A stretch of 64,000 nucleotides of DNA, from contig JAGLGM010000001.1 of assembly GCA_023144035.1 (NCBI GenBank), positions 135,422 to 199,421 on the forward strand. Reading direction: 5' to 3'. The notes under the pieces are model-generated. The model saw nothing but the letters and a program-made list of their open reading frames with translations. It was not told the origin of the DNA and searched no databases. The stretch's first letter is position 1, and every line of letters starts with the position of its first letter. Positions 1-64,000 of the stretch are shown here, piece by piece. Source of the stretch: Candidatus Pacearchaeota archaeon (lineage in GTDB: Archaea; Nanobdellota; Nanobdellia; Pacearchaeales; GW2011-AR1). The translations under genes and the position numbers were made by a program.

Positions 1-57
1 TGAAGCTCCAACTGCAATTAAAGCTGAAAAGAAACTATAGAAATAATTTAACATAAA

Positions 58-303
58 ATGATTATAAATAAAGAATATCTAGAAGAATTTTGTGAACATC
101 ATAACATATTTACAGAGAAAACAATTTCTGAAGAAAAAATAAGTAAATTAAACTATTATTTTGGAGTAGATATATTTTATTTATCTTCTATAAAAAATCT
201 ACCTGAATTAGAAAAAATAATAAACAAACATTCTCAAAGCCCTATTGAAGCAAATGAAGATTTAAATCATGAAGCTATTTTATTTTATAAGAAATTTAAT
301 TAA
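58..303 (+). CDS. hypothetical protein (81 aa)
   Basis: Open reading frame only; no recognisable motif. Confidence 0.3.
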   Translation: MIINKEYLEEFCEHHNIFTEKTISEEKISKLNYYFGVDIFYLSSIKNLPELEKIINKHSQSPIEANEDLNHEAILFYKKFN

Positions 304-1079
304 ACAATCTTAAAATCAACTCTAACTCTAAGTTTATATGGAGCTATTTCTCCTGCTGATTTTACTTTTAAAATTTTAATTTTCTTTCTAGCTTTTTTAG
401 CTTCCTCTTTTATCTTTTCGACAATTTTGTCTTTTTCAGTCACTTCACAAAAATCATAATAAAATATTCTTGTATTTTTTTTACTTAATTTAAATGCTTG
501 TTTTAAGAAAGTGTCTTTTAATTGTGGCCTTGGCATTGCAATTACATCAAATTTTTTATTAGTTTTTTCAGCAACTCTTTTAATATCTCCAAATAATAAT
601 TCAACCCTATCTTTAACTTTATTTAATTCAATATTTAATTGAGCATATTTATTTGCTTCTCTATTAATTTCATTTGAAACAATCTTTTTAGCTTTTGAAT
701 TTTTAGCAATAACAATTGGTAAAGGTGCAACTCCTGCAAACATAACCAATACTTCATCTCCTTTTTTTATTTGTTCAGCAATTTCTTTTCTTTCATTACT
801 TAATCTAGGAGAAAAATAAGTATTATCAATCTGAAATCTAAAAGAACAATTATTCTCTCTATACAAAACTTCTTTTGTTTTTTCTCCTGCAAGATAAATT
901 GTAGAAATCTTTCTTAATCTTCCTTTTATTTTTCCTTTTTTCTCTAAAACTGTTTTTATTGCCTTTTGTTTTTTTAACAAATACTCAGCAAACTTTTTCT
1001 TTTCTATTTTTTTAAAATCTAAAGGAAATCTTACAATTGCAACACTTCCTAGTAAATCATATGAATTAACTTTTCTCAT
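300..1079 (-). CDS. trm5: tRNA (guanine37-N1)-methyltransferase, Trm5/Met-10+ family
   Basis: Motifs TYFSPRLSNER, VMFAGVAP (SAM loop) and AMPRP (NLP-loop equivalent); layout typical of archaeal Trm5/Taw22. Confidence 0.75.
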   Translation of the reverse strand: MRKVNSYDLLGSVAIVRFPLDFKKIEKKKFAEYLLKKQKAIKTVLEKKGKIKGRLRKISTIYLAGEKTKEVLYRENNCSFRFQIDNTYFSPRLSNERKEIAEQIKKGDEVLVMFAGVAPLPIVIAKNSKAKKIVSNEINREANKYAQLNIELNKVKDRVELLFGDIKRVAEKTNKKFDVIAMPRPQLKDTFLKQAFKLSKKNTRIFYYDFCEVTEKDKIVEKIKEEAKKARKKIKILKVKSAGEIAPYKLRVRVDFKIV

Positions 1080-1375
1080 TTTTTGTAAATCTTATCATGA
1101 TGGTCAAAATCGTCAAACACCACTAAATTATTTTTCTTATCAAACCTAAAAACTAAAACAAAATGCCCTATATGAACTCTTTTATAATCTTTCATCTTAT
1201 ATTGTAAGTTTTTATATACTTCAACATCAGAAGAATTTATTATTTCTCTTATTTTATTTAGAATTCTTTTATGCATAAAAGGGTTTTTTTTAAAAAGTTT
1301 TTTCAAAATTTTTTGAAGACTCTCTTCTATTTTAAATTTATACATTTTAAGAGACTGCTTTTTCAAAATCTTCAA
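1076..1375 (-). CDS. RelE/YoeB-like type II toxin
   Basis: Small basic protein with C-terminus KRVHIGHFVLVFRFD..VVFDDFDHHDKIY. The likely true start is the ATG at 1345, 1 nt past the upstream antitoxin stop. Confidence 0.6.
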   Translation of the reverse strand: MKILKKQSLKMYKFKIEESLQKILKKLFKKNPFMHKRILNKIREIINSSDVEVYKNLQYKMKDYKRVHIGHFVLVFRFDKKNNLVVFDDFDHHDKIYKK

Positions 1376-1577
1376 AAGAAGAATATGCTATAAATTTACC
1401 TTTTTTCCTAATCCTATCAAGTTTCTTTAAATATTCCTCTCTAACTTCTGGTTCTTCTTCTATTTGCGTTTTTATAAAAAAATTAATTTGTTTACTCATG
1501 CTAAATCCATTTTCCTTGCAAAATTCAGAAAACTGCTTATAAGATTCTTCATCAAGATTAAAAGTTTTTAATACCAT
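1347..1577 (-). CDS. ribbon-helix-helix (CopG-like) antitoxin
   Basis: N-terminal beta-strand plus two helices (KTFNLDEESYKQFSEFCKENGFSMSKQINFFIKTQI); lies immediately upstream of the RelE-like ORF. Confidence 0.55.
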   Translation of the reverse strand: MVLKTFNLDEESYKQFSEFCKENGFSMSKQINFFIKTQIEEEPEVREEYLKKLDRIRKKGKFIAYSSFEDFEKAVS

Positions 1578-1652
1578 TAAATAAGGTTATTTAACATTAT
1601 TTAAATATCTTGTGGTTTTCATCAACAAAATCTATTCCATCACTTTTTTTTA

Positions 1653-1862
1653 TTATTCCCATTTCAAATTTTTGTTTCTTTTATAATCTGGAGGCCAGAT
1701 ATATCCAATTTTACCTTCAGCATCAACAGCAATCTTATTTATATCAAGAAGATAAGAAATAATAATTTTATAAGTTTGATACATTACACCTTTTGGTAAA
1801 TTTTTCCATAATTGATAAACTTTAAATTCTCCAGAATAATCTTTAATAAACTTTTCTACCAT
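1653..1862 (-). CDS. hypothetical small protein (69 aa)
   Basis: ORF only. Confidence 0.35.
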   Translation of the reverse strand: MVEKFIKDYSGEFKVYQLWKNLPKGVMYQTYKIIISYLLDINKIAVDAEGKIGYIWPPDYKRNKNLKWE

Positions 1863-2045
1863 AAGAACAGTATCTAGGATATCTTAAAATATTTTGTTCT
1901 TTTTTAGATTTGTTTAATTGCATTTTCTTATATCAACTTATATATTATATCAAAAGATATAAGGATTTAAATCTTCCCCTTAAAATAGGGATTTAAATCT
2001 ATCTTCTTTGAGAAGATTTATAAAAACAAGTTCATTAAATTAATT

Positions 2046-2795
2046 ATGGCTATGCCTTATTTCCTTCAAAACATAAATTCAGGAATAATTGTAATGGGTG
2101 CTTTATTTTTAATCTTCTTTGCATTTATTAATTATGTTTTATCTAAAGTTTTTAGAGATAAATATGGAAATGTAAATACTGCAACAGCAGGAATTATATC
2201 TTTTTGTATTGCTATATTAATTATTTACTTTGGAAAAGATACTATTTCAAACATAATTGATTCATTAAGATTTTCTGATACAATATTATATATAATCAGT
2301 GTAATAGCTGTATTAATTTTATTATATTTTTTTAGAAAAAAGTTAAGATTTTGTATGATTTTAATGCTTACAGGCGCAGGTTTAATTTTAATTGGCGCAT
2401 TTACAGAATTAGTATATCAAAAAGAATTTGTAATTGGTCTTGGAATAGGATTATTACTTTTAGGTATTTGGATGTGTACACGGAGACCAAGAAATCCTAG
2501 ACCTCCAAGAGGAAGAAGCCTTTTAGAAAAAGCATTAGAACCTTCTTCTGAGCCCCTTAAATCAAAATCTCCAAGAGGTGCTAAAAGAAGAAATGTTTAT
2601 GATTTAAAACAAAAATATCTTGCTTATTTATTTCAATATTATAACAAAGGAAATAATCCTCAAAGAAAAAAGAGAATTAAACAAGCAATGCAAACAATTA
2701 TTAAAATGGCAAATAAGATAGGATATCCTCCAAGGGTATTTTTATCTAAAAAAATTGCAGGACAAAATGCAAAAGCACCAAATCAATTAAAATAA
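2046..2795 (+). CDS. membrane protein with basic Pro/Arg-rich C-terminal tail
   Basis: About four hydrophobic helices, then RRPRNPRPPRGRS and a Lys-rich tail. Confidence 0.5.
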   Translation: MAMPYFLQNINSGIIVMGALFLIFFAFINYVLSKVFRDKYGNVNTATAGIISFCIAILIIYFGKDTISNIIDSLRFSDTILYIISVIAVLILLYFFRKKLRFCMILMLTGAGLILIGAFTELVYQKEFVIGLGIGLLLLGIWMCTRRPRNPRPPRGRSLLEKALEPSSEPLKSKSPRGAKRRNVYDLKQKYLAYLFQYYNKGNNPQRKKRIKQAMQTIIKMANKIGYPPRVFLSKKIAGQNAKAPNQLK

Positions 2796-2936
2796 AAACT
2801 ATCTAAAAACCAAGATCAGTTACTAAATCTTTTCATTCATATTCTTTAAAAATATCTTTTCATAATTGAAAAGTCATAGAAATATTCAAGCAATGAAAGC
2901 AATAGAAAATATAGCTAAAAAAAGGAACTAAATTAA

Positions 2937-3518
2937 TTATTTTTTAATTCTAAAAGTGCCTATCCAAAGAGCACATCCAATAAAAAACAAAACAGCTGCC
3001 AGTGAAACTGTTGAAGCTACTGATTCTGCAGAAGAAATAACAGCCCCAGTTATATTTGGGATTTGAGAGATAATAAATCCTAGACCAATTAATAAAAAAA
3101 CAGATCCTGTTAATCTTTCAATAAGTTTACTTGCATCATGAAGAATTCCTTGCCCTTGTAATTGTTTTTTTCTTCTATATCCTCCTCCAAGTCCTTTTGC
3201 AAGATAAAACCTTTCCTCACGATTACTTCCACTTCCTATTGTTTTTGAACGAACATAACCAACCTCCATTAAATTATCCAATGCTTCCATAGCCTTTGAT
3301 TTATCTAATTCTTGATATCCATGATCTTTCAAATATTCTATTATTTCTTTTACATCAAAAGCTTCTTCTTTATTACTTAAATATCTAACAATTCCTTTTT
3401 CTTCCCTATCTAGCTCAACATTAGATCTTATTAAGGATTTAAATTGCTCATTATCTAATTTAATCTTGGATTTTATTATTGACTTTAAGGATTTTTCAGG
3501 TTTTTCTTTATCACTCAT
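2937..3518 (-). CDS. membrane-anchored winged-helix protein
   Basis: wHTH-like segment (EIIEYLKDHGYQELDKSKAMEALDNLMEVGYVRS) followed by two C-terminal TM helices. Confidence 0.45.
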   Translation of the reverse strand: MSDKEKPEKSLKSIIKSKIKLDNEQFKSLIRSNVELDREEKGIVRYLSNKEEAFDVKEIIEYLKDHGYQELDKSKAMEALDNLMEVGYVRSKTIGSGSNREERFYLAKGLGGGYRRKKQLQGQGILHDASKLIERLTGSVFLLIGLGFIISQIPNITGAVISSAESVASTVSLAAVLFFIGCALWIGTFRIKK

Positions 3519-3571
3519 AAATATCTTAAGAATTTAACATTTTTAAATTTTGAGTTAATCTATAAATTATA

Positions 3572-4609
3572 TTAAAACCACTTATCCAACCCTTTTTGCT
3601 TATTTTTCTCTGCAAGATCTCTTAATTTTTCTAATTGCCTATTAATTCTTTCTTCTGAAAAATCATGTCTTTCAACTAAAATCTCTTTTATCTTTTCTTC
3701 ATTTATTTTTCCAAAATTAAATTCAGCATCAATTACATTTGGTTTATGAAATAATTCAAAAATCTCTTGCCAATTAAATTTATCTTCATCGGATAAATTT
3801 GAGATTTGTTCTTCAACACTTTTAAAAATTAAAACAGGTTGTTTATATTTTCTTACTATATCTAATGCTCTTTTTTGTCCTATTCCAGGAATTCCTTTTG
3901 GATTATAATCTGTTCCAACTAAAATTCCTAAACAAATAAGCTGATCAAGATTTATTTCTAATAAATTAAAAACTCTTTGCAATTCAATAATTTCTGGTTT
4001 TATTTCAATCCATCCACTTATAGTTCTTCTTTTTCTAGCCATTGTTAAATTTTGTATAAGTGATTTTGCTCCAAAAAGTAAACTATCATAATCTTGACTT
4101 ACAGCAGCATAAACTTCTTTTTTTCTAGATAAATAAGCTGCTTCTGCTTCACCTTCTCCAGGAGCTTGAACAACTACAATTCCCATTGCTTCTAAAAGTT
4201 CTTTACTTTCTTCAATCATCTCATCTTCAAGTCTTATTAATTGACTGCCATATCTTCTCATCCCAGACAAATCTTCTTCTTGCTTTGCTTGATCATATCT
4301 TTCTTTAGCAAGGTCTCTTCCAGCTTCTCTATTAACACGAGTTTTTGATTTAAGTGCAGGTGGTTTTCCATCAAAAACATAAACTAATTTTATTCCTTCT
4401 GATAATAAATTAATATTTCTATAAAAAATTCCAGATAAATGACTAGTAACTCTTTTTTTATTATCCATTAAAGGAGTCCCATCTACTTGGCGAATAGTAG
4501 ATAAGAACTGATAAAGAATATTAAAAGCATCAACACAAACTGTTTCTCCTTTTAAATCAGATACTTCAAGTTCTTTTCGCGGTATAATTTCACGTATATT
4601 TAATCCCAT
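3572..4609 (-). CDS. fen: flap endonuclease 1
   Basis: XPG-N start MGLNIREIIP, VCVDAFNILYQFL, acidic cluster APGEGEAEAAYL, C-terminal PIP box QKGLDKWF. Confidence 0.95.
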   Translation of the reverse strand: MGLNIREIIPRKELEVSDLKGETVCVDAFNILYQFLSTIRQVDGTPLMDNKKRVTSHLSGIFYRNINLLSEGIKLVYVFDGKPPALKSKTRVNREAGRDLAKERYDQAKQEEDLSGMRRYGSQLIRLEDEMIEESKELLEAMGIVVVQAPGEGEAEAAYLSRKKEVYAAVSQDYDSLLFGAKSLIQNLTMARKRRTISGWIEIKPEIIELQRVFNLLEINLDQLICLGILVGTDYNPKGIPGIGQKRALDIVRKYKQPVLIFKSVEEQISNLSDEDKFNWQEIFELFHKPNVIDAEFNFGKINEEKIKEILVERHDFSEERINRQLEKLRDLAEKNKQKGLDKWF

Positions 4610-4644
4610 TTTATCTAATATCTAAGTCAAAGAAATATAAATAA

Positions 4645-5133
4645 TTAACTACAATTTAAATCTTTTCTAATCTCATTAATATAGTTCCATTTTTGAGCCA
4701 CATCCATATGAAAATAATCTTGCATTCCTTTTCCATCAGGCCCTTTATAACCTGCTCTTTTTAATTCTCCAAGAGGTCCTTTAAGGTTTTGATTATCCAT
4801 ATTTTCATAAAGAAAATGAAAATCACATGATTTTAAAATCAAAGAAAATTTTGATTCTTCTTTTCCAGACTCTTGCGAATCTTCCAATACATTTGTTTCT
4901 AAATTCCCTGTATTTGTTCTAACTACTTCTCCTAAAGAAGCCATTTGAGCATGACCTCTAGTAACAAGGCCCGGAACTTCATCTAAATCAAAACCTAATT
5001 CAGTTGTAGTTTGAATATACTCAATTCCATCCCACCTGGCGATAGCTCGCTCTCTTTTTTCCTTTAAATTTGCTACATATTTATTCTCTGTTCGTCCAAC
5101 ATCATAATTGTTTGCCATGTATTTGTAACTCAA
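4645..5133 (-). CDS. hypothetical protein (162 aa)
   Basis: ORF only. Confidence 0.4.
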   Translation of the reverse strand: MSYKYMANNYDVGRTENKYVANLKEKRERAIARWDGIEYIQTTTELGFDLDEVPGLVTRGHAQMASLGEVVRTNTGNLETNVLEDSQESGKEESKFSLILKSCDFHFLYENMDNQNLKGPLGELKRAGYKGPDGKGMQDYFHMDVAQKWNYINEIRKDLNCS

Positions 5134-5191
5134 GAGTAGTATATAAATATTACTATTAAGTGTATTTCTTTAAATAAAATTGTTCTCAAAC

Positions 5192-5199
5192 TTTAAATA
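5192..5199 (+). promoter_or_regulatory. TATA box (TTTAAATA) for polB; implies a leaderless or near-leaderless mRNA
   Basis: cTTTAAATAa centred about 25-26 nt upstream of the polB ATG. The same box and spacing occur upstream of tRNA-Ile and tRNA-Asn. Confidence 0.45.
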
Positions 5200-5220
5200 A
5201 CTTACATACTTCTTAAAAAT

Positions 5221-8200
5221 ATGAAAATTGAATTTACACCTATAGACTATGATTATTTTGATTTTCAAGGGAGGAATTATGCAAAAATAATAGGTAGAAA
5301 CAACAAAGGTAAACGTGTTTGCATAATTGATTCTTGCCCTGTATATCTTTGGGCAATTCTAAAAGATAAAGTAAAAGAAAATAAAACTAACAAATTAATT
5401 GAAAAAATACAAAAAATCAAACTTAATGTAAAAGGTAGACAAACAAAAGTTGAAAAAGTAGAAATTCATGATAAAAATTTCATGGGAAAACAAGTAAAAG
5501 CATTAAAAATATTTGCAACAAACTATAAAGATTTACATGATATTGCAGATAAATTAGATTTACCTGAAATAGAAAAAAGAAGAGGATATGATTTAGGATA
5601 TATTACACATTATATTATTGAAAAAAAACTTAATCCTTTAAATTGGTATGAAATTTCAGGAGAGTTATTAAATAATTCTCAAGATTTTGGAGGAATTGAT
5701 ATGGCTTTAGATGTTGATTTCTGTATAAAAACTAAACAAATAAAAGAGCTAAAGAATAAAACAACTTTCAAACCAAAAACTTTAGCATATGATATTGAAA
5801 CTGATAAATTAGAAATTGGAAAAGGAGAAATTTTAATGATTTCTTTAGTAGGAGATAATTTCAAAAAAGTTATAACTTGGAAAAAAAGCAAATCAAAACA
5901 AGATTATGTGGAATATGTAAATGATGAAGTAGAATTAATTGAAAAATTTATAGAATATATAAAAAAAGTATCTCCTGATTTTCTAGTAGGTTATTTTTCA
6001 GATGGATTTGATTTACCTTATTTAAAGGCCAGAGCAGAAAAACACAAAATAAGATTAAATCTTGGATTAGATAATAGTCAACCTAAATTTTCAAGAGGAA
6101 TAACTATGACAGCTAAAATAAAAGGCATCACCCATATTGATATTTTAAAATTTATTAGAACTACTTATGCACAATATATGCAATCTGAAACATTAACTTT
6201 AAATGAAGTTGCAAAAGAGTTTTTAGGAGATACAAAAAAAGATTTTAAAATAAAACATAGTTCAGAATTAGAAGAACATGATTGGAAAAAATATTATGAA
6301 TATAATTTGCATGATTCTGTTTTAACTTTAGACCTCTTCAGAAAGTTCTGGCCAGATATGTTAGAATTTACAAAAATTATACAAGAACCAATTTTTGATA
6401 TTTCTAGAAATGGTTTATCAAAACAAGTTGAATCTTATATTATTCATAATTTAAATAGATTTAATGAAATTCCTGAAAAACGTCCAACTTATGATGAAAT
6501 AGCAAAAAGAAGACATAGGCAAAAAGTAGAAGGTGCATTTGTTTTAGAACCTAAACCAGGATTATATGAAAATTTAGTAATGTTTGATTTTACGTCTATG
6601 CACACAAGCATAATAATTTCTATGAACATATCAAGAGAAACTTTATTAGAAAAACCAGAAAAAAATGCATATTCAATTAAAACAAGAGAAGGTACATATT
6701 ATTTTTCGAAAAAACAAGGTTTTTTTCCTACTTTATTAAAAGAAATTTTTGACAAAAGAAAAGAACATAAAAAAGCATATCAAAAAAATCCAGATGTAAT
6801 TACTTTAGCAAGAAGTAATGCTTTCAAAGTATTATCTGCATCTGCACATGGATATCTTGGTTTTTTTGGAGCAAGATATTATTCTATAGAATCTTCAGCT
6901 TCAATTTTAGCTTTTGTAAGAAAATTTAATCAAGAAGCAATTGAAAAAACAGAAAAAGCAGGACATAAAGTAATATATGGAGATAGTATTGGAGGAGATT
7001 CTAAAATCATTATAAAAAAAGGAGACAAAATATATGAAGAAGAAATAAAAAATTTATTTGAAAAAATAGATTCAAAAAATCCAGATAAAAAAGAATATAA
7101 TTTAAAGAAAAACACAAAAGTATTGACTTTAGATGAAAAAGGAAATTCTGTTTTTAAACCCATCAAATATGTTATGAGGCATAAAACCAACAAAAAGATG
7201 TATAGAATTCATTTTACAAACAATTGGAATATAGATACTACTGAAGATCATTCTTTAATCGGCTATCAATCTAGCCATTTTAATCAAACAGAAATATGTA
7301 AAAAAGACCCTCTAAAAAGATTAACAGAAATAAAACCAGAAGAGATTAAGAAAAAAGCAAACAACATAATAACTTTAAGTAAAATTCCAAATAAATTTCA
7401 AACTAAAAATTATCCAAAAGAAGTATATGAATTTATAGGATTTTTTATTGGTGATGGAAGTTTTTGTAGAAATAAACAACATAATAAAAACAATAAAGAT
7501 TATTACCTAGGGTTATCATTAGGTTTAGATTCTGAAGAAGTAATAAATAAACTAATAAAACCATTAATAAAATTAGGCTATATCAAAAACTATTGGGAAA
7601 GTAAAACAAGAAAAGGAGACATAAAAATTAATGGACTAAAATTAATAAAAATTATTTCCCAAAATTGTAGAAACAAAGAAAATAAGAAAATAATCCCTTC
7701 TTGGCTTTTTGATGAAAAAGAAGAAAATATAGCATCTTTTTTAAGAGGTCTATTCTCTGCAGATGGAACTGTTATGATAAGAAATAATGCTCCAATAATA
7801 AAATTTACTTCTATAAATCAAGGCCATATAAATAATGTGAGAAAATTACTATTTAGAGTTGGGATTTCACATTCCACATTTAAAGAAAATAATCCAAATA
7901 AATATAAAACAAAACAAAAAATATACTCTTCAAGAAGTTATTCCAAAAACATAATTCTAAAAGATAAAGAAAAATTCCATGAAGAGGTGGGATTTTTACT
8001 AAAAAGAAAAAATGACAAATCAAAAATAAAAACAAAGGGAATTCAAAAAAAATTAATTAAAAATTTTGAATTTGATTTGCAAGGAGTAAAGAAAATAGAA
8101 CAAATTAAAACTCCAAAATATGTTTATGACATAGAAGTAGAAGACAATCATAGATTTTTTGCTAATTATGTTTTAGTCCATAATACAGATAGTGTTGCTT

Positions 8201-8877
8201 TTACTTCAGAAAAAAAATCAAAAAAACAAATCTTAGGATTTTTAAAAAAATTAAATAAAGATTTACCTGGGATAATGGAACTTGAACTTGATGGTTTTTT
8301 CAAAAGAGGTTTGTGGGTAACTACAAGAGCAGGAACTGTTGGAGCTAAAAAGAAATATGCATTAATTGATGAAAAAAACAACATAAAAATAAGAGGATTT
8401 GAAACAGTTAGAAGAGATTGGTGTAAACTTGCAAGAAATGTTCAAAGCAAGGTAATAAATCAAATCTTAAAAGATGGAAATGAAAAAAAATCTTTAGAAT
8501 ATTTAAAAAACATTGTTAAAAAAGTAAAACAAAGGGAAATAAATAAAGAAGACATAATTATTAAAACACAATTAAAAAAACCATTATCAGAATATAAAGC
8601 TATTTCTCCTCATGTTATTGCTGCTAGAAAAATGCAAGAAAAAGCAATTCCTGTTGGAGAAGGAAATTTAATTAATTATTTTATTGCTGAAACAAGAGAT
8701 AAAAAGAAATTAGTAAGAGATAAAGTAAAACTTCCAACTGAAAAAGGAGAATATAATATTAAATATTATTTAGAAAGACAACTTATGCCTGCAGTTGAAA
8801 ATATATTTCAAGTATTTGATGTAAACATCAAAGAAATTATTGAAGGTAAAAGACAAATGACTTTAGGAGATTTTTAA
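5221..8877 (+). CDS. polB: family B DNA polymerase, interrupted in frame by a 400-aa intein
   Basis: Exo I LAYDIETD, motif A DFTSMHTSII, motif B KVLSASAHGYLGF, motif C split as YGD / intein / TDS. The spliced extein is 818 aa. Confidence 0.95.
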   Translation: MKIEFTPIDYDYFDFQGRNYAKIIGRNNKGKRVCIIDSCPVYLWAILKDKVKENKTNKLIEKIQKIKLNVKGRQTKVEKVEIHDKNFMGKQVKALKIFATNYKDLHDIADKLDLPEIEKRRGYDLGYITHYIIEKKLNPLNWYEISGELLNNSQDFGGIDMALDVDFCIKTKQIKELKNKTTFKPKTLAYDIETDKLEIGKGEILMISLVGDNFKKVITWKKSKSKQDYVEYVNDEVELIEKFIEYIKKVSPDFLVGYFSDGFDLPYLKARAEKHKIRLNLGLDNSQPKFSRGITMTAKIKGITHIDILKFIRTTYAQYMQSETLTLNEVAKEFLGDTKKDFKIKHSSELEEHDWKKYYEYNLHDSVLTLDLFRKFWPDMLEFTKIIQEPIFDISRNGLSKQVESYIIHNLNRFNEIPEKRPTYDEIAKRRHRQKVEGAFVLEPKPGLYENLVMFDFTSMHTSIIISMNISRETLLEKPEKNAYSIKTREGTYYFSKKQGFFPTLLKEIFDKRKEHKKAYQKNPDVITLARSNAFKVLSASAHGYLGFFGARYYSIESSASILAFVRKFNQEAIEKTEKAGHKVIYGDSIGGDSKIIIKKGDKIYEEEIKNLFEKIDSKNPDKKEYNLKKNTKVLTLDEKGNSVFKPIKYVMRHKTNKKMYRIHFTNNWNIDTTEDHSLIGYQSSHFNQTEICKKDPLKRLTEIKPEEIKKKANNIITLSKIPNKFQTKNYPKEVYEFIGFFIGDGSFCRNKQHNKNNKDYYLGLSLGLDSEEVINKLIKPLIKLGYIKNYWESKTRKGDIKINGLKLIKIISQNCRNKENKKIIPSWLFDEKEENIASFLRGLFSADGTVMIRNNAPIIKFTSINQGHINNVRKLLFRVGISHSTFKENNPNKYKTKQKIYSSRSYSKNIILKDKEKFHEEVGFLLKRKNDKSKIKTKGIQKKLIKNFEFDLQGVKKIEQIKTPKYVYDIEVEDNHRFFANYVLVHNTDSVAFTSEKKSKKQILGFLKKLNKDLPGIMELELDGFFKRGLWVTTRAGTVGAKKKYALIDEKNNIKIRGFETVRRDWCKLARNVQSKVINQILKDGNEKKSLEYLKNIVKKVKQREINKEDIIIKTQLKKPLSEYKAISPHVIAARKMQEKAIPVGEGNLINYFIAETRDKKKLVRDKVKLPTEKGEYNIKYYLERQLMPAVENIFQVFDVNIKEIIEGKRQMTLGDF
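6985..8184 (+). mobile_element. PolB intein with LAGLIDADG homing endonuclease, inserted in motif C
   Basis: Starts at Ser (SIGGDSKIII) directly after YGD; block B TEDHSLIG; LAGLIDADG motifs FIGFFIGDGSF and SFLRGLFSADGTV; ends YVLVHN and is followed by TDSVAF. Confidence 0.9.
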
Positions 8878-8880
8878 AAA

Positions 8881-9255
8881 TTATTTTATATACTTTTTAA
8901 CTAAAGATTTTAAATCACTGTTTTCCGTTGGTCTCGCAAGATAACCATTCATTCCATTGTTAAGACATTTTTTTTCAACATCTCCAGTTACTTGAGCAGT
9001 CACAGCAATTATAGGAGTTTCTAAATCAAATTTTCTAATTTCTCTTGTAGCTTCATAACCATTCATTTTAGGCATCTTTATATCCATTAAAACAAGCCCA
9101 TATTTATTATTTTTACATTTTTCTACTGCTTGTATTCCATTTTCAACAATATCAAGAGAATATTCTTCTAAAACAAATTTAAACAATTCTTGATTTACTT
9201 CATTATCTTCTACAACTAGTATCTTTTTCTCTAATTTATTCTTTTTTAAATTCAT
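8881..9255 (-). CDS. stand-alone response-regulator receiver domain (CheY-like)
   Basis: VVEDNE, LVLMDIKMP (phospho-acceptor Asp), IIAVTAQ; no output domain. Confidence 0.8.
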   Translation of the reverse strand: MNLKKNKLEKKILVVEDNEVNQELFKFVLEEYSLDIVENGIQAVEKCKNNKYGLVLMDIKMPKMNGYEATREIRKFDLETPIIAVTAQVTGDVEKKCLNNGMNGYLARPTENSDLKSLVKKYIK

Positions 9256-9349
9256 TTTAATAGGAAATTTACTAAAATTAAATCATTTATAAAACTTTCG
9301 ATAATGCAAAAATAGACAATATTAAAAACAATTCTTCTTTCTTATTTTA

Positions 9350-10309
9350 ATGAAAAGAAAATACCCTCCAAAACCATTATTTATTGAAAGAATGAAACTT
9401 CTTCTTGGAAAAGATTTTAAAGAATATGAAGAAATTCTAAAAAAAGAGCCTGTAAAATCAATTAGAGTTAATACTTTAAAAATTTCTCCTGAAGAACTTA
9501 AAAAAAAGTTAGAAATTAAAGGTTGGAAAATCACTCAACCTTGGAAAGATTATCCTGAAGTTATGATTATTGAATCAACACTTTTACCAGGAGAACTAGG
9601 AAGGGCATTAGAACATCTTTTAGGATATTATTATGTTCAAGAACTTGCAAGTATGTTACCTATTATTGCATTAAAACCAAAAGAAAATGAAAAAATCCTA
9701 GATTTATGTGCTGCTCCAGGAAGCAAAACAACACAAATAGCTTCTGAAATGAAAAACACTGGATTAATTATTGCAAATGAAATCCATTTAGGAAGAATAA
9801 AAATTCTTGCGTCAAATTTAGAAAGATGCGGAGTTACAAATACAATTATAACAAGAAAAGAAGGAAGAATATTATGTGAAAGATTAAAACAAAAAGACTT
9901 CAAATGTGATAAAATTCTACTTGATGCTCCTTGTTCTGGAGAAGGAACTTTAAGAAGCACACCAGTAACTTACTTAATGTGGAATCCTAAAACAATTAGA
10001 CGACTCGCAAGTCTTCAAAAAAAATTATTTGAAAGTGCATTTGAACTTTTAAAAATCAATGGAGAAATAATTTATTCAACATGTACACATGCTCCAGAAG
10101 AAAACGAAGCAATAATTAATCATGTTATAGAAAAGTTCGGTAATCAAATTAAAATAGAAAAAATAACCTTGCCAATTAATTGTAGACCAGGAATTTCTAG
10201 CTGGAAAGATAAAAAATATTGTAAAGAAACAAAACAAGCATGTAGAATTTACCCTCAAGATAACAATACAGAAGGATTTTTTATAACTAAATTTCGGAGG
10301 GTTAAATGA
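9350..10309 (+). CDS. NOL1/NOP2/Sun-family RNA (cytosine-C5)-methyltransferase
   Basis: SAM motif LDLCAAPGSKT; catalytic Cys motifs LLDAPCSGEGT and YSTCT. Confidence 0.85.
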   Translation: MKRKYPPKPLFIERMKLLLGKDFKEYEEILKKEPVKSIRVNTLKISPEELKKKLEIKGWKITQPWKDYPEVMIIESTLLPGELGRALEHLLGYYYVQELASMLPIIALKPKENEKILDLCAAPGSKTTQIASEMKNTGLIIANEIHLGRIKILASNLERCGVTNTIITRKEGRILCERLKQKDFKCDKILLDAPCSGEGTLRSTPVTYLMWNPKTIRRLASLQKKLFESAFELLKINGEIIYSTCTHAPEENEAIINHVIEKFGNQIKIEKITLPINCRPGISSWKDKKYCKETKQACRIYPQDNNTEGFFITKFRRVK

Positions 10310-10764
10310 ACCTAAAAATATTAAGTATAAATGAAAAAAGAAAAATAGAAAAAAGTTTACAAGAACAATTTGGAATAAATCAAATAAAAGGGCTTTTAGT
10401 AAAAAGAGGAGAAGAAAGAATCTTTTTATTTCAAGGAAATTTAAGTCCAAAAGAAATTGTAGAATTAGAAAGAAAAATTCCATTAGAAAGAGTAGGAATT
10501 TATTTTGCTAAAATAGTTAGAGATGAACCAAAATTAAGTATAGAAGGTGTACAAATTCTAAAAGACCAAATAAAAAAGAATATCTTTGAGGTTAATAAGG
10601 AACAAGCAGAACAATGGATGAGTGGACAAGAACTAAATATAAAAACAGGAATAAAAGGATTTATAATAATAAAATACAAAGATGATTTATTAGGATGTGG
10701 AAATGCTTCAGAAGAAAAGATAACAAACTTCATTCCTAAGTCAAGGAGATTAAAATTAAAATGA
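10306..10764 (+). CDS. Nip7-like / PUA-domain RNA-binding protein
   Basis: C-terminus GFIIIKYKDDLLGCGNASEEKITNFIPKSRRL resembles a PUA domain. ATGA overlap with the upstream m5C methyltransferase. Confidence 0.5.
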   Translation: MNLKILSINEKRKIEKSLQEQFGINQIKGLLVKRGEERIFLFQGNLSPKEIVELERKIPLERVGIYFAKIVRDEPKLSIEGVQILKDQIKKNIFEVNKEQAEQWMSGQELNIKTGIKGFIIIKYKDDLLGCGNASEEKITNFIPKSRRLKLK

Positions 10765-11027
10765 ACAAAATAATAAAAAAATACAATTTAAACTATAAAC
10801 AACAACATGATTTGGAAATATGTTTAGATATCCAAAAACAATTTCTTGATATAATGGTAAAAAGTGTAGATGGTATAAAACAATTATTTGAAAGTTATAA
10901 TGCAGAATATTTTGCAAAAAATATAAGTAAGGGAAAATGTCCTTCTGAAATATTCACAAAAATAAGAAACTATTGTGCTACAAAAGGTTTAGAAAATACC
11001 TTAAAAGAAAGTGGAAGATTTAATTAA
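10761..11027 (+). CDS. hypothetical protein (88 aa)
   Basis: ORF with ATGA overlap to the upstream gene. Confidence 0.4.
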   Translation: MNKIIKKYNLNYKQQHDLEICLDIQKQFLDIMVKSVDGIKQLFESYNAEYFAKNISKGKCPSEIFTKIRNYCATKGLENTLKESGRFN

Positions 11028-11073
11028 AAAAATTACAAAATAAACATATTAAAATAAACAAACTAAAATTAAA

Positions 11074-11988
11074 ATGAAAAAACAATCAATAATCAAAGCA
11101 GGAGAAATTGCAATAGAAGTTAAAAAATATGCAAAATCTTTTATAAAAAAAGACATGCTCTTATTAGAAATAGCAGATAAAATAGAATCAAAAATAATTG
11201 AACTTGGAGGTAAACCTGCATTTCCAACAAATACAAGTATAAATGAAGTTGCTGCACACTATGCTCCTTCACATGATGATGAAACAAAAGCTCATGGTCT
11301 TCTTAAAATTGATTTAGGTGTTCACATTGATGGTTACATTGCAGATACTGCTTTTTCTTTAGATTTAGAAAATAATGAAGAAAATAAAAAACTGATAATT
11401 GCAAGTCAAGAAGCACTAAATAATGCTATAAAATTAATAAAAAATAATTTTGAGGGTGGCGGAGGGGCAGATGGTAGCTTAACCACAAACCAAATTGGCA
11501 AAATTGTTCAAGAAACAATTGAATCCAAAGGTTTCTCACCAATAATTAATTTATCAGGACATGAAATGAAAGAAAATGAATTACATGCTGGATTAACTAT
11601 TCCAAATATTGATGATAAAAAAGAAATTTCAATAAAAAAAGGACTTTATGCAATAGAACCTTTTGCAACTAATGGAAGTGGAAGAGTATATGATGGAAAA
11701 CCCTCAGGAATTTATATGGTTACAGATAGTAAAAATATTAGAAGTTCAATTGCAAGAGAAGTTTTAGAATTTATATTAGAAGAATACTATACTCTGCCTT
11801 TTTGTTCTAGATGGTTAGTTAAAAAGTTTGGAGCAAAAGCTTTGTTTGGTTTAAGACAATTAGAAGAAAACGGAAACTTACATCATTTTCCACAATTAAT
11901 TGAAACAGGAAAGGGAAAAGTAGCTCAAGCAGAAAACACTGTTTTAGTTGAAGACGATAAAGTAACTATTACTACTGAAGAAAATTAA
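11074..11988 (+). CDS. map: methionine aminopeptidase, type 2 (archaeal)
   Basis: AAHYAPS, IDLGVHIDGYIADTAFS, SGHEM, metal-ligand pattern. Contains a Gly-rich insert, NNFEGGGGADGS. Confidence 0.85.
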   Translation: MKKQSIIKAGEIAIEVKKYAKSFIKKDMLLLEIADKIESKIIELGGKPAFPTNTSINEVAAHYAPSHDDETKAHGLLKIDLGVHIDGYIADTAFSLDLENNEENKKLIIASQEALNNAIKLIKNNFEGGGGADGSLTTNQIGKIVQETIESKGFSPIINLSGHEMKENELHAGLTIPNIDDKKEISIKKGLYAIEPFATNGSGRVYDGKPSGIYMVTDSKNIRSSIAREVLEFILEEYYTLPFCSRWLVKKFGAKALFGLRQLEENGNLHHFPQLIETGKGKVAQAENTVLVEDDKVTITTEEN

Positions 11989-12554
11989 TTTGAAAGCATA
12001 ATTTCCAATGAATCTAAATCTGCTTTTTTTAATCTTTGAATCTCCTTATTATTTTTAAACTCAAAAGTATCAAGACTATCTTCATTAAATATATCTATGA
12101 AAACCAAATCTTCTTTTGAAAAATAAATAAAATTATTACTCTTTATGTCTAAATCTATAAAACCTTCATTATGAATTTCATTAATCAAATTAATTGCTTG
12201 TTGTTGATGATTTGTGCTAAGATATTGTCCAGAAAAAATATTTCCTTTTGCATAATCTTTAACTAAAACAAAAGGAAGAATCTTTTGATCATCTGATAAT
12301 AAAGAATTTTTCTCAGGAAAATCAAACTTAATTTCAGTTATCAAAGAAGTTATGTTTTTAAGTCCATTAAGTCTTTTAAGACCTTTCAATTCTTTATTAT
12401 ATAAAACAAGATCAGAAGATTCATAACTTGAAGCTTTTAAAATCCTCTTTTCTTTATTAAAAAAAGCACTATAAACATACAAAGAACCATCTAATCTATT
12501 AAGATTTTCAAATCCTTGTTTCAAAAGCAATAATTTTAAATTTTCTTCTTTCAT
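11985..12554 (-). CDS. minimal protein-kinase-like protein (Bud32/RIO-sized), tentative
   Basis: Catalytic-loop-like IDLDIKSNNFIY and DFG-like VFIDIF; candidate Lys in RILKAS. Confidence 0.35.
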   Translation of the reverse strand: MKEENLKLLLLKQGFENLNRLDGSLYVYSAFFNKEKRILKASSYESSDLVLYNKELKGLKRLNGLKNITSLITEIKFDFPEKNSLLSDDQKILPFVLVKDYAKGNIFSGQYLSTNHQQQAINLINEIHNEGFIDLDIKSNNFIYFSKEDLVFIDIFNEDSLDTFEFKNNKEIQRLKKADLDSLEIMLSN

Positions 12555-12585
12555 AAAACCCTTAGAAATATCTTTATTTATAAAT

Positions 12586-14916
12586 TTAACCCAAATAACT
12601 TCCTGTAATAGGTAAAGCTGCCTTTGCAGATTGTAAGAAATTCTCTTCTATTTTTTTATAAACATCTAAAGTGTTTTTATTTACACTTGGTTTAATTTTT
12701 GTTAAGGCTTCTTCAAAATGTTTCTTTTTAACTATTTTTGAATCTATAGATTCTCTTAATGCAATCATAGCTGCCTCTCTTGTTAATGCTTCTATATCTG
12801 CTCCTGTATAACCTTCTGCTTTCTTTGCAAGCTCTGTTAATAATTTTTCCCTATCTTTATTTTCAAATAATTTTTTATCTCCAAGAGGCATTTTCTTTGT
12901 ATGAATTTTTAAAACATTTAATCTACCTTTTTCATTAGGAGAATTTACTAATAATATTTTATCAAATCTACCTGGCCTTAATAATGCAGGGTCTAACATA
13001 TCTGGCCGATTTGTTGCAGCAATAATTAAAACATCATTTAAATCTTCAAGTCCATCCATTTCAGATAATAATTGATTTAAAACTCTCTCTGTAACTTTTG
13101 TTCCTTGTTCAATCCCTCTCTTACCTGCCATTGCATCTATTTCATCAAAGAAAATAATACACGGAGCAACTTGTCTTGCTCTTTCAAATATTTTTCTAAC
13201 TCCTTCTTCTGATTTACCAACCCACATACTTAATAAAGAAGGTCCTTTAACTTGAATAAAATTAGCTTCTGATTCTTTTGCAGTTGCTTTTGCTAATAAA
13301 GTTTTACCTGTTCCAGGAGGGCCGTATAATAAAATACCTCTTGAAGGCCTAATTCCCATTCTCTTAAAACTTTCAGGGTGTTTTAATGGCCATTCAACAG
13401 CTTCTTGTAATTCATCCCTAACATTATCTAATCCTCCAACAGATTCCCAACCAATATTTGGAGTTTCTACTAAAACTTCACGCATAGCAGAAGGTCTAAC
13501 AGTTTTTAATGCATCTATAAAATCAATTTGTTTAATTACTAATTGTTCTAAAACTTCTTTTGGAATTTGTTCATCTTCATTATCACGATCTAATTTTAAT
13601 TTAGGTAAATGTTTTCTTAAAACAGACATAGCAGCTTCTTTTGTTAAAGCTTCTAAATCAGCACCTACAAAACCATGAGTTAATGCTGCTAATTTTTCTA
13701 AATTTACATCTTTAGTTAAAGGCATTCCACGACTATGAATTTTTAAAATTTGTAATCTTCCTTCTTTACTTGGAACTCCAACTTCAATTTCCCTATCAAA
13801 TCTTCCAGGACGTCTTAAAGCAGGATCAAGAGCATTAACTCTATTTGTTGCTCCAATAACAATAACATTTCCTCTTGACTTTAAACCATCCATCATTGTT
13901 AAAATCTGACTAACAACTCTTCTTTCTACTTCTCCTGAAACTTCTTCTCTTTTAGGAGCAATAGCATCAAGTTCGTCTATAAATATAATAGAAGGAGCAT
14001 TTTTCTCTGCTTCATCAAAAATATCTCTTATCTTCTTTTCTGATTCTCCATAAAACTTAGACATAATCTCAGGACCATTTAATAAAATAAAATTAGCTTC
14101 TGTTTCAGTTGCCACTGCTTTTGCTAATAATGTTTTACCTGTTCCAGGAGGACCATGTAATAAAACTCCTTTTGGTGGTTCAATACCTAATTGATTAAAT
14201 ATTTCAGGACGCTTAATTGGAATTTCTACCATCTCCCTTATTTTTTTAATTTCTTCTGTAAGACCTCCAATATCTTCATAATAAATTTTCTTAATACTAT
14301 CTTCCTCAATATCAACTGCTTTTGAATTTAAAGAAACAATTGTATTTTCTGTTATAATAACTGGTTGATTTGGATTCACAGATACAACTAAAAATTTAAT
14401 TTGAGAAATACCTCCTCCTAAATTTCCAAGAATATTTCCAAATTCTTCCCCAAACATATCTCCAAAACCTTCTCCAAGACCCATTTCAGAAAACAAATCC
14501 TTTCTTCTTTGAACACCACCTAATACAACAACATCTCCTTTAAGAACAGTTCTTCCAAGCAATCCATTTCTTAAATGTTCTGGATCTCCTTGAACCATAA
14601 TTCCTTTTTGTGCAGGAGCAATTGTAATTTTCTTTGCTTCTTTAATTGCTGACTTAGAAACCTTAACAGGATCGCCAATTCCAGTCTTTGCATTTCTTCT
14701 TAAAATACCATCAATTCTAATTATTCCTTCGCCAACATCTGCTGGATAAGCTCGGTCAGCAATTGCAACAGTTTCCCTATTTCCCTTAATTAAAATAGCA
14801 TCTCCTCTTCTAATTCCTAAATCTCTCATTATATCTGCGTCAATTCTTGCTATACCTTTATATGCATCATCTTGTAATGCTTCAACAACCTTTAACTGAA
14901 TTTCTTTATTAGCCAT
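12586..14916 (-). CDS. cdc48: Cdc48/VCP-like AAA+ ATPase
   Basis: N-domain followed by two AAA modules, each with GPPGTGKT Walker A and DE(I/L)D Walker B. Confidence 0.95.
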
Positions 14917-15292
14917 TTTTATTTGTTTTTTTCTTTAATTCCTCAAAATTTAAACTTAACTTTCCAAAATCTTCAAAGCACAATTTAACCATTTCATCCA
15001 TTATGCTTTTTTGTTCATTCATAAAAGAGACTATTTCCTTAGGAATTGAAACAGCATAACTATTTCCTACTAATCTCATTTTAACCTTAAATTCCTTATT
15101 TTTTAGATTTATAAATTTATTGTACTCTTGTTCATCAACAGGATGTATTATTTTATCTTTACATTTTGGGCAAATCACTGCTCTAAACAAAAAACCATTT
15201 TTTACAATTTTTACTTTTTGCATTTTTGTATCGCATTTTTTACATAAAATTGTGTTATCAAATATATCTGCCATGTTATTTTTAAGATTCAT
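14909..15292 (-). CDS. zinc-ribbon plus AbrB/SpoVT-like domain protein
   Basis: CKKCD..17..CPKCK zinc ribbon, then VGNSYAVSIPKEIV (AbrB-type looped-hinge helix). 8-nt overlap with the cdc48 start. Confidence 0.5.
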   Translation of the reverse strand: MNLKNNMADIFDNTILCKKCDTKMQKVKIVKNGFLFRAVICPKCKDKIIHPVDEQEYNKFINLKNKEFKVKMRLVGNSYAVSIPKEIVSFMNEQKSIMDEMVKLCFEDFGKLSLNFEELKKKTNKNG

Positions 15293-15786
15293 AATTGCCT
15301 ATGTGACTACCTTGAGGCATAGATTTTATTAAACTAGTATATAAATTTTCAGCAAAAGAATTTCCAGTATATTTTTGATTATAATTCTTTAAATCATAAC
15401 TTGCACTCATTAAATTTTTATTAAGAGTATATTTTTTAAAGTCTATTTTTGAATTTTCGCCAGTTATTATTGGATTATACATTTTAATATGATGCCACAG
15501 ATCTTTTAGAAATGTGGCTAGGGGTTGAAAGAAGGTATAAGGTGTATACCTATCGTGTATACACAGAATATACACTATTTAAAGATTTCCATGATAAAGG
15601 CTTTGTGTAAATAGTCACGCTTGTGTAAAAAGTCTAATCTTCCAATCCTAATAAAATAAGTAATTTTGTGAATTTATTTTTTAATTCTCTATCTTTCATG
15701 CCTTCTCTTAACTCTTTGATTAATTTTTCATACTCTTCCTTTTCTTTTTTCATTTTCACTTAAAAGTTATAAGAAAACTATTTCTT

Positions 15787-15924
15787 CTTATTTAACTTTG
15801 TTTTAATTGCACTTTCAATAAAAGAGGAAATGTCTTCGTCATTTTGAGCAACATGAATTTTGACCTCTTTCCATAAAGTTTCACCAATCCTTGGCTTTGT
15901 GTATTTAGTGGCTCTTAAAGATTA
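15787..15924 (-). pseudogene. start-less ribbon-helix-helix remnant
   Basis: Minus-strand frame reads SLRATKYTKPRIGETLWKEVKIHVAQNDEDISSFIESAIKTKLNKKK*. There is no ATG/GTG/TTG after the upstream in-frame stop. Confidence 0.3.
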
Positions 15925-15945
15925 TATAAAACATACAATAAAAAA

Positions 15946-16422
15946 TTAAGCAACAGCTGATTTTAAAACATTTTTCCTAGGTCTTCCCCTCTTTCTCTTC
16001 ACAGGTTCTTCAACTTTCGCTTGTTTAAAAAGTTCTATTTTTTTATTTCTTTGTTCTTGAATTTTAGCTTCTAAAACAGTTAAATTTCCCTTAATTCTAT
16101 GCATTTCTAAAACATCATCTAGTTTCATTTTTTCTATAAAAGCTCTTCCTAATGAAAAAGGATGAATTTTATCATATGGATGAAAATCTTCTTTTCCAAA
16201 TAAAATCTTATAACAATCCCACAATTCTTTATAAGTAACAAAAAAATAGTTTTCTTTAATTTCAGAACCATTACTTTCTTTTCTTTTTACTTGAATCTCA
16301 CACTCAGCATATAATCCTCTTTTAGAATATGCCTCTTTCATCAAATCTAACATAACTTCAGGTTTTACTTCTCCTTTTTCAAAAAAAGTTTTTCTTGAAC
16401 TAGGTAAAATATATTTTGGCAT
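15946..16422 (-). CDS. hypothetical protein with C-terminal AT-hook
   Basis: C-terminal KRKRGRPRKN (GRP-core AT-hook) after a coiled-coil segment. Confidence 0.5.
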   Translation of the reverse strand: MPKYILPSSRKTFFEKGEVKPEVMLDLMKEAYSKRGLYAECEIQVKRKESNGSEIKENYFFVTYKELWDCYKILFGKEDFHPYDKIHPFSLGRAFIEKMKLDDVLEMHRIKGNLTVLEAKIQEQRNKKIELFKQAKVEEPVKRKRGRPRKNVLKSAVA

Positions 16423-16486
16423 ATTAAAAACTAAATAAAACAGTTATTAAGAATTACTATAATTAAAAGTATATAATAAAAATTAT

Positions 16487-16789
16487 TTAATGCTTACTTA
16501 ATAAACTTACTTCTTTTCTAACTTTTAACTCTCTATCTAATTCTTTCTTACTAATTTTTTTTAACTCAAAATCATCACTCACTGCTATTTCTATTGTGCC
16601 TCTTGATTTTAAATATGTAGCTGACTTATTACTCCCCCTACGAAATATTTGATAATAATTCACTCCAAACAAAGAATCTTTTATATTCTCTAAATAATTT
16701 TTTATAACCATATAATTAAAATCAGTTCTAACTTTAAAAGAATTACTACAATCAAAAGTACACAATAAACAACTTTTAAAAACCCTCAT
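16487..16789 (-). CDS. hypothetical protein (100 aa)
   Basis: ORF only. Confidence 0.35.
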   Translation of the reverse strand: MRVFKSCLLCTFDCSNSFKVRTDFNYMVIKNYLENIKDSLFGVNYYQIFRRGSNKSATYLKSRGTIEIAVSDDFELKKISKKELDRELKVRKEVSLLSKH

Positions 16790-16803
16790 CGTATTTATAA
16801 AAT

Positions 16804-17436
16804 ATGAAAAATTCTAAAAAGAGGTTTAAAGAATTTTTAAAGAAATTTTGGTTTGTTGTTTGGAAAGATGAAAGTCTTAAAGGATGGTTAATTTCTATAC
16901 TTTTCTTATTTGTTGTAATTAAATTAATTTTCTTTCCTTTGCTAAATTTAGTAACAGGAACTGTTTTACCATTAGCAATTGTTGAATCTTGTAGCATGTA
17001 TCATGAAGGCACTCTTTTTTCTGATTTTGATTCTTGGTATGAAAGCCACGATGATAAATACAACAATTTTATGATTAATCAATTAGATTTTCAAGAATTT
17101 CCATTTAAACGCGGTTTAAACAAAGGAGATATTTTGTTTATTGTTGGTGCAAAACCAGAAAAATTAGAAAAAGGAGACATAATAATTTTTGAAGCATCTC
17201 AATCAAATCCTATAATCCATAGAATAATTGAAATAAATGAAAATGAAGGAGAATATATTTTCTCAACAATTGGAGATAATAATGATGGTCAATTAACTTT
17301 TGAAAAAGAAATCTCAGAAAATAAAATAGTTGGAAAAGCTGTATTTAGAGTTTCTCCTTATTTAGGTTGGGTTAAATTAATATTTTTTGAAGGAAACAAA
17401 CCAATTTCAGAAAAAGGTTTTTGTGATGAAAATTAA
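16804..17436 (+). CDS. signal peptidase I, archaeal/Sec11 type
   Basis: N-terminal TM helix, catalytic Ser motif VESCSMYH, GDIIIF, IHRIIE, GDNN. Confidence 0.7.
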   Translation: MKNSKKRFKEFLKKFWFVVWKDESLKGWLISILFLFVVIKLIFFPLLNLVTGTVLPLAIVESCSMYHEGTLFSDFDSWYESHDDKYNNFMINQLDFQEFPFKRGLNKGDILFIVGAKPEKLEKGDIIIFEASQSNPIIHRIIEINENEGEYIFSTIGDNNDGQLTFEKEISENKIVGKAVFRVSPYLGWVKLIFFEGNKPISEKGFCDEN

Positions 17437-17474
17437 ATGGAAATATTTATAAAAGAAGGATTATAAAACTTACA

Positions 17475-17783
17475 ATGGAATTTTGCCCAAAGTGCGGTGC
17501 AGTATTAATACAAAAAAGAAAAAACTTCGGTTGTGCCAGATGTAATTACTCATCAAAAGATAAAATCAAAATTTCTACTTCTGAAAAAATATCTGAAAAA
17601 TCAGAAATTGGAGTTGTAACTGGAAAAGATACAGAAACTTTACCTGTTGTGGCTGAAAAATGTAAAAAATGTGGAAATGAAAAAGCTTACTTTTGGACTG
17701 TTCAAACACGTTCAGGAGACGAAGCAGAAACAAAATTTTTCAAATGTACAAAGTGTGAAAATATTTGTCGAGAATATAGATAA
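17475..17783 (+). CDS. tfs: transcription factor S / RNA polymerase subunit M
   Basis: N-terminal Zn ribbon CPKCG..CARC; C-terminal Zn ribbon CKKCG..QTRSGDEAETKFFKCTKC. Confidence 0.85.
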   Translation: MEFCPKCGAVLIQKRKNFGCARCNYSSKDKIKISTSEKISEKSEIGVVTGKDTETLPVVAEKCKKCGNEKAYFWTVQTRSGDEAETKFFKCTKCENICREYR

Positions 17784-17860
17784 ATACCGCAATAAATAAA
17801 AACCATTTCTACTTAGTTTAAAAATGGATAAAAAAAGTATATTTGGATCTTTAGAAATAT
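17755..17860 (+). repeat. direct repeat copy 1 (tfs 3' end, downstream spacer and first codons of a small ORF)
   Basis: Near-identical to 18374..18479; one mismatch in the first ~95 nt, diverging at the distal end. Confidence 0.9.
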
Positions 17861-18234
17861 TATTTCTTAGCAACAGGCAATCCACCTGGTGAACTATATG
17901 TACCCATAGTTGGAACATTTACCTTAAAATTATTTATTCTAACAAGTGCTTCCAATCCATTATTTACAAAATCTATTTTATGTTCAGCTTTTATAGGAGA
18001 ATATTTCAAATCTTCAAAATCTACATAAAGTTTATCTTTTATTACATATTTTTTAGGTTTTTGAGTATCTAAAACTTTAACTGGATATCCTACAAAATTT
18101 TCATATTCTTTAATACTTCCAGGCCAAAGAATTATTTTTTTTACTCTTTTATTATGTTGTTTACTAATTTCTCTCATATTATCTTCTTTTTTTCTTATTT
18201 CTGCTTTTTCTTCTTTGCTTTTAAAAATACTCAT
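17860..18234 (-). CDS. hypothetical protein (124 aa) inside the repeat-flanked insertion
   Basis: ORF only; its stop abuts the end of repeat copy 1. Confidence 0.4.
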   Translation of the reverse strand: MSIFKSKEEKAEIRKKEDNMREISKQHNKRVKKIILWPGSIKEYENFVGYPVKVLDTQKPKKYVIKDKLYVDFEDLKYSPIKAEHKIDFVNNGLEALVRINNFKVNVPTMGTYSSPGGLPVAKK

Positions 18235-18318
18235 AATAAGAGATTATATTTCTTATTTATAAACCTTTCCTTTTTTTATTACTATAAAATTACAACAAAT
18301 GGAATTTTGAGAAGTTAA

Positions 18319-18345
18319 ATGGCCCTGGAAAGATTTGTGGCTCAC
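18319..18345 (-). repeat. degenerate copy of the tRNA-Lys 3' end (att-like)
   Basis: ATGGCCCTGGAAAGATTTG compared with ATGGCCCTGGAGGGATTTG at 21993 (plus-strand reading). Confidence 0.6.
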
Positions 18346-18373
18346 CAGAGTCATCCTTTGAGGAAACCCTTAG

Positions 18374-18479
18374 GTGAAAATATTTGTCGAGAATATAGAT
18401 AAATACAGCAATAAATAAAAACCATTTCTACTTAGTTTAAAAATGGATAAAAAAAGTATATTTGGATTTCTAGCAATAT
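18374..18479 (+). repeat. direct repeat copy 2 (ghost tfs 3' end plus the start of an intact small membrane ORF)
   Basis: Contains GAAAATATTTGTCGAGAATATAGATAA, identical to the last codons of tfs. Confidence 0.9.
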
Positions 18480-18589
18480 TCTTCTTAATAATCATTCTTT
18501 TCACACCTAAAGATTCTAATTTATGGATAACTCTTTTAATTTCAGGAATATTATTTGGAATTATTTGGTTCTTTATAAAAGAAAATTGA
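18443..18589 (+). CDS. small membrane protein (48 aa)
   Basis: MDKKSIFGFLAIFFLIIILFTPKDSNLWITLLISGILFGIIWFFIKEN, two hydrophobic helices. Its 5' end is duplicated and truncated at 17823. Confidence 0.4.
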   Translation: MDKKSIFGFLAIFFLIIILFTPKDSNLWITLLISGILFGIIWFFIKEN

Positions 18590-18601
18590 ATGGCCCTGGA
18601 G
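18590..18601 (-). repeat. 12-nt copy of the tRNA-Lys 3' terminus (att-like)
   Basis: ATGGCCCTGGAG is identical to 21993..22004; the 12-mer is GC-rich against an AT-rich background. Confidence 0.5.
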
Positions 18602-18759
18602 ATAATTAATAAAAAGTTATTATTATATTTTATTTAAGGAATAAATAACTCTCACGCCGAGCATATAGAATTTTGTCCAAATCAATGAGTGTGTTTTTTA
18701 CTTATTGATATAAAATATAATGATTTGATGTTTAAATAATTTTAGGAATCTTTTGAAGG

Positions 18760-19752
18760 TTATATTCCAATTTCTTTAATTCCATTTCCAGTATTAATGA
18801 CTGCAATTAAATCATATTTTTTTTTAATTATTTCTTTTAATCTTAGAATTAGTGCAAATCCTGCTGCACCACTTGGCTCAGCTTCAATATTTAACTCTTT
18901 AAATTTTGAGAGTGCATAAAGTATTTCTTGCTCATTAACATGATAAATCTTGTCTCCTGAGTTATTCGCTTTTGTGTATCCTTTCTCCCTTAAATCCTTC
19001 AAGCTTTCTTGCCATGTTTCAGAATTATCACAAATTTTATCTGCTATTGATTTTAAATCGCCTGTACTCACTGCAATAAAATCAATTGGAAGGTTTTTTG
19101 AAACTTCTTTGCAATCATCGTAAAGCATTCCAGCACCATATTGAATAATTACTAATGTTTTTGGAATTTTTTGGAATTTATTTTTTATTTGAGATATAAA
19201 TTCTTGCATTACTTGATTATATGTTGGATTAAATCCCTCTGTAATATCTAATGAATTATTTTTATTAGCATTTATTCCTAATTCATTCATTTTATCTAAG
19301 CAAGGTTTACCAAACCAATACTTTTCATTAAAATCAACTCTAATTAATCTACTTCCTTTGTAATTTTCCATTGACTCTCTAAATTTTCTCCCATTTGTAA
19401 ATCTTCCAAAACTATCTGGACCAAGTAATTTAGAATCATAATGTTCAGGGTAAAAATTTGCTACAATAACTTTTTCCTCCCCAATCATTTTATTAAGTTT
19501 ATCAACAAATAAAAAATCAGATATCCCTGCATTACCTGTAGAGCCTAAATAATATATAAATGGTCTTGGATAAATGTTTTCAAGATAGTGTTTTCCAAGC
19601 ATCCAACCATGTTTAGCTTTATAGGTATTTGTGAGATTTTTACTTTCATCTTTGATAATAATTTTTTGAGAATTAAATTCAGTAAGAACTACTGGTGTTT
19701 CTTTTGGTTTAATTTTATTCCATTCTCTAATTAATTCTTTTTTACTTTTCAT
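18760..19752 (-). CDS. divergent fold-type II PLP-dependent enzyme (Trp-synthase-beta / Cys-synthase-like)
   Basis: Candidate PLP Lys in TNTYKAKHGW; GSTGNAG phosphate loop; EPSGAAG near the C-terminus. Confidence 0.5.
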   Translation of the reverse strand: MKSKKELIREWNKIKPKETPVVLTEFNSQKIIIKDESKNLTNTYKAKHGWMLGKHYLENIYPRPFIYYLGSTGNAGISDFLFVDKLNKMIGEEKVIVANFYPEHYDSKLLGPDSFGRFTNGRKFRESMENYKGSRLIRVDFNEKYWFGKPCLDKMNELGINANKNNSLDITEGFNPTYNQVMQEFISQIKNKFQKIPKTLVIIQYGAGMLYDDCKEVSKNLPIDFIAVSTGDLKSIADKICDNSETWQESLKDLREKGYTKANNSGDKIYHVNEQEILYALSKFKELNIEAEPSGAAGFALILRLKEIIKKKYDLIAVINTGNGIKEIGI

Positions 19753-20509
19753 TTTCCCCCTTAACCTTTGTTACCATCAAACCATTATCCAACTGAGCAA
19801 TCCAAACACTATCTAAATTTGGATAACAAGAAGATTCTGGAAAGTGGCTTCCAGATACTTTCTTAAGATAATCGGTCATCATGTGCCCATAGTCATTAAT
19901 ATTATCTGCAACAATTAAACCTCCTTTTTCCATGTGTGGAAGAAGCAAATCCAAATATTTCCCATAATTTTCTTTATCAGCATCAAGAAATACAAAATCT
20001 ATTGGAGTTTTCCATTCAGAAAGAATTTCTTTTGCATTTCCTTGTATTAATTCAATCTTATTTTCTAATCCAGATTTTCTAAAATTATCTAATGCAAGAG
20101 CTTTCTTTACTTTGTTGTTTTCAATTGTTTTTACTTTCCCTTGGTTGTATTCTACTGATTGTGCCAAATATAAGGTTGAATATCCTGCAGAAGTTCCAAT
20201 TTCAAGAATATTTTTTGAATTACTGTATAAAGCTAAATACGAAATAACTCTTGCAGAATTTCTTGGAATAGACCAAAATTTTAGTGGTTCATTTTTAATT
20301 TTTCTTCCAAAAGTCTCAGAAACATCATTTTCCATATAAGCCCAAGAATCTTCTTTAGATTCTATTTCTAAAAGGGTTCTTTGTAATCTTTTTGAAGGTT
20401 TTAGAGTTACATCTAAGTTTGTAGGATTAATCTTTATTTTTGGCAATATAATTTTCTTAACAATAAATCTCGATTCACTATCTTCAAAGCTTTCTATTTT
20501 TGTTTTCAT
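19742..20509 (-). CDS. class I SAM-dependent O-methyltransferase (caffeoyl-CoA OMT-like) with a ~70-aa N-terminal extension
   Basis: ILEIGTSAGYSTLYLA, VFLDADKENY, GGLIVADNI. Confidence 0.7.
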   Translation of the reverse strand: MKTKIESFEDSESRFIVKKIILPKIKINPTNLDVTLKPSKRLQRTLLEIESKEDSWAYMENDVSETFGRKIKNEPLKFWSIPRNSARVISYLALYSNSKNILEIGTSAGYSTLYLAQSVEYNQGKVKTIENNKVKKALALDNFRKSGLENKIELIQGNAKEILSEWKTPIDFVFLDADKENYGKYLDLLLPHMEKGGLIVADNINDYGHMMTDYLKKVSGSHFPESSCYPNLDSVWIAQLDNGLMVTKVKGENEK

Positions 20510-20604
20510 ATTTTTCCAAGCAGATATTGAGTATATAAAAACTATTTACCCCCTTTGGAGGTATAAACCATAAAGTTTAAATATACACTAAAATAAATAA
20601 TTAT

Positions 20605-21336
20605 ATGGAAGAAAATATTTTCAAAGAATTAGGATTTACAGAAAGAGAAACAAAAGTTTATTTAGCACTCTTAGAAATAGGGGAAACAACAGTTGGACAA
20701 ATTACCTCAAAAACAAAGCTCCAGCATTCTAAAGTCTATGAAACACTTGATAAATTAGTAGAAAAGGGTTTAGTCAGTTATATAATTGTGTCTAAAACAA
20801 AGCACTTTAAAGCTTCTGACCCAAAAGAAATACTAAATATTATTGAAGATAGAAAAAGAAGATTTAAAGATGTTTTAAAAGAATTAGAACTTAAACAACA
20901 ATATTCTAAATCTAAACAAGTAGCAATTGTCCATGAAGGGTTTAAATCTCTACAAGCTTTATTCAATAGAATTGCAGATGAATTACAAAGAGGAGATTCA
21001 TATTGGGCATTTGCATTTAAGGAAGAATATCTTTCTGAAACAGCCCCATTACTTTTAAGAAATTTTCATAAAAAATTGGAAGAAAAAAAGATTGATGATA
21101 GGGCATTAGGGCATGCTAGCGTTAAAAAAGAAATCAAGAACAATTTTGATAACAACAAAAATATTAAAATAAGATATACAAATAATGAAACTCCTTTGGG
21201 AACAATTATAATTAAGGGTAAGGTAATAAATTTAATTTGGGGAGATAGACCAACCGCTATTGAAATAACTTCTGAACAAATTTACAAACAATACAAAAAA
21301 TTCTTTGATGAAATATGGAAAAGAGCTAAATCTTAA
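20605..21336 (+). CDS. TrmB-family transcriptional regulator
   Basis: N-terminal LGFTERETKVYLALLEIGETTVGQITSKTKLQHSKVYETLDKLVEKGLV plus a C-terminal effector-like domain. Confidence 0.65.
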   Translation: MEENIFKELGFTERETKVYLALLEIGETTVGQITSKTKLQHSKVYETLDKLVEKGLVSYIIVSKTKHFKASDPKEILNIIEDRKRRFKDVLKELELKQQYSKSKQVAIVHEGFKSLQALFNRIADELQRGDSYWAFAFKEEYLSETAPLLLRNFHKKLEEKKIDDRALGHASVKKEIKNNFDNNKNIKIRYTNNETPLGTIIIKGKVINLIWGDRPTAIEITSEQIYKQYKKFFDEIWKRAKS

Positions 21337-21416
21337 CACCCTATCTGTGGGTGTTTACACTTAATTGTACCTAATTTAGGATAAATATTTAAATTCTAAT
21401 TATTTTAATTGTTTTC

Positions 21417-21914
21417 GTGGAAGACATATTAGAACAAATCGAGAAGGGATTAGATTCAAATCAATATTATTTATCCTTATTTGTTACTTTAGCAATCCCA
21501 GATATATGTGGTGCTTTAGAATCAGATGATGGATTAGCTACTAGACAAAAATATAAAGATTGGTTTGATAAGTATATTTCACCAAAATATAAGGGATCCT
21601 TAAATGGTAATAGTTGTTATCAGTTTAGATGCTCTCTATTGCATCAAGGTTCAACTCAACATGAAAGTAGTAAATTCAATAGAATTTTATTTATTGAGCC
21701 AGAAACAATAACCCCCATTTGTCATAATAATATAATGGATAATGCTCTTAATATAGATGTAAAAATATTTTGCCAAGATATTATTTCTGGAGCAAAAGAA
21801 TGGCTCAGAAAGAAGAGGGGAACCACTAATTTTGAAAAAAATTATCTCAAATTTGTAAAGAGACATCCTCAAGGATTGCCCCCCTTTATTAATGGTGTGC
21901 CTGTAATAAGTTAA
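21417..21914 (+). CDS. hypothetical protein (165 aa, GTG start)
   Basis: ORF only; contains a conserved-looking LAIPDICG segment. Confidence 0.4.
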   Translation: MEDILEQIEKGLDSNQYYLSLFVTLAIPDICGALESDDGLATRQKYKDWFDKYISPKYKGSLNGNSCYQFRCSLLHQGSTQHESSKFNRILFIEPETITPICHNNIMDNALNIDVKIFCQDIISGAKEWLRKKRGTTNFEKNYLKFVKRHPQGLPPFINGVPVIS

Positions 21915-21993
21915 GGAAAATTATTTTCCTTTTTAGCTCCCTGTTTGAGTGTAAAACTCCCGCTCCGAGAACATACCTAGAATAAATTATCCA

Positions 21994-22111
21994 TGGCCCT
22001 GGAGGGATTTGAACCCCCGACACCTAGATATCTCCAAACAAAGTTTGTTTCAAAGTCAATGAAACCATCGCATTAAGAGTCTAGTGCTCTACCAAACTGA
22101 GCTACAGAGCC
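21994..22111 (-). tRNA. tRNA-Lys (CUU) with a 44-nt intron at the canonical 37/38 position
   Basis: Hand-folded: acceptor GGCTCTG/CAGGGCC, D arm GCTC..GAGC, anticodon stem CTAGA/TCTAG with loop CTCTTAA, T arm GGGGG-TTCAAAT-CCCTC. No encoded CCA. Confidence 0.85.
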
Positions 22112-22117
22112 AATAAA

Positions 22118-22172
22118 AGACACCAAGGTTTCTTTTATGAAACTTCCTTTAAATTACTGCTCATGGCTGATA
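22118..22172 (-). repeat. 54-bp intergenic element, copy A (upstream of tRNA-Lys)
   Basis: The reverse complement carries TTTAAAGGAAGTTTCATAAAAGAAACCTTGGTGTCT, identical to the core at 33339..33374. Confidence 0.85.
22135..22142 (-). promoter_or_regulatory. TATA-like box (TTTCATAA) at -31..-24 of tRNA-Lys
   Basis: Same spacing as the TTTAAATA boxes of tRNA-Ile and tRNA-Asn; lies inside a copy of the 54-bp repeat. Confidence 0.45.
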
Positions 22173-22267
22173 GTATATTATAGAAGAAGTTTAAAAACCT
22201 TTCAAATTATTTACATATTTCACAATATATATTAAAAGAAGTTCTCTCAAGGGGCAGTATATTCTAA

Positions 22268-22534
22268 CTATCTAATCAAATCTTGGATATTATCTATTGC
22301 ATCTGCAACAGCTTTACCTTTCTTGGTAAGTCTAATTAATTTAATTCGCCCCTTTTTTTCAAACTCTACCAATTTTAAATCTTCCAAGGTCTGTAAAATC
22401 TTCACAGCATGACTGTATGTACAGTCAACCTCTTTTGCCAAAATACTACCATATCTCATCCTTGTATTCTTCTTTAACGACACCAACATCAATGCTGGCT
22501 TTCTCCGAAAAAAGATATCAAAGTTGTCTTTCAT
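22268..22534 (-). CDS. small winged-helix transcriptional regulator
   Basis: RYGSILAKEVDCTYSHAVKILQTLEDLKLVEFEKKGRIKLIRLTKKG. Confidence 0.55.
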   Translation of the reverse strand: MKDNFDIFFRRKPALMLVSLKKNTRMRYGSILAKEVDCTYSHAVKILQTLEDLKLVEFEKKGRIKLIRLTKKGKAVADAIDNIQDLIR

Positions 22535-22675
22535 TTTTTGACATATATAATTTAATGTATATATTCAGATGATAGTTTGCTTTTAAATGTTTTGGAACAT
22601 ATATATTCACTACAGCTCTTGAGTGAAAAACAGTGATTTAAAAGGTTTTATTAATAAAATAATTCTCTAATTTTC

Positions 22676-23290
22676 ATGGAAAAAAAGACAAAAATATTAG
22701 CAGTAGGAGATATTCATGGAGACACTGGATTAGCTAAAAAATTAGCAGAAAAAGCAAAAAAAGAAAATGTAGACTTAATAATTTTAGCAGGAGATTTAAC
22801 TTGGTTAGATCAATCTTTTCAAGGAATTGTAGGTCCTTTTATAAAAGCAAAAAAACAAGTTTTATTAATTCCTGGAAATCACGAACCAAATAGCACAATA
22901 AATTTCTTAGCTGAAATGTATCCTAATACAAAAAATATACATGGGTATCCTCATAAAATAGGTAATTTAGGTATTTTTGGAGCAGGATATGATTCTAAGG
23001 TAGGTCCTTTTTGGGTTGAAGATGAAGAAATATTTAAAACACTTAAAAAAAGCCATGACAAAATAAAAGATATGAAAAGAAAAATAATGGTAACTCACGC
23101 ACTTCCTGCAGAAAGTAAATCAGAATTATTTGAAGGTTCAGGATCTGAAGCAGTAAAAAAAGCAATAACAAAATTTAAACCAGACATTGTAATTTCAGGA
23201 CATATTCATGAAGCAGGAGGAATTGAAGAAAAAATAGGTAAAACAAAAGTTATTAATGTGTCAAGAAAACCTAAGATTTTTGAGATTTAA
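22676..23290 (+). CDS. calcineurin-like metallophosphoesterase
   Basis: VGDIHGD, AGDL, GNHE, SGHIH. Confidence 0.8.
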   Translation: MEKKTKILAVGDIHGDTGLAKKLAEKAKKENVDLIILAGDLTWLDQSFQGIVGPFIKAKKQVLLIPGNHEPNSTINFLAEMYPNTKNIHGYPHKIGNLGIFGAGYDSKVGPFWVEDEEIFKTLKKSHDKIKDMKRKIMVTHALPAESKSELFEGSGSEAVKKAITKFKPDIVISGHIHEAGGIEEKIGKTKVINVSRKPKIFEI

Positions 23291-23631
23291 TCATTTAATT
23301 TATCTCTTATCATTAAAAAGTGTTTATTAAATTGTTCTCTAAGTTTCTCAAAATTTTTTTCAAGTATTACTAATTTTTCAAGAGATCTTTCATCCACATC
23401 TACTTGACGCACAAATTTCTTTTTATGAATTTTTTCGTTGAATATAGATATTTCTTCAAAATTCAAAGATTCACAAAAAAGCCCACTATTCTGAGATATC
23501 TCGGGTTCTTCTTTGTTAACAAAATACCCTAAAATTATTCTATCTTTAGGAACATAAATCTGGTAATTCATGCCTTCCTTCCCCCATTTACTAAAAAATC
23601 CTCTGGCATTCATTAAATAACCTTCAACCAT
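23287..23631 (-). CDS. hypothetical protein (114 aa)
   Basis: ORF only. Confidence 0.35.
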   Translation of the reverse strand: MVEGYLMNARGFFSKWGKEGMNYQIYVPKDRIILGYFVNKEEPEISQNSGLFCESLNFEEISIFNEKIHKKKFVRQVDVDERSLEKLVILEKNFEKLREQFNKHFLMIRDKLND

Positions 23632-23724
23632 AAAAAATATAGCTACACACTTATTTATAAAAATTATTGTTTCTCAAAATATAATAGAAAAACCTATAAA
23701 TACTTCTTTATCTAAGTAACAATA

Positions 23725-26049
23725 ATGCCAAAAACACCTAAAAAAACAAAAGAAGAAAAATTGGCTGAAAACTATTTTCCTTTAGATACTGGTGATATTA
23801 AAAAAACAGTTGAAAAAAAGGTAAAAGAAAAAGATAGCTCTGCAAAAGTAAAAGTTGAAAAAAAATATAAACAAATTGATATATCTACTTTAGAAACTGT
23901 TGAAAAAAAATCTATTAAATCCAAAACTGCGGCTAAAAGAAAAAAACCTGCTTCTAAAACAAAACCATATTCTCATCCAAAAACCAAATTAAAAAAAGGA
24001 GGTTATGAATTAGTTATAACAGAAAAACCTCAAGCTGCATTAAAAATAGCTGCTTCCTTAGGAAAAGCAATCAAAAGAGGAGGAAAAGGAGTAGCTTATT
24101 ATGAAATTAATAAAAATGGAAAAGAAATTGTTGTTGCTTGTGCTGTTGGACATTTATTTACACTAAAACAAGAAAAAGCAAGACAACCTTTACCTGTATT
24201 TAATATTGGTTGGATTCCTAATTATCTTGTAAGAAAAAATGATTTTACAAAAAGGTATTATGATACTTTATTAAAATTAGCAAAAAATGCAGGAAGTTTA
24301 ACAGTTGCTACAGATTATGATGTTGAGGGAGAAGTAATAGGATGGAATATTGTAAGATTTATTGGTAATCAAAAAGACGCTAATAGAATGAAATTTTCTA
24401 CTTTAACCAAAGAAGAATTAAATAAAGCGTATGAAAATAAATCAAAGAATATTGATTGGGGACAAGCAGTTGCAGGAGAAACAAGACATTATTTAGATTG
24501 GTTCTATGGAATAAATCTTTCAAGAGCTTTAATGAATGCAATAAAAACAACAGGAAGTTTTAGAGTAATGTCAATTGGTAGAGTTCAAGGACCAGCATTA
24601 AATATGATAGTTCAAAAAGAAAAAGAAATTCAAGCTTTTAAACCAGAAACATATTGGCAAGTTTTTATTAAAGTTAATGACAAAAAAAATATATTAGAAT
24701 TAAAACATAATAAAGATTTATTTAATAAAAAAGATTTAAACAAATTCAAAGATTTAAAAGGAAAAACAATTCAAGTAAATACAAATAAAACAGAACAATC
24801 TCTTCCTCCAAACCCTCCTTTTAATTTAACAACTCTACAAACAGAAATTTATAAATTCCATGGAATAACTCCTTCAAATACACTAAGATCTGCACAATCT
24901 CTTTATTTAGGAGGTTTAATATCTTATCCAAGAACTTCAAGTCAAAAACTCCCAGATTCAATTGATTATAAAGAAATATTAAAAAAGCTTTCAAAAGAAT
25001 ATAAAGTTGAAAATTTAATTGTAAAAGATAAACCAATTGAAGGTAAAAAATCAGATCCTGCCCACCCCTCAATTTATCCAACAGGAAATTCTCAAACACT
25101 TTCAGGGGATGAAGAAAAAGTTTATAATCTAATTGTAAAAAGATTCTTATCTCTTTTTTGTGATAATGCTATTGTTGATAATAAAACAGTTAAAGCAAAT
25201 GTAGATAATTTAATATTCTCCACAAGAGGCTCAGCTGTTAGAAAAAAAGCTTGGATGAGTATCTACCCTTCTAAATTAAAAGAAATAGAAGTCCCAGACA
25301 TGAATGGTGAAGCAAAAATTACCAGTACAAAAACAGAAGAAAAAGAAACACAACCTCCAAAAAGATACTCTCCTGCTTCAATAATTTCACAATTAGAAAA
25401 AAAGAATTTAGGAACAAAAGCTACAAGATCTTCAATTTTAGAAACACTATATGATAGAGGATATGTTCAAGACAAATCAATAAAAGCGACCCCTTTAGGA
25501 ATGTCTTTAATTGCAACCTTAGAAAAATATTCTCCAATTATAATTGATGAAAAATTAACTAGAAACTTTGAAGATTCTATGCAATCTATTCAAAAATCAA
25601 CTAAAGGATTTGAAGAAAAAGAAAAAAAGATTATCTCAAAAGCAAAAAATACAATTATAGAAATTGCAAAAGATTTTGAAAAAAAAGAAAAAGATATTGG
25701 AAAAGAATTATTACAAGCAAATATTAAACAAAGAGAACAAGAAAAAGAAGAAAACAAATTACATCCTTGTCCAATTTGTAAAAAAGGAGATTTAGCAATA
25801 ACTTATTCTAGAAAAACAAGAAGACATTTTGTTGCATGTAATGCATATCCAGATTGTAAAACAACTTTTAGTCTTCCGCCAGATTCATTAATCAAAAAAA
25901 CAGATAAACTCTGTGAAAAATGTGGTTTCCCAATGTTAATGAGTATAAAGAAAGGAAAAAAACCTTGGTTCTTTTGTTTTAATCCAGAATGTGAAACAAA
26001 TAAAGAAAGAATTGAAGCTTATAAAAACAAACAAGATCAAGTAGAATAA
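23725..26049 (+). CDS. topA: DNA topoisomerase I (type IA) with a Lys-rich N-terminal extension
   Basis: Toprim ELVITEKPQAA and DYDVEGE; catalytic Tyr motif ISYPRTSSQ; two C-terminal Zn ribbons (CPICK..CNAYPDC, CEKCG..CFNPEC). Confidence 0.9.
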   Translation: MPKTPKKTKEEKLAENYFPLDTGDIKKTVEKKVKEKDSSAKVKVEKKYKQIDISTLETVEKKSIKSKTAAKRKKPASKTKPYSHPKTKLKKGGYELVITEKPQAALKIAASLGKAIKRGGKGVAYYEINKNGKEIVVACAVGHLFTLKQEKARQPLPVFNIGWIPNYLVRKNDFTKRYYDTLLKLAKNAGSLTVATDYDVEGEVIGWNIVRFIGNQKDANRMKFSTLTKEELNKAYENKSKNIDWGQAVAGETRHYLDWFYGINLSRALMNAIKTTGSFRVMSIGRVQGPALNMIVQKEKEIQAFKPETYWQVFIKVNDKKNILELKHNKDLFNKKDLNKFKDLKGKTIQVNTNKTEQSLPPNPPFNLTTLQTEIYKFHGITPSNTLRSAQSLYLGGLISYPRTSSQKLPDSIDYKEILKKLSKEYKVENLIVKDKPIEGKKSDPAHPSIYPTGNSQTLSGDEEKVYNLIVKRFLSLFCDNAIVDNKTVKANVDNLIFSTRGSAVRKKAWMSIYPSKLKEIEVPDMNGEAKITSTKTEEKETQPPKRYSPASIISQLEKKNLGTKATRSSILETLYDRGYVQDKSIKATPLGMSLIATLEKYSPIIIDEKLTRNFEDSMQSIQKSTKGFEEKEKKIISKAKNTIIEIAKDFEKKEKDIGKELLQANIKQREQEKEENKLHPCPICKKGDLAITYSRKTRRHFVACNAYPDCKTTFSLPPDSLIKKTDKLCEKCGFPMLMSIKKGKKPWFFCFNPECETNKERIEAYKNKQDQVE

Positions 26050-26093
26050 CTACTACAACAATTCTTAAAAAGAATAATCTTTTATTCTAAATT

Positions 26094-26384
26094 ATGGTAG
26101 TATTCAAAATCCCAAAAAAACATCAATGTGGAAAAATTCTTGAAGAAAAAACAATTCCAATAAATCCAAAAATATTAACTCTCAATCCTTACCCAATAAA
26201 TTATTGTTCAAAATGTAATGTGTATGTTTTAAATGAAAAATACCAATCAAAAGATCCAGAAATTATAGGAGACATTATTACAGAAGCTCAAGCACAACAA
26301 AATCTCAAAATTAACAAATCGATTTACCATGCAAGCCATTTAGAAAAAATAGCAGAAAAAACTTCTAAAACTAAAAATAATTAA
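26094..26384 (+). CDS. hypothetical protein (96 aa)
   Basis: ORF only. Confidence 0.35.
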   Translation: MVVFKIPKKHQCGKILEEKTIPINPKILTLNPYPINYCSKCNVYVLNEKYQSKDPEIIGDIITEAQAQQNLKINKSIYHASHLEKIAEKTSKTKNN

Positions 26385-27586
26385 AACCACTCCCCCAACC
26401 TTCTCTCTTCTTGTATTTGCCTTAATAATTTACTTCTTTTTAATATAAAATCAATAGATATTTCAAATTTTTTCTCAGATATTATCTTGGCACTATTCAA
26501 CATTTCTTCCTTGGAATTAAATTTAAAATTTTTATAATTCAATGTTTTTCTAATGGATTCGCGACAAACCCAAACACCTAAAGAAGCCCAATATGAAGGA
26601 GTCTCAAGACGAATTACTAACACACTTGCTTGCCTCTTTATTTTATTTAAATATTTTAAAATAGGTAAACGCGTAGCATAATATCCTCCTGCAGTATCTG
26701 AAGCATAAGTTTTCCTACCTGAATAACTTTCAAAATCAGTAGCTGCTTTCATTTCATTTGAAGGATTCCATGAACTTCCAGGATAATATAATTCAAATAA
26801 TTCATAAGACCAAACATTTGGAAACATAAGAATAAGATATTGGTTTCCCATAAATTCTCCAAAAAACATTCCATAATTTTCAATCCATTTATGCATTTTA
26901 ACTTGTTCTAAGAGTTGTTTTCCTAAAGTATCATCAGTAGCAGTAATACTCCAACGTGTAGGAACAAATCGTTTATTTTTTTTCAACCCCACAACCCCTA
27001 CACTTAAAATTTTACTTAAAGAATATTCATCAAAATTATTTTTATATAATAATCTCATAGCTTCTGCAGCTTTTATTTCATCATTCATAACCTTTTCAAC
27101 TTTTTTATGAATTTTTACATTTCCTATAATAGTTGCTTTTTTCAAACCAGCCCTCATACCTTGAGGGGTTGTTACTTTATCTTTACTTTTTTTAAAATTC
27201 AAATTATTTTTCAATTCAATTTCAACATCAACAGGTTTAGCAGCAACTGCAATTTCTTGAGTCAATCCAACAAATTTTTTGTTTAATCTAGAATCTTGAA
27301 CTTTTGATTGAAATTTTGAATTTAGTAAATTATTTCTTAATTTAACAACATCTGAAATTTGAAAATCTTTTTCTGCCCAATATTTTGCATCATCATATAT
27401 CCATGCATTATCTTCTTTTTCTAAAGGAGATAAAATCCCAATATTTACTAAAGGGTATCTTAATTTAGAACCAATAAATACACTAGGAGGTGAAACACTA
27501 TCAATCTTTGAAATCTTTTTTAAATCACGAAATTTAAAATTAGTATCTGCAACTTTTTTCATAACTTCAAATTTTATGTTTTCCAT
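26381..27586 (-). CDS. nreA: Nre-family (DUF650/DUF651) putative DNA-repair protein
   Basis: SPPSVFIGSKLRYPLVNIGILSP motif recalled from archaeal Nre proteins; C-terminal PIP-like RRLGEWF. Confidence 0.55.
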   Translation of the reverse strand: MENIKFEVMKKVADTNFKFRDLKKISKIDSVSPPSVFIGSKLRYPLVNIGILSPLEKEDNAWIYDDAKYWAEKDFQISDVVKLRNNLLNSKFQSKVQDSRLNKKFVGLTQEIAVAAKPVDVEIELKNNLNFKKSKDKVTTPQGMRAGLKKATIIGNVKIHKKVEKVMNDEIKAAEAMRLLYKNNFDEYSLSKILSVGVVGLKKNKRFVPTRWSITATDDTLGKQLLEQVKMHKWIENYGMFFGEFMGNQYLILMFPNVWSYELFELYYPGSSWNPSNEMKAATDFESYSGRKTYASDTAGGYYATRLPILKYLNKIKRQASVLVIRLETPSYWASLGVWVCRESIRKTLNYKNFKFNSKEEMLNSAKIISEKKFEISIDFILKRSKLLRQIQEERRLGEWF

Positions 27587-27634
27587 GTAAAATTAAAACA
27601 AAATTTCTTTAAATTCATTTGTCACCACTAATCA

Positions 27635-27823
27635 TTAAAAAGGAATATATTTATTTGAATCTAAATAAGGAGAAAGATATTCCACAAAATCTTGAAATAA
27701 TTTACAACCAAAATAAGCTATAGTTCCTGATGCTGCAAAAAATAAAGTAATTAACAAATAATCTCTTTTATCAAAAAAATCTTTTGAATTAGAATCTTTA
27801 CTAAGTTCTCCTTCCAAACTCAT
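27635..27823 (-). CDS. small membrane protein (62 aa)
   Basis: One central hydrophobic helix. Confidence 0.35.
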   Translation of the reverse strand: MSLEGELSKDSNSKDFFDKRDYLLITLFFAASGTIAYFGCKLFQDFVEYLSPYLDSNKYIPF

Positions 27824-27857
27824 AAAACACTGAAGAAATCAAATTATTTATTTCTTT

Positions 27858-28583
27858 CTATATCCATCTCTTTTTAAAAATACCTTTATCTCTTATCTCA
27901 AAACTCATTTCTTTAGGAGGTAAACTTCTATGTTTTAACAAAATAGCTTTTTTTCTTAATTTTTCATTCTTTAATTCAATTATGCATTTGCTCCAATATT
28001 TAAATAAGTCTCCTCCAACAATATTTGTTTCTCTTTCAACTCCTTTTTTCCAATCTTCCTCTGATAAAAACCCCATATAAACTTGATTAGTAATTATAAT
28101 TGGAATTTGATTTTTACGTGCAATCTCAGATAAAGTTCTCATTTGTTTTGCTATTTCTCTATTTATTTTTTTAATATTTTCAGAATTCTTTGATTTTTGA
28201 GCATCTCCTAATTCTAATCTATATAACATTGCCATGCCATCAATAATAATTAAACTAACATGATCTTTTTTAACTTGAATAAGTAACTTTTCAAAAGATT
28301 TTTTCTGTTCTTCAAAATTTGTAGGCTCTAATAATAAAATATTACTTAAAACTTTTTCACACTCATCTCCAACAATCTGTTTAACTCTCTCACTTGAAAA
28401 ACCACCTTCTGTATCTACAAATATAACTTTTCTATCTTTTCTTGCTTGACTACATGAAACTAAAATAGCTAAATTTGTTTTTCCACATCCAGGAGGTCCT
28501 GCAATCATTGTAATTACATCTTTTTCATAACCACCATATAACCATTTATTAAAATCATAACTGCCTGTTGATATTTTTGACAT
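27858..28583 (-). CDS. radB: RadB (RecA-superfamily ATPase)
   Basis: Walker A GPPGCGKT, VIFVDTEGGFSSERV, Walker B LIIIDG; size is typical of RadB. Confidence 0.7.
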   Translation of the reverse strand: MSKISTGSYDFNKWLYGGYEKDVITMIAGPPGCGKTNLAILVSCSQARKDRKVIFVDTEGGFSSERVKQIVGDECEKVLSNILLLEPTNFEEQKKSFEKLLIQVKKDHVSLIIIDGMAMLYRLELGDAQKSKNSENIKKINREIAKQMRTLSEIARKNQIPIIITNQVYMGFLSEEDWKKGVERETNIVGGDLFKYWSKCIIELKNEKLRKKAILLKHRSLPPKEMSFEIRDKGIFKKRWI

Positions 28584-28624
28584 AATAAAATACAGCTTTA
28601 AGAATTAATAAGCATTATTGTAAT

Positions 28625-28888
28625 CTACTTAAGCTTTTTAAAATCAGTTTCAAGTTTATCTAATTCTTTTGTAGCTGCAACAATTGCATCGTTTAAAGCT
28701 TTCTTAGCTGTCTTTCCTTTTGTTTTCACAGACATAATTGGATTTTCAGTTATGTGTTCTCTTTTCCAAGCTGCAAAATTAACTGAAGAATCTTTATTTA
28801 AATAAACTCTAAGAATTTCTACAATAGTTAAACTATCTACTTGAAATTCAATTTCTTCCTTTTCATTCTTAAGAATTTTAATTTCCAT
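28625..28888 (-). CDS. rpoL: DNA-directed RNA polymerase subunit L (Rpo11)
   Basis: 87-aa protein with the pattern EIEFQVD..TIVEILRVYL..VNFAAWKREH. Confidence 0.7.
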   Translation of the reverse strand: MEIKILKNEKEEIEFQVDSLTIVEILRVYLNKDSSVNFAAWKREHITENPIMSVKTKGKTAKKALNDAIVAATKELDKLETDFKKLK

Positions 28889-28925
28889 ATTAGAAATTCA
28901 CTAAATTAGTTTATAAATCTTTCTT

Positions 28926-29005
28926 TATGTGAAGTGTATTTTCACGAACATTCGAACTTATTCGATGAATTTATTCACTATGTGAAGTGTATTTTCATGA
29001 GCATT
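28926..29005. promoter_or_regulatory. two 27-bp direct repeats, each with a GTGAA-N7-TTCAC palindrome, upstream of rpoL
   Basis: TATGTGAAGTGTATTTTCACGAACATT at 28926 and TATGTGAAGTGTATTTTCATGAGCATT at 28979, 53 bp apart. Confidence 0.5.
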
Positions 29006-29038
29006 TAAATTTATTTAATTAGTTAACCCTATGAAAAA

Positions 29039-29881
29039 TTACTTTCCAAATAAAATCCTATCCATTTCTTCCTGAGAAATATTTTCTTTATCAGAACTAA
29101 CTATTGATTCTGGAGTCTCTATTTCTTTGCCCTCTAATTCAATACTTGAAGGCACGCCAGAAGGTGCCATTAAATTAATTTCCTCTACTTCTTCTAATTC
29201 TCTTTCCTCTATTTCATCTTCATGAAAACCAGTATCTATATTTTCGTCTATGTCAGTAATTTCAGTTTGTTTTAATCTTCTTAAATCATCTATTGTTAAA
29301 ATTCTTGCTTCATCCATATCAAAACTAAGTTTTCTTGACATCTTTGAGGGATTAATTGCTCTTGTAAATTCGGGCCTAATAATTTTAATTCCTAAATAAT
29401 TCTCAAGTTTATTTACAAGTCGATAATCATCTTCTGGGAGAATTCCTTGTTCTGCCATTTTTATAGCTGCTTCTGATTCTGCAACTTGAACTGCTAATTG
29501 TGTTTGAGTAATCTTCTTCATTCTCCTTGCTCTCATAATTACCCAATGAAAATTATTAATCATTTCTGGTCTTGGTCTTACATCTTTAGACACTTTTTGC
29601 TCATAATTTCTATCTACAATTTCTCTTAATGTAACTTCTTGTTCTTGTTTTGCAGGAAACTCTCTTTCTGTAGACTCTCCTAAAGAAATAGTTGCTTTTT
29701 CATAAAAAGATTGTTTTCTTTCAGATTCTTTTAATTGAAAAGTTGTTGGTCTTCTAATAATTGGAATATGTTCTTCTTGAGAACATCTTTCACATATTTT
29801 TGTTAAACCTTCGTCAGAGATAGCATCAAAAAGTCTAACCTTTTTTATAGAGACCCCACAATTAAAACATTCATCCATCAA
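29039..29881 (-). CDS. MBF1-like Zn-ribbon plus XRE-type HTH protein with an acidic C-terminal tail
   Basis: CFNCG..CERC ribbon; HTH IMRARRMKKITQTQLAVQVAESEAAIKMAEQGILPEDDYRLVNKLENYLGIKI. Confidence 0.55.
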   Translation of the reverse strand: MMDECFNCGVSIKKVRLFDAISDEGLTKICERCSQEEHIPIIRRPTTFQLKESERKQSFYEKATISLGESTEREFPAKQEQEVTLREIVDRNYEQKVSKDVRPRPEMINNFHWVIMRARRMKKITQTQLAVQVAESEAAIKMAEQGILPEDDYRLVNKLENYLGIKIIRPEFTRAINPSKMSRKLSFDMDEARILTIDDLRRLKQTEITDIDENIDTGFHEDEIEERELEEVEEINLMAPSGVPSSIELEGKEIETPESIVSSDKENISQEEMDRILFGK

Positions 29882-29931
29882 AAAACCAATTTAAAACTCT
29901 TTTTTAAGATTTCTATACTAAAAAACCACAA

Positions 29932-31365
29932 TTAATTATACTTATAAATCGCAGAAAAGCCTGTATCTTCAGAACATTCAAAAGATTTTTCAAAATTATC
30001 ATCTAAATCTTGTTTTATTTGAATATTTATTTCATTATTTAAAGGCATATCAAAATCTGTAAACAAAATATATACCTCTTTTTCTTCATAATAATTATTT
30101 ACTAAATTATTTAAACCCTCCAACCCCATAGGACGAGGATAAAAATGAGTTTCTTTTTTTGAATAATAATAAACACGAGGCGACTCATCAGTCATAACCA
30201 CTGAATTTTCCTCAAGATTCTTCAAAAATTTATTTGCTTCTATAAAACATAAATTAGTTGGATTATTTTCTTTATGATATGTAAAACCAAATTGTAAAAT
30301 AAGAGATGTTACTAAAAAAAGAATAATGATTGAAAAAATAGTTTTTCTTAATTTTTTAGTTTTAAGTTGAGAAACAAAAAAACCACTCAAAATACAGATA
30401 GCAGGAGAAATAGGTAATAAAAATCTAATTTCTTTATAATGATAAATTGAAGAAATGATAAAAAATAAAAAAATCCATAAAAATAAAAATAAAACTTCTT
30501 TACTTCTAAATTGCTTTTTATAAAAGAAAAGGAAAACACATAAGATAACAACAAGTGCTAAAATTGAAAACATGTAAGAATTCACAACATAAAAAAACAC
30601 AGATTCTGCATGACCTGTTGAAGCTGCCCTTATCCCATGCATAAAAGCTCCTAAAAAATTTTCATAAGTTGATTTTCCAAAACAAAGCCAAGGAATAAGA
30701 ATAACAAAAAATGATAAAATTGAATACCAAAGATATTTATCTTTCAAAAAAGAAAAATTCTTATTTTTTATTAACAAATAAATAGGAAAAATAAGAAAAA
30801 GCCATAAAACAGTATACCTTGTCAATAAAGATAAAGCGAGAAAAACACCAAATAAAATTTTATATTTATCTTTGTTTTCTTCAAAACCTTTCCAAAAAAA
30901 TAAAATTGCAAACAAAAGAAAAAAAGTTGCATAAAGACTACTTAAAAGTTTTGCACTATAAACAACATGAAGAGGAAGTAAAGCGAGAAAAACAGAGGAA
31001 TAAATAGCTACTTCTTTATTGAATATTTTCTTAGACAATAAAAAAACACCCCAAACACTTAATGCGCCAATTATACACATAAAAAATTTAACTAAATTTC
31101 CTAACCCTAAAAGATACCAAATAGCTAAAGTATATGGAAGAACAGGAGGTCTAAATCCTGCTTTTGGCCATTCACCTAACGGAACATAATCACTCCAATA
31201 ACCATTATTAAAATTATAAGAAAAAGGATTACTACTTAAATCATGACCTAAATTTGCAAAAACAGTTCCATCCCAAATTTGAATAGGTTCAACAAAAACA
31301 AAAATAATTCTAACTATTAATGCTAATAAAATTAAAAAAATTAAAAATTTATGTTCTTTTTTCAT
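29932..31365 (-). CDS. GT-C fold glycosyltransferase (family 39 / ArnT-PMT-like)
   Basis: Polytopic membrane protein, roughly 11-13 TM helices, with an ArnT/PMT_2-like N-terminal third. Confidence 0.55.
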   Translation of the reverse strand: MKKEHKFLIFLILLALIVRIIFVFVEPIQIWDGTVFANLGHDLSSNPFSYNFNNGYWSDYVPLGEWPKAGFRPPVLPYTLAIWYLLGLGNLVKFFMCIIGALSVWGVFLLSKKIFNKEVAIYSSVFLALLPLHVVYSAKLLSSLYATFFLLFAILFFWKGFEENKDKYKILFGVFLALSLLTRYTVLWLFLIFPIYLLIKNKNFSFLKDKYLWYSILSFFVILIPWLCFGKSTYENFLGAFMHGIRAASTGHAESVFFYVVNSYMFSILALVVILCVFLFFYKKQFRSKEVLFLFLWIFLFFIISSIYHYKEIRFLLPISPAICILSGFFVSQLKTKKLRKTIFSIIILFLVTSLILQFGFTYHKENNPTNLCFIEANKFLKNLEENSVVMTDESPRVYYYSKKETHFYPRPMGLEGLNNLVNNYYEEKEVYILFTDFDMPLNNEINIQIKQDLDDNFEKSFECSEDTGFSAIYKYN

Positions 31366-31455
31366 TTTATTATTTCAAAACCTCCAATAATTGAAATGAT
31401 ATAACTAAAAATCTTGTTAAAGATTTTTTGCCTATGGTGGAAAATTTTTTATTTT

Positions 31456-32211
31456 TCATTTTATATTAAATTTATCATATTTTTTTATATTATATTTTTG
31501 TAATAAATATTCTAGAATTAAGTTCAAAACAGCAAACCCATAACCAATAGAATTTACATTACACTTTTCTTCACCATAACAAGTAGGAATTACAATTTCT
31601 TTTATTCTTTTCTTGGCGATAATTAATTGAATTATTATTTCTGAATCAAAATGAAAAACATCTGAATTTTTATTAAAAGGAATTTCCTTCAAAGCACTAA
31701 CAGAATAAGCTCTAAAACCAGAATGAAACTCTGAAAGATTTGTTCTAAAAGCAAGATTCTCACAAAAAGTCAAAAATTTATTTCCTATAAATTTGTAAAG
31801 AGGCATATTTCCTTTCAAAGGTTGCCCAGCAATTCTTGAACCAAAAACAAAATCTGCTTTATCTTGTTTTAAAGGTTTTATTAAATCAGGTACATCTTCT
31901 GGAGGATATTGACAATCACCATGAACCATGACAACAATATCAAATTTATTTTCAATAGCATAATTATAACCCCATTTCTGATTTCCCCCATAACCTTTAT
32001 TTTGTTTATGTTTTATAACTTTTAATTTTTGAAATTGTTTTTTATTTTTATAATCTATAGCAATTTTATAGGTATTATCTTGAGAACAATCATCTGCAAC
32101 TAAAATTTCTGTAGCTTCTTCTAAAACACTTTTAGGAAACCTATTTAATAACTTTCCAATTGTCAATTCTGCATTATATGTTACAACTAAAATTAAAATT
32201 TTCTTTTTCAT
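31456..32211 (-). CDS. family 2 glycosyltransferase (polyprenyl-phosphate sugar synthase, GtrB/DPM-like)
   Basis: LVVTYNAE, VADDCSQDNT, GDCQYPP. Confidence 0.75.
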   Translation of the reverse strand: MKKKILILVVTYNAELTIGKLLNRFPKSVLEEATEILVADDCSQDNTYKIAIDYKNKKQFQKLKVIKHKQNKGYGGNQKWGYNYAIENKFDIVVMVHGDCQYPPEDVPDLIKPLKQDKADFVFGSRIAGQPLKGNMPLYKFIGNKFLTFCENLAFRTNLSEFHSGFRAYSVSALKEIPFNKNSDVFHFDSEIIIQLIIAKKRIKEIVIPTCYGEEKCNVNSIGYGFAVLNLILEYLLQKYNIKKYDKFNIK

Positions 32212-32615
32212 TTTTTAAAAATCCAAAATTTGCTTATAAAAAAATTAATTAAAAATGAAAAACCAACAGCAATAATCTGGGAAAGAATATAATACATCTG
32301 TAAGAATTCTGTTAGAAAATACAAAATAAACAAATTAATAAATAAAATTATTACATTTAAAACAAAATATTTATAATATTTTTTAAAAACTCCATGATTT
32401 AACTTTTCCTTAAAAGTCCAAATCTTATTTAAAATAAAATTATTTGTAACACCAAAACAAAAACCAAAAACTGAAGAAACAAGATAATATATTCCAAAAA
32501 ACTCTGTAAAAATATACAGAACAGCTAAATGAAGAATTGTTCCAGTAAAACCAACACAAACAAATTTAAGAAATTCCTTAACACTCTTTTTTTGCAATCC
32601 AAATAGCATAATCAA
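32208..32615 (-). CDS. GtrA-family membrane protein
   Basis: Four TM helices, FLKFVCVGFTGTILHL, NNFILNKIWTFK. Confidence 0.75.
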   Translation of the reverse strand: MIMLFGLQKKSVKEFLKFVCVGFTGTILHLAVLYIFTEFFGIYYLVSSVFGFCFGVTNNFILNKIWTFKEKLNHGVFKKYYKYFVLNVIILFINLFILYFLTEFLQMYYILSQIIAVGFSFLINFFISKFWIFKK

Positions 32616-32643
32616 TTTAATAGAATTTCTTTTATAAATATAA

Positions 32644-33306
32644 TTAATCTAAATATATTTTCAAATCTTCCACAGAAGTTACTTCCTCAACCACATGTTC
32701 TTGATCAATAATTACCGCAGGATATTTAGAAATTTCAAAATCTTTAAGTAAAGCATCTAAAGAAACTAAATTACTATTTACAGCAATAGGAATTAAGATT
32801 ATTTCATTTCCTTGCTCTTGTTTTAAATCAAATAAAACTTTTGACCAAACATTTTGTGTTGCTTTTATAACTAAATCCTCTGGATCATACTCATAAAGAT
32901 AAACAACAGAATTAAATTCTCCTTTACATTTTTCTGAGATATCTATAGTATTAATCCACAAATAAGTTCTTAACATGTCATATTTCCTATGAGCTAATTT
33001 TAAACCTTCTGTAATTTTCCCTGCCTCTTCATATTTTTCTAAGGTAAAAGCTTCTGCATAAATATTATCTGCTAATTTCAAATTTGAATCCATTAAAACT
33101 TCACATACCTCGTTAGAATCAATTCTCTCATTTAAAGCAAGAATATCCATAAATAAAATCTCAGACCTAGTATAATATTGTTCTACTTCATCTAATTTCC
33201 CTCTTTCAAAACCAGCCCCTATAAGCATTCCTAAAATAAAAATTATTAAAGTTAGTATAAGTGCTTCCCAAAAGACTCTTTTCTTATTTTGTAATATTTT
33301 TTTCAT
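32644..33306 (-). CDS. membrane-anchored hypothetical protein (220 aa)
   Basis: N-terminal TM anchor; remainder unrecognised. Confidence 0.4.
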   Translation of the reverse strand: MKKILQNKKRVFWEALILTLIIFILGMLIGAGFERGKLDEVEQYYTRSEILFMDILALNERIDSNEVCEVLMDSNLKLADNIYAEAFTLEKYEEAGKITEGLKLAHRKYDMLRTYLWINTIDISEKCKGEFNSVVYLYEYDPEDLVIKATQNVWSKVLFDLKQEQGNEIILIPIAVNSNLVSLDALLKDFEISKYPAVIIDQEHVVEEVTSVEDLKIYLD

Positions 33307-33320
33307 TTTTTATTTGTTTT

Positions 33321-33428
33321 TATCAGGCTTGACCCTATTTTAAAGGAAGTTTCATAAAAGAAACCTTGGTGTCTTATCAGGCTTGACCCTATTTTAAAGG
33401 AAGTTTCATAAAAGAAACCTTGGTGTCT
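33321..33428 (+). repeat. 54-bp intergenic element, two perfect tandem copies (B1 and B2)
   Basis: TATCAGGCTTGACCCTATTTTAAAGGAAGTTTCATAAAAGAAACCTTGGTGTCT occurs twice back to back. Confidence 0.95.
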
Positions 33429-33433
33429 TTTAT

Positions 33434-34675
33434 TTACCATGTCCGCTTTCTTTTTAAAAATTTAGTTAGTGAAATTATAAGGATTATAGGATATGCTAAT
33501 AAATAAAATATCAAATAAAACCCTAATGTAATTGGCCCTATTTTTTTATATTGTTTTTCTCTTGAATTTGAAAGTGCTATAAGTGTAAAAAGAAGACCAA
33601 ATAAGAATAAAGTTATTCCTAGAAAAACAAGAACATGAGGTGTAAGATTTATTTCTCTTAAAGTAAGCATTGCTGTATGAGCCCCTATTGAGTATTTTGT
33701 TGAAAGATAATTAACAATTAATTCTCTTGAAAGTCTATATACTAAAATAAAAATTCCAAATAAACCTAATAACCAAGAAAGAACAAAGAAAGGAAGAATA
33801 AATGTTCCTAACATTCCTTTTCCTTTAAGAGCCTGTTTTTTATATTTAAAGATAGTCTGCAACCCACCCATATTCCACCTATTTCTTTGATTAAGCCATA
33901 CTTTCACAGTACTTGGGGCAACAGAATAAACTCTTGAAGGAACACACATTTTTATTTTCCAATTAGCCATCTGAAGAGCCCATACAATTTCTATATCTTC
34001 TGTTAAATTTTTTTCGTCAAACCCCTTAACCTCATCAAAAGCTTTGCTTCTATATAATGCTAAAGGACCAGGAGTAACATAAATAGAATCAATAAATTCT
34101 AATAATTTTCTGCTAAATTTAATTACTTTATATTCTATTGCTTGTAATTTTTCAATAAAATTATTTCTATTTTTTACTAAAACTGTAGAGGTTACAGCTC
34201 CAACTTGAAGGTCATTAAAAAAACCTATCATCTTATTAACAGAACCTTTTTCAGGATAAGAATCAGCATCTGTAAATCCAATTAATTCTGTTTTAACAAA
34301 TTGAGCCCCATAATTTTTTGCTCCTGCTGCATTTCCTGTATTTTTAGGTGTTTGAACAGCCATAACTTGAGGATATTTTTTAGCATATTCTTTCATAATC
34401 TTATAAGAATTATCAGTACTACAATCATCTACCACAATTATTTTTTTTAATCCTTTATAACCTATATTTAAAAGAGATTCTATAGTTCCTCCAATATCTT
34501 TCTCCTCATTATAACAAGGAACCACCATACTCAAAGAATACTGCTTTTTTGATTTAGGAAAATAAAAAAATTCATCTTTATTTTGAATATATATTAATAA
34601 AAATAAGAAAAAGAAATACAAAGCTATGAAGGTATATACTAAAAATACAATTGTTATAAAGTCCATTTTATGCAA
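33434..34675 (-). CDS. processive family 2 glycosyltransferase (NodC/PgaC/chitin-synthase-like)
   Basis: VVPCYNEE, VVDDCSTDNS, TDADS, TEDIE, QRNRW; flanking TM helices. Confidence 0.75.
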   Translation of the reverse strand: MHKMDFITIVFLVYTFIALYFFFLFLLIYIQNKDEFFYFPKSKKQYSLSMVVPCYNEEKDIGGTIESLLNIGYKGLKKIIVVDDCSTDNSYKIMKEYAKKYPQVMAVQTPKNTGNAAGAKNYGAQFVKTELIGFTDADSYPEKGSVNKMIGFFNDLQVGAVTSTVLVKNRNNFIEKLQAIEYKVIKFSRKLLEFIDSIYVTPGPLALYRSKAFDEVKGFDEKNLTEDIEIVWALQMANWKIKMCVPSRVYSVAPSTVKVWLNQRNRWNMGGLQTIFKYKKQALKGKGMLGTFILPFFVLSWLLGLFGIFILVYRLSRELIVNYLSTKYSIGAHTAMLTLREINLTPHVLVFLGITLFLFGLLFTLIALSNSREKQYKKIGPITLGFYLIFYLLAYPIILIISLTKFLKRKRTW

Positions 34676-34676
34676 A

Positions 34677-35267
34677 TCAACTAGAATTCTTCTCTTTTAA
34701 AAGATTGTTAGTCTCAGATTCAACATTAAAATAATCATAAAAATCAGCACTTAAACTAAGTTCATAAGTATGTCCTTGTTTTTTCTTTTTAATAAGGTCT
34801 AAATCTTTAAACTTCTTTATATGGTCATAAGCTTTATTTCCTCTAATTTTAATAATTACTGATTGTTTTATTGGTTGTTTAAATGCAATAATTGCTAAAG
34901 TTTCTTGCTCTGCATTTGAAAATTCAGCGCTTCCTGTTGCTAATTTGTTAATTAAATAAGTATAAGCTGGTTTTACGTCCATTTTCCACATTTCATTCTT
35001 CTCTTGTTTAACTTCTTCAGAAGAAAAATTGAAACCTCCTTTTTTAACAATTTCCAGTGCAAAATCTTCAGTATTATATTTTTCTTGAATTTTTTCAATA
35101 AGTCCAGGAATAATTACAGGATTTAAATCAGATAATGTAACAAGTTCAGGCATTGTTAAAAATCTACCAGAAACAAAGAATATAGCTTCTAATATTTTCA
35201 TATCTTGTTTTTGTTTTAAATCATCTATTTCATCTAAAGTATCACTCTTCATAAAATCAAGAAGCAC
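34677..35267 (-). CDS. scpB: segregation and condensation protein B
   Basis: ILEAIFFVSGRFLTMPEL and ETLAIIAFKQPIKQSVIIKIRG, i.e. two wHTH repeats. Confidence 0.65.
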   Translation of the reverse strand: MLLDFMKSDTLDEIDDLKQKQDMKILEAIFFVSGRFLTMPELVTLSDLNPVIIPGLIEKIQEKYNTEDFALEIVKKGGFNFSSEEVKQEKNEMWKMDVKPAYTYLINKLATGSAEFSNAEQETLAIIAFKQPIKQSVIIKIRGNKAYDHIKKFKDLDLIKKKKQGHTYELSLSADFYDYFNVESETNNLLKEKNSS

Positions 35268-35302
35268 ATAGTATTTATAAGCATTATTCTCTAATCCAAA
35301 TT

Positions 35303-35767
35303 ATGAAAAAAGCTGTGATAGCCTTTACAATAATCTTAATTTTAATACTAATTTTATTTTCAATGAGATTACTAAGTCCAAAAGAGATTGATGATGTTAC
35401 TCCTAGTTTTTTTTGTGCTGAAGAACTTTTAAAAAAAAGTGATATTTTATTTGTAATTCCAAAATTTAATAATACCCTTATTTCTGAAAATCCAGAATGG
35501 TGTGAATATATTTTAAGTTTAAACAAGACTCTAGGTTTACATGGAGTTTACCATGAATATAAAGAATTTGAAACAGATAGAGATCAAGAATATCTTCAAC
35601 AAGGAATAGATGAATTTAAAACTTGTTTTGGTTATGAGCCAACTCTTTTCAAACCACCACAAAATAGAATTTCAAAAACAAACAAGGAATTAATAAAACA
35701 AAACAACATGAAATTAAAAACAATTCTTAATAAAATAATTCATAAAATATATCACTGTCATTATTGA
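35303..35767 (+). CDS. secreted or anchored DUF2334 / polysaccharide-deacetylase-like protein (tentative)
   Basis: Signal anchor; LGLHGVYHEYKEF motif. Confidence 0.3.
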   Translation: MKKAVIAFTIILILILILFSMRLLSPKEIDDVTPSFFCAEELLKKSDILFVIPKFNNTLISENPEWCEYILSLNKTLGLHGVYHEYKEFETDRDQEYLQQGIDEFKTCFGYEPTLFKPPQNRISKTNKELIKQNNMKLKTILNKIIHKIYHCHY

Positions 35768-35826
35768 TTTTAGAATATATTCTATATTATAATAATGTTT
35801 TTAAATAATCAAATCTCTTAAAAAGT

Positions 35827-36453
35827 ATGAGTTTATCCAAAAAACTAAAAAACTTTGGAATTGCTACTAGTATTGTTGCTTCTTCATTCTTACCTATGAA
35901 ATCTTTAGCTCAAGAATTTGCAAACACAACAAATAAAAACAACACAGAAACAATACAAGATGATTGGAACTTCTCTTCTTATATCTTTTTCTTACAACCT
36001 CATGATTCTGATTTTAAAGATTGGTTTGGTTCTTATTTTGCTATTCAAGGAGAAGCAAAAAGAAAAATGAAAGAAGATATTTATTTAAATGCAAATGCAA
36101 CAATTGGGTTTGGAAAAGATAATTTAGAAAATATTTCAATAAATTCCACATTAGTAAAAATTGCAACAATGTTTGAATATCAAATTGGAACAAATGAAAA
36201 TTCAAAAGTTGCAGTAGGGGTTGGACCAGAAATTTCTAAACTTTCAATAAACTGGGCAAGTAGTGGAAGTGGAACAAATCAAAGTGGGAATTTAGATTAT
36301 TCTGGATTAGGATATATACTCCAAATGCAATACACACAAAATATAAGTGATCTTTTTGATTTAATAATTTCAGGAAGTTATTCTAAAGTAAAAGATGAAG
36401 ATACAAATGTAAACATTGGAACCACAGGAATAGCAGTAGGTTTAATATTCTAA
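35827..36453 (+). CDS. signal-peptide protein with an 8-strand amphipathic beta pattern (OmpA/OmpX/OmpW-like barrel?)
   Basis: Signal peptide ending KSLA/QE; eight alternating-hydrophobic strands; C-terminal GIAVGLIF ending in Phe. Confidence 0.45.
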   Translation: MSLSKKLKNFGIATSIVASSFLPMKSLAQEFANTTNKNNTETIQDDWNFSSYIFFLQPHDSDFKDWFGSYFAIQGEAKRKMKEDIYLNANATIGFGKDNLENISINSTLVKIATMFEYQIGTNENSKVAVGVGPEISKLSINWASSGSGTNQSGNLDYSGLGYILQMQYTQNISDLFDLIISGSYSKVKDEDTNVNIGTTGIAVGLIF

Positions 36454-38828
36454 ATCTTAAATCTCAATATAGCGCCAATCCCACCTAAATTATAAAATTG
36501 CTGTCCTTCTTCAGTATCTGTTGAAATAATTTCTATACTAGAACCAATATTCTTTGCTATAGGTGTTAATTCTTTTGCTATTTTTTTATCAAGATCTTTA
36601 GATAAAAATAAAATATCAACTGCACCATATTCTAATGCTTTTTTTGTAGCTGTTTCTTTTAAAGTTGCTAAATCTGGTTTTTCACCCAAAGTTTCAAAGA
36701 ATTTTTCCATTAATTTTTTCTCTTTAATTATTTCTTGACTAGCTAATATGTCTTGAGATTTTTTTACAAGTTCTTTTAAACCTGATTCATCAGAACCTCC
36801 AATATCTACTCTTCCAATAATTTTTTCTCTCAACTTTGTAACCAGATATTCATTATCTATAAATTCATCCTTAGTAGGAATAGGTCCTCCAATAATAATT
36901 CCTTTAAGTTTTGACATCTCAAAAAAGATTTTTTTTACTTCGTCTGCAATTCTTTTGTAAAAATCTTTTGTTAACCCTTCAGTAATTCTATGAAATCTTT
37001 GTGATGAATTATGAACAACCAATCCATTAGCTAAAAAATTGTGGTTTTTAGTCTCGATATCTACTGTTTTCATATTTCCAAGAGATTCAATTTTAGAAAT
37101 CTTAACAGCAATTAAATTAGAATTGTAAAAAGTTTCTAGTCTTCTTCTTAAATCTTCATCTTGAATTTTATCTAAGATTCTTCTCTTAAAAACTTCTTTA
37201 CTCATTTGTCTTTTATTACAAAAGAAATATCCACAATGGAAATCTCTTGTATTTAATCCAGAATTCCTTATTATTTTAGCTACTTCACTTCCATTGACAA
37301 CCAATTGACGAACTTTATTTCTAGAACTTCTATTATTAATTAATTCATCTACTTTCTGTTTTTTTTCTGTTGAACAAAAACCTATTTTTTCTTTAAAGAT
37401 TTTTAAAGATTCTAAATCATCAATTGCTAAAGTATATCTAATATTATCTGAATAAGGATTTTTCAAATTATCATATTCACTAACAGAAGATAAAATTCCC
37501 AATCTTAATAAACTAAATTGTATTTGTTTTGTTAGCAATTTATTATTTATTCCAAAAGCAACTCTTCCTCCAGAAACATACCCTTCAGCATCAAAAAACC
37601 CTCCTATAAATGAAGCTAAAGATTTATCAGAGGATTTTAAAACGAGTTGAGGAATTTTCCCATCTAAAGTTTTATCTTTATCAGAAATTATCTGTTTAAA
37701 TAATTGAGAAATAATTCTGCTATAAACTCTTAATTGCCAATAATTTTTAGAGCTTCTAAATCTTAAATCAGAATCAATTTTAAAAATTTCTTTAATTAAA
37801 TTCTGGTAATGTTGAGCTACCTCTTTTCTTTGCTCAAAAAAAGTTATCCTATCAATTTCATAACTTCCATCTCCTAAATAATAACCTATAATTCTTGTTA
37901 AATCAGGTGTTATTTTTTTAGGAATATTAATTTGTTTCATATTAAAACTTTGCTTAATTTTGGGAGTAAAATTTATTTCTTGATCTTTATTATTAATCTC
38001 TATTTTTTCAGGAATAATTAAATAATCTTCTGTCTTAATTTCACAAAGAGGTTTTTCCTCAATTCCTTTATCAGTTCTAACAAAAAAAGTATGATCTTTA
38101 GAAGCTTTAATTTCAAATCTAGGATAACAAGTTGTAATCTTAAATAATTCCTTATTATCCTCCCATTTTGCAATAAGAGGTGTTTCTTCTGTTTTTTCTC
38201 TGTTAAAATTTTCAGAAAGAACCATTAAAGGATTATGAGAATCTTTTATCTCTAAAATATCTCCATCAGGTTTCATTATTAAAGTATTTGGAGAAAGACA
38301 TTGACCTCCTGCTCTAACTTTACTTGGAATTCCAGAAGTCATCTTTTGTAAAACTTCAATTCTTTTTCCTTCTAACAAACCAATTGTAGCTTCTTTTCTA
38401 TCCATAACAAGTAACCCAAAAACCTCAGAAACTTCTAACATTTCTTTTAAAGGGTCTAAAACAAATTCCTTATCACATCTATACAAACGAACTTTGATAG
38501 GCATATGAGGTTCAATATCCCATAGTTGTAAATCTTGTTGTCCTTCTGATTTTGAAACATTTCCACAAAACAATGCTAATCCATTTTCAGGAGTCTTCTT
38601 CAAACTTTTCAAATGTCTAACAATCTTATCTAATGCTTCTGTAACATTTTTTCTTGTTCCAGTAGATTTAATATTTTTAGCAGTAGATTTTTCTGCTTCT
38701 AATTGTCTTTGAACAGCATTTACATCATAGCCTGAAGAAATATATACAGTAATAAGTTCAGTCTGCCTACCTCTATATTTTTCAAGTTCTTCAACTACTG
38801 ATTCAAGTTCATCTTTAGTTAATTTCAT
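36450..38828 (-). CDS. prf1: peptide chain release factor aRF1, interrupted in frame by a 431-aa intein
   Basis: NIKS motif (AKNIKST); GGQ at aa 174-176; canonical GGQ-SSQRF restored after removing the intein. The spliced extein is 361 aa. Confidence 0.9.
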   Translation of the reverse strand: MKLTKDELESVVEELEKYRGRQTELITVYISSGYDVNAVQRQLEAEKSTAKNIKSTGTRKNVTEALDKIVRHLKSLKKTPENGLALFCGNVSKSEGQQDLQLWDIEPHMPIKVRLYRCDKEFVLDPLKEMLEVSEVFGLLVMDRKEATIGLLEGKRIEVLQKMTSGIPSKVRAGGQCLSPNTLIMKPDGDILEIKDSHNPLMVLSENFNREKTEETPLIAKWEDNKELFKITTCYPRFEIKASKDHTFFVRTDKGIEEKPLCEIKTEDYLIIPEKIEINNKDQEINFTPKIKQSFNMKQINIPKKITPDLTRIIGYYLGDGSYEIDRITFFEQRKEVAQHYQNLIKEIFKIDSDLRFRSSKNYWQLRVYSRIISQLFKQIISDKDKTLDGKIPQLVLKSSDKSLASFIGGFFDAEGYVSGGRVAFGINNKLLTKQIQFSLLRLGILSSVSEYDNLKNPYSDNIRYTLAIDDLESLKIFKEKIGFCSTEKKQKVDELINNRSSRNKVRQLVVNGSEVAKIIRNSGLNTRDFHCGYFFCNKRQMSKEVFKRRILDKIQDEDLRRRLETFYNSNLIAVKISKIESLGNMKTVDIETKNHNFLANGLVVHNSSQRFHRITEGLTKDFYKRIADEVKKIFFEMSKLKGIIIGGPIPTKDEFIDNEYLVTKLREKIIGRVDIGGSDESGLKELVKKSQDILASQEIIKEKKLMEKFFETLGEKPDLATLKETATKKALEYGAVDILFLSKDLDKKIAKELTPIAKNIGSSIEIISTDTEEGQQFYNLGGIGAILRFKI
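37008..38300 (-). mobile_element. aRF1 intein with LAGLIDADG homing endonuclease, inserted between GGQ and S
   Basis: Cys1 (CLSPNTLI), block B SKDHTFFV, LAGLIDADG motifs IIGYYLGDGSY and SFIGGFFDAEGYV, terminal GLVVHN, +1 Ser. Confidence 0.9.
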
Positions 38829-38976
38829 TTCTCCCTCCTATGAAATTGGCTATTGAAAATCTCTGATTTGATGTTGTTATTGCCATAAAAGAAAAAGTAA
38901 AGACTAGTTTATAAAATTAGTCAAATAGATAATTTAACACATATAAATTATTAAATTAAAAATAAATCTAAATTAA

Positions 38977-39198
38977 ATGACAGATAAAAATATCACTTTA
39001 CTAGTAAGAGATAATTCAGAACTTTCAAAAGAAGTAGAGGATTTTTTAATAGAAAATAAAATTAAATATAATGTCTTATATTCAAACGAAAAAGAGATTT
39101 CTAATTTACCTTCAATACATACTCCTTTAGGAAGAGCCCCATTAAAAGGAAAAAAAGGATTTGCAATGTTTAAACATGATTATAAAGAACTTGTTTAA
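38977..39198 (+). CDS. hypothetical small protein, thioredoxin-fold-like without Cys
   Basis: Glutaredoxin-like length and strand/helix pattern, but no CxxC. Confidence 0.3.
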   Translation: MTDKNITLLVRDNSELSKEVEDFLIENKIKYNVLYSNEKEISNLPSIHTPLGRAPLKGKKGFAMFKHDYKELV

Positions 39199-39461
39199 TT
39201 AAGCAACTAATTTCAAGTCATGAATATGTAATTTTTTAATACCTTCGGAAGTATAAATAGAATAATTATCAGAATCATCAAGAGAAATTAAATTTCCATC
39301 AATCTTTCCATAATGATAATCTGTAATAGATACATTCTCACCGATTAAACTCTCTAATTTTTCATATTTTCCATTATGAGTTGTTTTGTTTTCTTTTCAA
39401 AATTTGGTCTCACAATAGGTAAAACCCCTATTAAAGTTAAAATAGTTCTAAGCTCACTCAT
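39199..39461 (-). pseudogene. frameshifted small ORF
   Basis: MSELRTILTLIGVLPIVRPNFEKKTKQLIMENMKN* in one frame and ..NGKYEKLESLIGENVSITDYHYGKIDGNLISLDDSDNYSIYTSEGIKKLHIHDLKLVA* in another, joined at an A-rich run. Confidence 0.3.
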
Positions 39462-39505
39462 AAATAGAATAATAATCAAAGCTTTTTAAAAATTTATATT
39501 CAAAA

Positions 39506-41887
39506 TTAATTCTCTTGAAAATCAACCTTAAAACTTCCTTGTTTTATTTCTTTTGCTCCTGACACAGATTTCAAATCCTCTAACATATTTTTCAAATCTT
39601 CAAAAAGACCTTTATCAATAGTCAAAATAATTTCTGAATTCATAGCCTTATTTGCTTTTGTTTTTTCTTGCCTAATTTTTGAAAGAGTGTCAATAAAATT
39701 ACAACCTATTTTATTAATGTTTTTTTCAAATTTCATTTTTATTTCAGGCCATTCACTAATATGAATACTTTTATCTTTTTCATTCTTTTTATAATAAGTT
39801 TGATAAATTTCTTCTGTAATAAAAGGTGTTATTGGAGACATCATTTTTAAAATAGCTAAAAGAGATTGGTAAAGAGCATATTGTGCTGAAATTCTTTTAT
39901 CGCCTTTTTCATTATAAATTCTTTTTTTTACAATTTCTAAATAATTATCACAAAATATATGCCAAAAAAACCATTCTGCTTCTCTTTTAGCTCCTGCAAT
40001 ATTATAACTCAAATAAGATTTTTTAACTCTCTCTACAACTTCAGATAAAGTGTATAAAACCCATTGATCAATTTTTTCTAATTTCTTTGGTTTTTTTCCA
40101 TCATAATCTTTTAAATTCATAAACACAAAATTAGAAGCATTCCAAAGCTTTGTTAAAAATTTCTTTCCGGCAACTAATTCTTTTTCTTTAAATGGTAAAT
40201 CTGTTCCCATAGTAGCTGTTCCAACCCAATATCTAAAAGCATCAACACCATATTTTTCAATTAATTCATCTGCCCAAACAGAATTTCCCTTGCTCTTATG
40301 CATACCTTTTCCTTTTTCATCTAATACATAAGTTCCAATCATAACCTTATCCCATGGTTTCCTATTAAATAATAAATGACTTTTCAAAATAGTGTAAAAT
40401 GCCCAAGTTCGAATTATATCATGAGATTGAGCTCTCAAAGACATTGGTGCAATTTTTTTATACTGATTTGATTTTTCTAACCACCTACATGCAATCTCAG
40501 GACTATTTGAAGAAGTCATCCAAGTATCGAAAACATCTGAATCAGGAATAGCAATTTTTTTACATTTAGGGCAATGCATTTCTTTTTCTAAAGGATCAAT
40601 TGGAAGTTCATTTTCTTTAGGTAAAATAATTTTATTGCAATCATCACAATACCAAGCAGGAATAGGAACTCCATAATATCTTTGTCTTGAAATAATCCAA
40701 TCCCACCCTAAATTTTCAGTCCAATTCTCAAATCTTAATCTCATAAATTCAGGTATCCATTTAACTTCTCTCCCTCTCTTAATTAAATCCTTTTTATAAT
40801 CTAGAGTTTTAACAAACCATTGTTTTGTTATAATATATTCTACAGGGCTATTACATCTCCAACATGCTCCTACAGTTTGTTGTAATTCTTCTTGTTTTTT
40901 CAATCTTTTTTCTTTTTCTAATTTATTTAATATTTTCTCTCTTGCTTCTTTAACATTTAACCCCTCATAATCTCCAGTTAATTCATTTAAAGTTCCATCT
41001 TGATTTAAAATAGGTTTTAACTCTAAATTATGTTTTTTCCACCATTCAATATCTGTTTGATCTCCAAAAGTACAAATCATTACAACTCCTGTTCCAAAAT
41101 CTTTATCAACTTTTTCATCTGTTCTAACTTTAACTTTTTGATTAAAAATAGGAACAACTAATTCTTTTCCAACCAAATTTTTGTTTTTAGTATCTTTAGG
41201 GTTAACAAAAATCCCCACACAAGCAGGTAAAAACTCAGGACGAGTCGTTGCAATAGTTATTTTTTTTGCACTACTTACTAGATCAAAATCAATATAATTT
41301 AATTTAGTGGTTCTATCTAAATCTTCAACTTCTGCTTGAGCTAATGCAGTTTCATGATATGGACACCAAATAACAGGTTCTTCTTTTCTATAACAATCTT
41401 TTTTACTAACTAATTTTAAAAAAGACATCTGTGCTACTTTTTGTGCTTCAGAAGAAATAGTAGTATAAAGCAAATCCCAATCATAACTATGTCCCAATGT
41501 TTTGAAAACACTATCAATATATTCTTTTTCAACTTTTTGACTTTCCTTAAGACATAATTTTCTAAACTCTGATCTACTTGTCTTTGATTTTTTAATGCCT
41601 AATTTTTCTTCAACATATTTTTCAGTGGGAAGTCCATTATCATCAAATCCAGGTGTAAAATAAACTTCATGACCTAATTGTCTCATAACTCTTGCCATTA
41701 TTTCAAATTGAGTATAATGCAAAGCATGTCCTACATGAAGATGCCCAGAAGAAGCATAAGGCGGAGGAGTATCAATTGAATATATTAGTTTCTTACTATT
41801 AGAATTAAACTTGTAAATTTGTTCTTTTTCCCAATATTTTCTCCATTTATCTTCTATTTGTTTTAAATCTAGTTTATTTTTAGCCAT
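39506..41887 (-). CDS. valS: valyl-tRNA synthetase
   Basis: IDTPPPYASSGHLHVGHA (HIGH region), GFDDNGLPTE, editing domain, KMSKS-like GMHKSKGN. Confidence 0.85.
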   Translation of the reverse strand: MAKNKLDLKQIEDKWRKYWEKEQIYKFNSNSKKLIYSIDTPPPYASSGHLHVGHALHYTQFEIMARVMRQLGHEVYFTPGFDDNGLPTEKYVEEKLGIKKSKTSRSEFRKLCLKESQKVEKEYIDSVFKTLGHSYDWDLLYTTISSEAQKVAQMSFLKLVSKKDCYRKEEPVIWCPYHETALAQAEVEDLDRTTKLNYIDFDLVSSAKKITIATTRPEFLPACVGIFVNPKDTKNKNLVGKELVVPIFNQKVKVRTDEKVDKDFGTGVVMICTFGDQTDIEWWKKHNLELKPILNQDGTLNELTGDYEGLNVKEAREKILNKLEKEKRLKKQEELQQTVGACWRCNSPVEYIITKQWFVKTLDYKKDLIKRGREVKWIPEFMRLRFENWTENLGWDWIISRQRYYGVPIPAWYCDDCNKIILPKENELPIDPLEKEMHCPKCKKIAIPDSDVFDTWMTSSNSPEIACRWLEKSNQYKKIAPMSLRAQSHDIIRTWAFYTILKSHLLFNRKPWDKVMIGTYVLDEKGKGMHKSKGNSVWADELIEKYGVDAFRYWVGTATMGTDLPFKEKELVAGKKFLTKLWNASNFVFMNLKDYDGKKPKKLEKIDQWVLYTLSEVVERVKKSYLSYNIAGAKREAEWFFWHIFCDNYLEIVKKRIYNEKGDKRISAQYALYQSLLAILKMMSPITPFITEEIYQTYYKKNEKDKSIHISEWPEIKMKFEKNINKIGCNFIDTLSKIRQEKTKANKAMNSEIILTIDKGLFEDLKNMLEDLKSVSGAKEIKQGSFKVDFQEN

Positions 41888-41938
41888 ATTTAATTAACCC
41901 ACAGCAACTTTTAAAAACTATCTATCTTTCCATAAATT

Positions 41939-42094
41939 ATGGCAGATAATAAAATAAACATGCCCTCTGGATTCGGAGGATTGATGAGATATCAAGAGGA
42001 GTATGCAAGTAAATTTAATTTAAAACCAACTCATGTAGTGATATTTATAATTTTGATAATTGGTTTAAGAATTGCTTTACCTTTTTTAATTTAA
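41939..42094 (+). CDS. secG: preprotein translocase subunit Sec61beta (51 aa, below the ORF-track cutoff)
   Basis: MADNKINMPSGFGGLMRYQEEYASKFNLKPTHVVIFIILIIGLRIALPFLI, i.e. a GL-RY-E motif plus a C-terminal TM anchor. Confidence 0.6.
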   Translation: MADNKINMPSGFGGLMRYQEEYASKFNLKPTHVVIFIILIIGLRIALPFLI

Positions 42095-42095
42095 A

Positions 42096-42428
42096 ATGTT
42101 TGGCGGATTAGACCCTAAAAAGATGCAAGCTATGATGAAGCAAATGGGAATGGCCCAAGAAGAAATAGATGCTTCAAAAGTAATTATAGAAAAAACAGAT
42201 AATACCAAAATAATCATTGAAAACCCTTCTGTAACAAAGATAAAAATGCAAGGTCAAGAAACTTTTCAAATTGCTGGAAATATTTCTGAACAAGAAGCAG
42301 AAGTAGGAGTTTCAGAAGAAGATATTCAAACAATAGTTGAAAAAACAGGAGCTTCTGAAGAAAAAGCAAAAGAAATATTGGAAAAAACAGGTGATCTTGC
42401 TGAAGCTATTTTAGAGCTAAGTGAGTAA
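42096..42428 (+). CDS. nac: nascent polypeptide-associated complex protein
   Basis: NAC domain (KVIIEKTDNTKIIIENPSVTKIKMQGQETFQIAG) plus a C-terminal UBA domain. Confidence 0.85.
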   Translation: MFGGLDPKKMQAMMKQMGMAQEEIDASKVIIEKTDNTKIIIENPSVTKIKMQGQETFQIAGNISEQEAEVGVSEEDIQTIVEKTGASEEKAKEILEKTGDLAEAILELSE

Positions 42429-42474
42429 TTTAAACCACCGTAAACAATATTAATTTCAAATACTTCTAAATAAC

Positions 42475-42939
42475 ATGGAAAAGATCTTTGAAAACCTTGA
42501 AAAATCTGAAAAAACCATTCAAACAGCAGACCATTTATTACATGTAACCTATCCTTTAGTAAAAGATAAAAGATTATTATTAAAAATTCTTGTGGAAATA
42601 AAAAAAGGGATTGCTAGTTGTATAAATGCAGTTCTACAATATGAATATTTATATGGAAGAGTTAGATTATCTACAAATCCAAAATTAAATTTTAAAAAGT
42701 TTCTTGAAAAATGTTGTCCAAGATACAATATTCCAGAAACAAATGTTAAAAAAATAATAAAATTATTTGATATTGTTGAAAAACATAAATCAAGCCCCAT
42801 GGAATTTGTAAAAGAAGATAAAATTGTAATTTTATCTGAAAATATGTCTTCTGAAATAATAACTTTAGAAAAAGTTAAAGAATTTATTGATTCTTCTAAA
42901 ATTATCCTACAAAAATCAAAGAAGATAATATTGAGATAA
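42475..42939 (+). CDS. hypothetical helical protein, paralog 1
   Basis: Shares the ADHLL(H/Y)V N-terminal motif, length and overall pattern with the next ORF. Confidence 0.45.
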   Translation: MEKIFENLEKSEKTIQTADHLLHVTYPLVKDKRLLLKILVEIKKGIASCINAVLQYEYLYGRVRLSTNPKLNFKKFLEKCCPRYNIPETNVKKIIKLFDIVEKHKSSPMEFVKEDKIVILSENMSSEIITLEKVKEFIDSSKIILQKSKKIILR

Positions 42940-42958
42940 ATATAAAAAGCCCTTAATC

Positions 42959-43429
42959 TTGGTTATGTTTACTTCTAAATTAAAAAAGATGGAAGAAATT
43001 ATTCAAGAAAAAATTAGTGCAGACCATTTGCTTTATGTTAGCTTGAAGTATACTAAAACTTGTGATGTAATCTTAAATCTTCTCTTAAGATGGAGAAAAA
43101 TGATTGAAACTAGCATCAATGAACTATTAAAACACGCTAAAAAGAAAAAAAAGATTTCTTCTGTTTCTTCAAATATTGTTGGGAAAATAGAACAAATAAG
43201 AAAACTTTTCAAAAAAGATAAAGAATTCTTAGAAGTTATTGATATGTTTGAAATGCTTAGAAAAGTTGAAGACCTTAGAAAAGAAAGAATTGGAGAATTT
43301 AGAAAAAATGTTACTTTAAAAATTTTTTACAGAGGAAAAGAAATTAATGTAAATTTAGACCAATTAAAAATATATGCAGAACTCTTAGAAAAGTTTATAA
43401 GTACTACAAAGCAATTTCTACTATCATAG
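42959..43429 (+). CDS. hypothetical helical protein, paralog 2
   Basis: Tandem paralog of 42475..42939. Confidence 0.45.
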   Translation: MVMFTSKLKKMEEIIQEKISADHLLYVSLKYTKTCDVILNLLLRWRKMIETSINELLKHAKKKKKISSVSSNIVGKIEQIRKLFKKDKEFLEVIDMFEMLRKVEDLRKERIGEFRKNVTLKIFYRGKEINVNLDQLKIYAELLEKFISTTKQFLLS

Positions 43430-43455
43430 GGCATTAAAAGCTTCTTATAAATAAA

Positions 43456-44229
43456 ATGAAACAAATTTTTGTTATTACATCTGGAAAGGGAGGTGTTGGA
43501 AAAACAACAACTGCCATAAATTTAGGTGCAGCTATTAATTATTTTGGTAAAGATGTATTAATTATTGATGGAAATTTATCTACTCCAAATGTAGGAATTC
43601 ATTTAAATTCTCCAGAAGTCCCAATAAACCTTAATCATGTTTTATTAGGTAAAGCAGAACCTTCAGAAGCAATTTATGAACATGAATCTGGATTAAAAAT
43701 TCTTCCTTCTTCATTATCTATAAAAGAATTAAAAAAAATAAGACCTGAAAAATTAAAAGATTTTAAAGAAGATTTTAAAGAAATTGCAGATTATATTATC
43801 ATAGATAGTGCTGCTGGATTAGGACCTGAAGCAGAATCTGTTATTGATGTTGCTGATGAATTAATTATAATTACAAATCCGGAAATGCCTGCAATTGCAG
43901 ATGCACTAAAAGCTATAAAATTAGCAGAACAAAGAAACAAACCAATTCTAGGTGTAATAGTGACACGTGTAAAGAAAAATAAAATTGAACTATCTCCAGA
44001 AACAGTAAAAGAAATGCTTGAAGTTCCTATTTTAGGGATGATTCCAGAAGATTTAGATATTCAAAGAGCTTTAAATCACAAAGATGCTGTAGTTCATACA
44101 CATCCAAAAAGTCATTGTTCAAGAGCTTACAAAGAAATAGCTTCAAAACTTGTTAACGAAATTTATGATTCAGATAAAGATAAAGAAAAAATTATGATAA
44201 GATTTCTTAAAAAAATTGGAATTAAATAA
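43456..44229 (+). CDS. minD: MinD/ParA-family ATPase
   Basis: Deviant Walker A SGKGGVGKTT, IIIDGN, IIDSAAGL. Confidence 0.85.
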   Translation: MKQIFVITSGKGGVGKTTTAINLGAAINYFGKDVLIIDGNLSTPNVGIHLNSPEVPINLNHVLLGKAEPSEAIYEHESGLKILPSSLSIKELKKIRPEKLKDFKEDFKEIADYIIIDSAAGLGPEAESVIDVADELIIITNPEMPAIADALKAIKLAEQRNKPILGVIVTRVKKNKIELSPETVKEMLEVPILGMIPEDLDIQRALNHKDAVVHTHPKSHCSRAYKEIASKLVNEIYDSDKDKEKIMIRFLKKIGIK

Positions 44230-44575
44230 AATGGAAAATGTACAATTTAATGACTGGCAAAATTTAGATTTAAAAGTTGGTGAAATTTTAGAAATAGAAG
44301 ATATTGAAAATGCAGATAAATTATATAAATTAACAATTGATCTTGGAACAGAAAAAAGAATCTTAGTTTCAGGACTAAAAGAATTTTATTCTAAAGAAGA
44401 TTTAAAAAATAAAAAATGTGTAGTTTTCGCAAACCTTGAGCCAAAAACTTTAAGAGGAGTTGAAAGTAAAGGAATGATTTTAGCAGCAGTAGGTTATGAT
44501 GATGAAGGAAATGAAAAAGAAGTTAAACTTATTCAACCAGATGCAGATATTGCAGTGGGAAGTAAAGTTAGTTAA
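44216..44575 (+). CDS. stand-alone tRNA-binding domain protein (Trbp111/EMAP-like; MetRS C-terminal domain homolog)
   Basis: DLKVGEILEIEDIENADKLYKLTIDLG..ANLEPKTLRGVESKGMILAA. The probable start is the ATG at 44231. Confidence 0.75.
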   Translation: MELNKMENVQFNDWQNLDLKVGEILEIEDIENADKLYKLTIDLGTEKRILVSGLKEFYSKEDLKNKKCVVFANLEPKTLRGVESKGMILAAVGYDDEGNEKEVKLIQPDADIAVGSKVS

Positions 44576-46050
44576 ATTTTCTTAAACAAAATATCTCCTT
44601 TCTTAATTTTCTTTGCACTAAATTGTTTTATTATCTTCTCTGATGATTCAGGAATAAAAGGAGAAAGTAATTCTGCAACTTTCAAAATACTTTCTTTTAA
44701 TTCATAAAGTGCTTTTTTATCATTAGTTTCCCAAATCTTTTTAGATTGAACATATTCATTACAAACATCAATAAATGCAAAGATTTCATTTAATGCTTTA
44801 TCAAATTTAAATTCTTCAATTAACCCATCAACACTCTTTTGCACTAGATTACTTAACTCATACAAGTTTTTCTTCAAATTAAGAGTAAATAAATTGATAT
44901 TTGTAAGAGATATATTTCTTTTAATTATAACTTCTTCTGATTTCTTCCAATCAAAATTCTCAATCCCATTTTTATCAATTAAACCAGCAACTCTGCTTAC
45001 TAAATTTCCTAATTTATTTGCAAGTTCATTATTGTGTCTTGCAATTAAAGCTTTTTCATCAAAATCTCCATCATCTCCAAAAGGAAAGTGTCTTAAACAA
45101 AAATATCTCACAGTATCTACACCATATTTTTCAACTAATATTTTTGGAGAAATTGCATTTCCTAATGATTTTGATATTTTCTGTCCATTAAATTTTAAAA
45201 AACCATGATTAAAAGTTGTAATAGGTAATTTAACCCCTGCTGATTCTAACATTGCAGGCCAATAAACACAATGAAACCAAGTATTATCTTTTCCAAGCAA
45301 ATGTAAATTTGCAGGCCAAAACTTTTCTTTGCCTTTAGTTCTTGTAGCAGTATAATAATTAATTAAGGCATCAAACCAAACATAAGTGATATGTTCTTTA
45401 TCTAAAGGAAATTCTATTCCCCAATCAAAACTTGTTCTTGAAATACTTAAATCTTGCAACCCTTCTTTAACTCTGCTTATTGTTTCATTTCTTCTTGCTT
45501 TAGGTAAAATAAATTCAGGATGTTCTTTATACAAATTTAAAAGAAATTTTTTATATTTAGAAAGTTTAAAAAAATAACTTTTTTCTTTTAATTTATCTAA
45601 TTTCTTTTTATGAACAGGACAAATAAAATCAGGAGCATCTCTTTCAGTATAATAAGCTTCACAATCAGTACAATAATGCCCTTCATATTCTCCTAAATAA
45701 ATATCTCCTGCTTTGTTACATTTTTCTATAAATTCTTTAACAACTTTTTTGTGGTCTTTATCTGTTGTTCTAAGAAATCTATCAGGAATTATATTCAAAC
45801 TTTTCCAAGCCTCTTTAAACTTTTTTGCAGTTTCATCTACAAACTTTTCAACTGGTTTTCCTGCTTTTTCGGCAGCTTTTTGAACCTTCTTCCCATGTTC
45901 ATCTGTTCCAGTTACAAAAAACACCTCATCTCCCTTTAATTTATGCCATCTTGCTAAAACATCCGCTACAATTTTCTGATATGCATGCCCTATATGAGGC
46001 TCTGCATTTACATAATCTATTGCAGTTGTTATATAAAATTTATTTTTCAT
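44572..46050 (-). CDS. metG: methionyl-tRNA synthetase (core enzyme, no C-terminal tRNA-binding domain)
   Basis: HIGH region PHIGHAY, Zn knuckle CTDCEAYY..CPVH, KMSKS as KISKSLGN. Confidence 0.95.
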   Translation of the reverse strand: MKNKFYITTAIDYVNAEPHIGHAYQKIVADVLARWHKLKGDEVFFVTGTDEHGKKVQKAAEKAGKPVEKFVDETAKKFKEAWKSLNIIPDRFLRTTDKDHKKVVKEFIEKCNKAGDIYLGEYEGHYCTDCEAYYTERDAPDFICPVHKKKLDKLKEKSYFFKLSKYKKFLLNLYKEHPEFILPKARRNETISRVKEGLQDLSISRTSFDWGIEFPLDKEHITYVWFDALINYYTATRTKGKEKFWPANLHLLGKDNTWFHCVYWPAMLESAGVKLPITTFNHGFLKFNGQKISKSLGNAISPKILVEKYGVDTVRYFCLRHFPFGDDGDFDEKALIARHNNELANKLGNLVSRVAGLIDKNGIENFDWKKSEEVIIKRNISLTNINLFTLNLKKNLYELSNLVQKSVDGLIEEFKFDKALNEIFAFIDVCNEYVQSKKIWETNDKKALYELKESILKVAELLSPFIPESSEKIIKQFSAKKIKKGDILFKKI

Positions 46051-46170
46051 TTTTGTACCTCGCGAAGCCTATGCGCAATGGCTGTTCATAATTAAAACTA
46101 AACTTGAAGATATTTAAAAGTTACGAAGATTAAATTTATTAACTAATTTATCATAAATTAATCATAAAAG

Positions 46171-47541
46171 ATGGTGAAAGAAAAAGGTATAACAAAGCTC
46201 AAACATCAAGCAAGAAGATATAGCATTAAAGAAGGTGTCTTTTCATCTGCAAAAATCTCTTTTGGAGATAGATTTATCCATCCTTTTGCAATAGCCATCA
46301 ACACTAGTAATCCTTTAGTTGCATTATTAACATCTATTTCTGGATTATTAGGTCCTTTAAGTCAACTAATAAGTGCTCAAAAGTTTGAAAAATTCTCAAG
46401 AAAAAAAGTAATCATGTTTTCTGTTTTATTAGAATCTCTTATGTGGTTACCTTTTATTGTAATTGCTATTTTATTTTCTAAAGGAATTATAACAAGTCTC
46501 CTACCTATTTTATTATTATTTTCATTCTCAATTTATATTATAATGGTCAATGCTTCACATCCACACTGGTTTTCATGGATGGGAGATCTTGTTGATGAAA
46601 AATATCGTGGACGTTGGTTTTCAAAAAGAAATTTATTAGTAGGTGTTACAGCAGTAATTTTATCTATTTTTGCTTCTATTTTCCTAGATTATTTTAAAAA
46701 AATTGATTTAGCTATGATTGGTTTTGTTATCTTGTTCTCATTAGCTCTTATTTCTAGATTAATCTCTTGGTTTATTTTCAAAAAACAATATGAACCAAAA
46801 TTTAAATTTAAAAAAGAAAATTATTTTTCCTTTTGGCAATTTCTAAAACAAGCCCCTAAAAATAATTTTGGAAAATTTGTTATATTTAGAGCATCGTATG
46901 CATTTGCAGGAAGTATGGCTGGAGCAGTTTGGGCGATTTATTTGTTAAGATATTTAGAATTCAATTACTTTACTTATATGATAATTTTAATTTCAGAAAT
47001 TGTATTTTCCTTATTGCTTATTGGATTATGGGGGAAAATTGCAGACAAATATGGAAACTATAAAGTTTTAATTATAACAACTTTAATTCTTCCAATAATT
47101 CCTATTTTATGGGTTTTGCATCCTTCTCCAATATATTTAATATTTGTTCCAGCATTAATAGGAGGTGTTGCTTGGGGTGGTTTTGCTTTAGCTACTGGAA
47201 ACTTTATTTATGACAATGTTGGAAAACAAAAAAGAAGTTTAGCAGTTTCTTATTATACTATGTTATGGGGAATTGGAGTATTTGTAGGGGCAGGAATCTC
47301 AGCATTATTAATAAAATATCTCCCAACTTGGATTTTTGAACCAATAATTACAATCTTTATAATTAGTTCAATCGCAAGAATGATTGCAGTAGCATGGTGG
47401 GTTCCTAAATTAAAAGAAGTAAGAAAAACAAAAAAATTAAATTCAAAAAAACTTAAAAAAACAATTCTTAAAGAAATAAAACCTTCCTTAATAGAAGAAG
47501 CACATCAAATTAGTTCTTTAGGTCATTATTTAAAAGAATAA
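46171..47541 (+). CDS. MFS-type transporter
   Basis: About 12 TM helices in two halves separated by a basic loop. Confidence 0.55.
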   Translation: MVKEKGITKLKHQARRYSIKEGVFSSAKISFGDRFIHPFAIAINTSNPLVALLTSISGLLGPLSQLISAQKFEKFSRKKVIMFSVLLESLMWLPFIVIAILFSKGIITSLLPILLLFSFSIYIIMVNASHPHWFSWMGDLVDEKYRGRWFSKRNLLVGVTAVILSIFASIFLDYFKKIDLAMIGFVILFSLALISRLISWFIFKKQYEPKFKFKKENYFSFWQFLKQAPKNNFGKFVIFRASYAFAGSMAGAVWAIYLLRYLEFNYFTYMIILISEIVFSLLLIGLWGKIADKYGNYKVLIITTLILPIIPILWVLHPSPIYLIFVPALIGGVAWGGFALATGNFIYDNVGKQKRSLAVSYYTMLWGIGVFVGAGISALLIKYLPTWIFEPIITIFIISSIARMIAVAWWVPKLKEVRKTKKLNSKKLKKTILKEIKPSLIEEAHQISSLGHYLKE

Positions 47542-47575
47542 CAAATTATTTAAACAAAATCTAATAAAGAAACTT

Positions 47576-48214
47576 ATGATAAAAAAGAAATGTAAAAAAT
47601 GTGGAGAAAAAGTAAATCTTAAAAGTAAATTTTGTTCAAATTGTGGAATTCCTTTTAAAAAAACAAATTCAGAAGATTGGGGAATGCTTGGAAGAAATGA
47701 TTTTCAAGAACAAAATCTTTCTTCAAACTCTCTCTTAGATAATTTTACAGGAAATATGTTTAATAAAATGTTAGGAGGTGCTATGAAAATGTTAGAAAAA
47801 GAAATGAAAAAAGAAATATCAAGGGAAAATATTCAACCTAGGACAAACGTTAGATTAATGATAAACGGAAAAGAAATAAATTTAAAAAATGTTGAACAAA
47901 AAAAACAAGTTGAAAATGAAAAAGAAATCTTAAATGAATTTCCAAAAAAAAGTTTAAAGAAATTTGCAGAACTTCCAAAAAAAGAGCCAAAAACAAGTGT
48001 AAAAAGATTATCAAATACAGTTATATATGAAATAATTATGCCAGGAGTTAAAACATTAGAAAATTTATCAATTGTTAAATTAGAAAATAGTATTGAAATT
48101 AAAGCAGTTGCAAAAAATAAAGCATATTTTAAATTAATTCCAGTAAATCTCTCTATAATAAATTATAAATTAGAAAAAGACATATTAATCCTTGAACTTA
48201 AGGCAAAAAACTAG
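47576..48214 (+). CDS. zinc-ribbon protein with a C-terminal Hsp20/alpha-crystallin-like domain (tentative)
   Basis: CKKCG..CSNCG ribbon; C-terminal beta-sandwich-like IYEIIMPGVKTLENLSIVKLENSIEIKAV. Confidence 0.4.
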   Translation: MIKKKCKKCGEKVNLKSKFCSNCGIPFKKTNSEDWGMLGRNDFQEQNLSSNSLLDNFTGNMFNKMLGGAMKMLEKEMKKEISRENIQPRTNVRLMINGKEINLKNVEQKKQVENEKEILNEFPKKSLKKFAELPKKEPKTSVKRLSNTVIYEIIMPGVKTLENLSIVKLENSIEIKAVAKNKAYFKLIPVNLSIINYKLEKDILILELKAKN

Positions 48215-48223
48215 ATAAAAACC

Positions 48224-48231
48224 TTTAAATA
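48224..48231 (+). promoter_or_regulatory. TATA box TTTAAATA at -31..-24 of tRNA-Ile
   Basis: Same sequence and spacing as upstream of tRNA-Asn. Confidence 0.5.
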
Positions 48232-48254
48232 ATCCTTCTCAATCAGATATTCAT

Positions 48255-48329
48255 GAGGCTGTAGCTCAGCCTGGTTAGAGCACTACTCTGATAAGGTAGG
48301 GGTCCACGGTTCAAATCCGTGCAGCCTCA
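48255..48329 (+). tRNA. tRNA-Ile (GAU)
   Basis: Hand-folded cloverleaf: acceptor GAGGCTG/CAGCCTC, anticodon loop CTGATAA, T arm CACGG-TTCAAAT-CCGTG. Confidence 0.9.
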
Positions 48330-48427
48330 TTTAATTAACTTTAAATACCTCAAATAAATAAGATTAAAATGGAAAGACAAAAAATCTCTTCCATTTTTAG
48401 CTCATTTGCTAAAAGGAAATTTATCAA

Positions 48428-48997
48428 ATGAAAGGAATGTATCATCAAATAAGAGAAGCTTGGAAAAAACCAGACAAAAAAGTACTTAGAGAAAGAATGA
48501 TAGAATGGAGAAAGTCTGGAGTTTTTACAAAAGTTGAAAACCCTTTAAGATTAGATAGAGCCAGAGCTCTTGGATACAAAGCTAAAAAAGGTTTTGTAAT
48601 AATTAGAATAAGACTTAAAAGAGGAGGTCATAAAAGACCAAGACCAAACAAAGGAAGAAGAAGTAAAAGACTACACACTAAAAAAACTCTAAAAATGAGT
48701 TATAAATGGATTGCCGAACAAAGAGTTGAAAGAAAATATAAAAATTTAGAAGTTTTAAATTCATATTTAATTGGAAAAGATGGAATTCATTGTTTTTATG
48801 AAGTAATTTGTGTTGACTCAAGTAAACCAGAAATTAAAAATGATAAAACAATGAGTTGGATTGGAAAAGGTGCAAACAAAAAAAGAGCAATGAGAGGATT
48901 AACTTCTGCTGCTAAAAAATCAAGAGGATTAAGAAATAAACATCCAACTTCAAAAGTTAGACCTAGTGTAAGAGCTGGTAAAAGAAGAGGGAAATAA
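48428..48997 (+). CDS. rpl15e: 50S ribosomal protein L15e
   Basis: MYHQIREAWKKP.., RLDRARALGYKAKKGFVIIRIRLKRGG. Confidence 0.9.
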   Translation: MKGMYHQIREAWKKPDKKVLRERMIEWRKSGVFTKVENPLRLDRARALGYKAKKGFVIIRIRLKRGGHKRPRPNKGRRSKRLHTKKTLKMSYKWIAEQRVERKYKNLEVLNSYLIGKDGIHCFYEVICVDSSKPEIKNDKTMSWIGKGANKKRAMRGLTSAAKKSRGLRNKHPTSKVRPSVRAGKRRGK

Positions 48998-49272
48998 TGA
49001 CTCATAACAAAAAACATTTTACAACAGAACAAGCAAAAGAAATTGGTGAACAATTAGGAATTAATTGGGATAAATTTAATGTTGAACAATTTAGACATGG
49101 AATGGATATTGAACTAGAACATGGAACAGAAAACCAAGTTACAAATGTTACAAATGATAATCCATTAACAACAGGTAAAATTACCTTAGCTCATTTAAAT
49201 GAATTTCCAGATTATTATGATAGATTAGATAAGATGGAAAAAGAAGCTGAAGAATTTTGGGCTAACAAATAA
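48997..49272 (+). CDS. conserved hypothetical protein (DUF5661-like)
   Basis: MDIELEHG..TNVTNDNPLTTGKITLAHLNEFPDYYDRL. Confidence 0.45.
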   Translation: MTHNKKHFTTEQAKEIGEQLGINWDKFNVEQFRHGMDIELEHGTENQVTNVTNDNPLTTGKITLAHLNEFPDYYDRLDKMEKEAEEFWANK

Positions 49273-49309
49273 ACCTAACTCTTAAAAACATTATTTTCTT
49301 TGATTATTC

Positions 49310-49564
49310 ATGGTGATAAATATTTTTCACATAATAGCCATAATAGGTTTAATGTCAATAATTTCTGGAACATTTATGGTTTGTATGAAAAAAACCATTA
49401 GAAGAAAATATACTTATCCTTTGCTGATTTTAGGAGGAGCATGTTTATTTATTTATAGTATTTATATTAATGATTTAATTTTTATAATTCTTCAAGGAAT
49501 ATTTATAATATCCTCAATTTATGGATTAATTAGAATAAATGAAAGGCATGGAAACAAATTCTAA
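49310..49564 (+). CDS. small 3-TM membrane protein
   Basis: Three hydrophobic helices in 84 aa. Confidence 0.4.
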   Translation: MVINIFHIIAIIGLMSIISGTFMVCMKKTIRRKYTYPLLILGGACLFIYSIYINDLIFIILQGIFIISSIYGLIRINERHGNKF

Positions 49565-49642
49565 TCCCAATCCTTAAAAACATACTATCATCTCTCAATT
49601 AAATGGAAACATATATAAACAACTGTAAACATATATTTCCAC

Positions 49643-50173
49643 ATGGAAACAAAAATAAACATTCTCAAGGAATTTTTTGAGGATCCAAATAAAGAATTTC
49701 ATATTAGAGAATTAGCAAGAATTCTAAAAACAAACCACACAAAGATTAGAAACCATTTAAATAACTTGGTGAAAAAGAATTACCTAGAAAAAAGAGAAGA
49801 TAGAACATATACTCTTTACAAAGCAAAAATCAATAAACAATTTTCAAATTTAAAACTGTATTATAATTTAGAAAAATTAAGAAACTCAAAAATAATAGAA
49901 AATTTAGAAGAATTTTATAATCTACCAACAATAATTTTATTTGGAAGTTATTCAAAAGCTATAGACGATAAAAAAAGCGACATAGATATTTTCATTATAA
50001 GCAACATCAAAGAAAAATTTAAAACTGAAAAATATGAAAAATATTTAAAAAAAGAAATTAGTATATTTTTACACACAAAAAAAGAATTTGAAAAATTAAA
50101 ACAAAATTCCAAAGAATTAATAAATAGTGTTGCCAATGGAATAATATTATCAGGACAATTTGAGGTAATTTAA
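49643..50173 (+). CDS. wHTH plus minimal nucleotidyltransferase (MNT) domain protein
   Basis: ILFGSYSKAIDDKKSDIDIFII (GS..DxD NTase motif). Confidence 0.7.
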   Translation: METKINILKEFFEDPNKEFHIRELARILKTNHTKIRNHLNNLVKKNYLEKREDRTYTLYKAKINKQFSNLKLYYNLEKLRNSKIIENLEEFYNLPTIILFGSYSKAIDDKKSDIDIFIISNIKEKFKTEKYEKYLKKEISIFLHTKKEFEKLKQNSKELINSVANGIILSGQFEVI

Positions 50174-50565
50174 TGGATCTAAAACAAAATATAAAAAAAA
50201 TAAGTAAAGATAAAATAAGGGCAAAAAGTTTAGACAAAATGTCTAAAGATTCATTAAAAATATTAAAATTAATAAAATTACAAGATGCTCCAAACATAAT
50301 CTTCAGAGAATTATATGAAGCATTAAGGCAAGAAATAGAATCAATTGGTTACTTAAAAGGATACAAATTCAGATCCCACGAAGCAATAACAATTTTTTTA
50401 CAAGAAGGATTAAAAGAAAAGAAAATATCTTCTATTTTTGACAGATACAGAATTATTAGAAATAAATTAAATTATTATGGGAAACCAGTCCATAAAGAAA
50501 CAGTAAAAGAAGCAGCAAAAGAAATTCCAAAAATAATAAAATATTTACAAAAACATAAAAAATGA
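50173..50565 (+). CDS. HEPN-like partner of the MNT protein
   Basis: Helical, 130 aa, with RYRIIRNKLNYYG (R-x-x-RN HEPN-type motif lacking the His). TAATG overlap with the MNT gene. Confidence 0.5.
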   Translation: MDLKQNIKKISKDKIRAKSLDKMSKDSLKILKLIKLQDAPNIIFRELYEALRQEIESIGYLKGYKFRSHEAITIFLQEGLKEKKISSIFDRYRIIRNKLNYYGKPVHKETVKEAAKEIPKIIKYLQKHKK

Positions 50566-52274
50566 ATTATAAAAAACTCGCAGAACTTTATGAAGAAGTA
50601 TCAAGTACAACAAAACGTCTTGAAAAAATAGATATTCTTTCTAAATTTTTAAAATCACTAAAAAAAGAAGATTCAAATATTCTTTATTTAATTGAAGGAA
50701 ATATTTATCCAGATTATGATGAAAGAAAAACAGGAATAAGTAATCAATTAGCAATAAAAGCAATCTCAAAAGCTACAGGAACAGATTCAAAAAAAGTTGT
50801 TCAAGAATGGAAAACCGTAGGAGATATTGGAAAAGTAGCTGAAAAATTAACAAAACAAAAAAAACAATCAACATTACATAGCCATATTTTAACAACTGAA
50901 AAAGTTTTAGAAAATTTAAGAAAACTTCCAGAACTTGTAGGTAAAGGAACAGTAAACAAAAAACTTGCTTTAATTACAGAACTTTTAACTTCTGCTTCAC
51001 CAACAGAAGCATTATATTTAGTAAGGACACTTATAGGAGATTTAAGAATAGGTGTTCAAGAATCTACAATTAAATATGGTATGCTTAAAGCATTCTTTAA
51101 AAATAATAAAGAATACGAAGATAAAATACAAAGAGCAATAGATAATTCAAATGATTTAGCAATTGTATTTCAAATCGCTAGAAAAGGAAAAATCAAAGAA
51201 TTAGAACAAATACATCTTGAAGTTGGAAAACCTATCAAAGCTATGCTTGCTCAAAAAGCAAAAGATATTGAAGATGCTTTTAAAAAACTTGGAAAACCAA
51301 TGGCAATTGAATATAAATATGATGGATTTAGGCTCTTAATACATAAAGCAAATAATAAAATTTCTCTTTTTACAAGAAGCTTAGAAAATGTAACTAAACA
51401 ATTTCCAGAAGTAGAAGAATATATTAAAAAATTCATAAAAGGAGATTCTTTTATATTAGATTCAGAAGCAGTAGGATATGATAAGAAAACAAAAAATTAT
51501 ACTGATTTTCAAAAAATTTCTCAAAGAATTAGAAGAAAATACCACATTGAAAAATTACAAAAAGACCTTCCAGTTGAAATAAATGTTTTTGATGTTTTAT
51601 CTTATAATGGAAAATCCCAAATAGATGTGCCTTTTAAAAAAAGAAGGAAATTGATTGAAAAAATTTTAACAAATCATCCTTACAAATTAATTTCTTCAAA
51701 ACATAAAATAACTTCAAGTAAAAAAGAAGTTGAAGAATTTTATAAAAAAGCACTAAAAGATAAACAAGAAGGAATAATGATGAAAAATTTAGAAGCAGAA
51801 TATAAACCAGGAAGAAGAGTAGGCCATATGTTAAAACTTAAACCAGAAACAAATGAACTAGACCTTGTAATTACAGGTGGAGAATGGGGAGCTGGAAAAA
51901 GAGCAGGATGGATATCTTCATTTATTCTTTCATGTAGAAAAGGAAATAAATATTTAGAAATAGGAAAAGTAGGAACAGGAATCTTAGAAAAAGAAACAGA
52001 AAATAGTAAAATAACTTTTGGAAATTTAACAAAATTATTAAAACCTTTAATTATAGAAGAAAAAGGAAAATCAATAAAAATAAAACCAAAAATTGTAGTA
52101 ACAATAACATATCAAGATCTTCAAAAATCTCCAAATTATGAATCTAAATGGGCACTAAGATTTCCAAGAATAACTTTGTTAAGAGAAGACAAACCTCTTT
52201 CAGAAATAGCAACTTTAGATGAAATAGAAGATGATTTTAAAAATTCAAAACATCAGAATTATCGTTATGGTTAA
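50562..52274 (+). CDS. lig: ATP-dependent DNA ligase
   Basis: Adenylation motif I EYKYDGFR, motifs SEAV and MMKNL, C-terminal OB domain. Confidence 0.95.
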   Translation: MNYKKLAELYEEVSSTTKRLEKIDILSKFLKSLKKEDSNILYLIEGNIYPDYDERKTGISNQLAIKAISKATGTDSKKVVQEWKTVGDIGKVAEKLTKQKKQSTLHSHILTTEKVLENLRKLPELVGKGTVNKKLALITELLTSASPTEALYLVRTLIGDLRIGVQESTIKYGMLKAFFKNNKEYEDKIQRAIDNSNDLAIVFQIARKGKIKELEQIHLEVGKPIKAMLAQKAKDIEDAFKKLGKPMAIEYKYDGFRLLIHKANNKISLFTRSLENVTKQFPEVEEYIKKFIKGDSFILDSEAVGYDKKTKNYTDFQKISQRIRRKYHIEKLQKDLPVEINVFDVLSYNGKSQIDVPFKKRRKLIEKILTNHPYKLISSKHKITSSKKEVEEFYKKALKDKQEGIMMKNLEAEYKPGRRVGHMLKLKPETNELDLVITGGEWGAGKRAGWISSFILSCRKGNKYLEIGKVGTGILEKETENSKITFGNLTKLLKPLIIEEKGKSIKIKPKIVVTITYQDLQKSPNYESKWALRFPRITLLREDKPLSEIATLDEIEDDFKNSKHQNYRYG

Positions 52275-53020
52275 AAATCTCCATCATAACAACCACCAGA
52301 ACTTTTATGAATTACCTTAAAAGGCATCAATAAATTAACAACACTCTTCAAAGTTTCTGTACTAAATTCAGATTTTTCTTCCCCGATAATTAATGGATTT
52401 ATATTTTTATTACGTAAAATATTAATTTCCGCCATTTTATAATTTTGAGGATGTTCTTTCTTTTTCAAAATCTCATATGCTATATTTTCATTTAAAATAT
52501 TAACACAATGATTAAAAGTAGAAATATTATCTCCTTTATTTTTTATAACATATGTTTGAGGACTTAAAAATGAAGCCATTGTAGGCCAACCTCCTCCTGA
52601 ATCTTCTTTAACATTGGAAAAATCAATAAAGGAGTTATCCCTTAAATTTAAATTCATTAATTCGTTTAAAACAGATAAATATGTTCCTTTTAATTGAGGA
52701 CTAAAATCTAATTTATATTCATCTTTTTTTCTTGCTTTACGATAATTAGATTGTCCAATTTTTCCATCTATCCATTTATGATTTCCAACATATTTATGCA
52801 ATTCTTCTCTTGCTTTTGGATTAATAAAAACCTGAAAAACAGAATAAGACATATCCTTTTCTAAAAGAGAATCTAAACCCTGTCTCAAATCATTTTTTTC
52901 AACATGGGCTGTATTGCTTCCTAAACCTGTTTCATAATAGTTAGGAAAATCTAATTTTGCAATCCCTTTTTCATCATACTTTATTTCAAAAGTATTCTCT
53001 CCATGAATTCCCATAAACAA
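52271..53020 (-). CDS. hypothetical protein (249 aa)
   Basis: ORF only. Confidence 0.4.
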   Translation of the reverse strand: MFMGIHGENTFEIKYDEKGIAKLDFPNYYETGLGSNTAHVEKNDLRQGLDSLLEKDMSYSVFQVFINPKAREELHKYVGNHKWIDGKIGQSNYRKARKKDEYKLDFSPQLKGTYLSVLNELMNLNLRDNSFIDFSNVKEDSGGGWPTMASFLSPQTYVIKNKGDNISTFNHCVNILNENIAYEILKKKEHPQNYKMAEINILRNKNINPLIIGEEKSEFSTETLKSVVNLLMPFKVIHKSSGGCYDGDF

Positions 53021-53102
53021 TCTAAAATAAATCCTCTTATAAAGATTATCTCAATACAAACCATATATATAAAAATTTAAACTCTAACACCTTTAATTTC
53101 AC

Positions 53103-54191
53103 ATGAGAAAATCACCTTCCATGCAAAATTATCTTTCCCTTGTAATAAAATTAGTTCTTGTATTGTCTATTTTAAATGCTGTTTATAATGAATCTTGGCA
53201 CATGGTATCCACAAATATTTTTCTATTAGTTTTAATGTTTCTTCCACAACTTGTAAAAAAATATGAAATTAAAATCCCAGTAACTCTTGAATGGGCTTTA
53301 TTTGTTTTTGTAATTATTACTTTATTTTTAGGGAAAGCAGGAGGAATTATAGCTCCAATAGTTTTTGGAATAGCAGTAGCATTTATTGGATTATTAATTT
53401 TAGCAATATTATATACAAGTAATCAAATAAAGAAAAATTATTTTTTAATAACACTTTTTTCTTTTAATTTTGCTGTTACTTTTGGAGCAGTATTAGAACT
53501 TTTAAAATTCTTCTTAAAAACTCTTGCAGGACATAGTATCTCTAAAGAATTATATCTTTACACTATGAGAAATCTTTTATTTGTAATAATCGGAGCAGCA
53601 ATAGCAGCACTCATAGGTTTAATTTATATGAAAGGATATTTAGGAACAAAAAAAATTGCTAAAGCTTTTCTAAAATTAAATCCAAAATTTTCAAGAAAAA
53701 CAGATGAAGAAGAAATCTTTGAATTTACTACAAAAGAAGAAAGTGAAAAATTAGAGTTTAAAGCAACATTAAGAACAAACCTTCATACAAATGAATTTGA
53801 TAAAAAAATTGAATATTCGGTTCTAAAAACAATTGTTGCTTTTTTAAATTCAAATGGAGGAAATCTCTTAATAGGTGTTTCAAATAAAGGAGAAATATTG
53901 GGACTTAAAGCAGATAAATTTGAAGACAAAGATAAATTCACATTACATTTAACAAATATAATAAAAGAAAAAATAGGTAAAAAACATTTTCATTTAATCA
54001 ATTTTAAAATGCTTAATTTTAAAGGAAAATCAGTTATGAAAGTTACTTGTAAAAAAGCAAGCAAAGAAGTATTTCTAAAACCAACTCCAAAAGAAGAGGA
54101 CTTTTACATAAGAGTAGGACCTTCAAATAACCAACTTGTTGGAAGTGAATTAATAGAATATGTTGATAAAATATTTAAGAAGAGGAAGTAA
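53103..54191 (+). CDS. polytopic membrane protein fused to an AlbA_2 (Schlafen-type) domain
   Basis: About six TM helices, then ESEKLEFKATL..VLKTIVAFLNSNGGNLLIGVSNKGEILGL. Confidence 0.5.
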   Translation: MRKSPSMQNYLSLVIKLVLVLSILNAVYNESWHMVSTNIFLLVLMFLPQLVKKYEIKIPVTLEWALFVFVIITLFLGKAGGIIAPIVFGIAVAFIGLLILAILYTSNQIKKNYFLITLFSFNFAVTFGAVLELLKFFLKTLAGHSISKELYLYTMRNLLFVIIGAAIAALIGLIYMKGYLGTKKIAKAFLKLNPKFSRKTDEEEIFEFTTKEESEKLEFKATLRTNLHTNEFDKKIEYSVLKTIVAFLNSNGGNLLIGVSNKGEILGLKADKFEDKDKFTLHLTNIIKEKIGKKHFHLINFKMLNFKGKSVMKVTCKKASKEVFLKPTPKEEDFYIRVGPSNNQLVGSELIEYVDKIFKKRK

Positions 54192-54450
54192 AATGTATAA
54201 ATTATTCACTGCAAATTCAAAGGCAGAAAAAAGTCTAAGAAAATATATTAAACTTCAAAGCAATATTAAAAATAAATTAGACAAATTAAAAGAAAATCCT
54301 AAAAGAACAATTGGAGCTCATCCTCTTCACGGAAAATTAAAAGGTAAATGGGCATGCTGGCTTGGTTCAAATATTCGAGCAATTTATATAATTAATGAAA
54401 AAGAAAAATCAATAATTATTCAAGCTATTGGAACACACAAAATTTACTAA
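54160..54450 (+). CDS. RelE/ParE-family toxin
   Basis: LKENPKRTIGAHPLHGKLKGKWACWLGSNIRAIYIINEKEKSIIIQAIGTHKIY. The probable start is the ATG at 54193. Confidence 0.6.
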   Translation: MLIKYLRRGSKMYKLFTANSKAEKSLRKYIKLQSNIKNKLDKLKENPKRTIGAHPLHGKLKGKWACWLGSNIRAIYIINEKEKSIIIQAIGTHKIY

Positions 54451-54674
54451 TATTTAAATTCTTTAATCTTACCTTTTTTTATATTCTTTTCACTTGCTTT
54501 AATTTGAGCTATTAAATCTTTATCATTAAGAATCTCCTTCTCTTCCAAAACTCTTATTTTATCTCTAAGAGCTTCACGAATAAATTCTGCTTTAGTCATA
54601 TAATTATGTTTTTTCATAACTTTGTTTATTGCTAACAAAAAATTCTGTTCTAATTTTAAACTCACACTTTCCAT
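54447..54674 (-). CDS. ribbon-helix-helix protein
   Basis: VSLKLEQNFLLAINKVMKKHNYMTKAEFIREALRDKI. Confidence 0.5.
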   Translation of the reverse strand: MESVSLKLEQNFLLAINKVMKKHNYMTKAEFIREALRDKIRVLEEKEILNDKDLIAQIKASEKNIKKGKIKEFKY

Positions 54675-54843
54675 GTGATACTAAGTAATACTAAGTAGTA
54701 TTTAAAGTTTTTGCATATTTTTAAATAAATTAAAATAATCCTCGTCGAAGCCTTTATAAACTGAAATTTTTACAAATTTCGTAAAAATAAACCATCTTAA
54801 GAAGCTTTATAAAGGAATTTGACTAATATTTTACTAACATAAA

Positions 54844-55404
54844 ATGGTAAAATCAGTTAGCAATTACAAGATCCAAAATATAGTTGCTACAACTTCATTA
54901 GAAAAACCTATTCCTTTAACAAAATTAGCAAGAACACAACCAAATACAGAATATAATCCTGAAACATTTCCTGGTTTAGTTTTAAGAGTAAAAGAACCAA
55001 AATCAGCTGTTTTAGTATTTTCATCAGGAAATTTAGTATGTACAGGTACAAAATCAGTTTCTCAAGTTAGACAAGTTATCCAAGCTGTTATAAAACAACT
55101 AAAGAAAATTAGTGTAAATATAACTATAAAACCAAAAATAACAGTTCAAAATATTGTTGCCTCTGGAACTATTGATTTAAAACTTAATCTTAATTTTCTA
55201 GCATTAGAAATGGAAAACACAGAATATGAACCAGAACAATTCCCTGGTTTAGTATATAAATTAATTGAACCAAATGCTACTTTCTTGTTATTTAGTAATG
55301 GAAAATTAGTATGTACAGGTACAAAAAACAAACAACAACTTGAAGACAGCATGACTCAATTATTAAAGAATGTTAAAGCTGCTTTAAAGAACTACAAAAA
55401 GTAG
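54844..55404 (+). CDS. tbp: TATA-box binding protein
   Basis: Two direct TBP repeats (IQNIVAT..FPGLVLRV..SGNLVCTG and VQNIVAS..FPGLVYKL..NGKLVCTG). Confidence 0.95.
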   Translation: MVKSVSNYKIQNIVATTSLEKPIPLTKLARTQPNTEYNPETFPGLVLRVKEPKSAVLVFSSGNLVCTGTKSVSQVRQVIQAVIKQLKKISVNITIKPKITVQNIVASGTIDLKLNLNFLALEMENTEYEPEQFPGLVYKLIEPNATFLLFSNGKLVCTGTKNKQQLEDSMTQLLKNVKAALKNYKK

Positions 55405-55540
55405 GGATTTAATGAAAAATCTTTGATTTTGCTTTAAAGAATTATAAAAAATAATTTACTCCTCAAAAATAACTCTTCTATTCTAAAACTACTTTATAAT
55501 ATATATAAATCTATAAAAACTCAGACTCTATTTTCTAATT

Positions 55541-57589
55541 ATGGATGAAGAGATTCAAATATCTGAAGGAGATAATAAAGATAAAAAACCAAAAAAAGAA
55601 GATTTTCTAATAGAGGCAAAAAACTTTTTTGAATTTCATAAGAAAGAATTAGGAGATTCTATTAGAAAAGGAAATAATGTTGTACATCTTGATTTTATTA
55701 AATTAACAGAATTTTCTAATAAATTATCAGATGAAATTCTTGTAGATCCAGAAGAATCTTTACGTTTATTTGAATTAGCTATTGAAGAACTAGGTTTAAT
55801 TAAAGATTCAAGAATAAGATTAATAAATCTCCCAAAAAGTCAAGAAATAAAAGTAAGAAATATTCGATCTAAACATTTAAATGAAATGATTATTGTTGAA
55901 GGAATTATTAGACAAGCTTCTGATGTAAGACCTCAAGTTGTAAATGCTAAATTTGAATGTCCAAGTTGTGGGACAGTTATAGGTGTTTTACAAATAGAAA
56001 AGAAATTTAGAGAACCTTCAAGATGTTCATGTGGAAGAAAAGGAGGATTTAGATTAATAAGTAAAGAAATGGTTGATACTCAAAGATTAGTTATTGAAGA
56101 ATCTCCAGAATCTTTATCAGGAGGAGAACAACCAAAAAGAATAAACGTTTTCTTAAAAGAAGATTTAGTTGAACCTAAAATGGAAGAAAAAACAACTCCT
56201 GGAAGTAGAGTCAAAATTATTGGTGTTTTAAAAGAAGTTCCTGTTCCTTTAGCATCTGGAGGATTATCAACAAGATTTGAATTAGCTATTGAAGTAAATA
56301 ACATAATTCCTTTAGAAGAAACATTTGAAGAATTAGATATAAATGATGAAGATGAAACACAAATATTAGAACTTGCCCAAGACCCAAGAATCTTTGATAA
56401 TCTTGCAAGAAGTATTACACCAAGTGTTTGGGGGTATGAAGAAATAAAAAAATCATTAGTTCTTCAATTATTTGGAGGAGTTAAAAAAGTTCATGGAGAT
56501 GGTCAAACAAGTAGAGGAGATATTCATATTTTATTAATTGGAGACCCAGGAGTTGCAAAATCAGTAACTTTAGGATTTATGGCTAAAATATCTCCAAAAG
56601 GAAGATATGTAGTTGGAAAATCAGCATCTGGTGCAGGATTAACAGCAACAGTAGTTAGAGATGAATATTTAAGAGGTTGGAGTTTAGAAGCTGGTGCAAT
56701 GGTATTATCAAATAAAGGATTAGTATGTATAGATGAATTAGAAAAAATGGATCCTCAAGATAGAAGTGCCATGCATGAAGCAATGGAACAACAAACAGTT
56801 ACAATTAGTAAAGCTAATGTTCAGGCGACACTTCGTGCAGAAACCTCTGTATTAGCAGCTGCAAATCCAAAATTCGGAAGATTTGACCCCTACCAATCAA
56901 TAGCTCAACAAATAGACATTCCTCCTACATTAATTAATAGATTTGATGTTATATTTACTTTAAGAGACATTCCTGATAAAATAAAAGATGAAAGAATTGC
57001 AAATCATGTTTTATTAGAACATAGAAAAGAAGGAGAAGACATGTTAATTCCTAGAGATATTTTTAGAAAATATGTTGCTTATGCTAAACAAAGAATAAAA
57101 CCAGTATTAACTGATGAAGCAGTAGAAGAACTTAAAAATTTCTATGTTGAATTAAGAAATAGACCTGTTTCTTCTGAAAGTGCAATGAGACCAATTCCAA
57201 TTTCTGCTAGACAATTACAAGCTTTAATTCGTATGTCGGAAGCATCTGCAAAAATAAGATTAAGTAAACTAGTTACAAAAGAACATGCAAAAGAAGCAAT
57301 TGAATTAATGAAATATTATTTAATGCAAGTAGGTTATGATTATGAATCTAAAACATTTGACATAGATAAAATTTCAGGTATGACTGCATCAAAAAGAAAC
57401 AAAGTATTGATTGTTAGAGAATCAATAAATACTCTTAAAGAAAGATTAGGAGAATTAATTCCAATAGAAGAAATAGAAAAAGAATTAGAAGAAAAATTAT
57501 CAAAAGATGAAATTGAATATGCAATCAATGAGTTGATAAAAAACAGTGTAATCTATCAACCAAGACAAGGTTATGTTCAGAAATTGTAA
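55541..57589 (+). CDS. mcm: MCM replicative helicase
   Basis: Zn motif CPSCG..CSCG, Walker A GDPGVAKS, Walker B CIDELEKM, arginine finger NRFD, C-terminal wH. Confidence 0.95.
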   Translation: MDEEIQISEGDNKDKKPKKEDFLIEAKNFFEFHKKELGDSIRKGNNVVHLDFIKLTEFSNKLSDEILVDPEESLRLFELAIEELGLIKDSRIRLINLPKSQEIKVRNIRSKHLNEMIIVEGIIRQASDVRPQVVNAKFECPSCGTVIGVLQIEKKFREPSRCSCGRKGGFRLISKEMVDTQRLVIEESPESLSGGEQPKRINVFLKEDLVEPKMEEKTTPGSRVKIIGVLKEVPVPLASGGLSTRFELAIEVNNIIPLEETFEELDINDEDETQILELAQDPRIFDNLARSITPSVWGYEEIKKSLVLQLFGGVKKVHGDGQTSRGDIHILLIGDPGVAKSVTLGFMAKISPKGRYVVGKSASGAGLTATVVRDEYLRGWSLEAGAMVLSNKGLVCIDELEKMDPQDRSAMHEAMEQQTVTISKANVQATLRAETSVLAAANPKFGRFDPYQSIAQQIDIPPTLINRFDVIFTLRDIPDKIKDERIANHVLLEHRKEGEDMLIPRDIFRKYVAYAKQRIKPVLTDEAVEELKNFYVELRNRPVSSESAMRPIPISARQLQALIRMSEASAKIRLSKLVTKEHAKEAIELMKYYLMQVGYDYESKTFDIDKISGMTASKRNKVLIVRESINTLKERLGELIPIEEIEKELEEKLSKDEIEYAINELIKNSVIYQPRQGYVQKL

Positions 57590-57666
57590 AGATTTCTTTT
57601 TATCTCCATTAGAAAATTACCTCTAACAAACACAAGTTTATTAAATCCAATAAATATTTTATTATT

Positions 57667-57927
57667 ATGGCCCTTGAAGGAAGAACTCAAAAAATAATTA
57701 GGCAAATGCAAAATGAAGGTAGAATATTTAGTATTCCAAAAGAAGTTATAGAAAGAATACAACACAAAGTTGCACTTGCATATGCTCCAAAAATAGAAGA
57801 ATTTAGAAAAAAAGAAAAAGCTTCAAGAATATATATTGCAGATATTGAATCTGGAAGAATTAATTTTTACAAACCAGATAATTTTTATCAAAAAGTAAAA
57901 GATTATTTTTCTAATATATTTAAGTAA
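57667..57927 (+). CDS. hypothetical protein (86 aa)
   Basis: ORF only. Confidence 0.35.
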   Translation: MALEGRTQKIIRQMQNEGRIFSIPKEVIERIQHKVALAYAPKIEEFRKKEKASRIYIADIESGRINFYKPDNFYQKVKDYFSNIFK

Positions 57928-57981
57928 AATCTAAACTCACCCCACATAAATATTTAAAAAACCATTTTCTTTTAACAATTC

Positions 57982-58605
57982 ATGGCAGACGAACAATTCA
58001 AAAGAAACATAGCATTCAAATTAAGAATAGGAGATATTTTAATGGGTAAGCCTGTTTTAGATGAAGAAAGATTTTCATTCTTAGAATTAGGAGATAAAAA
58101 AATAGTTAGAGTAAATATTATTGGAAATATAATTGAAAAATTTGATAGTGAAGGAGAAAAAAGATTTTCTGTTTTAACTTTAGATGATGGTTCTGGACAA
58201 ATAAAACTTAGGGTTTTTGCAGATGATGTTGAAAAATTCAAAAACATAACCCAAGGGCAAACAGTTTTAGTAATTGGGTTATTAAGATCTTTTAACAATG
58301 AATTGTATATTAATCCTGAAATTATGAAAGAACAAGATGTAAAATATCTTTTAATAAGAAAATTAGAAACAAATAAAAATAAGATTCAAGCAGAACCAAT
58401 TGCAAAAGACCAAATAATTGCTGTAAAAGATAAAATACTTGGAGCAATAAAAAGTGCAGAAGACGAAGGTGGAATAGAAACAGAAAAAATAATTCTAAAC
58501 TTAAAAGAAATCTCTCCTGTAATAATTAATCAAGAAATACAAAAATTCTTAGAAGAAGGAATTATATTTGAACCAAGACCAGGAAAAGTAAGATATTTAG
58601 GATAA
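57982..58605 (+). CDS. OB-fold plus C-terminal winged-helix protein (RPA32/Stn1-like), tentative
   Basis: OB-like VRVNIIGNIIE..FSVLTLDDGSGQIKLRVF..GQTVLVIGLLRSF; wH-like C-terminus ..FLEEGIIFEPRPGKVRYL. Confidence 0.4.
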   Translation: MADEQFKRNIAFKLRIGDILMGKPVLDEERFSFLELGDKKIVRVNIIGNIIEKFDSEGEKRFSVLTLDDGSGQIKLRVFADDVEKFKNITQGQTVLVIGLLRSFNNELYINPEIMKEQDVKYLLIRKLETNKNKIQAEPIAKDQIIAVKDKILGAIKSAEDEGGIETEKIILNLKEISPVIINQEIQKFLEEGIIFEPRPGKVRYLG

Positions 58606-58635
58606 TCTTAAAAACCCCTTATTCTACTCATAAAT

Positions 58636-59046
58636 ATGACAGATTATGAAAAATTATTAGAAGAAGCACATAAGAAAATAAAGAAAGTAGATAGCAATGG
58701 CGACAGATTTGAAATTCCAAAAATAGAAGGGCATTTTGAAGGGAGAAAAACACTTTTGACTAATTTTTTACAAATCGCTTCACACATTAGAAGAAAACCA
58801 GAACACTTTCAAAAATTTATTTTAAGAGAACTTGCAACTTCAGGAAATATTGAGGGAGACAGACTTATTTTAAACAATAAAATTCCAAGTGCAAAGATAA
58901 ATTTAAAGATAGAAGACTATGTTAAAGAATTTGTATTGTGTAAAGAATGTAAAAAACCAGATACAGAATTAGTTAAAGAAGGTAGATTAACTTTTATTCA
59001 TTGCTTAGCATGTGGAGCAAAACACTCAGTAAGAAGCAAAATATAA
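58636..59046 (+). CDS. eif2b: translation initiation factor 2 subunit beta
   Basis: GRKTLLTNF, RKPEHFQKFILRELATSG, Zn ribbon CKECKKPDT..CLACG. Confidence 0.9.
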   Translation: MTDYEKLLEEAHKKIKKVDSNGDRFEIPKIEGHFEGRKTLLTNFLQIASHIRRKPEHFQKFILRELATSGNIEGDRLILNNKIPSAKINLKIEDYVKEFVLCKECKKPDTELVKEGRLTFIHCLACGAKHSVRSKI

Positions 59047-59116
59047 CTCTTTCTCAGTTCCAGAACCTTTAAAAAATGAAAATCCCTTACAAAAAGAAGT
59101 AAATGGAGGCTAAAAA

Positions 59117-59311
59117 ATGGTAAAAGGATATTGTGTAAAGTGTAAGAAAAAAGGACAAGACATGAAAGATGCTGCAATAAATCAAACTGCGAGAGGGGGA
59201 TTTATGGCTAAAGGAAAGTGCGCTGAATGTGGATGTAATATGTGTGCTATGATGTCTAAAGATAATGCAGAAAAAGCTATGGCAAGTGGCGAAGCTAAAA
59301 AAGCATTTTAG
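59117..59311 (+). CDS. small zinc-binding protein (DUF5679-like)
   Basis: CVKCKKK..CAECGCNMC; a GGAGG Shine-Dalgarno sequence lies 7 nt upstream. Confidence 0.5.
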   Translation: MVKGYCVKCKKKGQDMKDAAINQTARGGFMAKGKCAECGCNMCAMMSKDNAEKAMASGEAKKAF

Positions 59312-59398
59312 TAAAATTTTTTAATTTTTTATTTTATATTTAATAGAATCAACTCAAATTTAAAATGAGTAAAGTAAGGGACTAAGAGGAATCTTAAA

Positions 59399-59695
59399 AT
59401 GATAGTAAAAACAATCAAAACATATAGAGATGTTGTTGCTATTTGTGATTCTAAACTTCTAGGAAAAAAGTTTGAAGAAGGAAAATTTCAATTAGATGTA
59501 AAAGAATCTTTCTTTGGAGGAGATGAAACAAGTGAAGAAAAAACAATAGAAATTATGAGAGAGATGGTAAAAGAAGATGCTACATTTAATATAATTGGAG
59601 AAGAATCAATTAATGCTGCATTAAAAGCAGGAATAATAAAACAAGAAGGAATTGGAAAAATTGCGAATATCCCCTTTGCTTTAATTCTTATTTAA
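59399..59695 (+). CDS. DUF424-like protein
   Basis: VVAICDSKLLGKKFEEGKFQLDV..FFGG. Confidence 0.5.
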   Translation: MIVKTIKTYRDVVAICDSKLLGKKFEEGKFQLDVKESFFGGDETSEEKTIEIMREMVKEDATFNIIGEESINAALKAGIIKQEGIGKIANIPFALILI

Positions 59696-59729
59696 TTAAT
59701 TTTATAAACCCTTTCCCTCTTTTCCTACT

Positions 59730-60059
59730 ATGGCATATTATAAACCAAGAAAAGGTAATGACGAAGAACCAAGAATACAAAGAGCAAGACTTCCAAAAGG
59801 AAAAGAAGCAATTGGAATTATAGAACAAAGATATGGAGGAAATAAAATGAATGTTAGTTGTCTTGATGGTAAAAATAGAAATTGTAGGGTTCCAGGAAGA
59901 TTAAAAAGAAAATTATGGTTAAGACCAAATGATATAGTAATAATTGAACCTTGGGAATTAGATGATTCAAAAGGAGATGTAATATTTAAGTATAATAAAA
60001 ACCAAGTTATTTGGCTAAGAAAAAATAATTATCTAGAAACAGAAAAAACTGAATTTTAA
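59730..60059 (+). CDS. eif1a: translation initiation factor 1A
   Basis: S1-like OB domain: GIIEQRYGGNKMNVSCLDGKNRNCRVPGRLKRKLWLRPNDIVIIEPW. Confidence 0.9.
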   Translation: MAYYKPRKGNDEEPRIQRARLPKGKEAIGIIEQRYGGNKMNVSCLDGKNRNCRVPGRLKRKLWLRPNDIVIIEPWELDDSKGDVIFKYNKNQVIWLRKNNYLETEKTEF

Positions 60060-60060
60060 C

Positions 60061-60561
60061 ATGAAAACAATATTATCTGAAAAAGCCCCAAGAATTCTAA
60101 AGAATAAAAAAAGATTGGAAAAAAAATTAAATATAAAAATTTCAAACAGAGGAAAAGAAATTCAAATAAATGGAAAACCAGAAGAAGAATATACTGCTGA
60201 AAAAGTAATTGATGCTTTGAATTTTGGATTTCCTTTTTCAGTTGCAATTTCTATTAAAGAAGAAGATTTAGAATTTGAAATATTAAATATAAAAGACCAC
60301 ACAACAAGAAAAGATTTAGAAAGAATAAGAGCAAGACTTATTGGAAAAGGAGGAAAAACATTACAAACTTTAAATCAATTAACAAAATGTAACTTTGAAT
60401 TAAAAGATAATCAAATGGGAATAATTGGTTCTCCAGAATATCTTGAAAATGCACAAGAATCAGTAATTTCAATTATTAAAGGTTCAAAACAATCAAATGT
60501 ATATAGTCATTTAGAAAAAAACCAAATAAAACCAGTTATAGATTTAGGTTTAAAAGAATAA
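60061..60561 (+). CDS. KH-domain RNA-binding protein (Dim2/Pno1-like)
   Basis: GKGGKTLQTLNQLT (GxxG loop); conserved position downstream of aIF1A. Confidence 0.7.
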   Translation: MKTILSEKAPRILKNKKRLEKKLNIKISNRGKEIQINGKPEEEYTAEKVIDALNFGFPFSVAISIKEEDLEFEILNIKDHTTRKDLERIRARLIGKGGKTLQTLNQLTKCNFELKDNQMGIIGSPEYLENAQESVISIIKGSKQSNVYSHLEKNQIKPVIDLGLKE

Positions 60562-60562
60562 C

Positions 60563-60570
60563 TTTAAATA
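60563..60570 (+). promoter_or_regulatory. TATA box TTTAAATA at -31..-24 of tRNA-Asn
   Basis: Sequence and spacing identical to the tRNA-Ile promoter. Confidence 0.5.
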
Positions 60571-60593
60571 TTAAAAAATTCTCGCTTCTTTAT

Positions 60594-60688
60594 GTCCGAG
60601 TAGCTCAGTGGTAGAGCGCATGGCTGTTATGTTATGAAGCAAACTCGCAGTTACCATGAAGTCGGAGGTTCAAATCCTCTCTCGGACG
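60594..60688 (+). tRNA. tRNA-Asn (GUU) with a ~23-nt intron at 37/38
   Basis: Hand-folded: acceptor GTCCGAG/CTCGGAC, anticodon stem CATGG/CCATG, loop CTGTTA-intron-A, T arm GGAGG-TTCAAAT-CCTCT, followed by a T5 run. Confidence 0.85.
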
Positions 60689-60691
60689 TTT

Positions 60692-62170
60692 TTATACATT
60701 TCCTCTCTCAGAAGTAATTGCTTGAACTAATTTAACTGCAATTAAATCATGATTAAAATTATCTTTCAAAACTCTTAAGTTATGATTAACCCACTTTCTT
60801 CTTTTATCTTCATCAAAAATTAAATTAACTGTTTCTTGAATTTTTTTGGAATTTAATTGAAATTTATTAAAAGTTATTAATTTAAAATTACATTTAGAAA
60901 TATCTTTTTTAAAAACAGGATAAGCATATACAATTGGAATTAACCCAGAAGCTAAAACTTCCAATAAATTATTTCCAAAACCTTCAATTTCACTAAAATA
61001 AGTAGTTATTGCTTTTAATTTTGCAAAAACTTTGGGATATTCTTCAAAAGTCAACTTTGTTTTATTAGAATAATCTTCTGCAAAAACTAAAAAAATGTTT
61101 TCATGATTATATTTTTCTTGTAATTTTTTATTTAACTGAATCAATTCTTTCCTCTTTTTATCTGGATCTTGACCTGAAATAAAAAAATAAATTGATTTAT
61201 ATCTTCCTCTCTTTCTAAGCTTCTCCAACAATTCATAACAAAACTCAAGTGCAAAATCAATTCTTTTTCTACCTACAACCCTTGTATGTTGTAAACAAAA
61301 TAAAACTTCAGATAATTTTAATTCTTTTTCACCTAATAAATTCTCAACTTTAAAATCTCTCATAAATGTATCTACAGTTTCATTAAATTTATCTGTTTGT
61401 AAATCTCCAAATTTTTCTATAAAAGTATCTGTTGTATTATAAATTATATCATTATTTGTCTCAATTCTCTTATAAAAACCAGGATCTCTCTGATCTAACT
61501 TTTTTAAATATTTTCTAGCTTCTTTAAATTGTAAACTATTAATAAATAAAATATACTCTACAAAAGGTCCAGGAACTCCTTGAAGAAGATAATTCTCAAC
61601 ATCTCTTGCAGGACTTAAAAATTCTTTTCTTTCTAAATGTGAATCATGCCACCATAAAATATATTTTGGGATTTTGTTTCCTTTCAAAATTTCATCTCGA
61701 TAATATCTACTTAAAGCTACAGATGAAATAAAATTAACAGGATGTGAAGAATTATGAGATATTAAAACATCTATTTTATTCCTTTTTATAAATCTTTTAA
61801 TTGTTTCTTTAGCTTTTGTTATTGTTTCCTCTATTTTTTCACTACTTCCCCCACCATAACCTACTTGATAATTTTTACGCATTAAAAGAGTAGTCTCATT
61901 TTTTGTTGACAAAAGTTCACTCTCTGTTATTCTCTTTGATTTTATTTTAGAATTTCCAATTAAATAATTTATATTTCTTATAGGAACTTTTAATTTCTTA
62001 TTTAAAACTTCTTCAATTTGATTCATTACAATTGAAACTCCTTCGGTATCTCCAAATAAAGAATGAATCATACCATATTTTAATTTAGGAATTTCTTCTT
62101 TACTAAATTGTTTTGCTTTAATTTTATCTTTTTTAAGTAACTTTATCATTAAAATTGATAAATCTCCCAA
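60692..62170 (-). CDS. GT-B fold glycosyltransferase (group 1 / GT4-like)
   Basis: C-terminal EGFGNNLLEVLASGLIPIV (E-x7-E-type motif). Confidence 0.5.
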   Translation of the reverse strand: MGDLSILMIKLLKKDKIKAKQFSKEEIPKLKYGMIHSLFGDTEGVSIVMNQIEEVLNKKLKVPIRNINYLIGNSKIKSKRITESELLSTKNETTLLMRKNYQVGYGGGSSEKIEETITKAKETIKRFIKRNKIDVLISHNSSHPVNFISSVALSRYYRDEILKGNKIPKYILWWHDSHLERKEFLSPARDVENYLLQGVPGPFVEYILFINSLQFKEARKYLKKLDQRDPGFYKRIETNNDIIYNTTDTFIEKFGDLQTDKFNETVDTFMRDFKVENLLGEKELKLSEVLFCLQHTRVVGRKRIDFALEFCYELLEKLRKRGRYKSIYFFISGQDPDKKRKELIQLNKKLQEKYNHENIFLVFAEDYSNKTKLTFEEYPKVFAKLKAITTYFSEIEGFGNNLLEVLASGLIPIVYAYPVFKKDISKCNFKLITFNKFQLNSKKIQETVNLIFDEDKRRKWVNHNLRVLKDNFNHDLIAVKLVQAITSERGNV

Positions 62171-62230
62171 TATAAATATCTTTCTAACAAAAAACCTTAA
62201 ATTTATATATCTGTATTTCCAAACTTAATT

Positions 62231-62818
62231 ATGGATCTTGATAAAATAATTAAAAACCGAAGAAGTGTTAGAAAATTTAAAAGTAAAAAACCAGATTGGA
62301 GAGATATTTTAGATTGTATTGATAGTATGAGACATACTCCTATGGCAGGAGGTAATTTTACTTTAAAATTTATATTAGTTGATGATAAAGAAAAAATAGA
62401 AAAACTTTCTGAAGCAGCACAGCAAGATTTTATCTCACAAGCCCAATATGTTTTAGTAGTTTGCTCAAATCCTTCTAGAACAGTAAATGCATATGAAAAA
62501 AGAGGAGAAACCTATTGTAGACATCAAGCAGGAGCAGCAATTCAAACTTTATTATTAAAAATAACAGAGGCAGGATTGGCAACTTGTTGGGTAGGTCACT
62601 TTATAGATGAACAAGTCAAAAGAATATTAAGAATTCCTGAAAATATAAATGTTGAAGCAATGTTTCCTATAGGATATGAACTTAAAAAACCAGTAACAAG
62701 AAAGGTAAAATCAGATTTAGACACTGCTCTTTACTTTAATGAATATAAAAATAAAAAGATGAGAAAAATTAGAAAACTAGAAGGAAAAAGAACTGGAAGA
62801 TTAAAAGATAAAAAATAA
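62231..62818 (+). CDS. nitroreductase-family protein
   Basis: IIKNRRSVRKFKSKKP, QAGAAIQTLLL, ATCWVG. Confidence 0.8.
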   Translation: MDLDKIIKNRRSVRKFKSKKPDWRDILDCIDSMRHTPMAGGNFTLKFILVDDKEKIEKLSEAAQQDFISQAQYVLVVCSNPSRTVNAYEKRGETYCRHQAGAAIQTLLLKITEAGLATCWVGHFIDEQVKRILRIPENINVEAMFPIGYELKKPVTRKVKSDLDTALYFNEYKNKKMRKIRKLEGKRTGRLKDKK

Positions 62819-62829
62819 TTCTAAATTAT

Positions 62830-63294
62830 TTATTTAATAGATTTTTTAATAAGAGGATTTGGTATTGCTGTTTTTGAATTTGTCATTTGAGAAATTGGGC
62901 TTGAATCTTTAGCTGATGTTATAGGATGTTTTATTACTTGTTTCACTGATTTTATTGGTTCTACTGGCTTTATAGGTTTTCCTTTATTTAATTTAGTAGT
63001 ATCAACTTTATTTACAGAAGTTGACTCTGTTAAATCAACATCTAAATCTAATCCCTTAATTATTTTTAAAGATAAATTAATAATCAATGTAAAAATTAAA
63101 GTTATTATAAACATAAAAATTCCAAATGCTATAGGAACTCCAACCAAAATCATCCATATAGGGTAAGTTGCTAAAAATGGAATGGATGAAAGAAAGATAG
63201 TTAATATTATTCCAATTAAAATTCCTACAAAAAATCCAAATAAACCTCTTAAAGAAGCTATTTTAATAACATTAAACTTTTGTATTTTTGCCAT
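62830..63294 (-). CDS. membrane protein (154 aa)
   Basis: Three TM helices followed by a Lys/Pro-rich tail. Confidence 0.4.
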   Translation of the reverse strand: MAKIQKFNVIKIASLRGLFGFFVGILIGIILTIFLSSIPFLATYPIWMILVGVPIAFGIFMFIITLIFTLIINLSLKIIKGLDLDVDLTESTSVNKVDTTKLNKGKPIKPVEPIKSVKQVIKHPITSAKDSSPISQMTNSKTAIPNPLIKKSIK

Positions 63295-63349
63295 TCCTCT
63301 TTTTTCCTTAAATAATTAAATAATTAAGAATATAAAAACTTTACTAAAA

Positions 63350-63393
63350 CTTAAAAACAAACAAAACCCACCTCTCCTTCCCCTAAAGGAGAG
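63350..63393 (-). terminator. hairpin plus T-tract downstream of ftsZ
   Basis: Minus strand: CTCTCCTT-TAGGGG-AAGGAGAG (8-bp stem), followed by GTGGGTTTTGTTTGTTTTT. Confidence 0.4.
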
Positions 63394-63420
63394 ATAAGAA
63401 TTAAAAATAAAAAAACGTTG

Positions 63421-63474
63421 ATCAGGCTTGACCCTAATTAAAGGGAAGCTTCATAAAAGAAACAGTAGGTGTCT
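63421..63474 (+). repeat. 54-bp intergenic element, copy C
   Basis: ATCAGGCTTGACCCTAATTAAAGGGAAGCTTCATAAAAGAAACAGTAGGTGTCT, then TTTATTTACC as at copy B2. Confidence 0.85.
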
Positions 63475-63479
63475 TTTAT

Positions 63480-64000
63480 TTACCGCAAAACTTCAATACC
63501 TAAATCAGAGATTTCTTTTGACACAGGAAGTGATTGTTCTTCAACATTTCTTCCAAGCACATACGGAGACGAAACCCCAGTCATAATAGTTATTACTCTA
63601 ACTTTTCCAGTAAATTCTTTGCTAATTCTAGCTCCAATAATAACTTGTGCTTCTGGATTTAAATTTTCTGAAACTGCTCTTCCTATTACATCAAACTCTT
63701 CTAATTTTAAGTCAGGTCCACAAGTAACATGTATTAAAGCACCGCTCGCACCTTGATAATCCACGTCAAGTAGAGGATGTGTAAGGGCTTGCTTTACTGC
63801 TTCCATGACTTTGTCTTGTGTGTCTGCTTCTCCAATACCAATAACTGAAACACCACCATTTTTCATAATTGACGAAACATCTGCATAATCCAAGTTAATC
63901 AAACTCGGAAGTGTAATTGTTTCAACAATTCCTTTAACCATAGTGCTCACAAGTTCATTTGCAACTGCAAAAGCTTGCTCAATAGGTAATTGTCCTGCAA
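63480..64000 (-). CDS. ftsZ: cell division protein FtsZ (C-terminal part; the gene continues past the window end)
   Basis: GLINLDYADVSSIM, GIGEA, ALTHPLL, GASGALIHVTCGPDL, VITIMTGV, C-terminal peptide DLGIEVLR. The frame stays open to base 64000. Confidence 0.9.
   Translation of the reverse strand, partial: AGQLPIEQAFAVANELVSTMVKGIVETITLPSLINLDYADVSSIMKNGGVSVIGIGEADTQDKVMEAVKQALTHPLLDVDYQGASGALIHVTCGPDLKLEEFDVIGRAVSENLNPEAQVIIGARISKEFTGKVRVITIMTGVSSPYVLGRNVEEQSLPVSKEISDLGIEVLR

Follow-up and report, generated by a model that had tools for sequence, protein, structure and literature searches.

OMP-class transmembrane beta-barrels count as a defining trait of diderm bacteria and of the organelles derived from them, and their assembly is taken to require Omp85/BAM. 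We know of no archaeal membrane that hosts such barrels and of no archaeal insertase for them, and to our knowledge little has been described of the machinery used by DPANN archaea for attachment, pore formation, and lipid acquisition. In our literature search, barrels of the OmpX/OmpA type were not described for any DPANN of the Nanoarchaeota or Woesearchaeota type. The closest described systems are the OmpX/Ail/Lom and NspA/Opa adhesins of Proteobacteria (PDB: 1qj9, 3qra, 1p4t), which have a Sec signal peptide and an eight-stranded meander with long hairpins reaching past the membrane belt on one side, the opposite side having short turns and the two termini; their hairpin tips are variable and their C-terminus carries an aromatic beta-signal. 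The N-terminal transmembrane domain of OmpA, OprF-N, and OmpW (PDB: 1bxw, 9fzd, 4rlc, 2f1t) are eight-stranded barrels of similar size, and Pfam family OMP_b-brl (PF13505) comprises 8- to 10-stranded barrels of the OmpA-TM-like clan. For a symbiont that has to acquire lipids, a functional parallel may be drawn with the 'lipid-trapping' oligomeric OMP superfamilies and with PopA of Bdellovibrio, a small outer membrane (OM)-type barrel of an organism that lives on another cell; a possible distant relative of PopA in archaea (Altiarchaeales) has been noted (Nat Commun 2025, PMC12228718).

Within the window, by which we mean the entire 64-kb stretch of DNA analysed here, a 208-aa exported protein is predicted to share the size, signal peptide, strand order, hairpin arrangement, variable tips, and beta-signal of the OmpX/Ail/NspA proteins. 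Unlike them, it has no detectable sequence similarity to this group (no match to Pfam Ail_Lom or OmpX or to PDB sequences), is encoded by an archaeon without a known OM or BAM, and carries an 18-residue polar N-terminal linker. A conserved first loop (L1) with a short helix (PHDxDLKDxFGSY) is found in the archaeal family and is absent from the OmpX/Ail/NspA families. Gly, Ser, Thr, and charged residues are abundant at the putative lumen-phase positions, as in OmpA, OprF-N, and OmpW; unlike OmpA, the archaeal protein lacks a C-terminal peptidoglycan-binding domain and any sequence-level match. The source of the gene is a very small archaeon of the symbiotic type, found at a cold seep in the deep sea.

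A sequence-only reading of this DNA had called the 208-aa ORF at 35827-36453; we confirm these coordinates, and the translation is identical to the one it quoted. The ATG start is unambiguous because an in-frame stop codon sits 18 nt upstream. The neighbours that the same reading had named (scpB, a deacetylase-like gene, and aRF1) are all recovered by Pfam matches, and the proposed 4-nt overlap with the aRF1 stop is real: the two genes lie tail-to-tail, as they also do in three relatives (L011, L015, L017).

Table. Features of the barrel locus and its neighbours; positions are counted from the first nucleotide of the window.
Feature	Position	Strand	Basis and remarks
PgaC/IcaA-like processive GT2 polysaccharide synthase with TM segments	33434..34675	-	TIGR03937, Pfam GT2 families
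ScpB, divergent upstream boundary of the conserved slot	34677..35267	-	PF04079, E 2e-28
Mini DUF2334/CE4-like deacetylase-fold protein, membrane-anchored	35303..35767	+	Pfam; 59 nt upstream of the barrel gene, co-oriented
Barrel gene, 208 aa, exported	35827..36453	+	ORF; range includes stop codon
Signal peptide, residues 1-28	35827..35910	+	Inspection; predicted cleavage between A28 and Q29
Polar low-complexity linker QEFANTTNKNNTETIQDD, residues 29-46	35911..35964	+	Alignments, AF2
Hypervariable cassette (mature-protein coding region)	35915..36440	+	Sliding-window DNA identity vs L011
Predicted 8-stranded antiparallel beta-barrel domain, residues 47-208	35965..36450	+	AF2, Foldseek
Predicted strands b1-b8, residues 47-58, 70-82, 85-100, 103-123, 126-147, 150-172, 178-190, 199-207			
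Loop L1 with predicted short helix (61-67), residues 58-70	35998..36036	+	Alignments, AF2
Tip of long b3-b4 hairpin, residues 96-111	36112..36159	+	Conservation, AF2
C-terminal strand with OMP-type beta-signal GIAVGLIF	36427..36450	+	Motif comparison
aRF1 gene with LAGLIDADG intein, convergent	36450..38828	-	Pfam eRF1_1/2/3, Intein_splicing, LAGLIDADG_3

The N-terminus, identified as a Sec signal peptide in the sequence-only reading, has the n-, h-, and c-regions of the Sec/SPase-I type by inspection of the sequence and the family alignment: an n-region MSLSKKLKNFG with three Lys, a weak h-region IATSIVASSFLP, and a c-region MKSLA/QE with P at -6 and S-L-A at -3 to -1. This layout is kept across the family, and the Gln at +1 after the predicted cleavage site is invariant in the family alignment. 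In the AlphaFold2 (AF2) model, residues 4-20 form a helix and the stretch from there to residue 46 is disordered; the linker has pLDDT below 50, is poorly conserved (23% gaps), and varies in length and sequence among relatives. The conserved 'KLxNFG' N-terminus led us to consider a class-III (pilin-type) signal peptide; we rejected it in view of the short, Ser/Thr-rich hydrophobic stretch and of the Pro and AxA-like site that come after it. Anchoring as a lipoprotein or through an archaeosortase was likewise rejected (no Cys lipobox, no PGF-CTERM).

Modeling with AF2 from the family alignment (13 sequences) predicted eight long antiparallel strands in a meander (pLDDT 79.5 for the whole chain and about 90 for residues 47-208, pTM 0.69; all five models score 75-80), the long ones spanning 16-23 residues. 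Six segments listed in the sequence-only reading correspond to predicted strands b3-b8, and b1 (47-58) and b2 (70-82) complete the eight. Given only 13 sequences, and a pLDDT of only 33 when AF2 is run on the single sequence, the confidence of the model may stem largely from learned OMP-like patterns rather than from coevolution. A Foldseek search of the PDB with the model returned 29 matches at E < 1e-3, all of them bacterial OM barrels or designed transmembrane barrels. The best are Ail, OmpA, NspA, and OmpX, with target-normalised TM-scores of 0.65-0.69 over 163-180 columns (Ail 3qra, E 3e-7; OmpA 9fzd, TM 0.69; NspA 1p4t, TM 0.69; OmpX 1qj9, TM 0.67); the OmpX/Ail/NspA group spans E 3e-7 to 7e-6, OmpA and OmpW reach TM 0.6-0.69, and OprF-N 0.49. 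The best 50 of 1245 PDB matches include neither a beta-sandwich nor a soluble barrel (lipocalin, avidin, FABP), and the annotated significant matches in BFVD are exclusively phage-encoded OMP barrels. The predicted model has the eight-strand up-down meander of the OmpX/Ail/OmpA-TM/NspA/OmpW class, with the barrel presumably closed. AF2, Foldseek, the Pfam matches, and the conserved beta-signal all support the bacterial-OM-style barrel suggested earlier; a confident non-barrel fold, named in advance as contrary evidence, did not appear, and the idea of a novel surface-protein fold is not supported, since the predicted fold is a known one. From these predictions we consider it likely that the protein folds as an OMP-class barrel.

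The strands have two distinct faces in the alignment columns, one carrying I, L, V, or F and the other invariant Gly together with Ser, Thr, Tyr, Lys, and Glu. One strand face gathers about 40 large aliphatic or aromatic residues, with about five hydrophobic positions per strand, and conserved aromatics lie near the strand ends (W47, Y70, Y86, F/W95, Y118, Y169, Y185, F208). The protein therefore displays a hydrophobic belt, a polar Gly-rich putative lumen, and aromatic girdles, with the greasy face presumably turned outward. The 'strict alternating hydrophobicity' seen by the sequence-only reading holds for the family profile (z = 3.5, matched by 1 of 5000 shuffles, peak at 170 degrees), but the single sequence is only modestly above chance (period-2 hydrophobic moment z = 2.6, matched by 12 of 2000 shuffles) and is ordinary among the other ORFs of the window. 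Mortise-tenon folding cores pair a conserved lumen-facing Tyr on b5 with a Gly on b6 (PMC5542473). Here, b6 carries an invariant Gly in the putative lumen phase (G162, also G160) and b5 has no conserved Tyr; invariant Tyr residues occur elsewhere in the barrel, at Y118 (b4), Y169 (b6), and Y185 (b7).

The C-terminal Phe, proposed as a beta-signal from the sequence alone, is present. We scored four positions of the consensus (polar-x-G-x-x-hydrophobic-x-aromatic, the last residue usually Phe). The window protein fits at three, with Gly in place of the polar residue at -7 and Ala counted as small at -5. Seven of the 11 family members fit at all four, a score reached by none of the 76 other ORFs in the window, and Phe ends 10 of the 11, two of these with one extra residue.

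OMP barrel families are the only Pfam families matched by members of this family, and OMP_b-brl is the sole class among them. The positional ortholog P0011 scores above the gathering threshold of that model (33.7 bits, E 5e-8, threshold 28.7 bits), P0003 is borderline (27.9 bits), and seven of the 11 members have E < 0.1. The match extends to the final residue of both model and protein, through the beta-signal. The link to OMP_b-brl thus holds for the family as a whole and not for the window sequence by itself, which scores 17.1 bits (E 0.0063). Ail/Lom (PF06316), OmpX, OmpW (PF03922), and OmpA_membrane (PF01389) go unmatched by the window protein at E <= 1 and by its relatives at E <= 0.1. 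Sequence and profile searches of the PDB with the window protein, the profile, P0011, and P0003 gave nothing significant (best, a nucleoporin and OmpC, E about 0.2), and PHROGs gave zero matches. In NCBIfam, P0011 weakly matches the TDE1717 OM-barrel subfamily and nothing else.

The family comprises 13 representatives among 1.84 billion protein clusters searched exhaustively with phmmer, two of which are named (a Nanoarchaeota archaeon and Ca. ainarchaeum sp., Ca. Ainarchaeum). A word-indexed search of 5.8 billion proteins retrieved only the query with the single sequence, three proteins with the profile, and only P0015 with P0011 as query. One locus, already in our set, was found by a scan of GTDB genomes, and scans of metagenome and viral contigs gave no further loci; the barrel gene has no paralog within the 64-kb window. 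Every member on a long enough contig occupies the same slot in archaeal DPANN genomes, between ScpB and aRF1, with or without the DUF2334 gene, and the contigs carry archaeal markers that include RadA, RpoL, Sec61-beta, and NAC. The family is thus very small, found so far in DPANN archaea only (wherever the genomic context is readable), and is distant kin of the bacterial OMP_b-brl superfamily, from which it differs as a tight cluster of its own. We left P0008 (1787 aa, 10 matched stretches) out of the alignments as a spurious repeat-summed match: it is a Calx-beta-like repeat protein that matches only 'NWAxxGSGTNQ' of the b5-b6 hairpin.

The mature-protein coding region is hypervariable. Compared with the closest relative (L011), DNA identity is about 45% in the mature part versus 80-95% in the flanks, and this trough is sharply bounded and confined to the mature region; the signal-peptide codons, unlike the mature part, retain about 70-90%, with 70-77% over 35827..35910. 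At the protein level, the neighbours are 80-92% identical to those of L011 and the barrel 38%, over its N-terminal half only; across relatives, the barrel is 27-38% identical versus 54-92% for neighbours. Within the family, the belt strands and L1 are conserved and the hairpin tips are variable. L1 is the most conserved segment (mean BLOSUM 2.77, the highest) and has the signature P-H-D-x-D-[LF]-K-[DS]-x-F-G-S-Y, in which P58 and D60 are invariant and K64, F67, and Y70 nearly so. The tip of the b3-b4 hairpin, which in the model reaches past the hydrophobic belt, is the most variable part of the barrel (mean BLOSUM 0.19 versus about 2 for belt strands). Judged from the alignments, the hypervariability and this pattern of conservation would favour surface exposure.

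Members of OMP_b-brl are bacterial, and the unvarying Gln at +1 resembles the Bacteroidota 'Q-rule', Gln at +1 after the signal peptide (PMC5837995); both could point to contaminating bacterial DNA, to a chimeric assembly, or to an ordinary bacterial OMP gene acquired very recently by horizontal transfer. Against this, the context is unchanged in at least five independent assemblies, with identical gene order on a 241-kb ENA scaffold, in three Logan assemblies (SRR13892602/3/4), and on another ENA contig, and the slot recurs in genomes with housekeeping proteins of only 54-72% identity. GC content is 0.25-0.28 throughout the locus, the barrel gene being indistinguishable from its flanks, and its stop codon is interlocked with that of aRF1. 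Zero bacterial proteins were among the matches of the exhaustive phmmer search, and P0011 as query likewise gave none. Because the slot is kept in divergent DPANN genomes, contamination and chimerism of the locus are excluded; the sequence-only reading was right to think a binning artefact unlikely, and the chimeric contig that it named as a possible objection is contradicted by the recurrence of the gene order in independent assemblies. Contamination, chimera, and recent transfer are effectively refuted, and this is a real archaeal gene, inherited vertically and hypervariable. An ancient bacterial transfer into the ancestor of the clade is possible; it concerns the origin of the gene and is no rival to the barrel reading.

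We favour, with somewhat better than even confidence, a genuine Sec-exported eight-stranded transmembrane barrel of the OmpX/OmpA-TM/Ail/NspA class that inserts by itself and serves as a surface anchor or adhesin. Sec would export the precursor and the signal peptide would be cut between A28 and Q29, leaving a 180-residue mature chain with a lipid-facing belt about 9-10 residues deep, aromatics at both edges, and an OMP-type C-terminal strand. The barrel would then fold and insert, without BAM, into a lipid membrane outside the cytoplasm of the producer, as small eight-stranded OMPs do spontaneously in vitro (PMC5542473) and as the predator OMP PopA, reported to enter the prey membrane (PMC12228718), may illustrate. 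Once inserted, it would act as a surface anchor or adhesin rather than a wide pore, displaying the conserved L1 and the long, hypervariable b3-b4 and b5-b6 hairpins; with so little lumen, an eight-stranded barrel is a doubtful candidate for transport. We infer the cleavage of the signal peptide, the insertion step, its independence of BAM, the target membrane, and the anchor or adhesin role; that the barrel is embedded in a membrane of some kind we consider probable. The secreted pore and the host-interaction factor suggested in the sequence-only reading are likewise candidate roles. The termini of a barrel remain on the side of insertion, so the variable hairpins would emerge beyond the membrane that is the target. 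We therefore prefer, as that target, the host membrane where symbiont and host touch, or else an outer lipid layer so far overlooked, to the cytoplasmic membrane of the archaeon itself. Taken singly, each target is uncertain: the host membrane is a tentative candidate, the archaeon's own cytoplasmic membrane a rather unlikely one, and an outer layer of its own an improbable one.

A barrel that is released and oligomerises in the host membrane, as a pore or a lipid-trapping chamber through which a lipid-auxotrophic symbiont extracts lipids or metabolites, would be analogous to PopA and to unrelated eight-stranded closed-barrel oligomers. The protein has no membrane anchor besides the barrel, neither lipobox nor archaeosortase signal, its sharply bounded hypervariability suggests an arms race, and the topology argument, drawn from the AF2 model, would put the variable hairpins beyond the target membrane. 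PopA and its relatives are nevertheless absent from the best 50 of 1245 structural matches, the archaeal lineage is of the Nanoarchaeota type and not Altiarchaeales, the sequence has no readable conductance or lipid-binding feature, and the positions in lumen phase abound in Gly and Lys/Glu, a composition shared with closed OmpA/OmpX-type barrels; we regard such an effector as doubtful. A conventional outward-facing OMP, assembled by unseen machinery in a diderm lineage or an outer lipid layer, would also place the variable hairpins outside, in keeping with the conservation map, and the beta-signal is conserved as if read by an insertase. Double membranes are reported in a few archaea (Ignicoccus, ARMAN, Altiarchaeum; PMC8871954), and the possible PopA-like relative in Altiarchaeales (PMC12228718) fits the same picture. 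We nevertheless hold this to be unlikely: the 64-kb window contains no BamA/Omp85, Lpt, Lol, Skp, porin-like, or other OM-biogenesis gene, the barrel is a single small family there, an OM without porins is implausible, and our literature search found no OM described in Nanoarchaeota-type DPANN.

The protein could instead stay outside any membrane, as a secreted or S-layer-associated beta-rich protein, whether a soluble barrel, a soluble sandwich, or a module that binds lipid or polysaccharide and acts with DUF2334 and the PgaC-like synthase, and its OMP-like prediction would then be an artefact of pattern matching. The sub-threshold OMP_b-brl score of the window protein, the shallow alignment and low single-sequence pLDDT, the period-2 amphipathicity that soluble barrels also have, and the conserved polysaccharide-related neighbourhood are all compatible with this. 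It is made quite improbable by the structural matches, since 29 of 29 below E 1e-3 are OM or designed transmembrane barrels and the best 50 of 1245 include no soluble barrel or sandwich, and by the OMP-like strand lengths, the P0011 score above a curated OMP_b-brl threshold, and the conserved beta-signal. In addition, a greasy face opposite an invariant-Gly face fits a crowded lumen with a greasy exterior and not the reverse.

A conserved, vertically inherited, fast-diversifying archaeal OMP family would challenge the diderm-only phyletic boundary, serve as a natural model of how barrels insert without BAM, perhaps into ether-lipid membranes, and provide a concrete candidate, one of few, for a protein at the physical contact between DPANN episymbionts and their hosts. 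These questions are testable at the bench, as the barrel is small and predicted to be of a class that refolds readily in vitro. More speculatively, and with considerable doubt, this DPANN (Nanoarchaeota-type) clade may have domesticated, or independently retained, a BAM-free OMP barrel as a host-membrane anchor or an oligomeric lipid or metabolite tap, with its mature region swapped or diversified as an arms-race cassette. On this reading it would be the first functional OMP-class transmembrane beta-barrel in Archaea and a handle on DPANN attachment and feeding.

The neighbourhood recalls the pgaABCD/icaADBC systems for PNAG in that a PgaC/IcaA-like GT2, a deacetylase-fold protein, and an OM-type barrel are encoded within 3 kb. 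The synthase matches the PgaC_IcaA model TIGR03937 over its full length (E 2.6e-49), although far below the equivalog cut-off (168 versus 422 bits), and, unlike in pgaABCD, the locus is interrupted by ScpB and uses both strands. These neighbours prompted us to consider a PgaA-like export porin, which we rejected: PgaA is a 16-stranded porin with TPR repeats, whereas the archaeal barrel has eight predicted strands in 208 aa and no TPR. A PgaA-like functional role is kept as a weak lead, and the synthase is a possible functional neighbour. The link of the barrel to DUF2334 and the synthase may be mere collinearity, because the clade keeps the gene order of the whole region. ScpB is found in all syntenic loci. 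The DUF2334 gene lies directly upstream of the barrel gene in L006-L009, L011/L012, L015, and L016, is separated from it by an inserted gene in L018, and is absent from L017; the two genes are probably co-expressed. The literature on DUF2334 is essentially empty. The protein encoded in the window matches DUF2334 (E 1.7e-10) and Polysacc_deac_1 (E 4e-4) in Pfam, and in a motif alignment it keeps the motifs EIDD, HGxxH, FKPP, and HKxYHC.

The gene at the centre of this locus reads as the sequence-only reading had described it: an ATG start, 208 codons and a TAA stop, which interlocks with the convergent stop codon of aRF1 over 4 nt (see table below). Its start is fixed by an in-frame stop 18 nt 5' of the ATG. 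The encoded N-terminus, MSLSKKLKNFGIATSIVASSFLPMKSLA followed after the predicted cleavage site by QE, has the parts of a predicted Sec/SPase-I signal peptide, i.e., a basic n-region, a short and weakly hydrophobic h-region, Pro at -6, and S-L-A at -3 to -1. Having no Cys, the protein lacks a lipobox; it also lacks a C-terminal archaeosortase signal and any hydrophobic helix other than the signal peptide, and it ends in GIAVGLIF.

Modeling with AlphaFold2 on a 13-sequence alignment predicted eight antiparallel strands (47-58, 70-82, 85-100, 103-123, 126-147, 150-172, 178-190, and 199-207; b1 to b8) connected by hairpins, with one short helix (61-67) within the first loop. Mean pLDDT was 79.5 and pTM 0.69 (five models, 75-80); the signal peptide and linker (residues 1-43) scored below 50 and residues 47-208 mostly above 90. 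A Foldseek search of the PDB returned 29 matches at E < 1e-3, all of them bacterial outer-membrane barrels or designed transmembrane barrels. These include Ail (3qra, E 3e-7, target-normalised TM-score 0.65), OmpA (9fzd, E 8e-7, 0.69), NspA (1p4t, E 3e-6, 0.69), and OmpX (1qj9, E 7e-6, 0.67). Also present are OprF-N, OmpW, Pla/OmpT, and autotransporter barrels. The PDB matches listed include no beta-sandwich and no lipocalin, avidin, or FABP. Annotated significant matches in BFVD were all phage-encoded outer membrane protein (OMP) barrels. The bacterial-type barrel proposed from sequence is thus also the fold that was modeled, and an OMP-class structure is computationally well supported.

Homologues were rare. 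A word-indexed search of 5.8 billion proteins recovered the query alone, and phmmer, run exhaustively against 1.84 billion cluster representatives, gave 13 proteins at E <= 1e-3. One of these, P0008 (1787 aa), was left out of the family as a repeat protein matching one short motif ten times. The other members have 184-216 aa (one is a fragment) and are 24-44% identical to the query; the only name that any source gives them is 'hypothetical protein', in two MAGs labelled Nanoarchaeota archaeon and 'Candidatus ainarchaeum sp.'. They share the signal peptide with an invariant Gln directly behind its predicted cleavage site, W47, a signature at residues 58-70 (P-H-D-x-D-[LF]-K-[DS]-x-F-G-S-Y), Y118, G131-x-G133-P134, Y-S-G160-L-G162, Y169, Y185, and a C-terminal G-x-G-L-x-F. 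Family searches retrieved no bacterial proteins, even with the most OMP-like member, P0011, as query, and the family was not found in a scan of viral contigs. The discarded P0008 is a large Calx-beta-like repeat protein (residues ~290-1400) in which the motif ANWAVTGSGTNQANATDFGG recurs; in the window protein, the tip of hairpin b5-b6 reads similarly (INWASSGSGTNQSGNLDYSG), which we judged a likely coincidence between short motifs.

The only recurring Pfam matches across the family are OMP families. The window protein falls below threshold for OMP_b-brl (17.1 bits, E 0.006, with an alignment reaching the end of both model and protein) and OMP_b-brl_2 (E 0.007). P0011 passes the OMP_b-brl gathering threshold (33.7 vs 28.7 bits, E 5e-8), P0003 is borderline at 27.9 bits, and five more members have E < 0.1. 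Two members weakly match autotransporter beta-domains, and P0011 weakly matches an outer-membrane barrel subfamily in NCBIfam. The Pfam search of family members gave no match to the Ail/Lom, OmpX, OmpW, or OmpA_membrane models, and PDB sequence searches gave no significant match. The alternating hydrophobicity of the sequence-only reading was a correct impression, but it is only moderate in the single sequence, where the period-2 hydrophobic-moment statistic (z = 2.6, reached by 12/2000 shuffles) is unexceptional among window proteins. It is clearer in the family-averaged profile (z = 3.5, 1/5000 shuffles), where the peak lies at 170 degrees, as expected for the period of a beta-strand; it is thus the family, more than this one sequence, that carries the argument.

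Column by column, each strand places I/L/V/F on one face and invariant Gly (G52, G94, G131, G133, G160, G162, G183, and G203/205) with Ser, Thr, Tyr, Lys, and Glu opposite. With about five large hydrophobic residues per strand, the roughly 40 in total cannot pack inside an eight-strand barrel, and the Gly-rich polar face suits a crowded lumen; we therefore infer a greasy exterior belt ~9-10 residues deep. Conserved aromatics lie close to either end of this belt. The OMP beta-signal (polar-x-G-x-x-hydrophobic-x-aromatic) is matched at 4/4 positions in seven of 11 members and at 3/4 in the rest, including the window protein, and ten of 11 end in Phe; none of 76 other window ORFs reaches 4/4, and 14% have an aromatic last residue. 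The Gly-Tyr 'mortise-tenon' core described for eight-strand OMPs (PMC5542473) is only half recognisable from sequence, the recognised half being an invariant lumen-phase Gly on b6.

The setting is archaeal throughout the window (aRF1 and PolB, each with a LAGLIDADG intein, FEN1, Trm5, FtsZ, aMBF1, NAC, and RadA), and GC is uniform across the barrel locus (0.25-0.28). Protein and neighbours recur together on a 241-kb ENA scaffold, on a further ENA contig, and in three Logan runs that were assembled independently. These samples are part of project PRJNA707313, on the Site-F cold seep in the South China Sea; the longest contig bearing the protein is 478 kb. The locus is no artefact.

All members on long enough contigs share the order ScpB (-), DUF2334 (+), barrel (+), aRF1 (-). 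Its flanking genes are usually a class-I aminoacyl-tRNA synthetase after this slot and, before it, a PgaC-like GT2, RpoL, RadA, and topoisomerase. The 4-nt tail-to-tail overlap with aRF1 recurs in the homologous loci L011, L015, and L017. DUF2334 lies 52-79 nt upstream of the barrel in L006-L009, L011/L012, L015, and L016; L018 has an inserted gene between the two, and L017 lacks DUF2334. Because aRF1, ScpB, DUF2334, and GT2 of these syntenic genomes are 54-72% identical to those of the window and the barrel only 27-35%, the barrel gene is old in the clade, vertically inherited, and the fastest-evolving at the locus.

Nearest to the window among the relatives is L011/L012, which comes from a sediment metagenome of Loki's Castle (SDBV01). 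Its aRF1, DUF2334, GT2, and ScpB are 92%, 84%, 83%, and 80% identical to those of the window; its barrel, P0011, is 38% identical over the first 105 residues only, with a near-identical signal peptide. DNA identity to L011 is 70-90% from DUF2334 through the intergenic spacer and into the codons of the signal peptide, drops to ~45% (30-57% in 60-nt windows) over the mature-protein codons (~35,915-36,440), near the value for unrelated 25%-GC sequences, and climbs back to 82-95% where the stop codon lies. This sharp-edged trough indicates allelic replacement or intense diversifying selection confined to the exported part, the behaviour of surface antigens and receptor-binding proteins. Close genomes hold two very different mature barrels in the same slot, the window type and the P0011/P0015 type, and since the breakpoints fall at the cleavage site and the stop codon, the pattern suggests cassette-like replacement. 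In the main family, the membrane-belt strands and first loop (L1) are conserved, and variability is highest in turn T3 and where the long b3-b4 hairpin has its tip (96-111).

The precursor would be exported by Sec and processed, after which the barrel itself would be the protein's only means to remain with a cell. An inserting barrel leaves its termini on the entry side, so L1 and the long variable hairpins would end up beyond the membrane. If the producer's cytoplasmic membrane were the target, the variable loops would face the producer's own cytoplasm, which is difficult to square with their variability. The topology fits a membrane outside the producer, which would be either that of the host where the two cells touch or an outer lipid layer so far unrecognised. 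The 64-kb window encodes no Omp85/BamA-like or other outer-membrane biogenesis protein, porin, or barrel paralog. Small eight-strand OMPs fold spontaneously into bilayers in vitro (PMC5542473), which makes BAM independence physically plausible, ether lipids lying outside that precedent.

The closest structural relatives, Ail, OmpX, and NspA, are adhesins, not channels. Bdellovibrio PopA is a predator OMP reported to enter the prey membrane, and it also sets a precedent for small barrels that form lipid-enclosing oligomers (PMC12228718). On these grounds, the reading we favour would be an anchor or adhesin that inserts itself where symbiont and host meet and is under diversifying selection; the main rivals are a true OMP of an outer membrane and an oligomer that serves as a pore or taps lipids.

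Coordinates of the barrel gene, its neighbours, and related features (window positions unless a locus is named)
Feature	Position	Strand	Remark
Family-B DNA polymerase	5221-8877	+	1218 aa
tRNA	21994-22111	-	118 nt
Envelope-glycan gene cluster	29932-34675	-	adjoins barrel locus
PMT_2/GT22-like 10-TM glycosyltransferase	29932-31365	-	
AglJ-like GT2	31456-32211	-	
GtrA	32208-32615	-	
Unannotated membrane protein	32644-33306	-	220 aa
PgaC/IcaA-like synthase	33434-34675	-	413 aa
ScpB	34677-35267	-	divergent, beyond DUF2334 gene
DUF2334/polysaccharide-deacetylase-like	35303-35767	+	154 aa, membrane-anchored, 59 nt upstream of barrel
Barrel	35827-36453	+	208 aa
Gln +1 (codon 29)	35911-35913	+	
aRF1	36450-38828	-	792 aa
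tRNA-Ile(GAT)	48254-48330		
tRNA	60594-60688	+	95 nt
DUF2334, L006	9439-9945		
DUF2334, L011	9479-9943		
DUF2334, L015	7448-7948		
DUF2334, L016	1286-1789		
DUF2334, L018	2982-3485		
P0011, L011	10001-10648		counterpart of barrel
P0011, L012	5186-5833		counterpart of barrel

The DUF2334 partner, about which almost nothing is published, is a miniature deacetylase-fold protein of 154-168 aa that carries a TM anchor at its N-terminus and spans only some two thirds of the Pfam model. In all syntenic genomes it keeps CE4-like motifs (EIDD, HGxxH, FKPP, and a conserved HKxYHC) and may be an extracytoplasmic metal-dependent enzyme. The GT2 upstream of ScpB matches PgaC/IcaA poly-beta-1,6-GlcNAc synthase over its full length (E 2.6e-49, 168 bits), well below the equivalog cut-off, and L011 has an additional Polysacc_deac_1 gene in its glycan cluster. 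The combination of a synthase, a deacetylase-fold protein, and an outer-membrane-type barrel is reminiscent of pgaABCD; however, PgaA is a 16-strand TPR porin, and the archaeal locus has ScpB interposed in a region collinear throughout the clade. A pgaABCD-like functional tie would be a weak lead only.

The fold and superfamily are already known. As far as we found, no OMP-class barrel that is conserved, clade-specific, and hypervariable has been described from archaea: full-text searches gave no report for Nanoarchaeota- or Woesearchaeota-type DPANN, the nearest mention being a possible distant PopA relative in Altiarchaeales (PMC12228718). Its function and target membrane are experimentally tractable.

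Gln at +1 is invariant in all ten members of the family alignment, and was read by eye in P0011 and the fragment P0005. The pattern is like the 'Q-rule', an N-terminal pyroglutamate that has been described as a specific trait of Sec substrates in Bacteroidota (PMC5837995); it may stem from ancestry, protect the N-terminus after export, or be a habit that extends more widely in this lineage. The aRF1 is enlarged by an intein with a LAGLIDADG homing endonuclease inside eRF1 domain 2 (Pfam Intein_splicing and LAGLIDADG_3), which its orthologs in L006, L011, L015, and L016 (361-365 aa) lack; with PolB, whose intein carries a Pfam LAGLIDADG domain, two core genes within 64 kb bear inteins. Only tRNA-Ile(GAT) was called by both Rfam and ARAGORN. 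The 118-nt and 95-nt tRNAs, called by Rfam alone, are probably intron-containing archaeal tRNA genes, for which silence from ARAGORN is expected.

Follow-up and report, generated by a model that had tools for sequence, protein, structure and literature searches.

The gene for the class-I release factor aRF1 in the stretch of DNA that we analysed (64 kb, called the window below) is interrupted exactly at its catalytic GGQ motif. We consider it very probable (about 85%) that the interrupting element is a true intein of class 1 that carries a LAGLIDADG homing endonuclease and that the population data fit ongoing homing. The preliminary description of this DNA had reported a 431-aa insertion flush between GGQ and the following serine, and its coordinates could be confirmed to the base: Cys177 (CLSPNTLI) follows directly on GGQ (aa 174-176), and ...GLVVHN ends at aa 607, after which the host sequence resumes with SSQRFHRITEG. 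The coordinates of all features are given in Table 1.

Table 1. Positions in the window of the aRF1 gene, its intein and a second intein.
Feature	Position	Strand	Basis or remark
aRF1 precursor ORF (792 aa + stop codon)	36450..38828	-	Pfam eRF1_1/2/3, Intein_splicing and LAGLIDADG_3; TIGR03676 389.7 bits
N-extein, aa 1-176: aRF1 N domain and first part of M domain, ending in GGQ	38301..38828	-	eRF1_1 at aa 14-131
NIKS (aa 52-55)	38664..38675	-	in N-extein
YRCDKEF (aa 116-122)	38463..38483	-	in N-extein
GGQ codons (aa 174-176)	38301..38309	-	
Intein, aa 177-607 (431 aa), Cys1 to His-Asn	37008..38300	-	PDB sequence matches PI-PfuI 1dq3 and VMA inteins 7qss/7qsu; Foldseek
Hint N-terminal splicing lobe, aa 177-275	38004..38300	-	C177, S243 and H246 invariant in 59 homologues; model beta strands 176-273
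Block A, Cys177	38298..38300	-	
Block B, IKASKDHTFFV (S243, H246)	38079..38111	-	
LAGLIDADG homing endonuclease domain, aa 306-500	37329..37913	-	Pfam LAGLIDADG_3 in two stretches; aligns to PI-PfuI endonuclease domain
LAGLIDADG motif 1, TRIIGYYLGDGS, IIGYYLGDGS (D320)	37863..37898	-	
LAGLIDADG motif 2, LASFIGGFFDAEGY, FIGGFFDAEGY (E415)	37578..37619	-	
Conserved helical domain, aa 501-570, between endonuclease and C-terminal splicing lobe	37119..37328	-	model helices 513-569
Hint C-terminal splicing lobe, aa 571-607, blocks F/G, ...TVDIETKNHNFLANGLVVHN	37008..37118	-	TIGR01443 intein_Cterm 21.3 bits, cut-off 15.6
+1 Ser608, first C-extein residue	37005..37007	-	
C-extein, aa 608-792, SSQRFHRITEG... 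at start: remaining M domain and C domain	36453..37007	-	eRF1_2 at aa 607-696, eRF1_3 at aa 700-792
PolB "pol-c" intein (YGD/TDS site)	6985..8184	+	

The identification of the host protein as aRF1 is borne out by all three eRF1 domains, which score over their Pfam cut-offs in the 792-aa precursor, by the presence of NIKS, YxCxxxF (here YRCDKEF) and GGQ, and by the aRF1 equivalog model TIGR03676 (cut-off 234.7 bits). The Pelota model, on the other hand, scores the protein at 93.6 bits, under its cut-off of 177.65. If aa 177-607 are excised in silico, as had been suggested, a protein of 361 aa with a contiguous GGQ-SSQRF is obtained; its TIGR03676 score rises from the 389.7 bits of the precursor to 417.1 bits, and eRF1_2 becomes a single continuous match over profile positions 2-132 of 133 (127 bits). 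Among the Foldseek matches of the AF2 model (mean pLDDT 82.7) on the host side are the aRF1/eRF1 structures 4af1, 3agk and 5lzu, the first with a target-normalised TM-score of 0.73. The gene (prf1) looks single-copy in this archaeon, a low-GC member of the DPANN that is most closely related to MAGs labelled Pacearchaeota, Woesearchaeota or Nanoarchaeota. We also considered the upstream gap (38829..39505) as a part of the element and rejected it; it holds a 73-aa ORF alone and gives no Rfam match. In related proteins we see a second intein site, which lies within the YxCxxxF stop-codon-recognition motif.

All splicing elements named in the preliminary description, that is Cys1, the SKDH of block B, the terminal His-Asn and the +1 serine, are present, and the block F aspartate completes the set of a class-1 intein. 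In an alignment of 59 homologues C177, S243, H246, D590, H606, N607 and S608 are invariant, as are the endonuclease residues D320 and E415. Block B reads S243-K-D-H246, with a serine in place of the usual threonine; this is a conservative variant, and it is found in each of the 59 sequences. The intein profiles that had been called for gave 60.5 bits with Pfam Intein_splicing (cut-off 35.8), while TIGR01445 intein_Nterm, at 21.1 bits on intein aa 1-74, stays under its cut-off of 24.5. The Hint fold is seen in the AF2 model as well: superposed on 7qss, 7qsu, 7qst and 1dq3, the model reaches target-normalised TM-scores of 0.64-0.75. The Foldseek matches among endonuclease-containing inteins are 7qss, 1dq3, 7qst, 2cw7 and 1vde.

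The endonuclease domain is recognised by Pfam LAGLIDADG_3 with 64 bits (cut-off 22.5) in two stretches, and its residues G319, D320, G321, D413, A414, E415 and G416 are invariant in the same alignment, so that both LAGLIDADG motifs do keep their acidic residues. In the model, which exceeds a pLDDT of 90 over most of this domain, residues 308-500 repeat the helix and strand pattern of the alpha-beta-beta-alpha-beta-beta-alpha pseudo-dimer, and Foldseek matches it to PI-PfuI, PI-TkoII and PI-SceI. The endonuclease is followed, ahead of the C-terminal splicing lobe, by a helical domain (aa 501-570) with many invariant residues and the lowest dN/dS in the intein (0.04-0.10), which is probably an extra DNA-binding module.

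From these residues the following course of events may be proposed. The 792-aa precursor would be translated with the 431-aa domain standing in for the peptide bond between Gln176 and Ser608, at the apex of the GGQ loop, a position at which it should render the precursor unable to act in peptidyl-tRNA hydrolysis. The Hint domain would catalyse an N-S acyl shift at Gln176-Cys177, the N-extein would be passed to the Ser608 side chain by transesterification, Asn607 would cyclise with the assistance of His606, and an O-N shift would re-form ...AGGQ-SSQRF... and give the 361-aa mature aRF1. The freed intein would act as a PI-type endonuclease and cut aRF1 alleles that lack an intein, its target being the conserved DNA that encodes GGQ; recombinational repair would then copy the intein into the cut allele. 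The splicing and DNA-cleavage activities are predicted here from conserved residues and from selection. It is a reasonable inference that translation termination would depend on splicing, assuming that there is no second, uninterrupted aRF1 outside the 64-kb window.

The junction is identical in 120 of 120 close homologues, and the first intein residue is a cysteine in all of these except one (P0093, arginine). The intein is shared, at a length of 430-431 aa, by over 115 protein clusters of MAGs with the labels Pacearchaeota, Woesearchaeota or Nanoarchaeota; of 115 homologues measured, 102 have an intein of 431 aa and 11 have one of 430 aa. When we look at the 150 nearest aRF1 representatives (clusters at 50% identity), 55 carry a homologous intein after GGx, namely 38 full ones (412-577 aa), three of intermediate size (271-319 aa) and 14 mini-inteins (130-152 aa). 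The proposed search for intein-free alleles in relatives was successful: two of them, L008 and L010, are found in the orthologous, syntenic ValRS-aRF1-ScpB locus and in the same amino-acid context. The protein of L008 reads SKVRAGGQSSQRFHRITE, which is exactly GGQ/SSQRF, and its DNA runs ...AGAGCTGGAGGGCAG up to the junction and TCAAGTCAGAGGTTTCAT... after it. In the extein tree, intein-plus, mini and empty alleles are interleaved. Within the window, a phmmer search of the aRF1 intein against all ORFs matched the intein itself only, and a search for a viral vector in IMG/VR contigs found no close relative of it.

A separate observation concerns the GGQ motif itself. In an aRF1 clade labelled Aenigmarchaeota GGQ is replaced by GGW, and aRF1s with GGW, GGF or GGM occur in intein-rich lineages with this label (lineage labels cover the close clade and the GGW clade). 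The GGW aRF1 P0134 lies among housekeeping genes and is not syntenic with the window.

We calculated dN/dS from close pairs with P0003, P0004 and P0005, synonymous sites being saturated among the GTDB genomes (dS of at least 1). The intein gives 0.11-0.17 (its endonuclease domain 0.14-0.24, its Hint lobes 0.09-0.15) and the exteins give 0.04-0.10, which indicates that the intein and its endonuclease domain are under purifying selection. The distances of inteins and exteins are correlated only weakly (r = 0.41; none of 999 permutations in a Mantel test reached this value), and the intein distance levels off near 0.4 while the extein distance goes to 0.8. A sharp conflict is seen between P0004 and P0005, where the exteins have 95-96% DNA identity (dS 0.2) and the inteins 76% (dS 1.08). 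The identity changes at the borders of the intein, and the final 15 nt of the N-extein contain four synonymous differences. Both sequences come from metagenome contigs, so that a chimeric assembly is conceivable, but their samples differ and the distances as a whole show a pattern in line with this pair. Between the window and P0003 the difference goes the other way, with a dS of 0.52 for the intein and 0.91 for the extein. The decoupling of the intein's history from that of its host gene points to an element that is still mobile. We find both presence/absence polymorphism at the orthologous locus and incongruence between intein and host phylogenies. The coexistence of full-length, endonuclease-deleted mini and empty alleles, together with the apparent exchange of intein alleles between host lineages, fits an ongoing homing cycle. 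The cautious earlier statement that the endonuclease may still be active is strengthened by its dN/dS and by the putative exchange between near-identical host genes. In summary, the GGQ-site intein is common and apparently still mobile among small DPANN archaea.

Some of these observations would also suit an intein that splices but is fixed and vertically inherited, with an endonuclease that no longer homes and a domain that is kept for folding or splicing, or since only a precise deletion spares the essential GGQ loop. The length is nearly constant, the correlation of intein and extein distances is positive, and in the close clade of the window nearly every allele is occupied and few endonuclease targets exist. 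We regard such a history as rather unlikely, for the catalytic acidic residues and the motifs around them are invariant under the dN/dS given above, the same-site mini-inteins without an endonuclease imply that this domain is dispensable for splicing, and empty alleles exist at the orthologous locus. Furthermore, the conflicts in P0004/P0005 and in the window against P0003 are sharp, and the plateau of the intein distances implies that the common ancestor of the inteins is more recent than that of the host lineages. That the 431 aa are not excised at all, and are a lasting domain of a divergent paralogue of aRF1, or else an artefact (a chimeric assembly or a pseudogene), could be suggested by the NCBI pipeline, in which several homologues go under the name "LAGLIDADG family homing endonuclease" or "hypothetical protein". 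This reading is effectively refuted by the sequence evidence: over 115 independent clusters, on contigs of up to 556 kb, have an intact frame that is under purifying selection, the residues needed solely for splicing are all invariant, the insertion sits at the tip of a loop that must reach the peptidyl-transferase centre, the empty orthologous alleles have the predicted junction, and the spliced product outscores the precursor on the aRF1 equivalog model.

The near-constant length and the host-level conservation could also reflect a role that benefits the host, and not pure selfish homing. For example, the intein might be a domesticated post-translational switch, in which splicing is conditional (on redox state, temperature, salt or a ligand) and thereby controls the amount of active aRF1 and tunes termination in these archaea with reduced genomes. 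The intein is indeed conserved like its host (its identity is 72%, that of the two exteins 75% and 67%), it occupies the catalytic loop of an essential factor, and its family is widely retained in the 150 representatives; conditional splicing is established for other archaeal and bacterial inteins, namely those of RadA, MoaA and SufB (references in PMC5784728). We think this quite improbable all the same. We found no sensor feature, and the idea of a redox switch was dropped, the internal cysteines of the intein not being conserved (C234 is variable). Comparably related lineages have empty or mini alleles without obvious compensation, the pattern of presence, absence and allele swapping is the one predicted for a selfish element, and active-site motifs are usual intein sites, which is explained by target conservation. 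It seems just as doubtful that the intein is retained for a role in general, be it as a gate on the active release factor or because its occupancy after GGx is tied to a relaxation of the universal glutamine (GGW/GGF/GGM). A homing class-1 intein thus remains our preferred reading.

The preliminary description had suspected a new insertion site, and this holds in part. No aRF1 or eRF1 intein is described in the literature searched: the intein survey of Novikova et al. (2016, PMC4760082) does not mention the release factor in its main text, and no natural aRF1/eRF1 intein appears in Green 2018, in the Anaeramoeba intein and Bodo saltans virus papers or in Burroughs & Aravind 2019. The sequences themselves, on the other hand, are abundant in public databases, and the JGI auto-annotation labels some homologues [quoted passage not shown]. 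The aRF1 GGQ site is therefore undescribed in the literature searched, not unseen.

With it, a class-I release factor, at its catalytic GGQ loop, joins the list of intein host sites. Core translation proteins are known for having few inteins (PMC4760082), a rule to which a family that occupies roughly one in three of the nearest aRF1 clusters provides a useful exception. The full, truncated, mini and empty alleles form a natural series for the study of the homing cycle in uncultivated DPANN archaea, to which the apparent allele swap with its short co-conversion tract can be added. There is also a practical side, since the names mentioned above, which the NCBI pipeline gives to many intein-bearing aRF1 genes, can make DPANN MAGs seem to be without aRF1 and can distort marker-gene alignments. 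The mini-inteins (Gln at -1, Ser at +1) may be useful as tools, and so may the predicted LAGLIDADG specificity, which would be new and directed at a highly conserved target.

Among known inteins, the aRF1 intein resembles PI-PfuI, the ribonucleotide reductase intein of Pyrococcus furiosus (1dq3), and the VMA inteins of Thermococcales (TliVMA, 7qss; PhoVMA, 7qst). All are class-1 inteins in which the Hint domain is split by a double-motif LAGLIDADG endonuclease, they have an additional domain ahead of the C-terminal splicing lobe, and their sizes are similar (431 aa against 432-454 aa). PI-PfuI is the best sequence match (E = 5e-11), and in the second LAGLIDADG motif FIGGFFDAEGYVS of the aRF1 intein is aligned to FIAGLFDAEGHVS of PI-PfuI; structurally, the model comes closest to 7qss and 1dq3, with target-normalised TM-scores of 0.75 and 0.64. 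On the other hand, the site is GGQ/S of aRF1 and not in ribonucleotide reductase or the V-ATPase A subunit, the identity over the structural alignment is just 14-21%, block B has a serine where PI-PfuI and the VMA inteins have a threonine, and the host is a mesophile-like, low-GC DPANN lineage and not a member of the Thermococcales.

With respect to the host function, the nearest parallel is the aIF2/IF2 intein; such inteins of Pyrococcus and Methanocaldococcus are listed in Novikova et al. (2016, PMC4760082). In both cases the host is an archaeal core translation factor (COG J, where inteins are rare), and PRK14845 of NCBIfam, an intein-containing IF-2, is among the matches of the intein region (E = 3.6e-16). 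The IF2 intein resides in a P-loop GTPase, whereas the aRF1 intein resides in a non-NTPase catalytic loop of a class-I release factor. A last comparison can be made within the window, where the PolB pol-c intein occupies a classical, long-described intein site (InBase). It belongs to a different family, with no phmmer match to the aRF1 intein at E <= 1 and with Ser1 and Thr+1 instead of Cys1 and Ser+1. Nevertheless, the two are alike: both are LAGLIDADG inteins, and each interrupts an invariant catalytic motif in an essential protein of information processing, in one and the same genome.

The preliminary description placed a 431-aa intein directly against the catalytic GGQ of the release factor aRF1, and both the position and its coordinates were exact (see table). 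GGQ occupies aa 174-176 of the precursor and is directly followed by Cys177 (CLSPNTLI...); the intein ends with ...GLVVHN at aa 607, after which the host sequence continues with SSQRFHRITEG. In the precursor, Pfam matches eRF1_1, eRF1_2 and eRF1_3, and the intein and endonuclease profiles that had been proposed as a check both score over their cut-offs (Intein_splicing, 60.5 bits against 35.8; LAGLIDADG_3, 64 bits against 22.5). In-silico excision yields a protein of 361 aa in which the eRF1_2 match forms a single unbroken stretch, and the score against the aRF1 equivalog TIGR03676 (NCBIfam, cut-off 234.7) rises from 389.7 bits for the precursor to 417.1 bits for the spliced product. The NCBIfam Pelota model stays far under its own cut-off, and the host is indeed aRF1. 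The intein part scores above the cut-off of TIGR01443 and just under that of TIGR01445, and it matches several "intein-containing" NCBIfam models in their intein-bearing portions. Set against TIGR03676, the spliced product (from 36453..38828) has only 361 aa, whereas typical aRF1 has ~403-420 aa; 356-368 aa is also the length of many of the nearest DPANN aRF1 representatives.

Features of the aRF1 intein and its precursor, and further loci discussed in the text
Feature	Nucleotides (strand)	Residues	Remarks
aRF1 precursor ORF	36450..38828 (-)		792 aa
Intein	37008..38300 (-)	Cys177 to aa 607	exactly 431 aa
Block A		Cys177	N-terminal nucleophile
Block B		S243, H246	IKASKDHTFFV; S243-x-x-H246, usual Thr replaced by Ser
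LAGLIDADG motif 1		D320	IIGYYLGDGS
LAGLIDADG motif 2		E415	FIGGFFDAEGY
Helical domain		aa 501-570	~70 aa, between endonuclease and C-terminal splicing lobe
Blocks F/G		D590, H606, N607	TVDIETKNHNFLANGLVVHN
+1 residue		Ser608	C-extein nucleophile
AT-rich gap	38829..39505		677 bp, GC ~0.21-0.26
ORF in gap	38977..39198 (+)		73 aa
PolB	5221..8877 (+)		family B, 1218 aa
PolB intein	about 6985..8184 (+)	aa 589-988 of PolB	LAGLIDADG intein, 400 aa; Ser1, Thr+1
Rfam tRNA match	60594..60688 (+)		95 nt; model of 71 positions
Rfam tRNA match	21994..22111 (-)		118 nt; model of 71 positions
GGQ-variant aRF1 locus	L017 8001-9215		

The splicing residues read from the sequence (Cys1, the SKDH of block B, the terminal HN and the +1 Ser) and the acidic residues of both LAGLIDADG motifs are all present, and the nine positions Cys177, S243, H246, D320, E415, D590, H606, N607 and Ser608 are invariant in an alignment of 59 sequences (62-88% identity). 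The whole precursor was modelled with AlphaFold2 at a mean pLDDT of 82.7, with values above 90 over most of the endonuclease domain and low confidence only at the junction-flanking extein residues 168-175 and 608-617 and in an intein loop (201-215). Searched against the PDB with Foldseek, the model matches the inteins 7qss, 7qst and 1dq3 (TM-scores normalised to target of 0.75, 0.72 and 0.64), the further endonuclease-containing inteins 2cw7 and 1vde, and, for the host, 4af1 (TM-score 0.73), 3agk and ribosome-bound eRF1. The helical domain is the best conserved part of the intein and, like the additional DNA-binding domains known from other PI-type enzymes, may help DNA recognition.

Judging by the residues present and by the known biochemistry of class-1 inteins, splicing would start with an N-S acyl shift at Gln176-Cys177, followed by transesterification onto Ser608 and cyclisation of Asn607 assisted by His606; an O-N shift would then leave mature aRF1, its GGQ-SSQRF loop intact. 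The freed intein is predicted to recognise and cleave the conserved DNA coding for ...R-A-G-G-Q/S-S-Q-R-F-H... (a slash marks a junction) in an empty allele, into which it would be copied by homologous repair. Because the insertion occupies the tip of the very loop required to enter the peptidyl-transferase centre, no activity is expected of the precursor. Should the genome have no other aRF1 gene, termination would depend on splicing, and each cell would have to inherit mature aRF1 to terminate the synthesis of new precursor.

Next, we asked how widely the insertion occurs. A first database search gave at least 120 clusters (62-100% identity), and in all matches listed the insertion lies at the identical junction; among the 115 of them that were measured, 102 have an intein of 431 aa and 11 have one of 430 aa. 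In P0093, a cluster of 7 members from 3 contigs, Cys1 is replaced by Arg (GGQ/RLSEDT...) in a 793-aa precursor that is intact in all other respects; one base change would be enough to give the Arg, which may mark an allele unable to splice or reflect a sequencing variant. For a wider survey, the spliced 361-aa aRF1 was compared by exhaustive HMMER search with 1.84 billion cluster representatives at 50% identity. An insertion exactly after GGx was found in 55 of the best 150 matches: 38 of these inteins are full-length (412-577 aa), 3 are of intermediate length (271-319 aa) and 14 are mini-inteins (130-152 aa). Each of the 55 shares homology with the intein of the window in both splicing lobes, N-terminal and C-terminal, and the long members do so in the endonuclease domain too; the intein of P0138, another aRF1 protein, is obviously an endonuclease-deleted derivative of the window's own intein lineage. 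Intein-free prf1 alleles, which the preliminary description suggested looking for, occur in equally close relatives (loci L008, L009 and L010). For example, L008 (Nanoarchaeota archaeon C24_maxbin.320) has 77% extein identity, the uninterrupted context SKVRAGGQ/SSQRFHRITE and the same synteny. In a neighbour-joining tree of the exteins, alleles with a long intein, with a mini-intein and with none are intermingled, the textbook pattern of a homing cycle. A second aRF1 intein site lies within the stop-codon-recognition motif YxCxxxF (...YLYR/C(intein)...VHN/CDDHF), where the invariant Cys of the motif serves as +1 nucleophile; it is seen in P0239 (929 aa) and in P0266 (1452 aa), which also holds the GGQ-site intein.

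Is the intein still moving? It could be fixed and no longer homing, as its constant length and the high occupancy of the close clade would suggest; we nevertheless consider this unlikely, since the catalytic residues are invariant, mini-inteins show the endonuclease to be dispensable for splicing, and intein and extein histories are incongruent. Extein and intein distances are only weakly correlated (r = 0.41): among close pairs the intein distance climbs about twice as fast as the extein distance, and it levels off near 0.4 while the extein distance reaches 0.8. The exteins of P0004 (JGI contig) and P0005 (ENA contig) differ at 6 of 361 aa (DNA identity 95-96%, dS ~0.2), whereas their inteins share 72% protein and 76% DNA identity (dS 1.08), and identity falls at both intein borders. 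The final 15 nt of the N-extein hold a group of four synonymous differences, perhaps a short tract of co-conversion. Between the window and P0003, on the other hand, the intein is the "younger" part (dS 0.52 vs 0.91 for the exteins). The histories of intein and host gene are thus decoupled, and together these patterns speak for a continuing exchange of intein alleles between lineages; we infer that this exchange keeps the endonuclease under selection.

The intein matches its host in conservation: over the 120 homologues listed, mean identity to the window sequence is 72% in the intein, compared with 75% in the N-extein and 67% in the C-extein. Since synonymous sites are saturated among the GTDB genomes (intein dN 0.14-0.26), the closer P0003, P0004 and P0005 were taken for dN/dS. 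The values are 0.11-0.17 for the whole intein, 0.14-0.24 for the endonuclease domain, 0.09-0.15 for the Hint lobes and 0.04-0.10 for both the helical domain and the exteins, so that every part of the intein, the endonuclease included, is under purifying selection. A domesticated switch for conditional splicing seems very improbable, as no sensor feature is conserved and presence and absence follow the pattern of a selfish element. That the 431 aa are a non-excised insertion or an artefact is effectively ruled out.

The window has a GC content of ~25% and holds archaeal genes for replication and translation, encoding PolB, MCM, an ATP-dependent DNA ligase, Cdc48, a type IA topoisomerase and a class-I tRNA synthetase, probably ValRS. 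The labels on the precursor's close homologues read Candidatus Pacearchaeota, Woesearchaeota or Nanoarchaeota archaeon, which places the source among the DPANN archaea, and the order ValRS - aRF1 - (DUF2334) - ScpB - glycosyltransferase is kept in related MAGs. The aRF1 and probable ValRS genes are separated by an AT-rich gap, which has a single ORF and no Rfam match; in the related locus L001 the two genes abut directly. Two Rfam tRNA matches, for which ARAGORN makes no call, are probably intron-containing archaeal tRNA genes. PolB carries a separate intein within its catalytic YGD/TDS motif, the classical pol-c site, and phmmer finds no similarity between this intein and that of aRF1.

The catalytic GGQ is supposedly universal, and the most striking side finding is that GGW, GGF, GGM or GGS replaces it in ~20 of the 150 nearest aRF1 representatives. 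These proteins retain YxCxxxF and NIKS, mostly strictly and in a few cases as the near-variants NIKD, NIQD or NVKS, and many of them carry the GGx-site intein. One clade comprises P0134, P0139, P0145, P0149, P0161, P0166, P0168, P0169, P0180, P0184, P0189, P0206 and P0216; P0142, P0164, P0195, P0198, P0208, P0227 and P0267 lie beyond it. Among the 119 nearest neighbours of P0134, GGW is present in 114 and NIKS in all 119; NCBI names them aRF-1, mostly from Candidatus Aenigmarchaeota, with some labelled Nanoarchaeota or Micrarchaeota. The literature searched makes no mention of such variants.

The suggestion that the insertion site is new holds for the full-text literature searched, which contains no description of a natural aRF1/eRF1 intein. 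None appears in the main text of an archaeal and bacterial survey (PMC4760082), which reports few inteins in core translation proteins, in a eukaryotic survey (PMC5784728), in an Anaeramoeba study (PMC10710043) or in a paper on release-factor evolution (PMC6514570). It does not hold for public databases, where aRF1-intein sequences are plentiful; some are labelled "eRF1/intein/homing endonuclease" by JGI automatic annotation, and NCBI often names them hypothetical or "LAGLIDADG family homing endonuclease". To our knowledge, InBase lists no aRF1/eRF1 intein.

What is new is the host protein and the site; mechanism and family are familiar. The mechanism is unsurprising; what deserves attention is how prevalent the intein is in a core translation factor, and how unusually clean the evidence from population genetics is for its mobility. 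Inteins as a rule occupy invariant active-site motifs of essential information-processing proteins, and the aRF1 intein conforms to this rule. By sequence, its closest solved relatives are PI-PfuI (1dq3, E = 5e-11) and the Thermococcales VMA inteins, and in mechanism and family it is an ordinary PI-type LAGLIDADG intein.
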